Shown: one piece after another, positions 1-64,000 of the stretch
How the letters are laid out: every line of letters begins with the position of its first letter
Position numbering within the stretch: position 1 is the stretch's first letter
From: an uncultured Pelagibacteraceae bacterium
GTDB lineage: Bacteria > Pseudomonadota > Alphaproteobacteria > Pelagibacterales > AG-422-B15
Length of the DNA: 64,000 nucleotides
Reading direction: 5' to 3'
Assembly (NCBI GenBank): GCA_902517885.1
Contig: CABYDZ010000002.1
Span: 71,805-135,804 of the forward strand
Notes under the pieces: generated by a model
Databases searched by the model: none
What the model saw: the letters and a program-made list of their open reading frames with translations, nothing else
What the model was told of the DNA's origin: nothing
Program-made: the position numbers and the translations under genes

Positions 1-130
1 CTGCAGTGAGTAAGTAGTTTGAATTTGAGGTTCCACCTTTGATACCACTAAACTCATTTATATTATCAATGTTATATTTGCTCAAAAAAACATTGAGTTC
101 ATCAATTGATATTTGTGTATATACAGCCAT
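1..130 (-). CDS. thrB: homoserine kinase, N-terminal fragment (gene continues beyond window start)
   Basis: A reverse-strand ATG at 130-128 opens a frame that runs to position 1. It reads MAVYTQISIDELNVFLSKYNIDNINEFSGIKGGTSNSNYLLTA, which fits the N-terminal pattern of alphaproteobacterial APH-fold homoserine kinases. It is too short (<60 aa) for the ORF track. Confidence 0.6.
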   Translation of the reverse strand, partial: MAVYTQISIDELNVFLSKYNIDNINEFSGIKGGTSNSNYLLTA

Positions 131-172
131 TAACTATATTTATAGCTCAGAATAAGTTAATTAAGTAATGAT

Positions 173-667
173 TTATGTCTTGAGTTTATTTATCTGGCTT
201 ATTGATTGCTCAACCAATTTTTTTGAGCTCTGTTCATTAATATTTTCAATGATAATTTTTTCAGCAATATTGACCGAATTCGCTACTATCTCCTCATTTA
301 CTTTCGAAATCGCTACTTTTTCTGCTCTTGATATTTTATCGATTGCTTGCTGCTCAGCTCTTTTTATAAATTCTTCTGCTTTAGCTTTAGAAGTTTCCTC
401 ATGATTCTTTGCAATTTCTTTAGCCTGATTAATGATGTTGTTTGCTTCTTCATCTGCTGACTGAACTTTTCTTTCGTATTCAGCAACGAGAGAATTCGCT
501 TCTTCCTTTAGTTTTCTTGCATTATCTAATTCAGATTTAATATTTTCAATTTCACCATCAAGAAGCTTTGCTATCATTGACGGCGCTTTTATGAAAAGTG
601 CGACTGCTATAAAAATTAGAAACGCTACAAATACCCAAAACGAAGGATCAGAAAATAAATATGACAT
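173..667 (-). CDS. atpF: F0F1 ATP synthase subunit b
   Basis: It has one N-terminal TM helix (FWVFVAFLIFIAVALFI) followed by a long charged coiled coil. It is the last gene of the atpI-B-E-F'-F order. Confidence 0.9.
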   Translation of the reverse strand: MSYLFSDPSFWVFVAFLIFIAVALFIKAPSMIAKLLDGEIENIKSELDNARKLKEEANSLVAEYERKVQSADEEANNIINQAKEIAKNHEETSKAKAEEFIKRAEQQAIDKISRAEKVAISKVNEEIVANSVNIAEKIIIENINEQSSKKLVEQSISQINKLKT

Positions 668-685
668 TAGTTATAAATTTCCATA

Positions 686-1234
686 TCAATTAAGCTTTTT
701 TGAGATTTCATCATCACTAGGAACAGTCTCAACATACTTAGAAACGATAGATTTAATAGTGTCTATAGTAGCTTTTTTAATTTCCTGTTCAGACTGTTGT
801 TTTTGTTGATGAATTTTCTTTTCAGACTCTGTAATCATTGCATTAATCTTGATTTCATTATCTTTTTTTAATTTATCTAAGTATTCATTCATAGTGGCTT
901 TTGAACTTGAGACTATTTCATTTGACTCAAGAGATGCAGAATTCATTTTATCATCATAATTTTCTAAAATTTTACTTGCTTCAGAATTAAGATTTTCAGC
1001 ATCGTTAATATCATTAGAAATTTTATCTTTTCTTTCTTCTATTGTTGTGCTCAGCCTTGGGATCACAAATTTCCACATGAATAAATACAAAGCTGTAAAA
1101 GTAACTATCAGCCAGAATAATTGTGATGGGAAAGTTGAAATATCCATTTGCGGAAGGCCAGCAGATTTCTGACCTTCAGCATAAGCTTCAGATAAGGGCA
1201 AAACAAAAATAAAAATTTTAAGAAAAAATTTCAT
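686..1234 (-). CDS. atpF2: F0F1 ATP synthase subunit b'
   Basis: The PQMDISTFPSQLFWLIVTFTALYLF segment is typical of alphaproteobacterial b' and is followed by a coiled coil. It lies between atpE and atpF. Confidence 0.88.
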   Translation of the reverse strand: MKFFLKIFIFVLPLSEAYAEGQKSAGLPQMDISTFPSQLFWLIVTFTALYLFMWKFVIPRLSTTIEERKDKISNDINDAENLNSEASKILENYDDKMNSASLESNEIVSSSKATMNEYLDKLKKDNEIKINAMITESEKKIHQQKQQSEQEIKKATIDTIKSIVSKYVETVPSDDEISKKLN

Positions 1235-1240
1235 TATGTT

Positions 1241-1495
<255 letters not shown>

Positions 1496-2236
1496 TTAAT
1501 GATCCGGATGAAGGGCATCATTTAAATAGATACAAGTTAAAATAGTAAATATGTATGCTTGAAGAGCTGCAATTAATGTTTCAAGTGCATATAAAACTAC
1601 AAGAAAAATTAATGGAGCAAAGCCAAGAAAGCCAAGCATCACGATAAATCCTGCAAAGATTTTTAATATACTGTGACCCGCAAGCATGTTTGCGCACAAT
1701 CTTACGGATAAACTGATTGGCTTAGATAAATAAGATATGATTTCTATTGGAACAATTAAAGGTGCTAGAAATATTGGAATACCTGATGGATAGAATATTC
1801 TAAGATAACCAAGGCCGTTCTTCATGAAACCAATTATGGTTACCGCTAGAAAAATTAAACCAGCAAATGCAAAGGTAACAATAAGATGACTTGTTACTGT
1901 GAATGTATAAGGGATAAGGCCTATAAAATTACAAAAGAAAATAAACATAAACAAAGAAAAAATAAATGGGAAATAAGCTCTCCCTTGATCTCCGACCTGA
2001 TCACGCAACATGTTGGCGATAAAATTGTATGATAACTCGGATAGCATTTGCATTCTATTTGGAATGATGGAGCGTTTTGATAAGCCTAATATAAAAAGAG
2101 TCATCGTGGCTGCTATCGCGAAGACCATGAATAGAGATGAATTGGTAAATGAAATATCTATGCCTGCTATTTGCATCTCAGCAATTTTAGAGATTTCAAA
2201 CTGATGTATTGGATCTATAGGATTATCTGCAGCCAT
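1496..2236 (-). CDS. atpB: F0F1 ATP synthase subunit a
   Basis: The protein is polytopic and carries the conserved SLSVRLCANMLAGH motif with the essential Arg. Confidence 0.95.
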   Translation of the reverse strand: MAADNPIDPIHQFEISKIAEMQIAGIDISFTNSSLFMVFAIAATMTLFILGLSKRSIIPNRMQMLSELSYNFIANMLRDQVGDQGRAYFPFIFSLFMFIFFCNFIGLIPYTFTVTSHLIVTFAFAGLIFLAVTIIGFMKNGLGYLRIFYPSGIPIFLAPLIVPIEIISYLSKPISLSVRLCANMLAGHSILKIFAGFIVMLGFLGFAPLIFLVVLYALETLIAALQAYIFTILTCIYLNDALHPDH

Positions 2237-2247
2237 TGAGTTATTTT

Positions 2248-2529
2248 TTAGTTATTTTGAAGGCTTTTTGCAACCCTAAAAACATTAAGAATTCCCGCGG
2301 CGCTCCCCAACAGGAAGAAGATAATTATAAATAAGGGTCGCGTCTCAAAATAATTGTCTGCCAAGATCCCTATGCCAAGGCCAACGGCCATTGCTGCGAC
2401 AATTTCTACCACCACTTTCATGATTTTTCCTATGGGTTTAGGAGTATTTGGAGCGTCTGGTGAGGATGACTTTTTGGCTGCTTGAATTTTTTCTTGCAGG
2501 TTACGAATGTCATTCTGATCAGATGACAT
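2248..2529 (-). CDS. atpI: AtpZ/AtpI-family ATP synthase protein I
   Basis: This 93-aa protein has two predicted TM helices and lies directly upstream of atpB, as in alphaproteobacterial F0 operons. Confidence 0.75.
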   Translation of the reverse strand: MSSDQNDIRNLQEKIQAAKKSSSPDAPNTPKPIGKIMKVVVEIVAAMAVGLGIGILADNYFETRPLFIIIFFLLGSAAGILNVFRVAKSLQNN

Positions 2530-5124
2530 TTAAGCAACAGCCCCAATTTCCTCAGCTTTCTTAAGATCTACGGAGACTATTTGACTAACTCCTCGCTCAG
2601 CCATCGTAACACCAAATAGTCTGTCCATTCTAGACATCGTCAGGGCATGGTGTGTTATTATTAAAAACTTAGTATTGGTCTTGTCTGTTATGCTGTCTAA
2701 CAGGCCACAGAATCTTTCTACGTTAGCGTCATCCAGTGGTGCATCGACCTCATCAAGTACACATATCGGTGATGGGTTGGTAAGAAAAACAGCAAATATT
2801 AATGATAGTGCAGTAAGAGCTTGCTCTCCGCCTGAAAGAAGAGACATCGATTGCAATTTTTTACCTGGCGGACTGACCATCATTTCTAATCCAGCTTCTA
2901 ACGGATCATCCGAGTCAATAAGTTCAAGATGAGCCTTGCCTCCATTAAATAATTTTACGAATACATCTTTAAAGTGACTATTTACAGTATCGAAAGCTTT
3001 CAATAACCTTGTTCTACCTTCTTTATTTAAATCTTCAATTGAGACTCTCATTTTTTTAATTGCACTTTCGAGATCTTCTTTTTCTTTTGTCATGTTCTCT
3101 AATTCATCATCGATTTCTTTTGTTTCTAAATCAGCTCTTAAATTTACTGCGCCCATTGTTTCACGTTGTTGCTTTAATCTGTCCAATCTCATTTCGGTTC
3201 TATCTGCATTTTTTTTCATCGTGTCTAGATCCTCAGCAATATTTAAAACACTTACGATGTCATGCGGTACACAATTAAACTTTTCTTTTGACTCATCTTC
3301 TAGCTCTTTCAATCTGGATTCTGCTAATTCTTTTGTTGCCTCTGTTCTTCCTTTTGACTCTCTAATATTAGCTAGATCATTTTGTGCTTTTCGAAGTTTG
3401 GCCTCAATTTTTTTGAGCTCATTATCTGCTTCAGCAAGTCTATCGGCAGCAAACTGCCTTTCTGTTTCTGCAAACCCTTTTGTCTCAATCAATTGCCCTC
3501 TTCGTTGAGCAATTTCTTCGGGCCTATTTGAAATTTTTTTCAATTCTTCTTCAGATTTTGTTTTTCTGGCTGCTAATTTTTCTATCTGCTCTTTGGACGA
3601 TCTAATTGTTTTACTTAATTTTTGATATTCGTAGGTCCAATCACTTTGCTTTTGTTCAACATCTTTTTGTCTGAGTTGTTCTCTCAGTTCCAATGACAAG
3701 GTTGCAGCTTTTTTAGCCTCATTACTCGACCTATCGTAGACATTTCTTGCTTCTTGAGATGCCTGATTTGCGCCTATTACCTTTTCGGTTATCTCTTTTA
3801 AGTGGAAGTAGAATTTCTCCTTAAACTTAGATGTCCAATTATCTGGATCATCATAGCCTTCAACCTCTTTAAGAGTTGACTCTCGTGATTTTAAGTTTTC
3901 TGAAGTCATGAGTGTATCTTGCCATTCATCTCTTTTAGAATTTTTTATTTGATTGTACTGCTCTATCTCTTGATCGAGATCTAGAATTTTTGCTTCTAAT
4001 TTTTCTTTTTCTACTTTTAGCTGATCTATTGTTTCGTTGCTTATTTCATCTGTATTTTGACCATTATCTTCTGTATCCCTTCTAGATTTTAATGCCTCAA
4101 GATCTTTGATTGCATCCTCAAGCTGAAATTGCTCTCTTTCATTGTCACTAATTATTTGTTGTATCGAATTTTCGAGGTTTCTCTTTTCATCTTTTATTCT
4201 TTCCTCTTCTTGATCAAGAGTGTCTCTCTCAAGAATAATTCGATTAAGCTTAGCAGCGGCTTCAATCTCTTTTTCTCTTAGAGGCTTTATCTTCTCATTA
4301 GATTTTAGTTGCTCGTTAGTTGCTTGGGTAACCTCTAGAGTAAATTTTTGAATTTGTGATTCACTTGTTTTCAAATCCTCATCAGACTTTTCGAAAGACT
4401 CCTTTAATGAGGTCCATTTTAAAAACAGCACTATGCCCTCTAATTTACTGATTTCAGAAGAGATGGATCGGTAAGTTTCAGCTTGTTCTGCTTGTTTTTT
4501 TAGATTGTTTATTTGAGTATTCAGTTGTTTCATCAAGTCTTTAACTCGCTGGAGATTATTTTCAGCACCTTTGAGTTTTAGTTCTGCCTCATGTCTTCTT
4601 GAGTGAAGGCCAGAAATCCCAGCTGCTTCTTCCAATACTGACCTTCTGTCTATTGGTTTTGCATTTATTAGAGCCCCAACTCGTCCTTGGCTAATAAGAG
4701 AAGGTGAGTGAGCTCCGGTAGAAAGGTCGGCAAACAGCCTCTGCACGTCTCTTGCTCTAACATCTTTGCCGTTAATTTTGTAATCAGAACCTCTTTCTAC
4801 CTCAATTTTTCTTTTTACCTGAATTTCTGTTTGATCATTAAATTCTGATGGTGCCTTTCTATCTTCATTATCTAAATAAATTGTGACTTCAGCATTATTT
4901 CTTGATGGTCTATCTGCAGTGCCTGAGAAAATCACATCTTCCATTCCCGAGCCCCTCATACTTTTTGCTGATGTTTCTCCCATACACCATCTTAACGATT
5001 CAACTACATTAGATTTACCGCATCCATTAGGGCCTACAATTCCAGTAAGACCTTGTTCAATATTTAACTCAGTTGGGTCAACAAAAGATTTAAAGCCTAA
5101 GATTTTGATTTTTTTAAATTTCAT
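2530..5124 (-). CDS. smc: SMC-family chromosome condensation ATPase (short form, no recognisable hinge)
   Basis: It has Walker A GPNGCGKSN, the signature motif LSGGEQAL and Walker B VLDEVDAPLD. About 530 aa of heptad-rich coiled coil lies between the head halves. Confidence 0.9.
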   Translation of the reverse strand: MKFKKIKILGFKSFVDPTELNIEQGLTGIVGPNGCGKSNVVESLRWCMGETSAKSMRGSGMEDVIFSGTADRPSRNNAEVTIYLDNEDRKAPSEFNDQTEIQVKRKIEVERGSDYKINGKDVRARDVQRLFADLSTGAHSPSLISQGRVGALINAKPIDRRSVLEEAAGISGLHSRRHEAELKLKGAENNLQRVKDLMKQLNTQINNLKKQAEQAETYRSISSEISKLEGIVLFLKWTSLKESFEKSDEDLKTSESQIQKFTLEVTQATNEQLKSNEKIKPLREKEIEAAAKLNRIILERDTLDQEEERIKDEKRNLENSIQQIISDNEREQFQLEDAIKDLEALKSRRDTEDNGQNTDEISNETIDQLKVEKEKLEAKILDLDQEIEQYNQIKNSKRDEWQDTLMTSENLKSRESTLKEVEGYDDPDNWTSKFKEKFYFHLKEITEKVIGANQASQEARNVYDRSSNEAKKAATLSLELREQLRQKDVEQKQSDWTYEYQKLSKTIRSSKEQIEKLAARKTKSEEELKKISNRPEEIAQRRGQLIETKGFAETERQFAADRLAEADNELKKIEAKLRKAQNDLANIRESKGRTEATKELAESRLKELEDESKEKFNCVPHDIVSVLNIAEDLDTMKKNADRTEMRLDRLKQQRETMGAVNLRADLETKEIDDELENMTKEKEDLESAIKKMRVSIEDLNKEGRTRLLKAFDTVNSHFKDVFVKLFNGGKAHLELIDSDDPLEAGLEMMVSPPGKKLQSMSLLSGGEQALTALSLIFAVFLTNPSPICVLDEVDAPLDDANVERFCGLLDSITDKTNTKFLIITHHALTMSRMDRLFGVTMAERGVSQIVSVDLKKAEEIGAVA

Positions 5125-5771
5125 TAATTAATTTTTTTCTCAATTATCTTTTCAAATTCTGAAAAAGACATATTTCCCCGATAGAGGTCTCCATCTATGA
5201 TAAAAGATGGGGTAGAGGAAACATCATAATCCTCAACGGCTTCTATTCTCATTGTCAAAATAAAATCTGTTATTTCTTCATTTTCCATACAGGAATTGAA
5301 TTCGTCCTCAGAAATGCTGAATAATGTAGAATATGTTCTTAATGCATTTGTGCTATTTTCTAATACTCGGTCACTTTGTTTTGTAACAATCCACTTTTTT
5401 TGATCCTGAAATAAAAGTTTTTCCATAGCAAAAAAATCTTTTTCGTCTGTGCAGTGTAGTAGTTTAAAAGCATTTAAATCAATTGCATTCAACGCAAAGG
5501 GTCTGACCTCAAATTTAATTTTTCCCGTATCAATATATTTCTCTTTAATTTCCGGAAAAATATTATTGCTGAAATCTGCACAGTAACTACAAGTTAAAGA
5601 ACGGTACTCAACAATAGTCAATGGAGCAGCATCATCTCCAAGCTGCATTCCTGTTAATGTGTTACTTATGGCTAGCGATTGATAAGACACCAAGAGTGAC
5701 ACAAGAAAGATAGAGAATTTATGAATACTTTTCATTTTAATAACTATATATAGCCTACATTTTGTATACAA
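5124..5771 (-). CDS. DsbA-family thiol:disulfide oxidoreductase (periplasmic)
   Basis: It has a thioredoxin-fold CxxC (LTCSYCADF) after a signal peptide. The more likely start is MKSIHKF at 5735. Confidence 0.8.
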   Translation of the reverse strand: MYTKCRLYIVIKMKSIHKFSIFLVSLLVSYQSLAISNTLTGMQLGDDAAPLTIVEYRSLTCSYCADFSNNIFPEIKEKYIDTGKIKFEVRPFALNAIDLNAFKLLHCTDEKDFFAMEKLLFQDQKKWIVTKQSDRVLENSTNALRTYSTLFSISEDEFNSCMENEEITDFILTMRIEAVEDYDVSSTPSFIIDGDLYRGNMSFSEFEKIIEKKIN

Positions 5772-5863
5772 TGCCTAAAACAATGCACAACATGTTGAAT
5801 ATACTCAATTTTTACCAATTTTAATAGGTTTTATTGTACAATTCATAATACAAAAAGAATTTG

Positions 5864-6359
5864 TCAAAATTTCGTCTTAGAAATTTTTGATGCAATTTTT
5901 TCAAAGCTTTTTTTTAGTTCTGGAAAATCTGATAGCTCTTCATATGTCTTATTTTTCTCTTTAATTTCACTATCTAATTGATTGAAATTAATATCTTTTC
6001 TGGATTTTTTATTTTTTAAATTGATTTGAATTATTTCAATCTTCTCAACCGCATAGTAGCCAAAAAATAAATTTATTTTATCTACAATTTTTTTATGCTC
6101 ATGTTCAAAAGCAAAAGATATGCTTCTATCGACTTTAACCACAAGTTTGCCCTTTCCTTTAGGGCTCGAGTTCGATGTTTTGATTTTAGTTGGGTAGGAC
6201 AATTTATTAAAACTTGTGCCAACAATTTTCTCCCAATTTGAAAGTAGTTCTAGTTCAAAAAATCCTCTGTTTTTTAATAATTTCTTTGCGTCATTTGGTA
6301 GAAGATTTGATAGAATTTGAGGTCCACTAAGTTTTTTATAAGACATATTAGAAATTAGC

Positions 6360-6361
<2 letters not shown>
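5864..6361 (-). CDS. DUF721 (DciA-like) domain protein
   Basis: It shows the pattern W..IVG...P..i......L.V.V......E.......I..IN.FFGY..V..I that is characteristic of DUF721. It lies divergent from mutY, as in other Alphaproteobacteria. An alternative start is at 6346. Confidence 0.7.
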
Positions 6362-8561
<2,200 letters not shown>

Positions 8562-8580
8562 AATAACTTAAATAATCTTC

Positions 8581-9186
8581 TTAATTCAATATATTGTGTA
8601 CTGGTTTAAAAGATTTCCGATGTATTGGGGTAATTCCATAGTTTTTTAGAGCTGAAAGGTGCTCTTTTGTTCCATAACCTGAATTGGTTTGAAAGCCATA
8701 TTCTGGAAATTGCTTTGAATATTTAAGCATAATTTCGTCTCTATAAACTTTAGCAAGAATAGATGCTGCTGCAATTGAAACAGACTTAGTATCTCCTTTA
8801 ATAATACTAATGGTGTTATTTTTTATATCTGGTTTGAAATTACCATCGATAAGTGTTGTTTTCGGAACGACTGATAGTCCATCACTTGCTCTTTTCATTG
8901 CTAATAATGAAGCTTGTAAGATATTGATCTTATCTATTTCTATCTCGGATGCGGCTCCATAGGCATAAATACTATTCTCTTTTATCTTTTCCGCTAACAA
9001 TATTCTCTTAGCTTTAGGAATTTTTTTAGAGTCATTAATTTCTTCTGGAATATTTTTTCTATCAAGTATTACGGCTGCCGCAATTACTGGACCAGCAAGT
9101 GGACCTCTACCAACTTCATCAATACCAGCAATGGGCAAGGAAAAGTTATTTTCAAAAGCAATTAATTTCTGAGGGTCAAATTTCAA
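8581..9186 (-). CDS. rnhB: ribonuclease HII
   Basis: It has the GIDEVGRGPLAGPV active-site motif and is 201 aa long. Confidence 0.95.
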   Translation of the reverse strand: MKFDPQKLIAFENNFSLPIAGIDEVGRGPLAGPVIAAAVILDRKNIPEEINDSKKIPKAKRILLAEKIKENSIYAYGAASEIEIDKINILQASLLAMKRASDGLSVVPKTTLIDGNFKPDIKNNTISIIKGDTKSVSIAAASILAKVYRDEIMLKYSKQFPEYGFQTNSGYGTKEHLSALKNYGITPIHRKSFKPVHNILN

Positions 9187-9187
9187 T

Positions 9188-9943
9188 TTATATTTTTACT
9201 TTTTTCTTTAAACTTTTTAAATCTTCCCAAGAAAACTTTTTTTGAGCCGGCTGTCTTAATAAGAAAGCTGGGTGGAATGTAGGTAGTATCGGATACTTTT
9301 TTTTATTAATTTCTATATCTAACCACTTTCCTCTAATCTTGGTAATCCCCTCATTATTTTTAATTAATGCATAAGTAGCAGTGCTTCCTAATAACAAAAT
9401 TGCTTTTGGATTTACTATTTCAATATGCTTTTTTATCATTGGTAAACATATCTCAATCTCTTCGTCTGTTGGCCTTCTGTTATTTGGCGGTCTCCACGGA
9501 ACAATATTCGCAATGTAAACTTTTTCTCGATTTAGATCGATGGCCTCTAGCATTTTATCCAACAGCTTGCCACTTCTTCCTACAAAGGGCTTTCCTTGAA
9601 TATCCTCATCATGACCTGGAGCCTCACCTATAAGCATGATTTTTGCACTTGGGTTTCCATCTGAAAAGACTATATTTGTTGCGCTTTTATGAAGTTCACA
9701 GCCTTTAAAATTTGACATGTATTCTTTTAATGATTCTAGACTATCAATATTGAGAATATCTTTTTCCATTTCATGCTGAGGAAAGTCTGTTTCTTCTTTT
9801 GACTGGAGCTTATCAGGCGATTTTATTGTTCCTTTTCCATACCTATTTTTTGCCATATTTCCTATATTTTCATCAACCCCGCTTAATTTATATTGATTTA
9901 GTAGTTTTATAGTATTTTGAATATCTAACTTCGTCATAAACAA
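9188..9943 (-). CDS. family 4 uracil-DNA glycosylase
   Basis: It has the GEAPGHDEDIQGKPFVGRSG motif and the C-terminal HPAFLLR motif. The N-terminal extension is as seen in alphaproteobacterial homologues. Confidence 0.88.
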   Translation of the reverse strand: MFMTKLDIQNTIKLLNQYKLSGVDENIGNMAKNRYGKGTIKSPDKLQSKEETDFPQHEMEKDILNIDSLESLKEYMSNFKGCELHKSATNIVFSDGNPSAKIMLIGEAPGHDEDIQGKPFVGRSGKLLDKMLEAIDLNREKVYIANIVPWRPPNNRRPTDEEIEICLPMIKKHIEIVNPKAILLLGSTATYALIKNNEGITKIRGKWLDIEINKKKYPILPTFHPAFLLRQPAQKKFSWEDLKSLKKKVKI

Positions 9944-9983
9944 ATTGAATTATAATGCTTATAAACTAAATATATAGTTAATA

Positions 9984-11630
9984 ATGGAGACTGATAATCA
10001 AAGAGAAGCGATGGAGTACGACGTAGTTATCGTCGGAGCGGGACCCTCGGGTCTAGCAACTGCTATCAAATTAAAGCAAATTAATGCTGATGCAAACGTG
10101 TGCATAGTTGAGAAGGCCTCAGAGGTCGGAGCCCATATTTTGAGTGGAAACGTATTTGAAACCAAAGCACTAGACGAACTATTGCCTGACTGGCAGTCTA
10201 TGGAAGGCTGCCCTCTAAAAACCAAAGTATCAAAAGAGAAATTTTTAGTTCTATCCGAAAAAAGTTATTTCTCTGTTCCGTCATTTTTGTTGCCTCCCGT
10301 TCAACATAACAAAGGCAATTATATAACCAGCCTTGCTAATTTATGTAGATGGCTTGGGCAAGTTGCTGAGGGTATGGGTGTTGAGATATATCCTGGATTT
10401 GCAGCTTCAGAAATTCTTTATGATGAGCAAGGTAAAGTAAGAGGTGTTGCGACAAATGATATGGGTCTTGATATAAATAATGAAAGAAAAGACTCATATG
10501 AACCAGGTATAGAACTGCATGCCAAAGTTACTGTGTTTGCAGAAGGATGCAGAGGTCATCTAGGTAAACAATTAATTAATAAATTTAATTTATCAGAGAA
10601 TTCTGATCCTCAGCAATATGGAATTGGTTTAAAAGAAATATGGGAAGTTCCGGAAGAGAATCACGACGAGGGAATGGTTTTGCATTCAGTTGGATGGCCT
10701 TTAGAAAATGATACTTACGGTGGCAGCTTTGTTTACCATGCAGAAAATAAACAAATTTATTTAGGGTATGTTATTGGCTTAGATTACTCAAACCCATATC
10801 TCTCACCTTTTGAAGAATTTCAAAGATTTAAAACACATCCAGCCATTAAAAAAATGTTATCTGGTGGCAAAAGAATTTCATATGGAGCAAGAGCATTAAT
10901 TGAAGGTGGACTTCAAAGCTTACCAAAAATGTATATGCCAGGTGCGTTACTTATTGGATGTGACGCTGGTACTTTGAACATGCCTAAAATCAAAGGATCG
11001 CATACTGCTATGAAAAGTGGAATTCTAGCCGCAGAAGCTATCAATGAATTTATTTCCGAAAGAGTGTCTGATTTATCAGTTTATGAGGAAAAATTTAATA
11101 ACAGCTGGCTTTATAAAGAACTTCATGCAGCACGGAACGTGAAGCCTTTCTTTACTAGATTTGGAACATTGTTAGGCGTCATGTTAGCAGGTATTGATCA
11201 ATGGTTGTTTTGGGGAAAAATGCCATTCACTTTATCCCACAAGCACGCTGACCATGAAACACTTAGCAAAGCTAAAGACGCAAAAAAAATTGAATATCCT
11301 AAGCCTGACGGGGTACTAACCTTTGATAGGTCAAGCTCGGTTTATTTGACGGGCACATACCATACAGAAAATCAACCTGTTCACCTTCAACTAAAAGATA
11401 GTGAATTACCGATAAGTTATACACTGAACGAATACGACGAACCTTCACAAAGATATTGTCCTGTAGGAGTTTACGAAGTCCATCAAGAAAATGAAAGTGA
11501 AACACCTAGATTTGTGATCAATAGTCAAAATTGTATTCACTGCAAAACGTGTGACATCAAAGAGCCATCGCAAAACATCAATTGGGTGACACCTGAAGGT
11601 GGAGGTGGGCCAAAGTATGCAAATATGTAA
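9984..11630 (+). CDS. electron transfer flavoprotein-ubiquinone oxidoreductase
   Basis: It has an FAD fingerprint (VVIVGAGPSGLATA) and a C-terminal 4Fe-4S motif (CIHCKTCDIK). The 548-aa length is typical of ETF-QO. Confidence 0.92.
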   Translation: METDNQREAMEYDVVIVGAGPSGLATAIKLKQINADANVCIVEKASEVGAHILSGNVFETKALDELLPDWQSMEGCPLKTKVSKEKFLVLSEKSYFSVPSFLLPPVQHNKGNYITSLANLCRWLGQVAEGMGVEIYPGFAASEILYDEQGKVRGVATNDMGLDINNERKDSYEPGIELHAKVTVFAEGCRGHLGKQLINKFNLSENSDPQQYGIGLKEIWEVPEENHDEGMVLHSVGWPLENDTYGGSFVYHAENKQIYLGYVIGLDYSNPYLSPFEEFQRFKTHPAIKKMLSGGKRISYGARALIEGGLQSLPKMYMPGALLIGCDAGTLNMPKIKGSHTAMKSGILAAEAINEFISERVSDLSVYEEKFNNSWLYKELHAARNVKPFFTRFGTLLGVMLAGIDQWLFWGKMPFTLSHKHADHETLSKAKDAKKIEYPKPDGVLTFDRSSSVYLTGTYHTENQPVHLQLKDSELPISYTLNEYDEPSQRYCPVGVYEVHQENESETPRFVINSQNCIHCKTCDIKEPSQNINWVTPEGGGGPKYANM

Positions 11631-11642
11631 AATTAGACGAGT

Positions 11643-13304
11643 ATGAGTATTATAAGATTACTCTCTTTCATCTTAATATTAATTCTATCTTTCAGCTCAG
11701 CGAATGCCGCTAAAACAAATTTACCAAAAATAGGTGATTATTTAGTTGCAAACATATCAAGTAATTCAAATGATTATAAAATAACCAAAAGGTATTATCA
11801 AAAATTACACCGATCAAACCCAAATGATTTATTAGCTTTAGATCGATTACTACTTCTTAGTATCTTAGATGGTGACTTGTACAGCGCCAATAACTATTCA
11901 TTTAAATTAGCTCAGGCAGGTTGTGATAAAAAAGTAAACTCATGCTGCATGAACAATCAGTCACCTCAGGGTCATCTCGTAAATGGCATTTCATATTTAA
12001 ACTCTTACAAGCAAGGTTTTGCTGATCAGAGTTTTGCCAGTATATGGAGAGGAGAAATATCAGACAGTACTTTTGTTAGGCTTTTAAGGGCCTGGGTTTG
12101 GGCCGATAGTCCCTCTCTTGATAAGAGCATGGCATTGATCGACCTGATATCATCTGATGATCATCAATATCTTACCTTGGTTCATAAGGCTCTCATATAT
12201 GACTTTGCAGATGAGATTGAGTTAGCAGAAATTTTTTATGAGCAATCACTGTCTATGCAAAACGATCTTTATGTAATGCAGTTATATTTAAATTTTTTGA
12301 ACAGAAATAATCTTGTAAAAGAAAAAAATAATTTTGTAAGTGAATATTTGTCTGATTATGATGATGCTTTTATAGAGAAGTTTACTAAATCCAATAATAA
12401 TCGAATTATTCAGAATCCATTGCAGGGAATTGGTATTGTTTTATTCAACGCACAATCATTAATCCAAAACGTTAATCAAGAATTGTCCCATATGTTGTTT
12501 CAATTGGCCTTAGAGACATCACCTAATATGCATGAGATAAAATATATATTTGCAACATTCTTGAGCCAAACACAAGATCAAGATAAAGCTCGAGATATCT
12601 TAAGCTTAATACCTAAAACTCATTATCTAGGACATTTTGCAGCAATTCAAATATCGGAAACATATAGTTATGAAGATGAAAGTGCAAAAGCTATCAATAA
12701 CTTAAAAAACTTTTCAGAAAGTGAAGAAAATTTTGAAATATTTTTATCACTAGGAAATTTTTATCGATACGAAAAGGATTGGGACAACGCAATTAAGTCG
12801 TATCGAGCAGCACTCGATTTAGGAGAAGCATTAGATAAAGATAACTTATGGGAAGTTTATTTTAATATTGGGATAGTTCATGAAAGAACAAAAAATTGGA
12901 AATTAGCTGAACAAAACTTTATCAATGCGTTAGAACTTTATGAAGAACAGCCAGATGTATTAAATTATTTAGGTTATTCTTATATTGATATGGATCAAAA
13001 TTTATCTACAGCCAAGGAAATGATTGAAAAGGCAATTTCTTTAAAGCCCAACGATCCTTACATTATTGATAGTCTGGCTTGGTATTATTATAAGGTTGGG
13101 CAATATGAAGATGCGCTCTCATTGCTAGAGTTTTCAATTGATATGATGCCTTATGATCCCACAGTTAATGATCATTACGGAGACGTACTTTGGATGCTTG
13201 GAAATGAAATACAAGCGAGATATTATTGGAAAAAAGCTATAGAACTGGACATTGATGAGCCTCTTCAAGAAAAGATTCATAGAAAACTACTTAAAGGAAT
13301 CTGA
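11643..13304 (+). CDS. secreted TPR-repeat protein
   Basis: It has a signal peptide (LILILSFSSANA) and several TPR-like repeats in the C-terminal half (W..A...Y..AL..). It lies upstream of ispE. Confidence 0.7.
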   Translation: MSIIRLLSFILILILSFSSANAAKTNLPKIGDYLVANISSNSNDYKITKRYYQKLHRSNPNDLLALDRLLLLSILDGDLYSANNYSFKLAQAGCDKKVNSCCMNNQSPQGHLVNGISYLNSYKQGFADQSFASIWRGEISDSTFVRLLRAWVWADSPSLDKSMALIDLISSDDHQYLTLVHKALIYDFADEIELAEIFYEQSLSMQNDLYVMQLYLNFLNRNNLVKEKNNFVSEYLSDYDDAFIEKFTKSNNNRIIQNPLQGIGIVLFNAQSLIQNVNQELSHMLFQLALETSPNMHEIKYIFATFLSQTQDQDKARDILSLIPKTHYLGHFAAIQISETYSYEDESAKAINNLKNFSESEENFEIFLSLGNFYRYEKDWDNAIKSYRAALDLGEALDKDNLWEVYFNIGIVHERTKNWKLAEQNFINALELYEEQPDVLNYLGYSYIDMDQNLSTAKEMIEKAISLKPNDPYIIDSLAWYYYKVGQYEDALSLLEFSIDMMPYDPTVNDHYGDVLWMLGNEIQARYYWKKAIELDIDEPLQEKIHRKLLKGI

Positions 13305-13309
13305 TATCA

Positions 13310-14146
13310 TTGCACACGCATACATTACAATCATACGCAAAAATTAATTTATTTCTTGAAGTAATTAAAAAACTTAAAAATGGTTATCACGATTTATCTT
13401 CTATTATCACAAGAATAAGTATTTCCGATAAAATTAAAATTGATACAGCAGCTGATTTTTCTGTGAAATTTATAGGACCCTTTTGCTCGCAAGTAAATCA
13501 AGAAAGCAATATTCATACTTTGTTTCAATTCCTATTAGATAATAATTTTATCAACCATAGTAATTACGCAATTCTTATTGATAAACAAATACCAGTTGGC
13601 TCTGGATTGGGAGGTGGATCCTCAAATGTTGCCGAAATTCTAAAGTACTTAATGAGCGTGGGCGCTTTATCAAAATCACAATGTTTATTAGCTGCAAAAG
13701 AACTCGGTTCTGACATTGAATTTTTTTTAGATGAAGGTTCAGCATTAATTACTGGCACAGGTTCTGTTAAAAAAAGAATAAAATTATTCTCAGATAAAAT
13801 TTTTCTCCTAATTTACCCACAAATTTTAATGAGTACGAAAATAATTTTTGAGCAGCATCAAATATTGAGTAAGAGTAATTTCCTTTACGAGGGCCAAAAA
13901 CAAATTAGTGATATATTGCAGGAAACCTCAAATGATCTCGAGAAGACTGCTCTAACTCTTCATCAAGAAACAAGAATGGTAAAGCAGTTTCTCGAAAGCG
14001 ATGAACGTTGTAATTTTACTAGAATGACAGGAAGTGGATCAGCATTTTTTGGATGTTACAATGATGAAGCTACTGCAAATAATGCTGTCACTAAAATCAA
14101 AAAACTCCATCCTAAATGGTGGACTTGCCTTGCTAGAATAATATAA
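13310..14146 (+). CDS. ispE: 4-diphosphocytidyl-2-C-methyl-D-erythritol kinase
   Basis: It has the GHMP kinase motif PVGSGLGGGSSNVA and a TTG start. Confidence 0.9.
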   Translation: MHTHTLQSYAKINLFLEVIKKLKNGYHDLSSIITRISISDKIKIDTAADFSVKFIGPFCSQVNQESNIHTLFQFLLDNNFINHSNYAILIDKQIPVGSGLGGGSSNVAEILKYLMSVGALSKSQCLLAAKELGSDIEFFLDEGSALITGTGSVKKRIKLFSDKIFLLIYPQILMSTKIIFEQHQILSKSNFLYEGQKQISDILQETSNDLEKTALTLHQETRMVKQFLESDERCNFTRMTGSGSAFFGCYNDEATANNAVTKIKKLHPKWWTCLARII

Positions 14147-14189
14147 TCATTGCAAAATCTATTTGTTAAACTAAATAATGTATGAGTGT

Positions 14190-14264
14190 TGGGGCGTGGC
14201 CAAGCGGTAAGGCACCGCTTTTTGGTAGCGGCATTCGGAGGTTCGAATCCTCCCGCCCCAGCCA
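14190..14264 (+). tRNA. tRNA-Gln (UUG)
   Basis: It folds as a cloverleaf by hand: acceptor TGGGGCG/CGCCCCA, anticodon stem CCGCT/AGCGG with loop TTTTGGT (anticodon TTG), T arm GGAGG-TTCGAAT-CCTCC. The CCA end is encoded. Confidence 0.92.
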
Positions 14265-14276
14265 AGGAAAAAAAAT

Positions 14277-14828
14277 ATGAGCAACTTTTTAAACAAATAT
14301 AAATCTGTATATGATGTGTTTTTAGATAACTGGAGTTATCAATCACATTTTGTCTTTTACCTTGAGGCCTTAATGCGCCAACAAACATTACTGCCCACTT
14401 ATATTAAAGAAATGATCTTTGCCTACATATCTGGCCTCAATGGATGCCAATATTGTAAAAATATCCACGCTGAAATATCTAAGAAATTATTAAGAGACGC
14501 AAATGATGAACAGCCACTTCTAGATATTGAAAATGCTGGTATAGAAGAAAAGTATAAACCAATTTTGAAGCTAGCTCATAAAGTCAATGCGGATATAAAA
14601 TCAATAGTTGATGAGGATGTAGATCAAATACTTCAATACGACTTCGACGAACAGGTAATTTCAGAAATTATTTCAATATGTGGTGCCGCACAATTTATGA
14701 ATACAGTAGTGGTAGCTCATCAGATAAAACCTCTCGACGACGTTCAAAATATCGGCTCTGCAAAGATGATGATAGAAAAAGGTTATGATGGACTCGCTGA
14801 ATATATGATATCAAAAAGAAATAAATAA
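14277..14828 (+). CDS. AhpD-like / carboxymuconolactone decarboxylase family protein
   Basis: It has a CxxC motif in the context LNGCQYCKNIHAE that is typical of the AhpD-like family. A good SD (AAGGA) precedes the start. Confidence 0.65.
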   Translation: MSNFLNKYKSVYDVFLDNWSYQSHFVFYLEALMRQQTLLPTYIKEMIFAYISGLNGCQYCKNIHAEISKKLLRDANDEQPLLDIENAGIEEKYKPILKLAHKVNADIKSIVDEDVDQILQYDFDEQVISEIISICGAAQFMNTVVVAHQIKPLDDVQNIGSAKMMIEKGYDGLAEYMISKRNK

Positions 14829-15203
14829 TCAGGCTATTCGTAATAAACTCATTCCTAAGAAAAAGGCTCCAACTGTTAGAGTGAACGTTCCAATTATATA
14901 TAAAATTGAAATCAAAATACTACCATTTTGAATTAGCTCAAAAATATCCACATTAAAAGAAGAGAAAGTAGTAAAGCCCCCCAAGAATCCAATAGTTATG
15001 AACATTTTAAGATTTTCAGAAATATTAATTTTAGCTGCGAAGTAGCTCCATGCCAAACCAATAAGAAATGCACCTATAACATTCACTGTGAGAGTTCCAT
15101 AAGGAAAAGAACTTACAAACGATTTATTAATTTGTTCTATAAGAACATATCTAGTAAGCGCTCCTATACCACCACCAATAAATATTGAAATAAATAAACT
15201 CAT
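14829..15203 (-). CDS. crcB: fluoride channel CrcB/FluC
   Basis: This 124-aa protein has four TM helices and the GFLGGFTTFSSF motif. Confidence 0.9.
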   Translation of the reverse strand: MSLFISIFIGGGIGALTRYVLIEQINKSFVSSFPYGTLTVNVIGAFLIGLAWSYFAAKINISENLKMFITIGFLGGFTTFSSFNVDIFELIQNGSILISILYIIGTFTLTVGAFFLGMSLLRIA

Positions 15204-16051
15204 TAATCTTTTATGCCTACCAGATGAGTTAAAATTCCAAAGTGATCACTGGGATAAATATCATTTGATTTATTTCCTATTAGGCAACTTTTTACAGGTT
15301 GGCCCAAACCTTTAGGCCCTGCTTTTGAAGAAAATATATAATCAATTCTTCGGTCATACTCTAGAGTTTTCATTGCCCATTTATTTTCATTGGACCATGT
15401 ATAACCTGGTTCACCTATATTTGTGAGGTTCCAAACGTCTCTGAGAACTGTTTCATTGATGGGCTTTTTGTGCCCAGTGATCATTTTTATTTCATCACTT
15501 TCAGGATCTGCATTAAAGTCACCACATAATAAAACTGGAAATTTAGATTTTTGCAGATGGCTTATATACTCCATTAACTCTGTAACTTGGCTTTCTCTTA
15601 CTGGTTGATGCTCGTATTTGTAGTTAAGGTGCGTACATATTACATTAATTGTAATACTGTTTTTATAGAGTAACTCAGCATGTATAAATAATTTCTTCTC
15701 ATCTTTCTTAGGGTCTGCTTTAAACATTATTACTTGATGATTTTGTATTGGATACTTTGAGATTATAGCATTTCCAAACGCAACACCGTCAAACTCAAAA
15801 GATTTTCCATAAACATATTGGTATCCAAGTATGTCAGCTATTATTTTTGCTTGGCTTTCATCTTCCTCTTCCCATACTTCCTGTAAGCACATTATATCAG
15901 CGGCTGTTTCTTGAAGCTCTGTTAAAATTAAATTTTCTCTTTCCTTATAAGATTCAAACCTCCACCATAAGTTCCAGGTCACGAGCTTAATTGTTTCACC
16001 GCTCTCTTCAATTATTTTTGCATCAGGATCAGGAAAAGATTTATCACTCAT
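15203..16051 (-). CDS. endonuclease/exonuclease/phosphatase (EEP) family protein
   Basis: It carries the EEP motifs MCLQEVW, LCGDFNA and YPSDHFG. Confidence 0.8.
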   Translation of the reverse strand: MSDKSFPDPDAKIIEESGETIKLVTWNLWWRFESYKERENLILTELQETAADIMCLQEVWEEEDESQAKIIADILGYQYVYGKSFEFDGVAFGNAIISKYPIQNHQVIMFKADPKKDEKKLFIHAELLYKNSITINVICTHLNYKYEHQPVRESQVTELMEYISHLQKSKFPVLLCGDFNADPESDEIKMITGHKKPINETVLRDVWNLTNIGEPGYTWSNENKWAMKTLEYDRRIDYIFSSKAGPKGLGQPVKSCLIGNKSNDIYPSDHFGILTHLVGIKD

Positions 16052-16055
16052 TCAG

Positions 16056-16511
16056 TTACGGAAAGGCAACCATAATCGTTTCAGCTACATAAGCTGGTTT
16101 ATCTTGACCTTCAATTTCGAGGGATACTTCGCTGATTACTTGCGTACCACCGTTATCTAATTTGTTAACTTCGTTTATTTTAGCTGACATTCTTACTTTA
16201 GAATTTACGGGCACCATGTTAATGAATCTAACTTTGTTTAAGCCATAATTTATCACCATTTTAGCGCCTGAGATAATCCATACTTGAGCGCTCAAAGGCA
16301 CTGAAAGAGAAAGGCTTAAAAATCCATGAGCAATTGTACTTTTAGTTGGCAATTCTTTTTGAGCTTTTTCTTCGTCAACATGTATCCATTGATGATCACT
16401 AGTTGCTTCAGCAAACTGATTTATTCTTTCTTGATCAATAGTCATCCACTCTGAATGACCCATTTCTTTGCCTTTGTATGACTCGATTTCATTAACATCA
16501 ACTGTCAGCAT
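16056..16511 (-). CDS. MaoC-like (R)-hydratase / hotdog-fold protein
   Basis: The 151-aa length and the segments DHQWIHVD and IAHGFL are typical of MaoC dehydratase domains. Confidence 0.8.
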   Translation of the reverse strand: MLTVDVNEIESYKGKEMGHSEWMTIDQERINQFAEATSDHQWIHVDEEKAQKELPTKSTIAHGFLSLSLSVPLSAQVWIISGAKMVINYGLNKVRFINMVPVNSKVRMSAKINEVNKLDNGGTQVISEVSLEIEGQDKPAYVAETIMVAFP

Positions 16512-16583
16512 AATATATCTCCCAATTCGTAATTTTTAATTGTAAAATCATAACGAAAATAAGCTAATAATAGAAGTTTTATA

Positions 16584-17072
16584 ATGGAAAATATTCGACG
16601 AACTAAACCTGATGATGAAATAAATATATCTAGTTTGCTGGATGAAGCATTTGGACCAGGAAGATTAGCAAGATCTGTATATCGTTTGAGAGAAATAAGA
16701 CCTTTCATTGATGAATTTTCATACGTCTACTTGAATGAGTCAAAAATTGCCGCAAGCATTAGTTATAGTGAAACGTATATAAACAATTTATTTAAGGGAC
16801 TTTTACTAGGCCCCCTAGCAGTCAGTCCTTCCTTAAAAGGCAAGGGTCATGGTAAAGAATTAGTAAAATACACAATTAATCAAATAGAATTGAGCAATAT
16901 TTATGACTTTATCATTGTTGTCGGTGACTTAGATTATTATTCAAAATTTAAATTCAATAAAGTTGAGAAGAACTTAGAATTTTATGGTCCTGTAGATAAG
17001 GATAAAGTTTTGATAAAATTGATTGGCACAAAAATAAATATAAATGATATTGAGCAGTATAAATTTACGTAG
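16584..17072 (+). CDS. GNAT family N-acetyltransferase
   Basis: It has an acetyl-CoA binding segment (LAVSPSLKGKGHGKELV). Confidence 0.75.
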   Translation: MENIRRTKPDDEINISSLLDEAFGPGRLARSVYRLREIRPFIDEFSYVYLNESKIAASISYSETYINNLFKGLLLGPLAVSPSLKGKGHGKELVKYTINQIELSNIYDFIIVVGDLDYYSKFKFNKVEKNLEFYGPVDKDKVLIKLIGTKININDIEQYKFT

Positions 17073-17081
17073 AAAAAAATA

Positions 17082-17663
17082 ATGAGTGATGATCCAGTAA
17101 ACTTGAAGGGTATAGAAACAATCTATAGTTTCAGTAAATCAAATAAGAAATCTCTTCCTCCAATTGAAAAATGGAACCCTCCGTTTTGTGGAGATATTGA
17201 TATGACAATTTCTAAATCTGGAAAATGGTATTACATGGGATCAGAAATTAAAAGACCTGCCATGGTCAAATTATTTTCAGGTATTCTTAGATTAGAGTCT
17301 GACAATTCATACTATTTGGTTACTCCAGTTGAAAAAGTAAGAATTCAAGTCGAAGATGCGCCTTTTGTAGCGGTAGCAATAACAAAAGAGCAAAGTGAAG
17401 GAATGAATACAGTAACTTTTCGGACCAATCTTAATGATGAAATTGTTCTTTCAAAAGAGAATCCATTATCAATTGAAATAAAGAAAAATGATGAACCCTC
17501 TCCATACATAACAGTTCGTAATAATTTAAGAGCGCTTATTTCTCGATCAGTTTTTTATGAATTAGTAGACTTAGCTGAGACTATACTAATTGATGGTGTG
17601 CCGTACTTAGCGATAAAAAGCAAGGGGGAAATTTTTAAAATTCATAAAGTAGAAGATTTATGA
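17082..17663 (+). CDS. DUF1285 family protein
   Basis: The WNPPFCGDIDMTISKSGKWYYMGSEIKRPAMVKLFSGIL pattern matches DUF1285. It lies upstream of a CoA-pyrophosphatase NUDIX gene, as is conserved in Alphaproteobacteria. Confidence 0.7.
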   Translation: MSDDPVNLKGIETIYSFSKSNKKSLPPIEKWNPPFCGDIDMTISKSGKWYYMGSEIKRPAMVKLFSGILRLESDNSYYLVTPVEKVRIQVEDAPFVAVAITKEQSEGMNTVTFRTNLNDEIVLSKENPLSIEIKKNDEPSPYITVRNNLRALISRSVFYELVDLAETILIDGVPYLAIKSKGEIFKIHKVEDL

Positions 17664-18298
17664 TCGAAATTTCTCAATTGAGAAAGCTTTTTAAAGGGCC
17701 TGAAATAATATCACACAAATATTTTGACCAATTAACTGATGATTTGATTACAAGAGCGCATCATCCGTTGGCAAAACTTAAAAAAGAAAGTTACAATTTG
17801 ATACCGTCCGCAGTTTTAGTGCCAATTATTTATGAAGAAGACAATGTAAAGATATTGCTTACAAAAAGACCTACAAATCTTAAAGATCATGCAGGTCAAA
17901 TAAGTTTTCCAGGAGGTAAAATTGAGACAGGCGATTTAACTCCTATAGAAACCTCTCTAAGGGAAGCGTCAGAGGAAGTTGGGCTTTCTAGAGAACAAGT
18001 TGAAGTGTTGGGAAATCTTGATGTTTACGTAACAGGAACTGGCTTCAGAATATTACCAATTGTTTCTGTAATTAAAGATTATTCGTCACTAAAAATTAAT
18101 AAAAGTGAAGTAGATGAGGTCTTTTATTTGCCTTTAGAATTTCTTATGAATAAAAATAACCATCTGGAGGAAAGTGCGACTTACAGTCATGGCAATGAAA
18201 AATATGATTATGTTTATAGTGTTTTACCTTACGAAAACTATAGAATTTGGGGGGCAACAGCGGGAATGTTAATAAATCTTTATCAAATTTTAAAATAA
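17660..18298 (+). CDS. NUDIX hydrolase, CoA pyrophosphatase type
   Basis: It has a NUDIX box (GGKIETGDLTPIETSLREASEEVGL) preceded by the FPGG context typical of CoA pyrophosphatases. Confidence 0.82.
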   Translation: MIEISQLRKLFKGPEIISHKYFDQLTDDLITRAHHPLAKLKKESYNLIPSAVLVPIIYEEDNVKILLTKRPTNLKDHAGQISFPGGKIETGDLTPIETSLREASEEVGLSREQVEVLGNLDVYVTGTGFRILPIVSVIKDYSSLKINKSEVDEVFYLPLEFLMNKNNHLEESATYSHGNEKYDYVYSVLPYENYRIWGATAGMLINLYQILK

Positions 18299-18316
18299 TA
18301 TAAATATGCTCTTGCT

Positions 18317-19549
18317 ATGAGCAATTATTCTTCCCTAATTTCATCTGAAGAAGTTAGTCAAATATTCAGAATTTTTGAAACTTTTAAAAAGAACAGCATT
18401 TTTCTTGTTGGTGGTTGTATCAGAGATGCAATTTTGCAAAAAGATGTTACTGACATTGATTTTGCAACATCGTTGACTCCCGATGAAACAACTAACTTGC
18501 TTGATCAAAGTAATATTCAGTCTGTGGATGTAGGTAAGAAATATGGCACTGTTACTGCGATAATAAATCAGAAAAAATATGAGATCACATCTTTTAGAAA
18601 AGATATTTCAACTGATGGTAGACATGCAACAGTTACATTTACCAATGACATGAAGGAAGATGCTCAAAGAAGAGATTTCACCTTTAATGCTCTCTATGTC
18701 GATAGTAACGGAAAAATATTTGATTTCTATAATGGCCAAGAGGATTTGAAGAATGGCAATGTTATTTTTATTGGAGATCCAAATAAAAGAATTAAAGAAG
18801 ATTACCTTAGGATTCTGCGATACTTTCGCTTCTTTGCACTTTTTGAAAATAGCGATATTGATCCTGATTTACAAAAAGTATTTACGGTCAATAATGCTCA
18901 CTTATCAAATATCTCCAATGAACGGAAATGGTATGAATTTAAAGAAATTTTGAAATTAAAAACACCTCATAATTCACTTCATATGATGGAGAGTGTGGGA
19001 ATATTGAAAACTCATTTCGAAGGAGCTTTACTGGATGAAAACTTTAAAAACTTAATTGAAATTGAATCAAGAATTGGCGCCGTACCTAATCCGATAATTA
19101 GGTTAAGCACACTTATAGGAAGTTCACTTGAAAAAACAAACCATTTTATTAATAGCTTTCCATTATCTAAGACAGATTCAACAGAGTTACTGAAATTATC
19201 AAGTCTAAATAAAAAAATTGTTTCATACCTATCAATGAAAGAAGTTCGCTACTTATTGTATAAGCTTGGTAAAACTGAATTTCAAAATCAGATTATAATA
19301 AATTGGTCTCGAGATACTCAAAATAAGAATGAAGTTAACTGGAGATCTTTGTATGAAGTTGCGGATAACTGGACCAAACCTGATTTTGGAATTTCACCCA
19401 AAGACATTATAAACATGGGGATAGAGCAGGGACCAATGGTTGGAAGAATAATGTCTGAAGTTGAAGATTGGTGGGCCGAAAATGACTTTATCGATGATAA
19501 GTTTTCTCTTATAGAGCGCTTGAAAGCGATTGTGCAGGCTCAAAAGTAA
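18317..19549 (+). CDS. cca: CCA-adding tRNA nucleotidyltransferase / poly(A) polymerase family
   Basis: It has the GGCIRD and DIDFAT motifs of class II nucleotidyltransferases. Confidence 0.85.
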   Translation: MSNYSSLISSEEVSQIFRIFETFKKNSIFLVGGCIRDAILQKDVTDIDFATSLTPDETTNLLDQSNIQSVDVGKKYGTVTAIINQKKYEITSFRKDISTDGRHATVTFTNDMKEDAQRRDFTFNALYVDSNGKIFDFYNGQEDLKNGNVIFIGDPNKRIKEDYLRILRYFRFFALFENSDIDPDLQKVFTVNNAHLSNISNERKWYEFKEILKLKTPHNSLHMMESVGILKTHFEGALLDENFKNLIEIESRIGAVPNPIIRLSTLIGSSLEKTNHFINSFPLSKTDSTELLKLSSLNKKIVSYLSMKEVRYLLYKLGKTEFQNQIIINWSRDTQNKNEVNWRSLYEVADNWTKPDFGISPKDIINMGIEQGPMVGRIMSEVEDWWAENDFIDDKFSLIERLKAIVQAQK

Positions 19550-19557
19550 AAATTCTT

Positions 19558-20037
19558 TTATTTAAATTCAACTTTTTTAATATCGTAATTCTTTTCACCT
19601 TTTGGTGTTGTCACGGTAACAAAATCTCCTTTTTCTTTTCCAATAAGTGCTCTCGCTACAGGTGACTTATAGGACAATAAGCCTGACTCAATATCTGCTT
19701 CATCATCACCAACAATTTGAAATTTTGTTTTAGATTCATCATCTAAATCTGACAACTCAACAGTTGCTCCAAAAACAACTGTCTTCTGAGACTTTGGAAT
19801 ATTATCAAGATCTATTATTTCAGCATTAGAGAGCATAAGTTGAATTTCTTGAATACGTCCTTCAATGTGACCTTGCTCTTCTTTGGCGGCATGATATTCA
19901 GCGTTTTCTTTTAAGTCACCATGCTCCCTTGCTTCAGCTATGGCTTGTATTACCTTTTGACGCTTATTATTAATAAGATCATTCAATTCATCTTGAAGTT
20001 TTTTTGCGCCTGCTACTGTAATTGGCTCTGTATCCAT
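19558..20037 (-). CDS. greA: transcription elongation factor GreA
   Basis: This 159-aa protein has an N-terminal coiled coil with the acidic tip (GDLKENAEYHAAKEEQ). The C-terminal domain is FKBP-like. Confidence 0.95.
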   Translation of the reverse strand: MDTEPITVAGAKKLQDELNDLINNKRQKVIQAIAEAREHGDLKENAEYHAAKEEQGHIEGRIQEIQLMLSNAEIIDLDNIPKSQKTVVFGATVELSDLDDESKTKFQIVGDDEADIESGLLSYKSPVARALIGKEKGDFVTVTTPKGEKNYDIKKVEFK

Positions 20038-20043
20038 TTCTAT

Positions 20044-20850
20044 TTACTTCCACTTTGCATTAGGTGGCATTGACATTAAAATCGCATCAATATTACCGCC
20101 ACTATTTAGTCCAAATTTAGTTCCTCGGTCGTACAAAAGATTATATTCTACGTAACGGCCTCGTTTCAACAACTGAATTTCTTTCTGTTTTTTTGTAAAT
20201 TTTTCAAACATTTTCCTACGAACAACATCTTTAATAATTTCAACAAAGGTTAAGCCTACGTCTTTTACAAAATCAAAATCATTATCCCAATCATCCATTT
20301 TGTAATCGAAGAAAATACCGCCGATACCTCTTATCTCTTTTCTATGCGGCATATAAAAGTACTCATCGCACCATTTTTTATATTTAGGATAATAATTCTT
20401 GCTGTGCTTGTCACATGTATTTTTAAGTTTGGAGTGAAAGTTCTTTTTTAGAATTTTGTCTTCTAAGCATGGCGTAGCGTCAATTCCTCCCCCAAACCAA
20501 CTTTTGCTGGTAATAATATGTCGCGTATTAAAGTGCAGTGCTGGAACTTTTGGATTTACTGGATGGAGCACCACTGAAACACCTGATGACCAGAAATTAT
20601 TATTTTTTTCAGTGCCGGGTATTTGCTTTGCAAAGTCTTTTGGAAATTTCCCAACAACGTTTGAAAATGCAACGCCACCTTTTTCAATTACATCACCTTC
20701 AATAATTCTATACTCTCCCTTTGACCATTTATTCTTCTTAAACTTAGCGGTTGATCCATATTCTTTTTCAAGCTCAAGAACTGCCTTACATATTAAATTT
20801 TGAAGTTCTATAAACCAGTCTTTACAAATCTTTTTATTATTATTTTTCAT
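20044..20850 (-). CDS. hemF: oxygen-dependent coproporphyrinogen III oxidase
   Basis: The conserved segments VLHPVNPKVPALHFNTR, WFGGGIDATP, RGIGGIFFD and GRYVEYNLLYDRGTKFGL are present. Confidence 0.93.
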   Translation of the reverse strand: MKNNNKKICKDWFIELQNLICKAVLELEKEYGSTAKFKKNKWSKGEYRIIEGDVIEKGGVAFSNVVGKFPKDFAKQIPGTEKNNNFWSSGVSVVLHPVNPKVPALHFNTRHIITSKSWFGGGIDATPCLEDKILKKNFHSKLKNTCDKHSKNYYPKYKKWCDEYFYMPHRKEIRGIGGIFFDYKMDDWDNDFDFVKDVGLTFVEIIKDVVRRKMFEKFTKKQKEIQLLKRGRYVEYNLLYDRGTKFGLNSGGNIDAILMSMPPNAKWK

Positions 20851-20851
20851 A

Positions 20852-21295
20852 CTATATTATTTTTAACTGCCTTATGGCTTCCGAAATTACTATCGCAGAT
20901 GATGTGGCTACATTGAGTGATCTCGCTCCAGCTTTCATATTTATCTTAAGAACCTCATCTGAATCTTGATGAACGTATTCTGGCACACCTGCACTTTCTC
21001 TTCCTACGATTAGATTGTCTGATTGATTAAAGCTATAATCATAATGAGATTTACTTCCTTTCGTTGAAAGTAATATTTTTCTTCCATTTCTTTTTTTCAT
21101 GTAATCTTTCCAATCATCAAACTCGCTTATCTTCACATTTTTTATATAGTCCATTGCAACACGATTTAGTGATTTTTCAGACAAAACAAATGATGCAGGA
21201 TGAATAATATCGATATCCACATCAAAACATGAGCAAATACGAATCATAGCACCAGTATTTTGAGGAATATCAGGTTCAAATATCGCTAAATTCAA
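20852..21295 (-). CDS. trmL: SpoU-family tRNA 2'-O-methyltransferase (TrmL-like)
   Basis: The N-terminus is IFEPDIPQNTGAMIRIC and the C-terminal knot motif is SLNVATSSAIVISEA. It has a TTG start. Confidence 0.85.
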   Translation of the reverse strand: MNLAIFEPDIPQNTGAMIRICSCFDVDIDIIHPASFVLSEKSLNRVAMDYIKNVKISEFDDWKDYMKKRNGRKILLSTKGSKSHYDYSFNQSDNLIVGRESAGVPEYVHQDSDEVLKINMKAGARSLNVATSSAIVISEAIRQLKII

Positions 21296-21430
21296 TTTTA
21301 AATTTACCCTTCTAGATTTTTAGAGAAATATGCGTCATCTTGACCCAATTTATCCTTCAATTGCTTATTTTATTTCGCATAAAAATGCTTATTTTAGAGT
21401 ATATTAGCAATTAAATATTGGGAAGAAAAT

Positions 21431-21940
21431 TTGTCAGACAAACCTGTTACAAGAAGAAACTTTTTGTACATCACAACCGGAACATTTACTGCTGCTGGAG
21501 CTGCTTCATTGATATGGCCTTTTGTAGATCAAATGAATCCAGATGCATCAGTAAAAGCTCTGGCTTCAACGGAAGTTGACTTAAGACCCATTGCTCCAGG
21601 TCAAAGCATTACTGTTTTGTGGAGAGGTAAGCCTGTTTTTATTAGAAGAAGGACACCTGAAGAGATTTCAGAAGCTAAAGCTGTATCTCTCGATGACTTA
21701 CCGGATCCTCAAGATGATGCCGATAGAGCTATAAATCCAGAGTGGTTGGTAATGGTAGGAATATGTACTCACTTAGGGTGTATTCCACTTGGTCAAAAAG
21801 GAGAATATAACGGTTGGTTCTGTCCATGCCATGGTTCACACTATGATACATCTGGTAGAATAAGAAAAGGTCCAGCCCCTACCAATTTGGAAATTCCCGA
21901 CTATGTATTTCTTAATGATAACACTATTAAAATTGGATAA
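21431..21940 (+). CDS. petA: ubiquinol-cytochrome c reductase Rieske iron-sulfur subunit
   Basis: It has a Tat signal (TRRNFL) and the Rieske boxes CTHLGC and CPCHGS. It has a TTG start. Confidence 0.95.
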
Positions 21941-21945
21941 ATAAC

Positions 21946-23199
21946 ATGAGCGATAACTACGTACCAAAGTCAGCAGTTGGAAAATGGTTTAACGAAAGGT
22001 TACCTTTACTTGACCTAATCTATGGACACTTAATGCCATACCCAACTCCAAAAAATTTAAACTATTTCTGGACGTTCGGTGGAATATTAACTTTTTGCTT
22101 AGTTACGCAGATTATAACTGGGTTAGTGCTTGCTATGCATTATGTTGCAGATGCTGATTTAGCTTTTGCAAGTGTTGAGCACATAATGCGCGATGTAAAC
22201 TATGGTTGGTTACTAAGATATATCCATGCAAATGGCGCATCTCTATTTTTCATGGCTGTCTATATCCACATGGCTAGATCTATGTTCTATGGTTCTTATA
22301 AAGAGCCACGAGAACTTATTTGGATTATAGGTGTATTTATCTTCTTATTAATGATCGCTACTGCATTTATGGGATACGTTTTACCTTGGGGTCAAATGAG
22401 CTTTTGGGGAGCTACCGTGATAACCAATTTATTTAGTGCAATACCGATTGTTGGAGAATCTGTGACTAACTGGTTATGGGGAGGCTATGCTGTTGGCAGT
22501 CCATTACTGACAAGGTTCTTTACATTACATTACTTAATGCCTTTTCTTATCTTTGCATTGGTAATTCTTCATGTTTGGGCTCTTCATGTTCCAGGAAACA
22601 ATAACCCTGAGGGAATCGATGTTGTCAAAGGATCTCAGGATACAGTTCCATTTCATCCACACTACGTAGTAAAGGATTTATTCGCACTTGTTGTATTTTT
22701 AATCATTTTTGCAGGGTTTGTATTTTTCGTGCCAAACCTACTAGGACACACTGACAATTACATTCAAGCCAACCCTCTTCAAACTCCTGAGCATATTGTT
22801 CCAGAGTGGTATTTTTTACCTTTCTATGCAATCTTAAGGGCTGTCCCAGACAAACTTGGTGGGGTAATTCTGATGGTTTCGGCGATAGCTATTCTTGCTT
22901 TCTTGCCATGGTTAGATACGTCAAAAGTAAGATCAGCAAAATATAGACCTCTTTACAAACAATTTGTATGGCTCTTCTTTGCAAACACTATTTTTCTTGG
23001 TTACTTGGGGGCGCAAGTAGCAGACGGCTTATTTTTAATTATGGGAAGAATTGCCACTGTATACTACTTTGCTCACTTTATAGTAATTTTGCCATTGCTG
23101 GGTTACATAGAGAAAACCAAACCGCTTCCAAAAAGCTTAAGTGAACCTGTCTTGACCAAAGAGGAAAAAGAAATGTTAGCCTCAGGAGTAACTACTTAA
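21946..23199 (+). CDS. petB: cytochrome b
   Basis: The protein is polytopic with a [13 protein letters not shown] motif and conserved His pairs. Confidence 0.96.
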
Positions 23200-23204
23200 G
23201 TTAA

Positions 23205-23978
23205 ATGCAATATTTACCAAAAATATTAATTTTAACTCTCGTATATTTTGGACTCTCTCAAATAACTATACAGGCAGCAGAAATGAAAGAGCCGATGCAT
23301 CCAGAATGGTCATTTCAAGGACCATTGGGTAAATTTGAGCGAGCATCATTACAAAGAGGTTACCAGGTTTATACTGAAGTATGTTCTGGTTGCCACTCAA
23401 TGGAATTATTGAGTTATAGAAACTTAATGGAAGATGGTGGCCCTGAGTTCTCTGAAGCACAAGTGAAAGCTATGGCAGCTGCATTCGAGGTAAAAGGTGC
23501 TCCAGACGAGTATGGAGACGTAGTTATGCGGCCAGCTATCTTGTCAGATAAATTTGTTAGCCCCTATGAAAATGAACAACAAGGAAGAGCGGCTAATGGT
23601 GGAGCCTATCCTCCAGATCTGTCTGTAATGGTTAAAGCAAGACATGGTGGAGCAGATTATGTTTATTCACTACTGCTTGGATATGAAGATGCCCCTGAGG
23701 GCATGGTACTTGACGATGGTGTCTACTACAATATTTATGCAAAGGGACAAAAGATTGCAATGCCACAATTACTCTCAGCTGATGCTGTTGAGTATAGCGA
23801 TGGGACGGAAGCAACGCCGGAGCAAATGGCTAGAGACGTTACTATGTTTTTGACATGGACAGCAGAGCCTAAATTGGAGGCACGTAAGAGAATCGGTTTT
23901 AAAGTCATAACGTACTTATTAATACTTTCATTCTTGCTTTACTTTACTAATAAGCAAATTTGGAAAGAGTCACACTAG
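23205..23978 (+). CDS. petC: cytochrome c1
   Basis: It has a signal peptide, the heme motif CSGCHS and a C-terminal TM anchor. Confidence 0.93.
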   Translation: MQYLPKILILTLVYFGLSQITIQAAEMKEPMHPEWSFQGPLGKFERASLQRGYQVYTEVCSGCHSMELLSYRNLMEDGGPEFSEAQVKAMAAAFEVKGAPDEYGDVVMRPAILSDKFVSPYENEQQGRAANGGAYPPDLSVMVKARHGGADYVYSLLLGYEDAPEGMVLDDGVYYNIYAKGQKIAMPQLLSADAVEYSDGTEATPEQMARDVTMFLTWTAEPKLEARKRIGFKVITYLLILSFLLYFTNKQIWKESH

Positions 23979-24127
23979 TACAATTATAAATATACTCATT
24001 ATTTCAATAATTTAATTTTTTTCTTTACAGTAATTTGTAAGCATCTTTATCCACAAGCAGATTAAATCTGTCTCAAAACCATTTTTTGATTAATATAGGC
24101 TTTAAGTTAATTAGATGGAGGAACTTA

Positions 24128-25420
24128 ATGTTAGAAAATATTTTTAAATTGAATGAAAATGGTACGAGCGTAAGAACAGAAATTCTTGCTGGGCTCGCTA
24201 CATTTTTAACAATGGCTTATATCATTGTTGTTAACCCAGCAATTTTATCAACTGATGGTACAGGCATGGATTTTGGTGGAGTATTTGTTGCAACCATAAT
24301 CGCAGCTGTTGTTGGCTGTCTGGTTATGGGATTATGGGCTAATTGGCCAATAGCACTTGCGCCAGGAATGGGACTAAATGCATTCTTTGCTTTCGGCGTT
24401 GTATTTGGGATGGGGTACACCTACCAGCAAGCACTTGCTGCAGTATTTGTTGCAGGTATTGCATTCTTAATATTATCTATAACACCTGCTCGTCAGTGGA
24501 TTATTAATAGTATACCCGTTAGCATGAAATTTGGAGTGGGAGCTGGAATTGGATTATTCCTTGCTATCATCGGCCTAAAGAATGCAGGAATAGTTGTTGA
24601 CAGCCCAGCTACTCTAGTGACGCTTGGTGATGTTGCATCGATGCCTGTTATGTTAGCTGCTGTTGGTTTTGGAATAATGGCAGTATTAGATAAAAGAGGA
24701 ATACCCGGTTCAATAATCATTGGTATTTTGGCAGTCAGTCTTATTGCATGGATCACAGGCGTGAGTGCAATTGACGGTGTAGTTGGATCTGTGCCACCGG
24801 CTGTGCATGCTTTCTCAATGGATTTTAGTTTATTAGCAACAGCTGGATTTATTGGTGTTGCCTTTGCGTTTCTTTTTGTCGATTTTTTTGATACCGCAGG
24901 AACACTAACTTCCGTAGCCAATCTAACTGGTAAAGTTGATAAAGATGGAAATGTTGATGGTATTGGTAAAGCTGTCTTAGCAGACTCTGCGGCAACGACA
25001 GTTGGCGCTTTAGTGGGAACATCAAATACAACTTCTTACATTGAATCAGGAGCAGGAATAAAAGAGGGTGGCAAAACTGGACTAACAGCTGTAACTGTTG
25101 CAGTTTTATTTGCTATTTGTTTATTTTTAGCACCACTGGCTCAAAGTATTCCTGCATTTGCTACAGCTCCTGCATTAGTATTTGTTGCAACTTTCTTCCT
25201 TAGAAACTTGAAGGATATCGAATGGGATGATGTTACAGAATATGCACCAGCAGTGCTAGCTGCGATCTTAATGCCATTAACTTTCAGTATAGCTCATGGA
25301 ATAGCATTAGGTTTTATTGCTTATGTGATAATAAAAGCCTTAAGTGGCAGACAATCTGATCTTAATGCTGGATCAATTGTAATAGGAGCACTTTCGTTCT
25401 TATACTATATCTTCTTGTAA
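24128..25420 (+). CDS. NCS2/AzgA-family purine (adenine/guanine/hypoxanthine) permease
   Basis: This polytopic protein has an N-terminal segment (GTSVRTEILAGLATFLTMAYIIVVNP) typical of AzgA-type purine permeases. I chose the ATG at 24128 because a GGAGG SD precedes it. The ORF track begins at a TTG at 24086. Confidence 0.85.
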   Translation: MLENIFKLNENGTSVRTEILAGLATFLTMAYIIVVNPAILSTDGTGMDFGGVFVATIIAAVVGCLVMGLWANWPIALAPGMGLNAFFAFGVVFGMGYTYQQALAAVFVAGIAFLILSITPARQWIINSIPVSMKFGVGAGIGLFLAIIGLKNAGIVVDSPATLVTLGDVASMPVMLAAVGFGIMAVLDKRGIPGSIIIGILAVSLIAWITGVSAIDGVVGSVPPAVHAFSMDFSLLATAGFIGVAFAFLFVDFFDTAGTLTSVANLTGKVDKDGNVDGIGKAVLADSAATTVGALVGTSNTTSYIESGAGIKEGGKTGLTAVTVAVLFAICLFLAPLAQSIPAFATAPALVFVATFFLRNLKDIEWDDVTEYAPAVLAAILMPLTFSIAHGIALGFIAYVIIKALSGRQSDLNAGSIVIGALSFLYYIFL

Positions 25421-25423
25421 GAT

Positions 25424-25870
25424 TTAATGATTGGCTTTGTCTTCCTCGTCCCAGGGGAAGACAGGCCAGGTATCTTGAGTTATTTCTTCAACATACGTAC
25501 TAGCCAACGGCAACCCTCTCGGTTTAGCATAAATCACAGCTAAATGCATATTAGGCATATATTCTTTAAGAGCTTTTGCTGTTCCACCTTTATCTACAAT
25601 ATCGTCAATCACGAGGACTATTTCGTCGGTTTTTGGAGCGCGGTGAACAATGGCCTTCCCAGCCTCCCGATGAATATAGCTTTGTATGGATACGATATCT
25701 ACGTCCTGTATTCCTAGAGTGTAAGCAACAACAGCAGCAGGCACAAAACCTCCCCTTGAGACAACAACCATTTTATCAAAATCTATATTTTTACTTTTGA
25801 TTAAGTGTCCAAGCTTTACGGCTTTTTCATGCATTTCCTCATAAGTCGGGAATACTAATTTATGTTCCAT
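25424..25870 (-). CDS. gpt: xanthine-guanine phosphoribosyltransferase
   Basis: This 148-aa type I PRTase has the PRPP loop VLVIDDIVDKGGTA. Confidence 0.85.
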   Translation of the reverse strand: MEHKLVFPTYEEMHEKAVKLGHLIKSKNIDFDKMVVVSRGGFVPAAVVAYTLGIQDVDIVSIQSYIHREAGKAIVHRAPKTDEIVLVIDDIVDKGGTAKALKEYMPNMHLAVIYAKPRGLPLASTYVEEITQDTWPVFPWDEEDKANH

Positions 25871-25872
25871 AT

Positions 25873-26961
25873 CTAATTATTAAATAAAAAATGCATTACG
25901 TCACCATCTTGTACAGTATATTCTTTACCTTCGCTACGCATCTTTCCTTGTTCCTTCGCTTTTATTTCACCCACACAGGCAATGTAATCATTATATGCAA
26001 TAGTTTCAGCTCGTATAAAGCCTTTTTCAAAATCAGTATGAATCTTTCCTGCAGCCTGAGGTGCAGTTGTACCCAATTCTATGGTCCACGCTCTTGTTTC
26101 TTGCTCACCCGCTGTAAAATAAGTAATCAAGTTAAGTGTTTTGTAGCCACTGCGGATAATTTTATTCAAACCCGATTCTTCTAAACCTAAGCTTTGTACG
26201 TACTCCTTTTGATCCTCATCACTTAATGAAGAAATCTGGGACTCTATTTCTGCAGAGATAAGAATAATTTCATTGTTAAAACTATTTTTAATTTGTTCCG
26301 TGAATTCATTCCCACCAATAATTGACTCTTCATTGACATTACAGACATAGATTGTTGGTTTAAACGTAATTAAATTAAATTCCGACGAATTTGATTTTAT
26401 CTCAGCTAAATTTTCAATTGTAATTGCGTGTTCGCCTTTTCCAAGATGGATTAGCAACTTTTCAGCTACTGAGATCTTTATTTTTGCATCTTTATCACCC
26501 TTTTTAGCTTGTTTTTCGAGACCAGATTTTAATTTTTCTAGTAGTTCAATATCAGATAAAACTAATTCAGTATTAATTGTCTCAATATCGTCCAAGGGAT
26601 CAATTTTATTGCTTACGTGAGTTATATTGTCATCTTCAAAGCACCTAACCACGTGTATGATTGCATCGACCTCCCTTATATGTGATAAGAATTTATTCCC
26701 TAATCCTTCTCCCTTTGATGCACCTTTAACTAGTCCAGCTATATCAAAAAATGTCAGTGAGGTAGGTATAGTTTTTTTAGATTTTGCTATTTCTGTCAAA
26801 GTATTAACTCTCTCATCAGGAACGATTACGGTTCCTTCATTTGGTTCTATTGTACAAAAAGGATAGTTGGCGGCTTCAGCTGAAATTTTCTTGGTAAGAG
26901 CATTAAATAATGTCGATTTTCCAACATTAGGTAGGCCAACAATTCCGCATTTAAATCCCAT
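25873..26961 (-). CDS. ychF: redox-regulated ATPase YchF
   Basis: It has a G1 motif (GLPNVGKST), is 362 aa long, and has the C-terminal TGS-like tail GDVMHFLFN. Confidence 0.95.
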   Translation of the reverse strand: MGFKCGIVGLPNVGKSTLFNALTKKISAEAANYPFCTIEPNEGTVIVPDERVNTLTEIAKSKKTIPTSLTFFDIAGLVKGASKGEGLGNKFLSHIREVDAIIHVVRCFEDDNITHVSNKIDPLDDIETINTELVLSDIELLEKLKSGLEKQAKKGDKDAKIKISVAEKLLIHLGKGEHAITIENLAEIKSNSSEFNLITFKPTIYVCNVNEESIIGGNEFTEQIKNSFNNEIILISAEIESQISSLSDEDQKEYVQSLGLEESGLNKIIRSGYKTLNLITYFTAGEQETRAWTIELGTTAPQAAGKIHTDFEKGFIRAETIAYNDYIACVGEIKAKEQGKMRSEGKEYTVQDGDVMHFLFNN

Positions 26962-26962
26962 A

Positions 26963-27520
26963 TTATAATTTAATGTTATTTAAGAATTGAGATTTATTCT
27001 CTGATATCAGTAATTTTAAGTGCGATGAAATACTGATCTTTAATTGGTCAACAATTTCCAACTCCTTTTTTTTAAAGTTGCCTAGTACATGCCTGTTAAC
27101 CAATTCACGGCTCCCTGGGTGATCAATTCCAACCCTTACTCTGTTATAATTTTTGCCTATACATGAGTCTATTGATTTTAATCCATTATGACCAGCTGGT
27201 GAGCCACCATTTTTTATTTTTACTTTTCCAAGAGAAATATCAAGGTCATCATGAAAGACATAAACTGAGTCTAGACCAAGTTTGTAAAAATTAATGAGTT
27301 TTGCAATACTGCCACCACATTCATTCATGTAATCGCATGACTTAAATGTGACTATTTTTTTTCTTCCGATTGAAAAAGTTGTTAAATCACCGTTGAATTT
27401 TTTTTCACTCTTAATAATTTCATTATTATCAATGAGTTCATCAATAACTATGAATCCTATATTATGCCTATTTAAGGAATGTTTTTGACCGGGGTTTCCT
27501 AAACCAATAAGAGCAATCAT
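26963..27520 (-). CDS. pth: peptidyl-tRNA hydrolase
   Basis: The N-terminal motif GLGNPG....NRHNIGF is present. Confidence 0.95.
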   Translation of the reverse strand: MIALIGLGNPGQKHSLNRHNIGFIVIDELIDNNEIIKSEKKFNGDLTTFSIGRKKIVTFKSCDYMNECGGSIAKLINFYKLGLDSVYVFHDDLDISLGKVKIKNGGSPAGHNGLKSIDSCIGKNYNRVRVGIDHPGSRELVNRHVLGNFKKKELEIVDQLKISISSHLKLLISENKSQFLNNIKL

Positions 27521-27565
27521 ACGTTTAAGAATATAGAAATTATGTACTAGTTGAAAGGTAAAGTA

Positions 27566-28252
27566 TTAATCTTTATTTTCTTCTTTTTTAGCATCATCTG
27601 TTGATGCCTCTTTAGCATCATCCGAAGTCTCCGCTCCCTCTGCTGCTGCTTCTTCACCTTCTACAGGAGCTTCAGGTTCTTTGACAACAGTTGGCGCGGC
27701 AACTGATGCTACAGTAAAGTCACGATCACTAATTGTAGGAGTGATGTCACTTGATAGATTGGCGGCAGATATCCTGATGGTATCACCAATTTCTAGACCA
27801 TCTAAATCAAATACAATTTCTTCAGGAATATTATTTGCTGGGCAACTAAGTTGCACAGTTCTTCTGTTCACATTAAGTACTCCACCACGTTTAAGGCCGG
27901 GAGATGACTCTTCATTGATAAATCTAGTTGGTATATCCAGGGTGATTTTTGAATCTTCTGCCAATCTCAAAAAGTCCACATGAATTGGTTGATCTGAAAG
28001 AGGATCAAATTGTACATCTCTCGGGATTGCGAGACTTTTCTTACCTGCAATATTTAAAGAAATGATTCTTGTCAGAAACCCTCCAGAATTAATTTCCTTT
28101 TGAACAGATATTTTATCAAGGGCAATATTAAGAGAATCTTCACCTAACCCATAGATTACTGATGGAATTTTACCAGCAGCAAGGACTTTTTTTACTGCTG
28201 ATTTTCCAGATTCAGCTCTTATCTCAGCATCTAAATTTGTTTCTTTTGACAT
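27566..28252 (-). CDS. rplY: 50S ribosomal protein L25/Ctc
   Basis: It has an L25 N-terminal domain (PSVIYG) plus a Ctc-type C-terminal domain and an acidic tail. It sits in the conserved prs-rplY-pth-ychF cluster. Confidence 0.92.
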   Translation of the reverse strand: MSKETNLDAEIRAESGKSAVKKVLAAGKIPSVIYGLGEDSLNIALDKISVQKEINSGGFLTRIISLNIAGKKSLAIPRDVQFDPLSDQPIHVDFLRLAEDSKITLDIPTRFINEESSPGLKRGGVLNVNRRTVQLSCPANNIPEEIVFDLDGLEIGDTIRISAANLSSDITPTISDRDFTVASVAAPTVVKEPEAPVEGEEAAAEGAETSDDAKEASTDDAKKEENKD

Positions 28253-28303
28253 AATTGTGTTGTGGTAATTAGATTAAATTTGCTTATATGGCAAGCATAT
28301 TAA

Positions 28304-29238
28304 TCAAAAATCAAACAGGCTGGATACCGAGCTTTCTTCAGAAATTCTTTTAATCGCTTCACCCAATAGATTGGAAATATCAATAGATCGTATTTTGTTA
28401 CCATTATTTAATATATCCTGATTATTAATAGAATTGGTAATTACCAATTCAGTTAATTTTGAATTATTTATTCTCTCGAGCGCTTTTCCTGTAAGTACGC
28501 CATGTGTTACATAGGATGTTATACTATTAGCTCCAAGATCCATTATCCTATTAGCTGCATTAGAAATCGTTCCAGCAGAGTCAATTATATCGTCTAAAAT
28601 AATACAGTCTTTTCCTTTTACATCTCCAATGATATTCATAACTTCACTCTCACCGGGTTTAGATCGCCTTTTATCAACAATGGCTATTGAAGCACCGATT
28701 TTGTTTGCTATGGCTCTAGCTCTTACTACACCACCAATATCAGGCGAAACCGCAACTAAGTTTCCAATATCATATTTTTCTTTTATATCTTTTGAAAAAA
28801 CTGGTCCTGCAAAAAGATTATCAGTAGGGATATCAAAGAAACCTTGTATCTGTTCAGCATGTAAATCTAATGTTAAAACTCTATCAGCTCCAGCAGTTGT
28901 TATTAAGTTAGCAACTAATTTTGCAGATATTGGTGTTCTAGGGCCGGGCTTTCTATCTTGTCGTGCATAACCATAATAAGGAATTACAGCAGTAATTCTT
29001 TTTGCAGATGCTCTTTTAGAGCATCCATAATAACTAGTAGCTCCATAAGATTATCGTTAGCAGGGTGGGATAAAGATTCTATAACAAATACATCCTCACC
29101 TCGTATGTTTTCTTTAATTTCAACGTAAACTTCATCGTCGGCAAACCTGTGTATGGAAGCGTTCGTTAAGTTCTCACCAAGATAATCAGAAACACTTTTA
29201 GAAAGAGGTAAATTACTATTTCCCGCAATGATTCTCAT
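28304..29238 (-). pseudogene. prs: ribose-phosphate pyrophosphokinase, interrupted by a 1-nt frameshift (may be a sequencing error)
   Basis: The N-terminal 75 aa (to ...[12 protein letters not shown]) are in one frame. The rest, [37 protein letters not shown]...[10 protein letters not shown]...[11 protein letters not shown], is in the -1 frame. The switch occurs at an A4 run on the minus strand (plus-strand 29014-29017). An A5 run there would restore a roughly 310-aa PRS. Confidence 0.88.
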
Positions 29239-29996
29239 GAATGAACTCCTTTTATAGTAATTGTTGAAATCATTCTACCATAATCATCCTCTTTTTTATG
29301 AAGTGACCGCCTGTAGCTGAAACAAAGGTGTTCGTCTTTGTAAGTATCAATGTTGACAGTGTCTATGTTTCCAACGCCTTGCTCTTCAAGCTTTAATCTA
29401 ATGAATTTTTTTAGGGAAAACTGATATTTATCCTTATTGATTTCGATAAAAAATTGTCTATTTCTTATCGACTTGTCTACAAATATTTTGAAAAAGTCTG
29501 ATTTCACTTCATATGAGTTTTGTCCAATACATGGCCCAATTGAACAATTTATATTGTTAATGTTTGCACCAAGGAGCTTCATACTTGATAGAGTATTTTC
29601 AATAATACCGTTCAGGGCTCCTTTCCAACCTGCATGACAAGCTCCAATAATTGATTTTTTTTGGTCAAAAAATAAGAGCGGAGCACAATCGGCTGTCAGA
29701 ACTGACAATATTATATTCTGATGTTTTGTTACTATACCGTCACACTTATATTCTGTTTGCTGTAATTTAGGCTCAACTATTTTGCATATGTTTGAATGTG
29801 TTTGGTGCATTGTAATCAACTTAGACCTTGGAAGATTGAAATACTTATGAATTATCTTTAAATTATCTTCTACCAATAGAGGATTATCATTTGATCCTTT
29901 ACCACAATTTAGTGATGAATATTTTTTTTTACTAAAGCCACCAATTCTTGAAAAAAAACAGTGATCAACGTCGCTTAAATTTTTTGAAAAAAACAT
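29235..29996 (-). CDS. pgeF: YfiH/PgeF (DUF152) purine nucleoside phosphorylase / laccase-domain protein
   Basis: The motifs HQTHS, TADCAP and HAGWKG are present. Confidence 0.88.
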   Translation of the reverse strand: MFFSKNLSDVDHCFFSRIGGFSKKKYSSLNCGKGSNDNPLLVEDNLKIIHKYFNLPRSKLITMHQTHSNICKIVEPKLQQTEYKCDGIVTKHQNIILSVLTADCAPLLFFDQKKSIIGACHAGWKGALNGIIENTLSSMKLLGANINNINCSIGPCIGQNSYEVKSDFFKIFVDKSIRNRQFFIEINKDKYQFSLKKFIRLKLEEQGVGNIDTVNIDTYKDEHLCFSYRRSLHKKEDDYGRMISTITIKGVHS

Positions 29997-31025
29997 TTAA
30001 ATTTCCACTTCCAATACTTTGAAAAGACTTCCCATATGTTCATCATTAATTAATCGATTTAACTGTATTTTTATTTCCTCAGCTTTAGCTGGGTTTTGTT
30101 CGCACAATTGATTTGCTCTTTCCTCAATGCCGTTCAATTTCAAAAAAGCTGATTGAGTGACAAATTTATACTCTAAAATCTTTTTATTTTTTAAGATACT
30201 TATCAAGCAATCAAAATTCACAAGGTAAGTAATGTCTTGTTTTCCAATATCATTTAATACATCAGTTTTTTTATGATTTTTAATTGACTGGATAGTGCTT
30301 TTTAAAGGATGTTTTGCGTAGCCGTAGTCAATTAATAGAAGATGTCCTTTATTTTTTTCTAAAAAGTTGATGATTTTACTAAATACCTCAATTGTTTGTG
30401 GAGAGTATTCAAAGATTTGATTATTTTTTAAATCACATCTAGATTTTACATATATTTCACTTTCACTTCTTGCAATTTCAATATCAAATTCAAAATCTCC
30501 ATCCAATGATTTTTTTACGACTGTCTCGTAATATGTGTTGCCTCTTTTTTTCAACTGTCTTAAGGGAAGCGCATCTACAAATTCATTTGCGATAAAAAAA
30601 GAATATCGATCAGGATAATCACCAATTACTGAATGAATTTTACATTTTGGAAATTGTGATTTTAGATTTTCGATAAAATTTTTATTAATTTCATTGAAGT
30701 GAAGTGAAATATTTATTTCAGGAGATAAATGTTTATTTAATACCCTTAAAATATCATTAATGAGAGTTCCCCTTCCAGGGCCTAATTCTATTAAATTAAA
30801 GTGTTTGATATTATTTTTATTTATAACCTGAAGAATCTTGATTGCTATTGCTTCGCCAAACATTTGCGATATCTCAGGAGCAGTTATAAAATCTCCTTTT
30901 TTACCAATAATCTCTTCAGAGACATAATATCCATGATCTTTATCACCATGCACTAGTTTAATAAACTCATCTAAATATATGTATGGGTTTTCGTTAAGAT
31001 ATTTTAGCAACTTTTCTTTAATCAT
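29997..31025 (-). CDS. DUF185 (NDUFAF7/MidA-like) SAM-dependent methyltransferase
   Basis: It has the GDFITAPEISQMFGE and LIELGPGRGTL motifs. It lies between lgt and pgeF, as in other Alphaproteobacteria. Confidence 0.8.
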   Translation of the reverse strand: MIKEKLLKYLNENPYIYLDEFIKLVHGDKDHGYYVSEEIIGKKGDFITAPEISQMFGEAIAIKILQVINKNNIKHFNLIELGPGRGTLINDILRVLNKHLSPEINISLHFNEINKNFIENLKSQFPKCKIHSVIGDYPDRYSFFIANEFVDALPLRQLKKRGNTYYETVVKKSLDGDFEFDIEIARSESEIYVKSRCDLKNNQIFEYSPQTIEVFSKIINFLEKNKGHLLLIDYGYAKHPLKSTIQSIKNHKKTDVLNDIGKQDITYLVNFDCLISILKNKKILEYKFVTQSAFLKLNGIEERANQLCEQNPAKAEEIKIQLNRLINDEHMGSLFKVLEVEI

Positions 31026-31825
31026 TTTTTATTTGCTAAAAGTAAGATGCTCAATCCAGCTATAATCATTGGTATTGAAAGCAACATTCCCATGGTAAAA
31101 AAGTTAGCAATATACCCAACTTGTACATCGGGCTCACGGGTGAACTCAACAGAATATCTAAATACTCCATATAACAAGAGAAAGGCTCCAGAAACAAACC
31201 CGGGAGACTTGAGTTTATAATACCTAAAAATTAGAATATTTAAGATGATGAACAGCAATAGGCCTTCCAAGAATGCTTCATAGAGCTGACTGGGATGTCT
31301 AAATTGGTCATCTGCATTTGGAAAGATCATGCCAAACAAGAAATTTGCAGGCCGTCCATAAAGTTCACCATTAATAAAATTTGCTATTCGCCCAAAGAAT
31401 ATGCCAACAGGAGCAGAAACACATATTAAGTCACTAACTTCAAAAAAAGAGCACTTAAAGTTTCTTGAAACAAGCAAAGCTGCAATTATGATGCCTATCA
31501 ATCCACCATGAAATGACAGTCCTCCTTGCCATAGGTAGAATATTTCTACAACGTTATCGCTATAGTATGGAAAATTATAAAATAATACGTATCCAATTCT
31601 AGCTCCAATTATGAGACCTAAAATTGAATAGAATACTAAGTCATCAACTAATTTTTCATTTATATTAGCTTTAACGTCATATATTTTTTTGTTAGAAGAC
31701 AAGTATTTGATGTATCGCCAAGCAAATATAAAACCCACGATGTACGCTAATGAGTACCATCTAATTTCAAGTGGACCTATTGAGAAAAAAATTGGACTAA
31801 TAGATGGAAAACTAAGATAAATCAC
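31022..31825 (-). CDS. lgt: prolipoprotein diacylglyceryl transferase
   Basis: The protein is polytopic with the HGGLIG and FGRIANFINGELYGRP motifs. Confidence 0.95.
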   Translation of the reverse strand: MIYLSFPSISPIFFSIGPLEIRWYSLAYIVGFIFAWRYIKYLSSNKKIYDVKANINEKLVDDLVFYSILGLIIGARIGYVLFYNFPYYSDNVVEIFYLWQGGLSFHGGLIGIIIAALLVSRNFKCSFFEVSDLICVSAPVGIFFGRIANFINGELYGRPANFLFGMIFPNADDQFRHPSQLYEAFLEGLLLFIILNILIFRYYKLKSPGFVSGAFLLLYGVFRYSVEFTREPDVQVGYIANFFTMGMLLSIPMIIAGLSILLLANKK

Positions 31826-32007
31826 GCTATTTTAAATTTGATATAAGAATAACCTAACACCATTTATGTATAGTAGAAATAAAATATTAAATAAAGTTAC
31901 AGACATCTGTATAAGTTTATATGAGATCTCTTTATCTTTTAAAGATGAGATCAAAACAATGAATAAATTTAAAGAAGATAGAAAAAATACATCAGCTCAA
32001 AAGTCAA

Positions 32008-32838
32008 ATGATAAATCTTAAAAAACAAAAATTTCTTATTATTGGCGCTGGAAATATGGGCTACGCAGTACTCAATTCATTGATTGAAAATAAGATATCA
32101 TCAAAAAACATCTTAATTATTGAAAAAAAAATCACACCAAAATTAAAAAAGTTAAAGTCAAAATATAATCTTAAAATTGTCAAAAATGTTCGGTTGCTTA
32201 AATATAAATTTGTACCATCTATTTCATTAATTTCTGTAAAGCCAAATCAATTAAACGCTGCAGTTGACAGTTCTTTAGAAAAATTTTTGGCTAATTCTCT
32301 TATTGTGTCGATCGTAGCAGGAAAGAAGATTTCTGATTTAAAAAAAATATTTACTCTAAATAAAGGCATTGTGAGAGCTATGACAAATACCCCAGCATCA
32401 GTCAATATGGGTACAACTCTCGTTTGTTTTGATAAAACAATTAAAAGTGATCAAAAGAAAATAGTTAGAAATTTCCTATCATTACTAGGGCAAATAAATG
32501 AAACTAAAAATGAGAAAGTTATTGACGATTTTACAGCAATCTTTGGTAGTGGCCCTGCCTATATATTTCTTTTCATTGAAACGCTTATTAAAATAGCTGA
32601 TAAGTCTGGGTTCAAAAATTCAAAAAATATGGTTCTTCAAACTTTTCTTGGGTCTCTTTTGCTTCTTTTTAATGAAAAAGATAGTCCAATACATTTAAAA
32701 AAGAGTGTTACTAGTAAGGGAGGAACAACTGAAGCTGCGCTAAAAATATTAGAAAACAAAAATGGCCTTAGTACTCTAATTTCTAAAGCCATAGATAAAG
32801 CAAAGAAAAGGTCCAGGGAGCTCAGTAAAGCTAATTAA
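32008..32838 (+). CDS. proC: pyrroline-5-carboxylate reductase
   Basis: It has an NAD(P) fingerprint (IIGAGNMG) and the C-terminal motif SKGGTTEAAL. Confidence 0.92.
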   Translation: MINLKKQKFLIIGAGNMGYAVLNSLIENKISSKNILIIEKKITPKLKKLKSKYNLKIVKNVRLLKYKFVPSISLISVKPNQLNAAVDSSLEKFLANSLIVSIVAGKKISDLKKIFTLNKGIVRAMTNTPASVNMGTTLVCFDKTIKSDQKKIVRNFLSLLGQINETKNEKVIDDFTAIFGSGPAYIFLFIETLIKIADKSGFKNSKNMVLQTFLGSLLLLFNEKDSPIHLKKSVTSKGGTTEAALKILENKNGLSTLISKAIDKAKKRSRELSKAN

Positions 32839-34127
32839 TTTTGTATTACTATAGCTACTTCCAAGCCACCTAAATAACTATCATGCAAACTTATTTTTCC
32901 GTTTATTGAGCCTAGTAGTGATTTAGTAGTTGCCAGACCTAAACCTGAATTTGTCTTGTTTTGATTTCTACTTTTGTCAATCCTATAGAAAGGCTTGAAT
33001 ACATTTGCTTTTTCTTCATCATCAATACCTGGACCGTTGTCGTGAATATTGATTTTAATCATTTTGCTATTCACCTCAGCTTTGATGATAATTCTGCCTG
33101 CTTTATCAATCGCATTATTCAAAATATTTGTAATTGACCGTACAAATACATTTTCATTTACCGTTGCAGCCTCATCGTTGAGTACCTCTAGTTCAATTTT
33201 GTGGTTCCTAAAATGAACATCATTTTTAATTTTAATGATAGCTTCAATAGGGTTAATCACAGACCTATCTTTTGAATCATCAGAGGCTGCGAAATCAAGG
33301 TATTCAATTAGCATTTCATTCATATGATTAATTTCATCATTAATATCTTGTTTTATATCCTTATTATCTAGTGTTTCTATTATTAGTTTCATTCTGGTTA
33401 AAGGTGTCTTTAAATCATGACTTACTCCAGCAAGCATTAGAGAGCGTTGATCAATTTGTTTTAATATTCGATTCTTCATTTTTATAAATTCTTTACCAGC
33501 CTGTCTAACTTCAAGGGCTCCTGAAATTTTAAAATTATCTAACTCTTGTCCTTTGCCAAATTGCTCTGCTGCCTTTGCCAAATTACTAATTGGTTTTACT
33601 TGATTTTTAAGAAATAAATAAGAAATGAGAACTAATATAAGTGCGGATATAATCTGCCAACCGAGAAAAATATGATTTCGAGCGGTAGTTATCCTATCTT
33701 TCGGAAAAGTAAGCATTATAAATGAGGAATCAAATTGTATAATCACTTCAATTGTATCATTAAGCGTCTCTTTGATTGAAAAAGGATTTTTAATTCTTGT
33801 GGCTAGTTCTTGACTAAAACTATTAAGAATTTGCGTATTATAATTTTCTGTCTCGATAAAAAATTCAAGCTGTTCATAAGTATTTATGTCAAACAGAAAT
33901 ATTTCATACATTTTAATTTTATCAATGTGAGAACCTCTGTCTTCATCATATTGTCTAGCTACCATTTGTATTTCCATTGCAACTGATCTTGACAGTCTAT
34001 TAAGAGTACGCTCCCACAAACTATTATAGTAGTAGGATAAAATAATTAATTGAAACATAACTATAGGAAACAAAACTATTAAAATTGTTCGGCCTAGTAA
34101 GCTTGTAGGAAGTAAATTTCTAAACAT
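32835..34127 (-). CDS. EnvZ-like sensor histidine kinase
   Basis: It has two TM helices, a HAMP region, an H-box (SHDLKTPLTR), an N-box (NILNNAIDKA), G1 (DNGPGI) and G2 (GLGLA). Confidence 0.9.
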   Translation of the reverse strand: MFRNLLPTSLLGRTILIVLFPIVMFQLIILSYYYNSLWERTLNRLSRSVAMEIQMVARQYDEDRGSHIDKIKMYEIFLFDINTYEQLEFFIETENYNTQILNSFSQELATRIKNPFSIKETLNDTIEVIIQFDSSFIMLTFPKDRITTARNHIFLGWQIISALILVLISYLFLKNQVKPISNLAKAAEQFGKGQELDNFKISGALEVRQAGKEFIKMKNRILKQIDQRSLMLAGVSHDLKTPLTRMKLIIETLDNKDIKQDINDEINHMNEMLIEYLDFAASDDSKDRSVINPIEAIIKIKNDVHFRNHKIELEVLNDEAATVNENVFVRSITNILNNAIDKAGRIIIKAEVNSKMIKINIHDNGPGIDDEEKANVFKPFYRIDKSRNQNKTNSGLGLATTKSLLGSINGKISLHDSYLGGLEVAIVIQN

Positions 34128-34130
34128 TAT

Positions 34131-34808
34131 CTAATCAATCCACAGTTCATATCCTGAACCTCTTTTTGTTCGCAAAAATCTAGGTATTTTGGGATTCTTT
34201 TCAATTTTCTTTCTTAACCTATTAATACATACATCTAATGTACGTTCCTGCGAAAAATTTAACTCCGTTATTAATTGATCTCTAGAAAATGACTTGCCTG
34301 GGTTAGCGGAGAGGAGTTGCAAAATTTTTAACTCATTTTGATTAAGCGATAAGTCTGCCGTTCTTCCTTTTATGGACCCACTTGATAAATCTATTACTAT
34401 ATTATCTAATTGGATCTTATTTTTAATATTTTTAGTTGATGTTTTATTAATTATGTTTCTTATTCTTAGTAGTAATTCCTTAGGTTCAAAAGGTTTACTT
34501 AAATAATCATCAGCACCAATTTCGAGTCCATGAACTCTATTCTCCGACTCATTCATAGCCGTTAGATGAATTATAGGCGTGAGAGATGACTGCCTTATAT
34601 CCTTTGTGAGCTCGTAGCCATCTTGTCCTGGCATCATGATATCTACGATTAGTAGATCAAAAACTATATACTTAAGTAACTCTTTGGCCTCTTCTGCATT
34701 AGCAGCAGTAGAAATAAGAAAGCTATGTTCTATTAAATATGATTTTAAAAGGTTTCTAATTTTGTCATCATCGTCAACAATAAGTAAGTGTTGTAGATTG
34801 TTATTCAT
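34131..34808 (-). CDS. OmpR/PhoB-family response regulator
   Basis: It has a receiver domain (LIVDDDD...IVDIMMPG...K) plus a winged-helix output domain ending RGSGYELW. Confidence 0.92.
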   Translation of the reverse strand: MNNNLQHLLIVDDDDKIRNLLKSYLIEHSFLISTAANAEEAKELLKYIVFDLLIVDIMMPGQDGYELTKDIRQSSLTPIIHLTAMNESENRVHGLEIGADDYLSKPFEPKELLLRIRNIINKTSTKNIKNKIQLDNIVIDLSSGSIKGRTADLSLNQNELKILQLLSANPGKSFSRDQLITELNFSQERTLDVCINRLRKKIEKNPKIPRFLRTKRGSGYELWID

Positions 34809-35313
34809 TATTTTTTTCTATTAAACTGTTTACTACCATATTAAATCCCTGAACAGCGTTAGCCCCAGATTTAACATAAGATTTTGAGAGTCTATCTATT
34901 AAAGGTTTAATAACATTATTTAATTTGTCTTTAGCAGTATCGGTGAGATATAAATTCTTTTTTCTGCCATCATCAGAATTAATTTTTTGAATAATAAATT
35001 TTTCCTTCAACAAACTTCTTAAAACTCTATTCAAACTTTGTTTTCTGATATCAAGAATATTTAACAGTTCATTAAATATTATCCCAGGATTTAAGTTTAT
35101 TATTAAAAGACATCTAATATCAGCCATGCCAAGCTGTTCATCATCTAAATTATTAAATATTTCTTTTTCAAATATTCTATTAGCTTCAAAAAAATTATTT
35201 AATGAAATTTTGATACGGTCTTCACGAAGATAGAGCAAAGAAGATGCTTTGCTATTGGATGTATTTAAGTCAGCCACTATGACATAGTTACGATAAAAAT
35301 ATATATTAATCAA
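34801..35313 (-). CDS. MarR-family transcriptional regulator
   Basis: It has a winged HTH segment (LLNILDIRKQSLNRVLRSLLKEKFIIQKINSDDGRKKNLYLT). It overlaps the response regulator gene by 8 nt. Confidence 0.75.
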   Translation of the reverse strand: MINIYFYRNYVIVADLNTSNSKASSLLYLREDRIKISLNNFFEANRIFEKEIFNNLDDEQLGMADIRCLLIINLNPGIIFNELLNILDIRKQSLNRVLRSLLKEKFIIQKINSDDGRKKNLYLTDTAKDKLNNVIKPLIDRLSKSYVKSGANAVQGFNMVVNSLIEKNNE

Positions 35314-35360
35314 GGAGTTTTTCTGTTATGTAATCTATTCTTAAATTAAATAAAAAATAT

Positions 35361-36242
35361 ATGGAAATACCACCATTTGATAACAGAGATGGCTTTATAT
35401 GGATGAATGGCAAATTTATTCCATGGAACGATGCTAAGTGTCATGTCATCACCCAGGGACTTCATTATGCAAGTTCTGTTTTTGAAGGTGAGAGGGCCTA
35501 TAAAGGAAAAATATTTAAATCTGATGAACATACAAAAAGACTATTTAAGTCAGCTGAAACAGTTGGCATAAAAATTCCCTACACTCAGGAAGAAATTAAC
35601 AAGGCTAAAGATGATTTAATCAGTAAGATGGGTTATCAAGATTGCTATGTTCGTCCAATTGCCTGGCGTGGAAGTCAGCAGATGGGATTATCGACATCTA
35701 ATGCTGATATAAATGTTGCCATTGCCGTTTGGGATGATTGGGCATCATATTTCAAAATTGAAGATAGAAAAGCGGGCCTAAGATTGATTACATCACCCTG
35801 GAAACGACCAGCACCTGATACTGCTCCATGTGAGGCTAAAGCATCAGGACCTTATGTTATTTGTACAATGTCAAAGGAATATGCGGAGAGCAAAGGTTAC
35901 AATGATGCTTTAATGCTGGATTACAGAGGTTATGTAGCCGAAGGAACAGGGGCGAACATATTTTTCATAAAAAATAAAACAATACATACACCTATACCAG
36001 ATTGTTTCCTAAATGGCATAACTAGGCAAACAGTTATTGAGATGGTGACAAAAAAAGGATTCTCAGTTGAGGAAAAACATATAATGCCGGATGAAATGGC
36101 TAACTATGAAGAGGCTTTTTTAACTGGGACAGCCGCTGAAATTACTCCAATACAATCAATTGATAGTATTCAATTTAAGACTGGCGATGAAAGTCAAAAT
36201 TTTCAGTTCATGCAAGATTATCACGATCTAGTAAGATCTTAG
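35361..36242 (+). CDS. ilvE: branched-chain amino acid aminotransferase
   Basis: This 293-aa fold-type IV aminotransferase has the HYASSVFEGERAY and FLTGTAAEITPI segments. Confidence 0.92.
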   Translation: MEIPPFDNRDGFIWMNGKFIPWNDAKCHVITQGLHYASSVFEGERAYKGKIFKSDEHTKRLFKSAETVGIKIPYTQEEINKAKDDLISKMGYQDCYVRPIAWRGSQQMGLSTSNADINVAIAVWDDWASYFKIEDRKAGLRLITSPWKRPAPDTAPCEAKASGPYVICTMSKEYAESKGYNDALMLDYRGYVAEGTGANIFFIKNKTIHTPIPDCFLNGITRQTVIEMVTKKGFSVEEKHIMPDEMANYEEAFLTGTAAEITPIQSIDSIQFKTGDESQNFQFMQDYHDLVRS

Positions 36243-36788
36243 TTAAAAAATCTTTCTATAGTATTGATAACCACTATATAACGACGCTATCATGGCAATC
36301 CATAAAAGCGCTATGCCAAAATTGTTAATTAATAATAAACTACTGTACACATCAGCCAAGAGTATCAAAAATAAGCCGCTCATTTGAGCTGCAGTTTTAT
36401 ATTTACCTAAATTTGATACAGGTATTTCTTTTTTGTTATCATCACTTGATGCATATTCTCTCAAGCCAGAAATAAATATTTCTCTAGCTATAATTAGATA
36501 TGCAGGTATCAGATGTATTCCTAACAACATGCTATCTGAAATAAAAGTAATCAAGATAAGAACTACAAAGAGTTTATCAGCGATGGGATCAAGCATTTTT
36601 CCAAAGTTTGATGTATTTTTCGTCTTTCTGGCAATTAATCCATCAAGATAATCAGTAATCGACATCACAATAAATAAAACTATTGATAAAAAATTTGTTA
36701 AATTTGAATCAGAAAAAATCAATATTATTAGGACTGGAAGCAGTACTATTCTTGAAATTGTTAATATGTTTGGCAACTTGGACATCAA
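36243..36788 (-). CDS. pgsA: CDP-diacylglycerol--glycerol-3-phosphate 3-phosphatidyltransferase
   Basis: It has the CDP-alcohol phosphatidyltransferase motif DYLDGLIARKTKNTSNFGKMLDPIADK. Confidence 0.9.
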   Translation of the reverse strand: MMSKLPNILTISRIVLLPVLIILIFSDSNLTNFLSIVLFIVMSITDYLDGLIARKTKNTSNFGKMLDPIADKLFVVLILITFISDSMLLGIHLIPAYLIIAREIFISGLREYASSDDNKKEIPVSNLGKYKTAAQMSGLFLILLADVYSSLLLINNFGIALLWIAMIASLYSGYQYYRKIF

Positions 36789-38617
36789 TCATTAAAGTAA
36801 GCATATATTTTTTCTGATAGCAACCTGCTTATTCCCTTAACCTTCATAATATCTTGAGATGATGCAGTTTTAATATTTTTAATTGATCCAAAATGATTCA
36901 GTAGTAGCTTTTTTCTTACTCGTCCCAGGCCTTCAATTGGCTCTAATTCTGATGTGTGCATTTCTTTTTTTCTTTTGTCTCTGTGAGCACCAATAGCATA
37001 TCTATGTGATTCATCTCTGAGCCTTTGCATAAAGAAAAATGAAGGTGTATCTTTCTTTATATAATTTTTCTTATCATTGAAAATAATCTGATCTAGGCTC
37101 TCCTTTCTTCCTTCGCCCTTAAAAATTGACGCTAATTTAATTTTATTCAAATTTTTCTCGTCTAATATTTTTTTAGCCAGATCATAATGGCCTTTGCCAC
37201 CATCTATTATGAGAAGCTCAGGTAAATTTTGATATTTTTTTTGATTTTTTATTGCTTCAGAAGAAAATCTTCTCTCTAGAACATGTCGCATCATGCCATA
37301 GTCGTCCCCAGGTTTAACCTTGTTTGAATCAATATTAAATTTTCTATAAGATTTTTTATCAAAACCTTCGTTTGAAAATACAATCATGGCTCCAACAGCA
37401 TTTTTGCCAAATAAGTGACTGTTATCAAAAGCTTCTATTCGATTAATATCATGGGTAATTCCTAAATCTTTTTTTAAGGCTTTTAAATTTTCTTTATCAG
37501 AGAACGACTGGGTAATATGATTTTTTAGTGATAATTCAGAATTCCTTATTGCATAATTAATGATTTCTAATTTTTTACCTTGTTTCGGGATCGAAAAATT
37601 TGTTTGATAAGAATAAATCGATTTTAGAGAGTTTTTAATGAGTTTAGAATTATTAATGGGAATATTTATGAGTACATTTTTTGGAGGTGAGTACTTTGTG
37701 TAAAAATCAACTATAAACCTCTCCAATATTTCATAAGTTTCAACTTCTTCTCCATGTTTTGGAAAGTATGATCTATTCCCCCAATTCTGGCCTGATCTGT
37801 ATATAAATACTTGCACGCAAGATTTGTTTCCTTTTCTTGAAATAGATATCACGTCAGTATTTTTAATGTCGTGCAAGTTTATATTCTGTTGACTTTGTAT
37901 TTGAGTTAAAGCTTCAATTTTATCTCTATAACTTGCAGCCTTTTCATAATTCAAAATTTCACTTTCTCTTTCCATCTTCTTTGAAAGCTCTGCCTGTAGA
38001 GTACTGTGATGGCCTGAAAGAAAATTCTCAGCATTTTTAACTGTTGAATTGTAGTCTTTTTTATTAATTGTATCATTTACACAAGGACCGCTGCATCGTT
38101 CAATTTGGTAAAGAAGGCAGGGTTTTGATCTATTTTCAAATATTGTGTCATCACATGAACGCAGTAAGAAAACTTTCTGTAATATTTTTAATGTATAATT
38201 AAGAGAGTTAATTGTTGCAAATGGCCCAAAATACTTTCCTTTAAATTTTTGCTTACCTCTATGTTTTGTAATTTGTGGATATTCCTGTTCATGGTTAATA
38301 AAGATATAAGGAAACGATTTGTCGTCACGAAGAAGTATATTAAATGGTGGCTTTAGTTTCTTGATTAAATTTGCCTCTAAAAGCAATGCTTCTTTTTCAG
38401 TTTGTGTAATTACAACGTCAATAGTTGATATTTTACTGACCATTCTTTTTATGCGGTTTGATAAATTATTAGCATTCAGGTAACTTTTAAGGCGATTTTG
38501 AATATTTTTGGCTTTGCCTACATAAAGTATTTCATCTTTTTCATTCAGCATTTTATAAATGCCTGCAGAAGTAGGGGATTGATTTATAATTTCTTTTAGA
38601 TTTTCTGTACTATTCAT
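36785..38617 (-). CDS. uvrC: excinuclease ABC subunit C
   Basis: It has a GIY-YIG domain (GIYKMLNEKDEILYVGKAKNIQNR), a UVR domain (YEKAASYRDKIEAL) and a C-terminal HhH region. Confidence 0.95.
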   Translation of the reverse strand: MNSTENLKEIINQSPTSAGIYKMLNEKDEILYVGKAKNIQNRLKSYLNANNLSNRIKRMVSKISTIDVVITQTEKEALLLEANLIKKLKPPFNILLRDDKSFPYIFINHEQEYPQITKHRGKQKFKGKYFGPFATINSLNYTLKILQKVFLLRSCDDTIFENRSKPCLLYQIERCSGPCVNDTINKKDYNSTVKNAENFLSGHHSTLQAELSKKMERESEILNYEKAASYRDKIEALTQIQSQQNINLHDIKNTDVISISRKGNKSCVQVFIYRSGQNWGNRSYFPKHGEEVETYEILERFIVDFYTKYSPPKNVLINIPINNSKLIKNSLKSIYSYQTNFSIPKQGKKLEIINYAIRNSELSLKNHITQSFSDKENLKALKKDLGITHDINRIEAFDNSHLFGKNAVGAMIVFSNEGFDKKSYRKFNIDSNKVKPGDDYGMMRHVLERRFSSEAIKNQKKYQNLPELLIIDGGKGHYDLAKKILDEKNLNKIKLASIFKGEGRKESLDQIIFNDKKNYIKKDTPSFFFMQRLRDESHRYAIGAHRDKRKKEMHTSELEPIEGLGRVRKKLLLNHFGSIKNIKTASSQDIMKVKGISRLLSEKIYAYFND

Positions 38618-38619
38618 TT

Positions 38620-39045
38620 TTAAGCGCGTGAGCGCTCAATTTCAATACCAGCACTCGCAGCCTCTTTTATTGCGTCTAATTTTTCTAGCCTAATTTTCAT
38701 TGTCTCAATTCTTTTATTTTTGAAACATTCTTGAAATATCTTTTCAGCTAACTTCTCAAGAAGAATTGTATGTCCAGCACCTATAATTTTTTTAATTTTT
38801 TTTGATATTTGATTATAGCAAACAACACTTTGTAATCTGCTGTCATTAATTGTTTTAGGGTTTTTAACTTTAGCAATAACATTTATTCTAAGTGGCTGTC
38901 GTTTCAACTTTTCATGTTTGTAGACACCAATGTTTGCGTCAATCATGAAATCATTTAAAAATATCAAATCATAACCTGACAACGGATCTACTAAATCCGT
39001 ATTTGATTTTAAATCTCTAATTTTTAGTACATTTTTATGATTCAT
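38620..39045 (-). CDS. folB: dihydroneopterin aldolase family protein
   Basis: The FLNDFMIDANIGVYKHEKLKRQPLRINV segment fits the FolB core pattern (iGv...E....Q). It lies next to a pteridine-reductase-like SDR. Confidence 0.7.
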   Translation of the reverse strand: MNHKNVLKIRDLKSNTDLVDPLSGYDLIFLNDFMIDANIGVYKHEKLKRQPLRINVIAKVKNPKTINDSRLQSVVCYNQISKKIKKIIGAGHTILLEKLAEKIFQECFKNKRIETMKIRLEKLDAIKEAASAGIEIERSRA

Positions 39046-39767
39046 GATAAATGCTCCCCCCCGTCAACGGCTATAAATTGACCTGTAATTGACTTTGATT
39101 CAAGCAGAAATTTAACTGATTTTGCTATTTCTTCCGGAGGTGAACCAATCTTTAAAATTGTATTTTTTAATGACTTATCAAAGTGTTTCTTTGATTGATG
39201 AATATTTTTTAAAGTTGGTCCGGGACCAATTGAATTAACTCTAATATTTGGAGCAAAAGATTTGGCTAATATTGGCGTTGCCGCATAAAGAGCAGCCTTT
39301 GCAATTGAGTAAGAAAGAAATGAAGTATCAGCGTTGACTACGTTTTGATCTAAAATATTTATGATATGCCCGTTGGAGTTTTTTGGTAAGTGCTTTTTGA
39401 ATTCTTTGGATAATATCAAAGGCGCATACAAATTTATATTCATATGATCGTACCACAAGCCATCATTGAGTGTTTCAATATTGTCATTTAAAAATAGAGA
39501 AGCATTGTTAACAAGAAAATCGACTGATCCATAAATTTTTTTTGATTTTAATATTATTTTTGAAACTTGACCTGGTTTATTTAAATCACACTTAATTATT
39601 TCACATTGATTTCCAGATTTTATCAGACTATTTTTTAAATCTTTAGCCTCTTTAATAGAGCTATTATAATGAATAACAAAATTTAGATTATTATTCCTCA
39701 AACTTAAAGCAATGGCTTTACCAATTCTTTGAGCTCCTCCAGTAATTAAAATAGTTTGTTTTTTCAT
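39042..39767 (-). CDS. short-chain dehydrogenase/reductase (pteridine reductase-like)
   Basis: It has the TGGAQRIGKAI cofactor motif and the catalytic YSIAKAAL (YxxxK) motif. Confidence 0.8.
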   Translation of the reverse strand: MKKQTILITGGAQRIGKAIALSLRNNNLNFVIHYNSSIKEAKDLKNSLIKSGNQCEIIKCDLNKPGQVSKIILKSKKIYGSVDFLVNNASLFLNDNIETLNDGLWYDHMNINLYAPLILSKEFKKHLPKNSNGHIINILDQNVVNADTSFLSYSIAKAALYAATPILAKSFAPNIRVNSIGPGPTLKNIHQSKKHFDKSLKNTILKIGSPPEEIAKSVKFLLESKSITGQFIAVDGGEHLS

Positions 39768-40696
39768 GATACTGAATAAGTTATATATACCACATATGAC
39801 ACTAGAAAACCCAAAGCAAATATTTTATTCAATTTCATTTTTAATAATGACATTGCTGTAATGATTAATGTCACCAATACCAACACATTAAGATGTATTA
39901 AATCTGTATTTTCTAATGAAAAATCTAAGTTTCTTGATTTAATTATTATTGCACCTGGCAAGAAAACAAAAAGAATATTCATTATATTACTTCCAATAAT
40001 ATTACCGATGCCAATAGAACCTTTTTTTCTTATGTAAGAAATTACTACAGTAGCTAGCTCGGGAAGTGAGGTGCCAATTGCTAAAATAGATATTCCTATT
40101 ATTGTCTCTTCTAATCCAAAAGCTGTAAATATATTAAGTGAACTGTCTAAAAATATTTTTCCACCAATAAAGATGCCAATAAATGAAAATAAAAGAATTA
40201 CATAGGCTCTATTACTAAATTCTTTGAATTTTACGTCTTCATTATCAGACCCATAATTTTTAAGAAGGTTCAAAAAGAGTATTACAAAAACTATTAATCC
40301 AATAATAATTAAAACGCTTAGAGAGCTTGCAATATAGAACATTGCTACAAAATAGGATGTCAGTATTAGCAAAAAAATAATATTTTTAAGTCCAATGTTG
40401 CTCAAATCTATTTTAAAAAAAAGTGAGGCAGTGCCTAAAATAAGTAAAATATTAGCAATGTTTGAGCCAATAATGTTACCAATTATCGCGTCTGTTGCTG
40501 GAATTTCTTTAAAAGCTGCGAATAAGGTAATAACAAGTTCCGGAGCTGATGTACCGAATGCAACAATTGTTAGTCCTATAAGAATAGGTGACAATTGGAA
40601 TTTTTTTGCAATTAAATCAGAGGAATTTATCATTACGTCAGCGCTGTAAAGCAATAGTGCAAGTCCAATCAATAGTATTAAAATATCGACAAACAT
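39764..40696 (-). CDS. Ca2+/Na+ antiporter (CaCA family, YrbG-like)
   Basis: The protein is polytopic with two alpha-repeats, GTSAPEL and GTSLPEL. Confidence 0.88.
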   Translation of the reverse strand: MFVDILILLIGLALLLYSADVMINSSDLIAKKFQLSPILIGLTIVAFGTSAPELVITLFAAFKEIPATDAIIGNIIGSNIANILLILGTASLFFKIDLSNIGLKNIIFLLILTSYFVAMFYIASSLSVLIIIGLIVFVILFLNLLKNYGSDNEDVKFKEFSNRAYVILLFSFIGIFIGGKIFLDSSLNIFTAFGLEETIIGISILAIGTSLPELATVVISYIRKKGSIGIGNIIGSNIMNILFVFLPGAIIIKSRNLDFSLENTDLIHLNVLVLVTLIITAMSLLKMKLNKIFALGFLVSYVVYITYSVS

Positions 40697-42751
40697 TTAT
40701 GTGAAATACTTCCTTTTACTTCTTCTATTCTTTTTATATTGTCTAAGATTATTCGGTGTCAATTCTAATTGATTATTTTCAAGCCTTTTTATTTCATCTC
40801 TTAACTTAGCGGCTTCTTCGAAATTCAAGTCATCGGCTAGATCAATCATGTTCTTTTTAAGCCCTTTGATATGCTTTTGCAAATTATCTCCTACAAGATT
40901 CTTATTCTCACCGTCTAATTCAACGTTAACCCTATCATTTTCATATATGCTCTCTAAAATATCACTAATATCTCTTTTAATAGTTTCAGGAGTGATATTA
41001 TTTTCTAGATTAAATTTTTTTTGAATCTCTCTTCTTCTATCAGTCTCTTTTATTGCTTTTTTAATACTCTCCGTCTCTTTATCGGCATAAAGAATCACCC
41101 GGCCATCGACATTTCTAGCTGCTCTTCCAATGGTTTGAACAAGCGATCTTTCAGATCTTAAGAATCCCTCTTTATCAGCATCAAGAATAGCCACTAACGC
41201 GCACTCAGGTATATCGAGTCCTTCTCTAAGTAAATTAATTCCAACTAGAACATCGAACATACCTTTTCTTAAATCTCTAATTATTTCAATTCTTTCTAAA
41301 GTATCGATGTCTGAGTGCATATACTTAACTTTAATTCCGTTCTCGTGCATATACTCTGATAAATCTTCAGCCATCCGTTTGGTCAAAGTTGTAACCAAAA
41401 CTCTATATTTCATATCAATGATTTTTTTACATTCGGATATAAGATCTTCAACCTGTGTTTTAGCAGGCCGAATCTCAATATCTGGGTCTATCAGTCCAGT
41501 TGGCCTAATGATTTGTTCAGTAAATACACCTTGAGTTTTCTGCATTTCCCAAGGCCCTGGCGTAGCAGAAATAAACAGACTTTGGGGCCTCATTGCTTCC
41601 CATTCTTCAAATTTTAATGGCCTATTATCAAGGCAAGATGGAAGTCTAAATCCATATTCGGAAAGTGTTGTTTTTCTGCTTCTGTCACCTTTATACATGC
41701 CTTCAAGCTGAGGTACTGTTACATGACTTTCGTCTACAAATAATAATGAATTTTCAGGCAAGTACTCAAATAATGTTGGCGGCGCTTCACCCGGTTTACG
41801 ACCAGACAAATATCTTGAGTAATTTTCAATTCCTGGGCAACTTCCAGTTGCTTCAATCATTTCTAAATCAAAACGCGTTCTTTCCTCTATTCGTTGAGCT
41901 TCAATTAATTTATTTTCTTTTTTAAATTCTGGAACTCTGAGTTCTAAATCCTTTCGGATTTGTTTAATTGCAGTTTGTAACGTAGGTCTTGGAGTAACAT
42001 AGTGACTATTTGCATATATTTTTATCGTTTCTAGCTCATCTGTTTTTTTTCCTGTTAAGGGATCAAATTCATTTATTGTTTCGAGCTCATCACCGAAAAG
42101 AGATAGTTTCCATGCTCTGTCTTCATAATGAGAGGGAAATATTTCTATAAGGTCTCCTCTAACTCTGAAAGTGCCTCTGTGAAAATCTGTATCATTACGT
42201 GTGTATTGAAGAGTAATAAGTTTTTGTATAATTTCATTACGTCCAATTTTTTGATTTTTTTCAAGTTTTATGGTCATGGACCGGTATGTTTCAACTGAGC
42301 CAATTCCATAAATACATGATACACTCGCAACAATAATAACATCCTTTCTTTCAAGCAATGACTGCGTAGCCGAGTGTCGCATTCGATCAATTTGCTCATT
42401 AATTGACGCTTCTTTCTCAATATAAGTATTTGATCTCGGCACGTAAGCTTCTGGAATATAATAATCGTAATACGAGACAAAATATTCAACTGCGTTATCT
42501 GGAAAAAATGATTTCATCTCACCATAAAGCTGAGCAGCTAAAGTTTTATTGGGAGCAAGAATCAATGTTGGTCTTTGAACTCTTTCAATGATTTTGGCCA
42601 TAGTGAATGTTTTACCTGATCCTGTTACACCAAGTAAGACTTGCTCCATTTCATTGCCGTTAATGCTTTTCACAATTTCTTCGATGGCCTGAGGCTGATC
42701 TCCTGCAGGGCTATATTCGGATGTGACTTTTAGTAGCTCAGTATTAGGCAT
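40697..42751 (-). CDS. uvrB: excinuclease ABC subunit B
   Basis: It has Walker A (GVTGSGKT), helicase motifs, and a C-terminal UVR domain ([15 protein letters not shown]). Confidence 0.97.
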
Positions 42752-42802
42752 TAATTATGTATTTTTTCAATTTTAGTTGAGTATACTTAATTTCTAATAT
42801 AA

Positions 42803-44044
<1,242 letters not shown>

Positions 44045-44045
44045 T

Positions 44046-44978
44046 TTAAGTTTTCTCTGCTAGAAACTTTTCTGCTTCAAGCGCAGCCATGCATCCCATG
44101 CCAGCTGCAGTCACAGCTTGACGGTAAGTTTTATCTTTTACATCACCTGCAGCGTAAACACCGTTAACGTTTGTTAGAGTTGAGTCAGGTTTTGTAATAA
44201 TGTAGCCTTCATTATCCATCTCAACTTGATTTCTGAAGATTTGTGTAGCAGGATCGTGTCCTATTGCTATAAACACTCCGTCTAATTCAATATCTTGTAT
44301 CTCATTAGTTTTTACATTTTTGACTTTAATACCTTTTACATTGAGAGGATCTTCATCACCCAGAATGTCCTGCAGTTGATGGTCCCAAATACATATAATT
44401 TTTTTATTATTAAAAAGTCTATCTTGAAGTATTTTTTCAGCTCTTAATTTATCTCTTCGGTGTATTAAATAAACTGTCGATGCAAAATTAGTTAAATACA
44501 AGGCTTCTTCTACAGCTGAATTGCCACCGCCAATAACAGCAACTTTTTTTTCTTTAAAGAAAAAGCCATCACATGTAGCGCATGCAGAAACTCCATATCC
44601 TTGAAATTTTTTTTCAGACTCTAGACCTAACCACCTTGCTTGAGCACCTGTTGAAATGATTACTGAATCGGCAGTATAAGTTTTACCAGACTCACTTATG
44701 GCTTTAAAGGGGGTTGATTTAAAATCTACAGTTTCAATAATATCACTAATAATTTTTGTTCCAACATTCTTTGCTTGGGCTTCCATTTGTTCCATAAGCC
44801 AAGGACCTTGGATTACATCTCCGTAACCAGGATAATTTTCAACATCAGTTGTTATTGTTAATTGACCTCCTGGTTGAATTCCCTGCACAAGAGTAGGTTC
44901 AAGCATAGCACGCGCAGCATAGATAGCGGCTGTATATCCTGCAGGTCCTGAACCAATTATGAGAACTTTTGAATGCAT
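44046..44978 (-). CDS. trxB: thioredoxin-disulfide reductase
   Basis: It has the FAD motif IIGSGPAG, the redox-active CATCDG and the NADPH motif GGGNSA. Confidence 0.96.
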   Translation of the reverse strand: MHSKVLIIGSGPAGYTAAIYAARAMLEPTLVQGIQPGGQLTITTDVENYPGYGDVIQGPWLMEQMEAQAKNVGTKIISDIIETVDFKSTPFKAISESGKTYTADSVIISTGAQARWLGLESEKKFQGYGVSACATCDGFFFKEKKVAVIGGGNSAVEEALYLTNFASTVYLIHRRDKLRAEKILQDRLFNNKKIICIWDHQLQDILGDEDPLNVKGIKVKNVKTNEIQDIELDGVFIAIGHDPATQIFRNQVEMDNEGYIITKPDSTLTNVNGVYAAGDVKDKTYRQAVTAAGMGCMAALEAEKFLAEKT

Positions 44979-45054
44979 TTGGCTTTTAGTATAATCTATA
45001 TATTATCAAACTAATTAAAAGAATATTTATATTCAGATTCTAAATAATATCTAA

Positions 45055-46026
45055 ATGAATAATTTCAAGACTAATAAGTTAGCATGGTGTTTAACTGATG
45101 GCTCAGCCGGCATGATTAGTCAAGTCAGAGGTCTTGCCGAAGCACTTAATGTAAATTATGAACTTAAAGTGGTAAAACTTAATTTTCCATGGAGTAAGCT
45201 GCCAGTTAATTTATTACCATTGTCAAATGTGATGTTTAAGAATTTAAATGACTTCAATCTAGATTCAAAAGCTCCAGATATATTGATTTCGTGTGGCAAA
45301 AGAAGCATCTATGCATCACTGTTCATTAAAAAGAAATCTATTAAACGGGTATTCTCTATCCATATTCAAAATCCAAGAGTAAACACAAACAATTTTGACA
45401 TTGTTGTTGCCCCATCTCACGACAATGTGATTGGAGACAATGTCATCACCACTGATCTTGCTATTAATCATATAACACCAAAACTACTTGATAAGCATGC
45501 AGAAAAAATGAAGGATAGCTTTGGGTCAATTCAAAAACCAATTTGTACGGTTTTTATTGGTGGTAAAAGCAGAAATTACAAATTTGATCAATCTAATGTT
45601 ATCGAATTAGCAAAGACTCTAGACAAAGTGATGAATAATAATAATGTCCAAATGTTTATTGTTTTTTCAAGAAGGACAGACGAATTTATAAAAGATTATT
45701 TAAAAAAGAAATACTCAAAACAAAATATTGTTTGGGAAGGAAAAGAGAATCCTTACTTAGCTCTTATGCATTACTCAAAATACCTAATCTGCACTTCAGA
45801 CTCAGTTTCAATCATATCTGAATCAGTGTCTGCAAAAAAACCAGTTTTTATATACAAGTTACCTACATCAAAAAGAAATAATCGAATTGAAAGTTTTATA
45901 TCAACTTTGGTCAAAAAAAATTATGTAAAAATATTATCAGATAGATTAGAGGATCATTCTAATTCTTATGAGAATGAAACAACGGAAGTAGCCAAAACAA
46001 TTTATGAAAGATATAGTAATCAATAA
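45055..46026 (+). CDS. ELM1/DUF1022 family protein (GT-B-like, function unknown in bacteria)
   Basis: It matches the pattern W.LTDGSAGM.SQ..GLAEAL...PDILISCG....FD.VV.P.HD...IGG.S..Y.....SRRT.....NPY...L.....L..T.DS.S..SE that I recognise from the ELM1 family. Confidence 0.7.
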   Translation: MNNFKTNKLAWCLTDGSAGMISQVRGLAEALNVNYELKVVKLNFPWSKLPVNLLPLSNVMFKNLNDFNLDSKAPDILISCGKRSIYASLFIKKKSIKRVFSIHIQNPRVNTNNFDIVVAPSHDNVIGDNVITTDLAINHITPKLLDKHAEKMKDSFGSIQKPICTVFIGGKSRNYKFDQSNVIELAKTLDKVMNNNNVQMFIVFSRRTDEFIKDYLKKKYSKQNIVWEGKENPYLALMHYSKYLICTSDSVSIISESVSAKKPVFIYKLPTSKRNNRIESFISTLVKKNYVKILSDRLEDHSNSYENETTEVAKTIYERYSNQ

Positions 46027-46652
46027 TGTCATTAGTTAATGCTCTAAAGAACGATTTAAATCATTTCAAAGAACCGTTTAGTCACTGGACATTGGAAAAT
46101 CCATTGTCAGAAACTTTAATAGACGAGGTTTATGATATTAAATTTCCAGAGGGTGATGTGATATTTGATGGAACTAGAGCAGGCGATAAAACAGGAAATA
46201 ATCTTTTAAGTAAATTAAGAGTTTTCATTACAAAGGAAAATTCATCTGATTATTCTGAATTGTATAAACTTGTAAAAGAAATGCAATCAAAGGAGTGTAC
46301 AGATTTAATTTCAAAAATGATTAACAGAAATTTATCAAATTCCTTTGTAAGGGTTGAAGTAATTGCTGATAAAAATGGTTTTTGGCTTGAGCCTCACTGC
46401 GATATAAAAGAAAAATTAATGTCGTCAATTTTATTTGTTAATAGATTTGGAGAAAACGAAAATCTTGGAACTGATTTTTATACCGCTGATCTTAAAGTTG
46501 CAAAGACCTTACCTTATAGAAATAATTTTGGGTATATTTTCACTTCAGAAAAAGACTCTTGGCATGGCTTAGAAAAAAAATATATCAAAAATGAGAGGCG
46601 ATGCTTGCAATTAAATTATGTTACTTTTGAAACAGACTGGCCAGTATATTGA
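46026..46652 (+). CDS. hypothetical protein, 2OG-Fe(II) oxygenase-like
   Basis: It has a candidate facial triad, H-x-D (LEPHCD) plus a distal His (DSWHG), and a downstream Arg (ERRCLQLNY). The N-terminal PFSHWTLENPL resembles the Tpa1/Ofd1-type 2OG oxygenase N-terminus. The start overlaps the upstream stop (TAATG). Confidence 0.4.
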   Translation: MSLVNALKNDLNHFKEPFSHWTLENPLSETLIDEVYDIKFPEGDVIFDGTRAGDKTGNNLLSKLRVFITKENSSDYSELYKLVKEMQSKECTDLISKMINRNLSNSFVRVEVIADKNGFWLEPHCDIKEKLMSSILFVNRFGENENLGTDFYTADLKVAKTLPYRNNFGYIFTSEKDSWHGLEKKYIKNERRCLQLNYVTFETDWPVY

Positions 46653-47122
46653 TGGTAAAAAAAGCGCTCGATAGTATAGATTTAAAAATACTAAGGATAC
46701 TTCAAGATGAGGGAAGAATATCCAATCTAGATCTTTCAAAAAAAATTGGTATGTCACCACCTCCGACCCTTAGAAGAGTGCGTGACTTAGAAGCCAATGG
46801 CTATATTGATGGATTTAGAGCTAACCTTGATCCAACAAAATTAGGATATGACTTAACAGCATGGATTTTTATCAGTCTAAAGAACCAGAATGAGGAGAGC
46901 CTGAGCGCTTTTGAAAAACAGATATGGGGATGGGAAGCAATAAGGGAGTGTTTTATGCTTAATGGCGAAATTGACTTTATTTTGAAATGTGTTGTTAAAA
47001 ATATGAATGAATTTAATGATTTTTTGACGCAAAACATCACACCCAATGAAAATATCTCAAGTGTTAAAACTGCATTTGTAATAAAGAATACTAAAAAACT
47101 AGGTAACGTTCCTTTAGACTAG
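46649..47122 (+). CDS. Lrp/AsnC family transcriptional regulator
   Basis: It has an HTH segment ([47 protein letters not shown]) plus a RAM domain. The probable start is the ATG at 46652, which overlaps the upstream TGA. Confidence 0.9.
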
Positions 47123-50100
47123 TGAAAGCTAGTAATTTGATTAACTTCAAGATCGTTGTTGCGTAATTCCTTAATTGAATTTATGGCTGCTCTTGCCCCT
47201 GATATTGTGAGAAAGTAAGGCAGGCTCTTCATTAATGCTGTTCTTCTTACACTAAAGGAGTCATTTATAGATTTTCTGCCCTCTGTTGTGTTTATTAGTA
47301 TATCTATATTCTCATCTAATAAATCTTCCACAATGTGAGGTGAACCTTGAGACACTTTATTAATCTTACTGACATTAATTCCTTGATCCATTAAATATGA
47401 AGCCGTGCCATGTGTAGCCTTAATTTTAAATCCAAGTTTTTGAAAGGACCTAACAATAGGTACTATTTTTGGTTTATCAGAATTCTTAACAGATACGAAT
47501 AAATTACCTTTCTTTGGAAGAGGGTTTGATGAAGCTAATTGGCATTTAATAAATGCCGCTTCAAATGACTTATCAATCGCCATGACTTCTCCTGTCGATT
47601 TCATCTCAGGACCTAATATTGTATCAACATTTGGAAATCTTTTGAAAGGAAACACTGGTTCCTTAATTGAAATATATTCTTTTTTACTTTCTTTGAAATC
47701 TCTCTTATTTAATTTCTTACCCATTGCAACATTTAGTGCAATCTTAACAATGGGGTTTCCTGTTGCTTTTGCAACAAAAGGAACTGTTCTACTACTTCTA
47801 GGATTAACTTCTAAGAGGAAGATATTATTGTTTTGTATAGCAAATTGAATATTTAAAAGGCCTTTTACATCAAGTGCTATTGCAAGTTTTTTTGTTTGTT
47901 TCTCAATATCTTTTATAATTTTTTCTGATAATGAGTACGGAGGTAGTGTACACGTTGAGTCGCCTGAATGTATTCCTGCTTCTTCAATATGTTCCATAAT
48001 ACCTGCAATAATTACTTTATTTCCATCAGACACTGCGTCTACATCAACCTCAATTGAGTCTTTCAAATAATGATCAATTAAGACTGGACTATCTCCTGAA
48101 ACAATAACCGCTTCTTTGAAATATTTCTTGAGCTCATCTTTATTATGAACAATTTCCATTGCTCTGCCTCCTAAAACATATGAGGGTCGTATGACAGCAG
48201 GAAATCCAATCTTATTAATGACCTCGAAAGCTTGCTTTTCTGAAAATGCTATGCCATTTGCAGGTTGTAGAAGATTTAAGTCCTCTGATATTTTTTTAAA
48301 TTTTTCTCTATCTTCAGCGGCATCAATTGAATCTTTGGAGGTTCCAAGAATTGGAATTCTCATCTTATTTAAAAATGATGCTAGTTTAAGAGGGGTCTGG
48401 CCTCCAAACTGTACAATGACACCAAGCAATTTGCCTTTAGTTTTTTCTTTTAATATTATGTCGTATACATTCTCTTCAGCGAGTGGTTCAAAATACAGTC
48501 GATCGCTTGTATCCGGATCTGTTGATACTGTTTCTGGATTACAATTTATCATAATCGTCTCATATTTAAGCTCTTTAAGTGCAAATGACGCGTGACAACA
48601 ACAATAATCAAATTCAACCCCTTGACCAATTCTGTTAGGACCACTTCCCAATATGATTACTTTCTTTTTACTCGATGGATTTGACTCGCATGTATCCCCA
48701 TTGAGATAACTTTTTGAATATGTCGAATACATGTAAGGAGTCATTGATTTAAATTCAGCTGCACAGGTATCAATTCTCTTGAAATCAGGGAATATTTTAT
48801 TTTTTTTCCTTAAGTCAAATATTCTATCTTCGCTCAATCCACATAGTTGAGATATTTTTCTATCTGAAAACCCTAATGCTTTAATTTTTAAAATCTCCTC
48901 AGGGTTTTTTGGAAACCCTTTTGACTTAAGTTCAATCTCTTTATCTACAATTCGCTTAATTTGTTCAATGAACCATTTGTCAACTTTTGAAGCATTATAA
49001 ATTTCTTTGACTGATTTCCCAAAACGCAAAGCTTGCGCAATAAGTAAGAGACGATCTGCTAGAGGTTTCTTAAGTTCACTGATTATATTTTTTTTATTTA
49101 GTTTTTTATTATTTATATTTATTTTTACTTCATCAAGCCCATCTAATCCAACCTCGAGAGATCTCATTGCTTTTTGAAGTGACTCGGGAAATGATCTACC
49201 TATGGCCATGACCTCACCGACAGATTTCATGGAACTAGAAAGAAGTGGCTGTGTGAGTTGGAATTTTTCAAAAGTAAATCTTGGAATCTTTGTTACTACG
49301 TAGTCAATTGTTGGCTCAAAGGAAGCAGGAGTTACTCTTGTAATTTCATTCCTTAATTCATCTAAAGTATATCCTACCGCAAGCTTTGCAGCAATTTTAG
49401 CAATTGGAAATCCTGTAGCTTTAGAAGCTAATGCTGATGATCTTGACACTCTAGGGTTCATCTCAATGATAACTAGACGACCATTTTTTGGATTTACAGC
49501 AAATTGAACATTTGAACCACCAGTTTCAACTCCAATTTCTCTCAAACAAGCTATTGAGGCGTTCCTCATAATTTGAAATTCTTTATCTGTTAATGTTAGT
49601 GCAGGAGCAATAGTAATGGAGTCGCCCGTATGAATTCCCATTGGATCTATATTTTCAATTGAGCAAATAATAATACAATTATCATTTCGATCCCTGACAA
49701 CTTCCATTTCATACTCTTTCCAACCGGCAACAGACTCTTCAATTAAAATTTCACTAATAGGAGAACTGTAAAGACCTGAATTGGCTATTTCATCAAATTG
49801 CTTTTCTGTAGTTGCAATTCCTCCTCCTGTACCACCCAGAGTAAAAGAGGGTCTAATAATTACTGGAAGTCCAATTTTTTTTAGAGCTTTTTTTGCATCT
49901 TTAAAGTTTCGGGCTATTTCTGCTCTAGGACATTCAAGACCAATTTTTATCATTGCTTTATAGAATCTCTCTCTTTCTTCAGCTTTTTTTATTGCTTTGA
50001 GATTTGCTCCAATGAGCTCAACATTATACTTTTTAAGGGTACCATTGTTAGAAAGAGCAATAGCAATATTCAATGCTGTCTGTCCTCCCATAGTGGGCAA

Positions 50101-50358
50101 CATTACATCAGGTTTTTCTTTGGCTATTATCTTAGTTACAATTTCAGGAGTAATTGGTTCAATGTAAACCGCATCAGCTGTATCAGGGTCAGTCATAATA
50201 GTAGCAGGATTAGAATTAATTAAAATTACTCTATACCCTTCTTCTCTTAACGCTTTACACGCCTGAGTACCTGAATAATCAAACTCACATGCTTGGCCTA
50301 TAATGATTGGTCCAGCGCCTACCACCAGTATTGATTTAATATCATTCCTTTTAGGCAT
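47119..50358 (-). CDS. carB: carbamoyl-phosphate synthase large subunit
   Basis: This 1079-aa protein has duplicated ATP-grasp halves. The N-terminus [22 protein letters not shown] is typical of CarB. Confidence 0.98.
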
Positions 50359-51502
50359 TACTGTTTATCATCCTTTTAAATTTTTGAAAAAGATACTGGC
50401 TGTCATGAGGTCCAGGGCTTGCTTCTGGATGGTATTGAACTGCAAAAATCTTTTTATTTTTATGCTCTATACCCTCAACACTGCCATCAAATAAAGATTT
50501 ATGCGTAATCTTAACATCTTTAGGGATAGACTTTTCAGTAACTACAAAACCATGGTTTTGAGATGTTATCTCTACCTTTTTGTTTTCTAAATTTTGAACA
50601 GGGTGATTAGCCCCTCGATGGCCTTGAAACATTTTTTTTGTCTTAGCGCCAAGCGCGAGAGATATTAATTGATGCCCTAAACAGATGCCAAAAATGGGAA
50701 TCTTTTGATGAATTAAATCTTTTATGGTTTGTATAGCATATTTACCCGTAGCTTTTGGATCACCAGGACCATTTGATAAAAAAATTCCATTAGGATTATA
50801 TTCTAATATTTCATCTGATGTAGTATTTGCAGGAACTACAATTACATTTATATTCAATTCAAGCAGGCAATTTAAGATATTTTGCTTCATGCCATAATCA
50901 ATTGCTACTATGTTTAATTTTGACTTTGATTTACTTTTAAATTTCTGAATTTTTTTGCGTGTTACTTCGATTGCAAGATCAAGATTGTTAAGTCCCTGCC
51001 ATTTTTTTACTTCTGAAAGAAATTTTTTTTCATGACGTTTATTTATAAGTTTTTTAACAATTCCTCCTTTTGGAGCTCCCTTAGATCTTATTCTATTGGT
51101 AATTGATCTTGTATCTATATTGCATAATCCAGGAATACCTTTTTTTTTAAGCCATTTATCTAAATGCTGTATAGATCTGAAGTTAGAAGGATCGGAAATA
51201 TCACAATTAATTATTATGCCTTTTGCATAAGAAATTGATGACTCATTATCTTCAAAGTTTGTCCCAACATTTCCAATGTGAGGAAATGTAAAATTAATTA
51301 TTTGACCTGCATATGATGGATCAGTAATAATTTCTTGGTAACCAGTCATTGAAGTATTGAAACAAACTTCGCCAATAGAATTGATATCTGATCCGATTTT
51401 TAAACCCTCGAAGGAAGTACCGTCTTCTAGAATTAGCTGTCCTGAAATAGGTTTAGATCGAGCGGTTATGCGATCTTTTTTCAACCTATTCGTCTTTAAC
51501 AT
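50351..51502 (-). CDS. carA: carbamoyl-phosphate synthase small subunit
   Basis: It has a GATase catalytic Cys context (GICLGHQL) and the tail [13 protein letters not shown]. Confidence 0.97.
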
Positions 51503-51633
51503 AAGAAAATGATTCTAGATTTATTGGAATTTAAGGCAAATGAATGCCCGATGCAATAGTAAGATAATAAAATATTATTTTAACTTTTATTGATACTTAA
51601 GATTAGTTGATGTAGTTTTCTTATTCGTCCCGT

Positions 51634-52089
51634 ATGAAAGATATAATCACAAATGAATTGTCAAAGGCACTGAAAAATGGTGATAAAGAGAGATTACATA
51701 CATTAAGGTTAATAATCGCCACAATAAAAGACAAAGAAATTGCTAGCCGCTCTTCTGGTGAAGACTCAGAAATACTAGAAGATACAATCATACAACTTTT
51801 AAAAAAAATGGTTAAGCAACGAAATGATTCGATCGATATGTTTGAAAAAGCAGGTCGGACTGAGTTAGCAGAAAAAGAGAAATTAGAAATCACAATTATC
51901 AATGAATTTTTGCCAAAACAGCTAAGTGAAGAAGAAACAGCCACAATATGTGATAAAGCAATTAGTGTAACAGAAGCTTCAAGCCTCAAAGAAATCGGTA
52001 AAGTAATTAAATATCTTAAAGATAACAGCTCTTCTTCATTAGATATGTCGCTTGCAAGTAAATTAATAAAGGAAAAGCTACAAAATTAG
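51634..52089 (+). CDS. GatB/YqeY domain protein
   Basis: This 151-aa protein has the LKNGDKERLHTLRLIIATIKDKEI and ELAEKEKLEITII.EFLP segments typical of YqeY. It lies upstream of dnaG-rpoD. Confidence 0.85.
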   Translation: MKDIITNELSKALKNGDKERLHTLRLIIATIKDKEIASRSSGEDSEILEDTIIQLLKKMVKQRNDSIDMFEKAGRTELAEKEKLEITIINEFLPKQLSEEETATICDKAISVTEASSLKEIGKVIKYLKDNSSSSLDMSLASKLIKEKLQN

Positions 52090-52133
52090 TCGTAATTTGC
52101 TAACTATTTTTTCCTGTAATTAGGTACTATACT

Positions 52134-53945
52134 TTGTTGATGCCCAGATACTCAAAAGAATTTATTACTGAAATTAAGTCAAGACTCAGAGTTTCCGAGG
52201 TTGTTGGTAAATTTGTAAAGTTGACTCAGCGCGGAAATGAATTTGTTGGTTTAAGTCCATTTAAGAATGAGAAGACACCATCATTTACAGTTAATGATGA
52301 TAAAGAGTTTTTTCATTGTTTTAGTAGCGCAGAACATGGAGATATATTTTCATTTCTTATGAAGCATAAAAATATGTCTTATCCTGACTCAATTGAATAT
52401 CTTGCAAAGCAGGCTGGGCTAAATCCTGAATCTGGAATTATAAAGGACTCTAATTATGTTCAAAATAATTATGCAAGCCTAAGAAGCATTATGACTGAGG
52501 CAAACAAATTTTATACGTCAATGCTAAAACAGAGTGAGGGGATTAAGAAATATTTGGAGAAAAGACAAGTTAATAATGATATGTGGGAAAAATTTGAGTT
52601 AGGATTTGCAGGATCTCAAAGTAATCAACTTTATCTTCACTTAAAGAAGATTGGAGTAAATATCGAAGATGCTTTGTTACTGGGACTTATAAGAAAATCA
52701 AAACATAAAGAAAATGAATATTACGATTTTTTTAGAAACAGACTTATGTTTCCAATTAAAGATTATAAATCAAATTTAATTGCATTTGGAGGAAGAGCGA
52801 TAGATAGCTCTAATATTAAATATATAAATTCTTCTGATAGTCCAATTTTTAAAAAGAGCTATAATCTGTTTAATCTTAATTTGGCGATTGAAGAGAATAG
52901 AAAAGTTGAAAATCTTATTATAGTTGAAGGCTATATGGATGTGATATCCTTATTTCAGAATAACTTTAAAACCACTGTTGCTCCCTTAGGTACTGCGCTC
53001 ACCAGTTATCAACTGCAAAGAGCATGGAAAGTATGCAATAGTCCAATTATTATGTTTGATGGGGATGAAGCAGGTCAAAAGGCAGCTGAGCGAGCAGCAG
53101 TTTTAGCTTTAAGTAATATATCATCAGACTTATCAGCAAGGTTTTGTATTTTGCCGAGTGATTATGACCCCGATGATTTTTTATTACAAAATAGTCCCGA
53201 AGAACTTAAGAAGACATTGAATAACTCATATTCTTTATCAGAATTTATTTGGAAGGTAGAATTAGAAAAACAAGATATTTCAACTCCAGAAAAAAAAGCT
53301 GGATTTGAAAAAAGAATTAAGGCAATGACAAGCAAGATTGAGGATCCGACTGTAAGAGATTATTATATCAAAGAATTCAATGATAAAATTAATGTTCTTA
53401 AAAGACCACATTTTCAGAAGAATGCTTCATACTCTCGTTATATTGATAATAAAGTTTCAAAAGAGATTACTAATAGTGATAGGGTAAATCAATCTAGTCA
53501 CGATTCAGTAGTCAGAGAAAAAATTATCTTAATGCACGTTATTGAGAACCCGTTTCTTTTATTAAAGTATATTGAGGAACTGGGAAGAATTAGCTTTAAT
53601 GACCTTAAATTAGCAAATTTAGTGTCAGAAATCATTGAATTTGGATCAATAAATTCAGATAAAGATCTTGAAAATTTTGACTTTAAGTCATATTTACTAG
53701 ATAAGGGTCTCACAGAAGAAATTGCACTTATATATAAGACTAATTTAATTAAAACTTACAGATCAGTCATAAAAAGTGATTTTGAAACAGTTGAAAAAAG
53801 TTTTTTAGGACTACTTGACTTACATAACAAGCTGCTTGAAAAAAAAGATCTGTCACAAGCTTTCAAAGATTTAGAGCAGAATATGGATCAGGAAAGTTAT
53901 GAAAATTTTTTAAAAATAAAAAAAGAGAGTTTAGCAAAAAATTGA
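52134..53945 (+). CDS. dnaG: DNA primase
   Basis: It has an N-terminal NEKTPSFTV...FHCF segment and a TOPRIM domain ([23 protein letters not shown]). The likely start is the ATG at 52140. Confidence 0.95.
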
Positions 53946-53946
53946 T

Positions 53947-55962
53947 ATGAAAAAACGTGGTAGAAAAAAAAAGCAGTCAAAGCAATCACTAGAGATTAAT
54001 ATATCTCAACCAATCGATCAAGATGGACCTGTTTTAGATTTAGAAAAGTCTATTATAAAGAAGTTAATCAAGCAAGGGAAGAAAGACGGATATCTAACAA
54101 ATGAACTGATAAAAAAATCATTTCCAGAAGATAAGTTTACTTCTGAACAAATTGAGCAGTATACAACTAAGTTGTCACAAGCAGGATTTGATATTATTGA
54201 CTCAGATGACTCAGATAATGACGACGATAAAGAAGATGATACTGCTGGCAGTAAAACAGGAACAGAAAAAACAGATGACCCGGTAAAACTCTATCTTAGA
54301 GAAATGGGTACAGTTGATCTTCTTTCACGTGAAGGTGAGATAGCCATTGCCAAAAGGATTGAAGCTGGACAGGAAGCTATGATTTCTGGATTATGTGAAA
54401 GTCCATTAACATTAAAAGCAATTCTTGATTGGAGAGACGATATTATTGAAGAAAAAATTACTCTCAGGGAGGTCATAGATCTTGAGTCTTTGTTTGAAGA
54501 ATCTCCTAACAAAAAAGAACTTAGTAAAAAAATTAAAGAAGCAAAAAAAAGAAAGGAACAAGAGGAAAAGGAAGAAATAAGAAAGCGAAAAGAAGCTGAA
54601 AAAAAATCAGCAACTTATGGAAATGATACTGAACCGATGATAGAAACCTCAGCGGACCAGTCAGTAGAAGAATATGAAGATTCTGATGATGAGTTGAATG
54701 TGTCTATTGCCATTATGGAAGAGGAGCTAAAACCTATTATATTAGAAACGTTTAAAAAATTAAATAAAAGTTTTAAAAAATTACAAAAGCTTCAACAAGA
54801 CAAAATCGCTTTTCAAGAAAAAGGAAAAGAATTTCCAGCAAGATCAGAAAAAAATTATCAACTGTCAAAAATTGCTGTCGTTGAATTAATCAAAGGCCTT
54901 CAAATTAATACAAGTAAAATTGAGGAACTGATTAATAAGCTCTACATAATCAATAAAGAAGTCGTATCACTAGAAGGAAAATTACTTCGCTTAGCCATGC
55001 AGCACAAGATCACTCGAGAAGAGTTTTTAGATAAGTATGTAGGCAATGAAAACAATCCATACTGGTTAAGAAAAATTACGAGACTGTCGGGGTGGGAAAA
55101 GTTTGTTAAGTTAGAGAAAAATAGTATCAAGAATATAATGAACGAAGTAAGAGCATCTGCTAGCAATATAGGATTAACATTAAATGAATTTAAAAGAATT
55201 GTTAGTAATGTTCAAAAAGGCGAAAGAGAATCAAGTATTGCAAAAAAAGAAATGATTGAAGCTAATCTTAGATTAGTAATCTCAATTGCTAAAAAATACA
55301 CAAACAGAGGGCTTCAGTTTCTTGATCTTATTCAGGAGGGAAATATCGGACTCATGAAAGCTGTTGATAAGTTTGAGTATAGGAGAGGATATAAATTTTC
55401 AACTTATGCTACGTGGTGGATTAGGCAAGCAATTACTCGCTCAATAGCGGATCAGGCGAGAACTATCAGAATACCTGTGCATATGATTGAAACAATTAAT
55501 AAAATTGTTAGAACACAGAGACTTCTATTAAATGAAATTGGCCGGGAACCTACTCCAGAAGAAATATCTATCAAATTAAATATGCCTCTTGAGAAAGTAA
55601 GAAAAGTATTAAAAATTGCAAAAGAACCAGTAAGCCTTGAAACTCCTGTGGGAGACGAAGAAGACAGTCACTTAGGCGATTTTATACAAGATGACAACGC
55701 TGTCATTCCAATCGATGCAGCGATAAATTCTAACTTAAGACAAACAACCACTAAGATATTGTCCTCGCTTACTCCAAGAGAAGAACGTGTACTAAGAATG
55801 AGGTTTGGTATTGGAATGAATTCAGACCATACTTTAGAAGAAGTTGGCCAACAATTCTCAGTTACTAGAGAGCGAATTAGACAGATTGAAGCTAAAGCCT
55901 TACGAAAATTAAAGCATCCTACAAGAGCTAAACTTCTCAAAAGCTTTTTAGATAAAAACTAA
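53947..55962 (+). CDS. rpoD: RNA polymerase sigma-70 factor RpoD
   Basis: It has an acidic region 1, region 2 ([27 protein letters not shown]) and region 4 ([27 protein letters not shown]). Confidence 0.98.
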
Positions 55963-56011
55963 TTTATTAAACTGTAAATACGTTTATTTATTGTATATAA
56001 CAAATTTAAAG

Positions 56012-56088
56012 GGGCCCATAGCTCAGTTGGTTAGAGCCCTCCGCTCATAACGGAGTTGTCCTAGGTTCGAGTCCTAGTGGGCCCACCA
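56012..56088 (+). tRNA. tRNA with CAU anticodon (elongator Met or lysidine-modified Ile2)
   Basis: It folds as a cloverleaf by hand: acceptor GGGCCCA/TGGGCCC, D arm GCTC-AGTTGGTTA-GAGC, anticodon stem CTCCG/CGGAG with loop CTCATAA, T arm CTAGG-TTCGAGT-CCTAG, and an encoded CCA. The C4:G69 and C5:G68 pairs resemble tRNA-Ile2, but the identity is not resolved. Confidence 0.9.
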
Positions 56089-56635
56089 AATAATACAATG
56101 ACTTAGGTTATATCTTATCTACTTTTATATTTCGAAACAAGATCAGATCGTCATCTGATCGTCATTGGTATTACAAATATATTATTGCTATTAGATCTCA
56201 TAAATGTATTATTCATGTATGAAAAAAATATTTATATCTCTTACAATGTTACTATTCATATTTGCTTGTGCTAAACCGTATGTTGTAGAAACAAGACAAT
56301 ATGGTGATGCCGATAAATCGTGTTCGCAGTTAGATAGTGAAATTTATAGAACTGAGCAAGTAATAAGGGACGCTAAGGAAGAGAGAGGTATGACTGGAAC
56401 TAATGTAGCTGCAGTATTATTTTGGCTTCCTGGATTAGCTGCAACTTACATGAATGTAAATGAAGCTGTTGAGGCTGGTGAAGAAAGACTTGATGTACTT
56501 TACAATTTAAAAGCAAAGAAGAATTGTTAGAGAACTCTGAGTTTCGTCATTTAGTGTTAACTAATCTTAAAAACCAAAGATATACAGATTTAAATTTATT
56601 ATATATCCTGGCTTAAATAACAATTTGCTACGCCA
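56089..56635. mobile_element. possible remnant of an integrated element (bounded by tRNA 3' end and its degenerate copy); no integrase present
   Basis: This 547-bp segment lies between the intact tRNA(CAU) 3' end and a 41-nt degenerate direct copy of the tRNA 3' half. It carries one small lipoprotein ORF. Confidence 0.3.
56204..56530 (+). CDS. small putative lipoprotein, unknown function
   Basis: The likely start is MKKIF at 56219. It has a lipobox-like signal end (LLFIFAC), then a charged helix and a hydrophobic Gly/Ala segment (AAVLFWLPGLAATY). Confidence 0.55.
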   Translation: MYYSCMKKIFISLTMLLFIFACAKPYVVETRQYGDADKSCSQLDSEIYRTEQVIRDAKEERGMTGTNVAAVLFWLPGLAATYMNVNEAVEAGEERLDVLYNLKAKKNC

Positions 56636-56676
56636 ATAACGGAGTTGTCCTTGGTTCTAGTCCTAGTGGCCCACCA
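56636..56676 (+). repeat. degenerate direct copy of the 3' half of tRNA(CAU) (att-like)
   Basis: ATAACGGAGTTGTCCTTGGTTCTAGTCCTAGTGGCCCACCA aligns to tRNA positions 56047-56088 with 2 substitutions and a 1-nt deletion. No 5' half lies upstream. Confidence 0.85.
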
Positions 56677-56724
56677 TGATCTGAATATTTACAAAATAAA
56701 GTTTATTGAATAATCTTATTAATA

Positions 56725-57573
56725 ATGAATTTCAATATAACTGTTTCTGATCAAGCTTGTGGCGCTGAAATTTCAGGAATAGATTTGAAGAGAGAACTCT
56801 CTGAGAGTCAGATCTCAGATATAAGAGATTTGTGGCTTGAGCACCACGTGTTGAGCTTTCCAAATCAATCTTTAGACGATGATGCTCTTGAACGTTTCAC
56901 ACTTTGCTTTGGTTCATTTGGAGATGATCCCTTCATAGCACCTATTCCAGGCAGAAAAAATATTATTGCTGTTAAAAGAGTAGCGGATGAGAAGGTTCCA
57001 ATTTTTGCAGACAATTGGCACACAGACTGGAGTTTTCAAGAAAATCCTCCAGCAGGTACTTGCCTTTATGGAAAAATTATTCCAACTAAGGGCGGCGATA
57101 CTTTATTTTCCAATCAACACATGGCATTAGAAAAAATGCCAGCTCCACTTAGAAAAAAACTTGAGGGTAAAAATGCAATTCATTCAGCTTCGGTTCCTTA
57201 CTCGCCAGGAGGAGGATATGGAGATAGAGATAGAGAAATGGGACGAAGTATGGATATACGCGCATCTGATGAAGCATTTTCAAAACAATTACATCCTATA
57301 ATAAAGAAGCATACTGAGACAAAACGGGAGGGAATTTATGGTACAATAGGTTATATCATTGGCATTGATGGCATGGATAGCCAAGATGCGATGAAACTGC
57401 TGATGGAATTGAGTGCTTGGCAGTGTCAAGAAGAGTTTATTTATAAACACCAATGGAAAAAAGATATGTTAATTATGTGGGATAATAGAAGCGTCTTGCA
57501 TAGAGCTACAGGAGGCTATGAGGGTCAAGAGAGGCTCTTACATAGAACAACAATTGCCGCTTATGAAGAATAA
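56725..57573 (+). CDS. TauD/TfdA-family Fe(II)/2-oxoglutarate dioxygenase
   Basis: It has the H-x-D motif in WHTDWSF, the distal His in SVLHRAT, and the family-typical GGDTLF segment. Confidence 0.85.
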   Translation: MNFNITVSDQACGAEISGIDLKRELSESQISDIRDLWLEHHVLSFPNQSLDDDALERFTLCFGSFGDDPFIAPIPGRKNIIAVKRVADEKVPIFADNWHTDWSFQENPPAGTCLYGKIIPTKGGDTLFSNQHMALEKMPAPLRKKLEGKNAIHSASVPYSPGGGYGDRDREMGRSMDIRASDEAFSKQLHPIIKKHTETKREGIYGTIGYIIGIDGMDSQDAMKLLMELSAWQCQEEFIYKHQWKKDMLIMWDNRSVLHRATGGYEGQERLLHRTTIAAYEE

Positions 57574-57582
57574 GCTAATAAT

Positions 57583-58650
57583 CTAATTTTTTCTTGCCTC
57601 AATCACCATATTGCTTGCATTCTTTTTAACTACTTTGCAATTCTTAAAGCCTGCTTCATTTAATATATCTATTAGTTTTGAGGGCCCAGCTTGTGCGCCT
57701 AAAGCTAAGCCAACTTCTTGTGATTTTGAAGTTGGTATGCAGCCTATTGTTGAAAATGAATAATACATTTGGCCAAAAAGATTGAAGTTATCTTGTGGCT
57801 CATCATTTGCAGTGGGCTCGATTAATATCACAGATCCATTATCTTCAAGTTGATCGTAAGCATATTTAGCAGCTCCAACAGGATCCCCCATATCGTGTAG
57901 GCAGTCAAAAAATGCAATATAGTCGTGCTTACCATGATAACTTTTGGCATCAGCTGTCGTATATTTAATTCTTTTATCCAGTCCTGCTTTTTTAGCTAAC
58001 TTCTCAGCTTCTTTAATTGAAGGCTCGTGAATGTCATAGCCACATACTTTTGCGTTAGGAAAAGTTTGAGCGATAATCATAGTTGACAAACCATAACCAC
58101 AGCCAATATCAGCAAAGCTGGCTCCTGTATTCATTCGTTCTTCAAGATTTTCAATTTTTGGTAGCCAACTCGTCACCAAATTCTTTTCATAAGAAGGTTT
58201 AAAGAAACGGGCAGTTCCTTGAAAACATATTGGACAAGAATCTTTATAATCAACACCATCTCCAGTTTTGAAAGCTTCTTTGACCTGACCCTCATTATGT
58301 ATTGCACCAGTCAACATATCATAAGCTCCTATCATTGATGCTGGACCATCATCCTCTGCAAAAACTGCAACTTGCTCAGGAGTTAATGAAAATTTTTTTA
58401 TTTCTGCATTGTATGTTGCAAAACCAGCAGCTGAAACTGCATACAACCACTCTCTTAGATATCTCTCATCAAGTGCTGTTGCTTTTGCTAGTTCATTTGA
58501 ACTGACTTCTCCTATTTCACTTAGTTTCTTAAATATACCAAGCTGATCTCCAATTCTCATCAATGGAATTATCGCTGAAGCAGAAACATCCTGCATGATT
58601 TTAAGTTGTAGCTTTTTCAGTGTTTCGGGATTTATTTCTTTATTTTCCAT
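57583..58650 (-). CDS. class I SAM-dependent methyltransferase with N-terminal winged-helix domain
   Basis: It has the SAM motif I FADIGCGYG and a roughly 90-aa N-terminal helical/wHTH-like region (GIFKKLSEIGEVSSNELAKATALDERYLREWL). Confidence 0.75.
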   Translation of the reverse strand: MENKEINPETLKKLQLKIMQDVSASAIIPLMRIGDQLGIFKKLSEIGEVSSNELAKATALDERYLREWLYAVSAAGFATYNAEIKKFSLTPEQVAVFAEDDGPASMIGAYDMLTGAIHNEGQVKEAFKTGDGVDYKDSCPICFQGTARFFKPSYEKNLVTSWLPKIENLEERMNTGASFADIGCGYGLSTMIIAQTFPNAKVCGYDIHEPSIKEAEKLAKKAGLDKRIKYTTADAKSYHGKHDYIAFFDCLHDMGDPVGAAKYAYDQLEDNGSVILIEPTANDEPQDNFNLFGQMYYSFSTIGCIPTSKSQEVGLALGAQAGPSKLIDILNEAGFKNCKVVKKNASNMVIEARKN

Positions 58651-58756
58651 ATTGTATTGCTCCTAAAATTTTTTTTACAACTTAAATAATAGATTAAGTA
58701 GGATACAAGTGTTAATCTAAATTTTAATAATAATTTTCAACAACAAATAAATAGAT

Positions 58757-59740
58757 ATGTCCTATTCATTAATTATCTTAATCATCGGATTGCTTATTAT
58801 CCTTGGGTTAATTTATTCTTTCTTTAAATCTTTTAAGAATGATGTTCCAAGAAATATAATAGAAGCGAGATATGCAAAATCGGAGTCTAAATTTATTACA
58901 CTAGATAATGGTTCAAGAATACATACTCTAGTTAAAGGAAATCCAGATGCACCCGTATTAGTTTTACTTCATGGCTACTTAGCTTCATTGTTCACATTTG
59001 ATAAAGTTGTACCCCAGCTATCTGAAAAATATAAAGTAGTCTGCTTAGACTTTCCAGCATTTGGTTTGACTGGAGCAGTCCCAAATAAGGATTATTCAAT
59101 TGAGACTTTTATTGAGACAGTAAATCAAGTAGTTAAAAAATTAAGTATAGATAAATTTTACCTTTTAGGTCATTCGATGGGTGGCAGAGTTGCGTGGCGT
59201 TATACCATTAAATATCCAGATCAGGTAAAGAAATTAATACTTGTTGGATCAGGAGTTCTTCTTAATGAAGGCGATCTTGAGAGATTTGAAAGGCAAAATA
59301 TTCCTAAAGCATTCAGATATATCGGCGCTAATTTTCCTTATAAAGAAAAATTTGTTTACTTCACACCAAAATTTTTTGCAAAACAAGGGGCGAAGGTTTC
59401 GGTTTATGACCAAAACTTAGTTACAGATGAAATGGTTGATCAGTATTATGATTTACCTCTGCTTGAAGGTTCAAGGCAGGCATTAGCTGACATGGCATTA
59501 ATGAATGAGGTAAAAGATTTGTTGTTAGATGATGAAAATTTATTAAAACAAATAAAAGTACCATCTTTGATGATACACGGTGACAAAGATAATATCATTG
59601 GTTTGTGGGCAACAAAACCATTTGAGAATAATATAAATAATTTAAAAATAAAAATTTTTACGAATATGGGTCATATGCCAATGATCGAGGACCCCATTGG
59701 CGTCGTAAAAGAAATCAATGACTTTATAAAAATAGATTAA
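58757..59740 (+). CDS. membrane-anchored alpha/beta hydrolase
   Basis: It has an N-terminal TM helix, an oxyanion segment (LLHGY), a nucleophile elbow (GHSMGG) and a C-terminal GHMP His. Confidence 0.8.
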   Translation: MSYSLIILIIGLLIILGLIYSFFKSFKNDVPRNIIEARYAKSESKFITLDNGSRIHTLVKGNPDAPVLVLLHGYLASLFTFDKVVPQLSEKYKVVCLDFPAFGLTGAVPNKDYSIETFIETVNQVVKKLSIDKFYLLGHSMGGRVAWRYTIKYPDQVKKLILVGSGVLLNEGDLERFERQNIPKAFRYIGANFPYKEKFVYFTPKFFAKQGAKVSVYDQNLVTDEMVDQYYDLPLLEGSRQALADMALMNEVKDLLLDDENLLKQIKVPSLMIHGDKDNIIGLWATKPFENNINNLKIKIFTNMGHMPMIEDPIGVVKEINDFIKID

Positions 59741-59750
59741 GTATAATCTT

Positions 59751-60440
59751 TCAAGTTTTGAGGGTTTGACCTTTTAAGTTTGCTGGAATTGCAACATCCA
59801 TCATCTTTGGATTAGCTAAATTAAGATTATCCATAATTTCGGCATATTCAGCTGCTGAATTCACTTGAAGTCTTGGATTATTTTTCTTTTCACTACCGAT
59901 TGTTGAAAATTGATTGCCCTTATAATCATGCGCTGGGTAAACTAAGGTCTCTTCAGGTAATTTTAAAACTTTATTAAAGAGAGAGTCATAAGCTTCGCTA
60001 GCGCTTCCATTTTGGAAATCAGTTCTACCGGTGCCATTTATCAAAAGTGTATCACCAGTAAAAATACGATCGTTCATTAAAAAGCAATATGAGTCATCCG
60101 TATGTCCTGGTGTATAAAGAGCTTCTAAATTAATTCCGTCAATAATTATTTTATCATTGTCCTTTACTTTTAAGTTAACCACTTCAGATTTTGAATGTTC
60201 TCCCATAACTGTTTGGCAATTTGTTCTTTCTTTTAATTCTGCCATTGCAGAAATATGATCAGCATGAATATGGGTATCGATGACTTTAACGAGCCTTAAG
60301 TCTAAATCATTTAATAAATCAGTATAAATGTAAGTATGTTCAATTACTGGATCAATTATTAAAGCCTCGCGGCCCTTACCACTGGCAACGATATACGTGT
60401 AGGTAGATGATTTCTCGTCAAAAAGTTGTTTAAAAATCAT
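59751..60440 (-). CDS. MBL-fold persulfide dioxygenase (ETHE1-like)
   Basis: The N-terminus FKQLFDEKSSTYTYIV, the metal motif THIHADH, TPGHTDDS and GRTDFQNGS are all typical of ETHE1-type sulfur dioxygenases. Confidence 0.8.
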   Translation of the reverse strand: MIFKQLFDEKSSTYTYIVASGKGREALIIDPVIEHTYIYTDLLNDLDLRLVKVIDTHIHADHISAMAELKERTNCQTVMGEHSKSEVVNLKVKDNDKIIIDGINLEALYTPGHTDDSYCFLMNDRIFTGDTLLINGTGRTDFQNGSASEAYDSLFNKVLKLPEETLVYPAHDYKGNQFSTIGSEKKNNPRLQVNSAAEYAEIMDNLNLANPKMMDVAIPANLKGQTLKT

Positions 60441-60519
60441 TATGAATCAACATCTTATAAAAATTTGAACAGAAAGCAATCTTGTTTATAATAATTCTAA
60501 ATTAATAAAGGGGAATTAA

Positions 60520-61182
60520 ATGACTTTAAAAATTAATAGCATGTGTCCAGATTTTGAAGCTAAGACTTCAGAAGGAGACATTTCTTTTCATGAATGGCTA
60601 GGAGATAGTTGGGGAGTATTATTTTCTCACCCTAAAGATTTCACACCCGTTTGTACTACGGAACTAGGTGTATTAGCTGGAATGAAAGATGAATTTGATA
60701 AAAGAAATGTAAAAGTGATTGGACTGAGCGTCGATGGTGTTGAAGATCATATAAAATGGTTAGACGATATTAAGGATGTTTCAGGCATAAGGCCAACTTA
60801 TCCAATAATTGCTGATGAAGATTTAAAAGTTGCTAAGCTTTTCAATATGCTTGAAGGCGATGCTGGTACATCATCAATGGGAAGAACTGCCGTAGACAAT
60901 GAAACTGTTCGGACAATATTTGTTGTAAGGCCAGACAAAAGAATTGGCCTATATTTAACATATCCTATGGCTACAGGAAGAAATTTCCATGAAATTTTGC
61001 GTGCAATCGACTCTATGCAGCTTACCGCTAATCATAAAGTTGCAACTCCAGCTAACTGGAAAAAAGGTGAAGACGTTGTAATACTTCCAGCAGTTAAAAA
61101 TGAGGATGCAGAAAAAATATATCCTGATGGATGGGAAACTGTAAAACCTTATTTACGCAAGGTACCTGATCCCTCGAAATAA
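60520..61182 (+). CDS. 1-Cys peroxiredoxin (Prx6 type)
   Basis: It has the peroxidatic motif HPKDFTPVCTTE, is 220 aa long, and has no resolving Cys context. Confidence 0.9.
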   Translation: MTLKINSMCPDFEAKTSEGDISFHEWLGDSWGVLFSHPKDFTPVCTTELGVLAGMKDEFDKRNVKVIGLSVDGVEDHIKWLDDIKDVSGIRPTYPIIADEDLKVAKLFNMLEGDAGTSSMGRTAVDNETVRTIFVVRPDKRIGLYLTYPMATGRNFHEILRAIDSMQLTANHKVATPANWKKGEDVVILPAVKNEDAEKIYPDGWETVKPYLRKVPDPSK

Positions 61183-61183
61183 A

Positions 61184-61837
61184 TTGGATAGTAAACTCTT
61201 ATACAAACAATCTCAGCATTGGGAAAATAATTTCCAAAATAAGCCTGAGATGTTTGGAATAGATCCCAGTATAGCTGCTATCAAATCTGCAAAAATATTC
61301 AAATCCCATAGAATTAATAAAGTTTTAGAAATAGGAGCTGGCCAGGGTCGTGATACTCTATATTTCGCTAAACAAGGTTTCAAAATTGACTCTTTAGATT
61401 ACAGTAAAAAAGCAATTAATGACATAAGTGAAAAAAGTAGAACGAATCGTCTAGAAAATCTTATTACATCTAAGGTTCATGATATGAGATTGCCCTTACC
61501 TTATAAGAATGAATGCTTTGAAGCATGTTATTCACACATGCTTTACTGTATGGCATTTTCGATGAATGAGATTATATCATTAAATAATGAAGTTTTAAGA
61601 ATATTAAAAAAGGGAGGTATAAATATTTTTACTGTTCGTAATACATTGGACGGTGATTACAAAAATGGCATTCATAGAGATGAAGATTTATATGAAAATG
61701 ATGGATTTATTGTACATTTTTTTTCGATAGAAAAAATAAAGAAACTTCTAAATGGGTTCGAATTAATAAAAATTGATGATTTTAATGAGGGAAAGTTTCC
61801 GAGAAAATTATATAAAGTTGTACTTAAGAAATTATGA
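61184..61837 (+). CDS. class I SAM-dependent methyltransferase
   Basis: It has the SAM motif I VLEIGAGQGRD and the post-I acidic residue (IDSLDYS). It has a TTG start 1 nt after the Prx stop. Confidence 0.75.
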   Translation: MDSKLLYKQSQHWENNFQNKPEMFGIDPSIAAIKSAKIFKSHRINKVLEIGAGQGRDTLYFAKQGFKIDSLDYSKKAINDISEKSRTNRLENLITSKVHDMRLPLPYKNECFEACYSHMLYCMAFSMNEIISLNNEVLRILKKGGINIFTVRNTLDGDYKNGIHRDEDLYENDGFIVHFFSIEKIKKLLNGFELIKIDDFNEGKFPRKLYKVVLKKL

Positions 61838-63150
61838 AAATTGATAAAACATTGCAACTTCCTTGCGGTGTAGAGATAAAAAATAGATTTTTAAAATCTG
61901 CAATGACTGAAGGTATTGCAAATAGTGATGCATTATCAAACGAACGTCATGTAAAACTATATGAACGCTGGGCAAAAGGGGGTACAGGAATCTCAATTAC
62001 TGGCAATGTACAAATAGACCATCGGTACATTGAGCGCGCTGGAAATGTTGTTATAGAAGGGACACAAACAAATGAAAGCTTAGCAGCTTTAGCAAATTGG
62101 TCTCAGGCTGGAAAACAGAACAATACCCAGTTATGGATGCAGCTCAGTCACGCAGGGCGTCAAACCCCATTTTCTATCAATAAAAAATCAGTAGCACCTT
62201 CAGTCAAACCTATGCCGACTTTAGGTGGAGTTTTGAAGTTTGGGGTACCCGAGGAACTCTCACACACTCAAATTCTAGATATCATTGATCGATTTATTAA
62301 CGCTGCTGAAATTGCAAAACAAACTGGTTTTACTGGCGTACAACTGCATTCAGCGCATGGATATTTATTATCAGAATTTTTGTCACCAAATATAAATAAT
62401 AGAACTGATCAATGGGGTGGGAGTATAGAAAATAGGTCAAGATTGTTGATTAGTATTATTGATGGGATCAGAGAAAGAGTTGGAAATAGCTTTCCCATAT
62501 CTATAAAATTAAATTCATCAGATTTTCAAAAAGGTGGTTTTACCCATGAGGAAAGTATTGAAGTTGCCAAACTACTTAATTTAACCTCATTGGATTTGCT
62601 TGAGATTTCTGGAGGTACATATGAAAATTTTGCAGCCTTGGAAATTGATTCTTTTAACCTAAAAAAAATGAAAACAATAAAACCTCAAAGAAGTACAGTT
62701 GTAAGAGAGGCTTATTTTTTAAAATATGCAGAGGAAATCAAAAAGTTTCTTTCAATTCCTCTTGCCGTAACCGGAGGTTTTCGCACTATTGATGGAATGA
62801 ATAGTGCACTCAATAGTGGAGCCTGTGATGTTATAGGTCTTGGAAGACCTTTATGCTCCGAACCTGAAATTATTAATGAATTGATAAGTGGAGAAAAAAA
62901 GTCAGCTACACTTTATGAGAATATTCTTCAATTTGGACCTTGGATATTTGGCCTTAACAGTCCGATTGCATTGATGAGGTCTAATAATAAAGCAGCTCAA
63001 GTATATTGGTGCTATCGACAAATTTTAAAAATGGCTAACGGTGAAGAAGTTAATAACAAGCTTAGTTTAACAAAAGCTTTATTTGATCATTTTAGAGAAG
63101 ATTCAGCCAACAGTAAAAAATACCAAGAATATTGGAGTGATCTAAATTGA
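61834..63150 (+). CDS. Old Yellow Enzyme family NADH:flavin oxidoreductase
   Basis: It has the TIM-barrel OYE motifs HSAHGYLLSEFLSP and VIGLGRP. Confidence 0.85.
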   Translation: MKIDKTLQLPCGVEIKNRFLKSAMTEGIANSDALSNERHVKLYERWAKGGTGISITGNVQIDHRYIERAGNVVIEGTQTNESLAALANWSQAGKQNNTQLWMQLSHAGRQTPFSINKKSVAPSVKPMPTLGGVLKFGVPEELSHTQILDIIDRFINAAEIAKQTGFTGVQLHSAHGYLLSEFLSPNINNRTDQWGGSIENRSRLLISIIDGIRERVGNSFPISIKLNSSDFQKGGFTHEESIEVAKLLNLTSLDLLEISGGTYENFAALEIDSFNLKKMKTIKPQRSTVVREAYFLKYAEEIKKFLSIPLAVTGGFRTIDGMNSALNSGACDVIGLGRPLCSEPEIINELISGEKKSATLYENILQFGPWIFGLNSPIALMRSNNKAAQVYWCYRQILKMANGEEVNNKLSLTKALFDHFREDSANSKKYQEYWSDLN

Positions 63151-63674
63151 AGAGATTAATCATTCTTATAATTCTCTTTTCAAATTTTGCTTATGCAGAT
63201 CAAAAAGATGGTCGCTTGATTGAGCTTTTTGATAAGTTATTTTTAAGTACTAATAATATGGAGGCTAGTAAGCTTCTGTTTAATATATGGGATATATGGT
63301 CTATAGCCGATAATCAAGAAACGCAGATTTTATTTGATGAAGCAAATCAATTCATGGATGTTGGTGAATTAGATAACGCAATTGAATTATTTTCAAAAGT
63401 TATTGAGCAAAGCCCAGAATTTGCCGAAGGGTGGAACAAGAGAGCCACTGTTTATTTTTTAAAAGGTGAATTAAATAAATCTATATCAGATATTGAAAAA
63501 ACGTTATACCTAGAGCCTCGTCATTTTGGTGCACTTGATGGCTTAGCAGAAATTTACTTGATTAAAGATGATCTGTTAGGTGCTGCAGCAACATATCGAC
63601 GAATTTTAGAAATTATTCCCTCAAGTAAAAAATCTCAAGACCGATTAAGATTAATTAATGATTTATTAGTTTGA
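63147..63674 (+). CDS. secreted TPR-repeat protein
   Basis: It has a signal peptide (LIILFSNFAYA) and TPR-like repeats (AIELFSKVIEQSPEFAEGWNKRA). Confidence 0.65.
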   Translation: MKRLIILIILFSNFAYADQKDGRLIELFDKLFLSTNNMEASKLLFNIWDIWSIADNQETQILFDEANQFMDVGELDNAIELFSKVIEQSPEFAEGWNKRATVYFLKGELNKSISDIEKTLYLEPRHFGALDGLAEIYLIKDDLLGAAATYRRILEIIPSSKKSQDRLRLINDLLV

Positions 63675-64000
63675 TGTGTGGGCGTTACGTACTTTCAGAC
63701 ACAGAAGTGGTTGAAAAAAAATTTAAAACTAAAGTACAAGCATCATATAACATTGCTCCATCACAAAATGTTTTAGTGCTTAAACCGAACCCTGAAATGA
63801 TTAAGTGGTCTTATTCTCCAAAATGGAAAGAGGATATGAATCTTATCAATTGTCGCCATGAAACTTTACTTGAAAAGCCATCTTTTAGAGGTTCCATGCG
63901 ATGTGTTTTTGTGGCTAATGGATGGATTGAATGGCAAAGATTAGAAAATGAAAAAAAACCTTTTTTTCATTCAATAAAAACTGAGCTCATATATTTTGCT
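63674..64000 (+). CDS. SOS response-associated peptidase (SRAP/YedK), N-terminal part, runs off window end
   Basis: The frame is open from the ATG at 63674, which overlaps the upstream TGA as TGATG. It begins MCGRY, the catalytic Cys2 signature of SRAP proteins, followed by YNIAPSQ. Confidence 0.8.
   Translation, partial: MCGRYVLSDTEVVEKKFKTKVQASYNIAPSQNVLVLKPNPEMIKWSYSPKWKEDMNLINCRHETLLEKPSFRGSMRCVFVANGWIEWQRLENEKKPFFHSIKTELIYFA

Follow-up and report, generated by a model that had tools for sequence, protein, structure and literature searches.

A single-gene cassette beside the tRNA(CAU) gene of a Pelagibacteraceae genome resembles an integrase-less derivative of a satellite-like integrative element

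We have found that the tRNA(CAU) gene following rpoD in a Pelagibacteraceae genome is itself followed by a 589-bp insert with one gene (56089-56676; positions are those of the window, the whole 64-kb stretch of DNA that was analysed). Most probably this unit is the product of site-specific integration at the anticodon loop of the tRNA, and we hold this explanation as a whole with good confidence. On sequence comparison, the insert appears to be an integrase-less derivative of an integrative element that encodes a primase/helicase and resembles marine phage satellites, because the site is found empty in a relative, arrays of similar cassettes occupy it elsewhere, a ~7 kb element (L179) has the matching attP and integrase, the arms of that element are homologous to those of the insert, and a related integrase-bearing element (L192) is integrated at the same tRNA. 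The initial annotation had read the locus as the scar of recombination between att sites, a reading supported by the empty site, the filled sites, the attP-bearing integrase element and the arm homology. Its further description of the insert as a heavily decayed element, or as the scar of a mostly deleted island or prophage, holds only in part; the insert does look like the remnant of an element, but the parent would be a ~7 kb element with an integrase and a primase/helicase rather than a prophage, and the cargo gene is not decaying.

No bacterial group in the ocean is more abundant than SAR11; its genomes are streamlined, whilst its pangenome is open. To our knowledge, recognisable mobile elements are almost absent from SAR11 genomes.

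Results

The tRNA gene and its displaced 3' copy

The left flank of the site is conserved. It is formed by rpoD (sigma-70; 53947-55962, + strand), a 671-aa ORF that is 95% identical to the rpoD of L016 (Pelagibacteraceae AG-337-G06), the closest genome found, and that lies upstream of the tRNA in most of the metagenome loci, at 85-99% identity. The intact tRNA(CAU) at 56012-56088 (+) is the sole tRNA call of ARAGORN at the locus, where it is labelled Met with Ile2 as the alternative, and it scores 69.3 bits as an Rfam tRNA. Its sequence is identical in L016, in L102 and in 51 metagenome loci. We assign the whole of this gene to attL (B arm plus core). The core is the 45-nt block CTCATAACGG...CCCACCA at 56044-56088 (+), which runs from the anticodon loop through CCA; it is the block present at every cassette boundary and is also contained in the attP of the integrase-bearing circles described below. 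The identity common to all partial copies extends from the (G)CTC of the anticodon loop onward.

The repeat itself is observed directly. A repeat search of the window gave 56039-56083 and 56628-56672 as its top direct repeat (45 nt, 87%), and a BLAST search of the 64-kb window with the tRNA as query recovered the fragment at E=9e-10. The initial annotation counted two substitutions and a 1-nt deletion in the copy, which is exact when the count is made from ATAACGG (56047 and 56636), and the 16-mer ATAACGGAGTTGTCCT is present at these two places only, in the tRNA and in the fragment. The similarity reaches 8 nt further 5' than was given there (CTACGCCA against CTCCGCTC), and the anticodon loop is part of the copy in a mutated form (CTCATAA to CCAATAA). 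Measured against the 45-nt core, the degenerate copy at 56633-56676 (+), which we take to be a decayed attR, has four substitutions, two in the anticodon loop and two in the T arm, and one deletion in the acceptor strand. In homologous cassettes, the core is perfect in L101 and decayed at its 3' end in L102. The earlier statement that no trace of a 5' half precedes the copy is right in that there is no second tRNA call, but the ~40 nt upstream are faintly D-arm-like, a similarity that is clearer in the better-preserved L101 and L102.

Empty sites and variation in the population

Relatives were sought by an rpoD search of genome contigs, which returned mostly non-SAR11 Alphaproteobacteria and one useful relative, L016. 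In this genome, the site is seen directly to be empty, the tRNA being followed by 48 nt and then by the TauD-like gene. Window positions 55501-56091 and 56628-60500 both match DNA that is contiguous in L016, the latter at L016 12092-15964 with 91.4% identity; the intervening 56092-56627 is therefore specific to the window. The spacer at 56677-56724 (+) is the one found directly 3' of the L016 tRNA and would have separated the tRNA from TauD (B' flank) before the insertion displaced it. Empty sites, with the tRNA directly followed by the TauD-like gene, had been proposed as a check on the integration reading, and beyond L016 they occur in nine metagenome contigs, where the tRNA-to-TauD gap is 37-142 nt.

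The metagenome sample comprised 70 marine contigs chosen by an exact 42-mer of the tRNA end, a selection that biases it toward lineages with the same tRNA sequence. Across these contigs, the DNA 3' of the tRNA is hypervariable, and the proposal that the tRNA is a hotspot of genome plasticity is borne out by a locus that differs enormously between relatives. Two or three exact copies are present in 13 of the 70, the first always a full tRNA and the later ones partial. The arrayed cassettes are 525-1745 bp long, mostly contain one gene each and are separated by exact partial copies. In dozens of independent cassettes, the block of identity starts at the same nucleotide of the anticodon loop; the core block follows unrelated genes on either strand. 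Against the integration reading, a second core is undetectable in many of the inserts at the site. A family of ~400-aa reverse-strand ORFs beside the tRNA, considered as an integrase candidate, was identified instead as a secreted coiled-coil protein lacking any Pfam domain.

The remaining flexible island, at 56725-61837, contains by Pfam assignment genes for a TauD-like protein, a methyltransferase, an alpha/beta hydrolase, an MBL-fold protein, a 1-Cys peroxiredoxin and a second methyltransferase, in an order that is the same in L016. The downstream DNA had been described as apparently more accessory than the rest of the window, and across the population the region from 56.7 to 61.8 kb is indeed flexible, but it is syntenic in the closest genome. 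In L143, TauD lies between the tRNA and a perfect partial core, in L163 and L169 the tRNA is directly followed by the MBL gene, and L113, L114, L147 and L168 reach an OYE gene without the MBL-peroxiredoxin-methyltransferase block.

Integrase-bearing elements with the same core

The matching attP and its integrase are observed together on L179, a ~7 kb contig that assembles as a circle (6998 bp with a 99-nt terminal overlap). Its attP is identical to tRNA positions 31-77 (47 nt) and lies 93 nt upstream of int, which encodes a tyrosine integrase; an AAA_25 primase/helicase-like gene is also present. Sites filled by an element with an integrase, the counterpart of the empty ones, were found as well. 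L192 has the full tRNA(CAU) with a T-stem variant, followed by a P' arm and a 337-aa integrase, and is thus a related element integrated at the same tRNA, whilst in L157 a partial 45-nt core, identical to tRNA positions 33-77, is followed after 81 nt by an ORF assigned to Phage_integrase (PF00589, E=2.5e-22). All of the integrase-bearing contigs are metagenomic, linked to the host by the att identity and L192 only, and their GC content of 35-38% is somewhat above the 33% of the window.

An integrase and a primase/helicase are found together on L179, L180, L182 and L186-189, and neither gene is present in the insert of the window. As the initial annotation stated, the bracketed DNA has no integrase, and we find neither an integrase nor a remnant of one in the insert or in the 64-kb window. 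Truncated integrase remnants do occur beside cargo in L130, L147, L142 and L158. L186-189 contain Terminase_2, their integrase is 60% identical and they use a different att. The family can be said to resemble marine phage satellites because these distant relatives also encode a small terminase; searches of L179 with Pfam, PHROGs and NCBIfam found no recognisable terminase or capsid gene, so that the word satellite denotes an architectural resemblance. The insert was also considered as an integron cassette and this was rejected, the repeat being a tRNA 3' segment and not an attC, and the integrase scoring 17-24 bits where the integron-integrase cut-offs are 265-435.

The arms of the insert

The homology of the arms is likewise a direct observation. 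The left end of the insert, 56089-56166 (+), is a homologue of the P' arm, with 88.5% identity over 78 nt to L179 4733-4810, which on that element sits between the attP core and the start of int at 4825. The same left end follows core copies in L102, L113, L128, L141, L149, L156 and L174. Within it are two direct copies of GATCGTCAT (56146-56154 and 56157-56165; together 56146-56165, +), in a stretch that is part of an 8-bp hairpin, and in L179 the motif recurs, with two copies in the P' arm and three in the P arm. The right end, 56531-56632 (+), is P-arm-like and aligns with the right ends of cassettes in L101, L102, L113, L129, L142, L149, L174 and L177. It consists of one surviving TCGTCAT (56544-56550) and a degraded form of the common cassette right end (56562-56632), and it has one copy of TCGTCATT where the right ends in L101 and L102 have two. 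The TCGTCAT repeat is common to both arms of the insert, and we regard the GATCGTCAT and TCGTCAT repeats as putative arm-type integrase-binding sites.

Several groups can be distinguished by the arm repeats of the cassettes, namely TCGTCAT, TGCAGTCAT, GTCGTAA, GTGCGGGAT and TGATCACAC. The left and right motifs co-vary across cassettes (0 of 10,000 permutations reached the observed mean), and they match those of integrase-bearing elements, TCGTCAT with L179, TGCAGTCAT with L193 and GTCGTAA with L192. The base composition of the insert shows no anomaly, its GC content being 30.7% against 33.2%.

The cargo gene

The single gene of the insert, at 56219-56530 (+), encodes a lipoprotein of 103 aa to which no function is assigned, with the lipobox cysteine at Cys17 and invariant Cys35 and Cys103. 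It had been taken for an orphan ORF starting at 56204; the conserved start is 56219, and homologues form nine clusters with 44-100% identity. Comparison with L101, L102 and L104 gives a dN/dS of ~0.07 at a dS of ~1, which indicates that the gene is under purifying selection. The arms and the core are much better conserved than neutral sequence would be expected to be at this dS. The protein matches PHROG 13472 (E=3.3e-8), itself of no known function; there is no match in Pfam, NCBIfam or PADLOC, nor in a tblastn search against phages. In the AF2 model (pLDDT 81), the protein is entirely helical, and Foldseek gave no match to it in PDB or BFVD. The lipoprotein module also follows different cores and occurs in further tRNA-linked regions. 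In one such context (L096/L098), no partial tRNA-Leu or tRNA-Lys copy is present. Near 14190, a tRNA-Gln fragment is absent.

Discussion

Origin of the insert

Our preferred account of these observations begins with an incoming element whose attP contained the tRNA sequence from the anticodon loop through CCA as a copy of 45-47 nt. On integration, this copy would have rebuilt the tRNA gene (attL, 56012-56088) and the original 3' end would have been pushed downstream (attR, 56633-56676). Sites of this kind belong to the anticodon-loop class of tRNA integration sites, reportedly set out by Williams (2002, Nucleic Acids Res 30:866; cited in PMC8477408), and the likeness lies in the identity block, which extends from the anticodon loop/stem to the 3' end of the tRNA gene; because the block spans this region, the gene would be restored by the element's own copy. 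The position of the crossover is probably marked by the start of the identity, and the integrase of the element presumably catalysed the event. The parent would be a member of the ~7 kb family with a tyrosine integrase and a primase/helicase that assembles as circles. The copy in the window would have kept both att-proximal arms, with everything from the integrase onward replaced by one lipoprotein gene. A simple internal deletion is insufficient to explain this, because the right end of the window's cassette family resembles the tRNA 5' half and its upstream spacer and not the P arm of the circles. Integrase-less cassettes would then be moved in trans.

It is most likely that the cassette in the window is now immobilised and its gene domesticated, because attR and one right-arm repeat are mutated. 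That it is still a live non-autonomous unit here, excised and re-integrated in trans by an integrase of the L179 type, we consider unlikely. Both arms are kept with matching TCGTCAT repeats, the core of the same cassette is perfect in L101, and the recurrence of the lipoprotein module at other cores and tRNA-linked regions would also fit such a unit, but two of the attR substitutions affect the anticodon loop, where crossover presumably takes place, of two right-arm repeats one has been lost and a circular junction of an integrase-less cassette was not observed.

Much less probable is a temperate pelagiphage that entered the tRNA and was almost wholly deleted. Pelagiphages do integrate into SAR11 tRNA genes, namely those for tRNA-Cys, Leu, Arg and Asn, and the prophage PNP1 has been reported at a tRNA-Met (10.1101/410191; PMC8477408); the remote PHROG match of the lipoprotein would also accord with a phage origin. 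The core is, however, absent from INPHARED and IMG/VR beyond chance or generic tRNA matches. The 16-mer ATAACGGAGTTGTCCT had been put forward as a possible attP, but its 15 matches in IMG/VR are all due to chance, with no tRNA and no similarity beyond the 16-mer itself. The 25-nt T-arm/acceptor end matched four IMG/VR sequences, three of them full tRNAs of other organisms and one a fragment of a different tRNA, the T-stem variant core had 0 matches there, and BLAST of the locus and of the 57-nt 3' part against INPHARED gave generic tRNA similarity only (~80%). No integrase of a cultured phage is more than 34% identical to the integrase family, which has no close relative in IMG/VR, whether searched with a single protein or with a profile; a 28-aa integrase match, L197, was rejected as having no DNA in common with the elements. 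Those proteins of the 70 loci that were scanned or inspected, which represent part of the ORFs, contained no capsid, portal or large-terminase domain, and the integrase resides on ~7 kb contigs that assemble as circles.

A tandem duplication of the tRNA region followed by pseudogenisation, with the lipoprotein gene inserted or retained between the copies and no site-specific recombination, is more improbable still. It draws on the common right end of the cassettes, that of the window included, which can be weakly aligned to the tRNA D-arm and even to the spacer that precedes the tRNA. Duplication would not predict an identity block that ends at the same anticodon-loop nucleotide in dozens of cassettes and equals the attP core of the circles, nor a left end homologous to the integrase-proximal arm of L179; it leaves unexplained the arrays with unrelated cargo and co-varying arm repeats, and two full tRNA copies without element-derived arms were seen in 0 of the 51 full-tRNA loci. 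Finally, we give hardly any credence to a role of the fragment as functional RNA or regulatory element, for instance as a tRNA-like signal for 3' processing or termination of the lipoprotein mRNA, for although the fragment lies ~100 nt past the lipoprotein stop codon and partial copies are perfectly conserved in other genomes, it has no Rfam match, its T-stem is broken by a mismatch, it is predicted to fold weakly (-7 to -11 kcal/mol, where the tRNA reaches -31), it overlaps no terminator-like site and the block follows unrelated genes on either strand.

Relation to known systems

Site-specific integration of a satellite-like element, the reading that we prefer, has published parallels in each of its parts, since SAR11 islands with partial tRNA repeats, phage satellites of Pelagibacter and remnants of tycheposons have all been described. 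Molina-Pardines et al. (2025, Microbiome, PMC11796062) reported SAR11 islands without canonical mobile elements, and the gene cassettes with partial tRNA repeats in these islands are like those seen here. In the relevant passages of that paper, no recombinase or parent element is named except for one integrase at GI-35, and four islands are treated without a statement there as to whether the rpoD-tRNA(CAU) site is among them; the present analysis, by comparison, identifies the matching integrase, its attP and the arm homology. The marine phage satellites known as VEIMEs (Eppley et al. 2022, PNAS, PMC9618062), small integrative elements with a tyrosine integrase, a primase/helicase and a small terminase that are found integrated in Pelagibacter genomes, are close in content. 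The gene set of L186-189 is exactly the same, and L179 shares the integrase and the helicase; unlike VEIMEs, L179 has no detectable terminase, and the window holds the arms only.

The tycheposons of Prochlorococcus (Hackl et al., bioRxiv 10.1101/2020.12.28.424599) are tyrosine-recombinase elements at tRNA genes, some of them PICI-like and some with cargo. As in the SAR11 arrays, partial tRNA copies stand between tandem elements, and older events are marked by broken integrases and isolated partial tRNAs. Tycheposons differ in their host and in being much larger than the SAR11 cassettes, which are of 0.5-1.7 kb, mostly have one gene and retain both att arms, the repeats of which match; we liken the two by architecture, not by integrase lineage or hallmark genes. 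Another streamlined planktonic bacterium, 'Ca. Methylopumilus', has an additive flexible island at tRNA-Lys in which repeats of the last tRNA bases punctuate the accessory genes (PMC10872708). As presented in the part of that report concerned, these repeats are of 20 bp from the tRNA 3' end, against 45 bp from the anticodon loop here, and no cognate element is mentioned. The resemblance to integrons is functional only, arrays of single-gene cassettes being found in both.

A route for gene entry into SAR11

These results describe one concrete route by which genes enter SAR11, a tRNA(CAU) anticodon-loop attachment site beside rpoD that small integrase-bearing elements use, leaving behind mostly one-gene cassettes bounded by 45-nt tRNA-derived repeats. 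The locus in the window is itself an ordinary and partly decayed example. The comparative data name the attP, the arms, the integrases and the empty and filled sites, which makes the mechanism testable. We suggest, tentatively and with some doubt, that the integrase-less cassettes, most of them with a single gene, are the non-autonomous half of a two-component system, moved by transient satellite-like elements; the ~7 kb integrase-bearing elements would excise, carry and re-insert them, and the arm-repeat groups could be groups of integrase specificity. If this were true, cassette exchange of an integron-like kind would take place in SAR11 without a resident integrase, in a lineage whose islands are described, in the passages of the report cited here, as being without canonical mobile elements (PMC11796062).

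tRNA(CAU) and its degenerate copy

The window's one tRNA with anticodon CAT (56012–56088; ARAGORN, with an Rfam tRNA score of 69.3 bits) starts 49 nt after the stop codon of rpoD (671 aa), and its 3' part has a direct, degenerate copy 589 nt further downstream. The pair is the top direct repeat in a repeat search (56039–56083 against 56628–56672, 45 nt, 87% identity), and the tRNA as a BLAST query against the whole window finds the copy with E = 9e-10 and nothing else of note. Alignment bears out the initial annotation, which described a copy from ATAACGG (56047 and 56636) with two substitutions and a one-base deletion. The anticodon loop and stem of the fragment are also similar but mutated (CTACG-CCAATAA against CTCCG-CTCATAA in the tRNA). 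The accompanying statement that there is no 5' half needs qualifying, since a trace of the D-arm does lie upstream of the fragment; it is faint here and clearer in better-preserved copies elsewhere. Two minor features were also seen. An AT-rich inverted repeat of 17 nt (94% complementary) has one arm just upstream of the tRNA (55994–56010) and the other just upstream of the fragment (56589–56605), possibly by chance. A minus-strand Rfam match to Plastid-ycf2 5'UTR (56012–56086, 42 bits against a gathering cut-off of 65.7 bits) covers the same bases as the tRNA, and so is probably due to the tRNA sequence and not a feature of its own.

The empty site

The sole close genome in a species-representative collection is Pelagibacteraceae bacterium AG-337-G06, whose rpoD is 95% identical. 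Its tRNA at this locus is identical, and the TauD-like gene begins 48 nt beyond it. Contiguous DNA of this genome aligns with window positions 55501–56091 (86% identity) and 56628–60500 (91%), so that only 56092–56627 is specific to the window, and the spacer 3' of the fragment is that found 3' of the tRNA in AG-337-G06. This continuity is the textbook signature of an insertion that duplicates the 3' part of its target. The two genomes share the order TauD-like, methyltransferase, alpha/beta hydrolase, MBL-fold, peroxiredoxin, methyltransferase, OYE and TPR.

An exact match to the 42-nt tRNA 3' part located 70 loci in marine metagenome contigs. The full tRNA is present at 51 of these, preceded by rpoD wherever upstream sequence suffices. 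Downstream sequence of 300 bp or more is available at 42 loci; among these, the TauD-like gene is directly next in nine, which adds nine metagenome loci to AG-337-G06 as examples of the anticipated empty site; an MBL gene is directly next in one and other DNA intervenes in 32. Thirteen loci have two or three exact copies, always with the complete tRNA first and partial copies after it. In every partial copy, identity starts at the (G)CTC of the anticodon loop and gives a block of 45–46 nt to CCA. The cassettes between exact copies are 525–1745 bp long, mostly with one gene apiece, and their cargo includes secreted proteins and lipoproteins, methyltransferases, a Sel1-repeat protein, a radical-SAM/SPASM enzyme, a nitrilase, an MrcB_N-HNH nuclease and a photolyase-like protein. 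In some genomes the TauD-like gene next to the scar (56725–57573) is itself a cassette: contig L143 (938–1954) has it flanked by the full tRNA on one side and a perfect partial core on the other, with the MBL gene coming next. In two contigs (L163, L169) MBL directly follows the tRNA, and some contigs reach the OYE gene without the intervening block. This variable gene content means that the proposed hotspot of genome plasticity holds for ~56.1–61.8 kb of the window, though the region is syntenic in the nearest genome.

Integrase-bearing elements and their arms

In metagenome contig L157, a 336-aa open reading frame 81 nt past a partial core encodes a tyrosine recombinase (PF00589, E = 2.5e-22). 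Its family comprises ~28 clusters at 60–100% identity, all on marine metagenome contigs no longer than 7 kb; identity to the integrases of cultured phages is at most 34%, and a search of IMG/VR gave no close relative. Contig L179 (6998 bp) has a 99-nt terminal overlap and was therefore assembled as a circle. On it are genes for an integrase sharing 80% identity with the L157 enzyme and for a 628-aa AAA_25 protein that matches primase/helicase PHROGs. The attP of L179 is located 93 nt upstream of int and has the same sequence as tRNA positions 31–77. The integrated state is seen in contig L192, with full tRNA(CAU), arm and integrase in that order, which provides the filled site that had been looked for. 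Four contigs of ~6.4–6.6 kb (L186–189) are circular permutations of one ~6.5 kb element, whose integrase is a more distant member of the family (~60% identity). Besides this integrase the element encodes a Prim-Pol/AAA_25 protein and Terminase_2, as marine phage satellites (VEIMEs, PMC9618062) and PICI-like tycheposons do. The tRNA(CAU) 3' core is absent from the four contigs, with just an 18-nt match to tRNA positions 3–20 some 155 nt upstream of int, and they presumably use another attachment site. The GC content of integrase-bearing elements (L179, L180, L182, L186, L192, L193) is 35–38%; the base composition of the insert is not anomalous, at 30.7% against 33% for the window.

Over its first 78 nt (56089–56166) the insert is 88.5% identical to L179 4733–4810, which lies between the attP core and the start of the integrase gene; the match stops right before the ribosome-binding site of that gene. 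Many metagenome cassettes have this left end after their core copies. In two of these (L128, L141) the ribosome-binding site is kept and the gene is replaced by opposite-strand cargo. Elsewhere truncated integrase remnants of 24–55 aa adjoin the cargo (in tRNA-forward orientation, L130 4072–4215, L147 1353–1496, L142 4–168 and L158 106–177), and these document stages between integrase-bearing elements and integrase-less cassettes.

The left arm of the insert carries two copies of GATCGTCAT (56146–56165) and the right arm one TCGTCAT (56544–56550), where the related lipoprotein cassettes L101 and L102 keep a pair; in L179 this repeat occurs twice in the P' arm and three times in the P arm. Other cassettes bear TGCAGTCAT, GTCGTAA, GTGCGGGAT or TGATCACAC in its place, the left-arm motif being the same as the right-arm motif within any given cassette, and three motif groups also match an integrase-bearing element (L179, L193/194 and L192). 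Within cassettes, the longest word common to the two arms is longer than in shuffled pairings, the observed mean being reached in 0 of 10,000 permutations. We regard the repeats as putative arm-type integrase-binding sites. The integrase alignment is most variable in its N-terminal ~25 residues, and in related enzymes the arm-binding domains are at the N-terminus. An 8-bp hairpin with a T-rich tail, flagged as terminator-like (56141–56160, minus strand), overlaps the GATCGTCAT repeats, so the left-arm motif may also be read as an inverted repeat.

The lipoprotein gene

In its conserved frame the single gene of the insert starts at 56219 and encodes a 103-aa lipoprotein with a lipobox cysteine, two more invariant cysteines and an invariant FxLPGLAAT motif. 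Against the orthologues in L101, L102 and L104, dN/dS is ~0.07 with dS ~1, and the gene is on this measure functional. It is not the orphan that it had been taken for: homologues occur at the rpoD-tRNA(CAU) site (L101, L102), behind other decayed cores (L103, L104) and inside a cassette array (L148). Further homologues, at 62–64% identity, lie in a separate variable stretch from tRNA-Lys/msrA to tRNA-Leu(TAG)-tig (L096–098; L096 9118–16330, L098 2939–5979). tRNA-Leu(TAG) is a published pelagiphage attachment site; partial tRNA copies were looked for in the variable region of L096 and L098 and none was detected. The protein has no match in Pfam, NCBIfam or PADLOC, its PHROG match is to a family of unknown function, and a confident, all-helical predicted model is without a fold match.

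Origin and state of the insert

The empty site, the attP and integrase, and the homology of the arms together support the initial reading of the tRNA and its displaced 3' fragment as an integration scar, and we consider it highly probable that the insert is a remnant of element integration at tRNA(CAU). That the element was a prophage is unlikely. Pelagiphages are known to integrate at tRNA-Cys, Leu, Arg and Asn, with tRNA-Met reported for PNP1 (10.1101/410191; PMC8477408). The 70 loci yielded no capsid, portal or large-terminase domain in those of their proteins that were scanned or inspected, and the viral attP suggested earlier did not emerge, the core occurring in no phage or IMG/VR record beyond chance or generic tRNA matches.

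The right end bears on a second alternative, that the copy arose by tandem duplication of the tRNA. The insert has the commonest cassette right end (56562–56632 as a feature, with the alignment running to 56635; also in L101, L102, L109, L113, L142, L149, L156, L174 and L178), which aligns not with the P arm of the integrase-bearing circles but with the 5' half of the tRNA and ~40 nt of its upstream spacer. Aberrant excision carrying attL and an old duplication are both possible origins of this end. Its B-arm-like appearance is what a tandem duplication has in its favour, but that explanation leaves the fixed boundary of the repeat, the element-derived left end and the cassette arrays unaccounted for, and we give it very little credence. 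The fragment is also not supported as a functional RNA, which the initial annotation had named as a reading fatal to the scar.

With integration as the preferred origin, the cores of the lipoprotein cassettes can be compared: that of L101 is perfect, that of L102 is decayed at the 3' end and that of the window is 89% identical. At a dS of ~1 between cassette copies, a neutral 45-nt fragment is expected to be unrecognisable; either each cassette came independently out of a mobile pool or maintenance has preserved the core. In the window this maintenance is lost, the anticodon loop and the T arm each having two substitutions and the acceptor strand one deletion. Since the core is mutated and one right-arm repeat is missing, the window's copy is most likely an immobilised remnant whose gene has been retained.

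Partial tRNA repeats in SAR11 genomic islands are described in an earlier study (PMC11796062), phage satellites integrated in Pelagibacter have been published (PMC9618062), and the tycheposon model in Prochlorococcus involves tandem integration, partial tRNAs and fragmented integrases (10.1101/2020.12.28.424599). Beyond what was found in these papers, the present analysis identifies the cognate integrase, attP and arms for the rpoD-tRNA(CAU) site, and integrase-less cassettes with matched arm repeats as a pattern. Taken together, these leave room for the tentative idea that the cassettes may form an integron-like system mobilised in trans.
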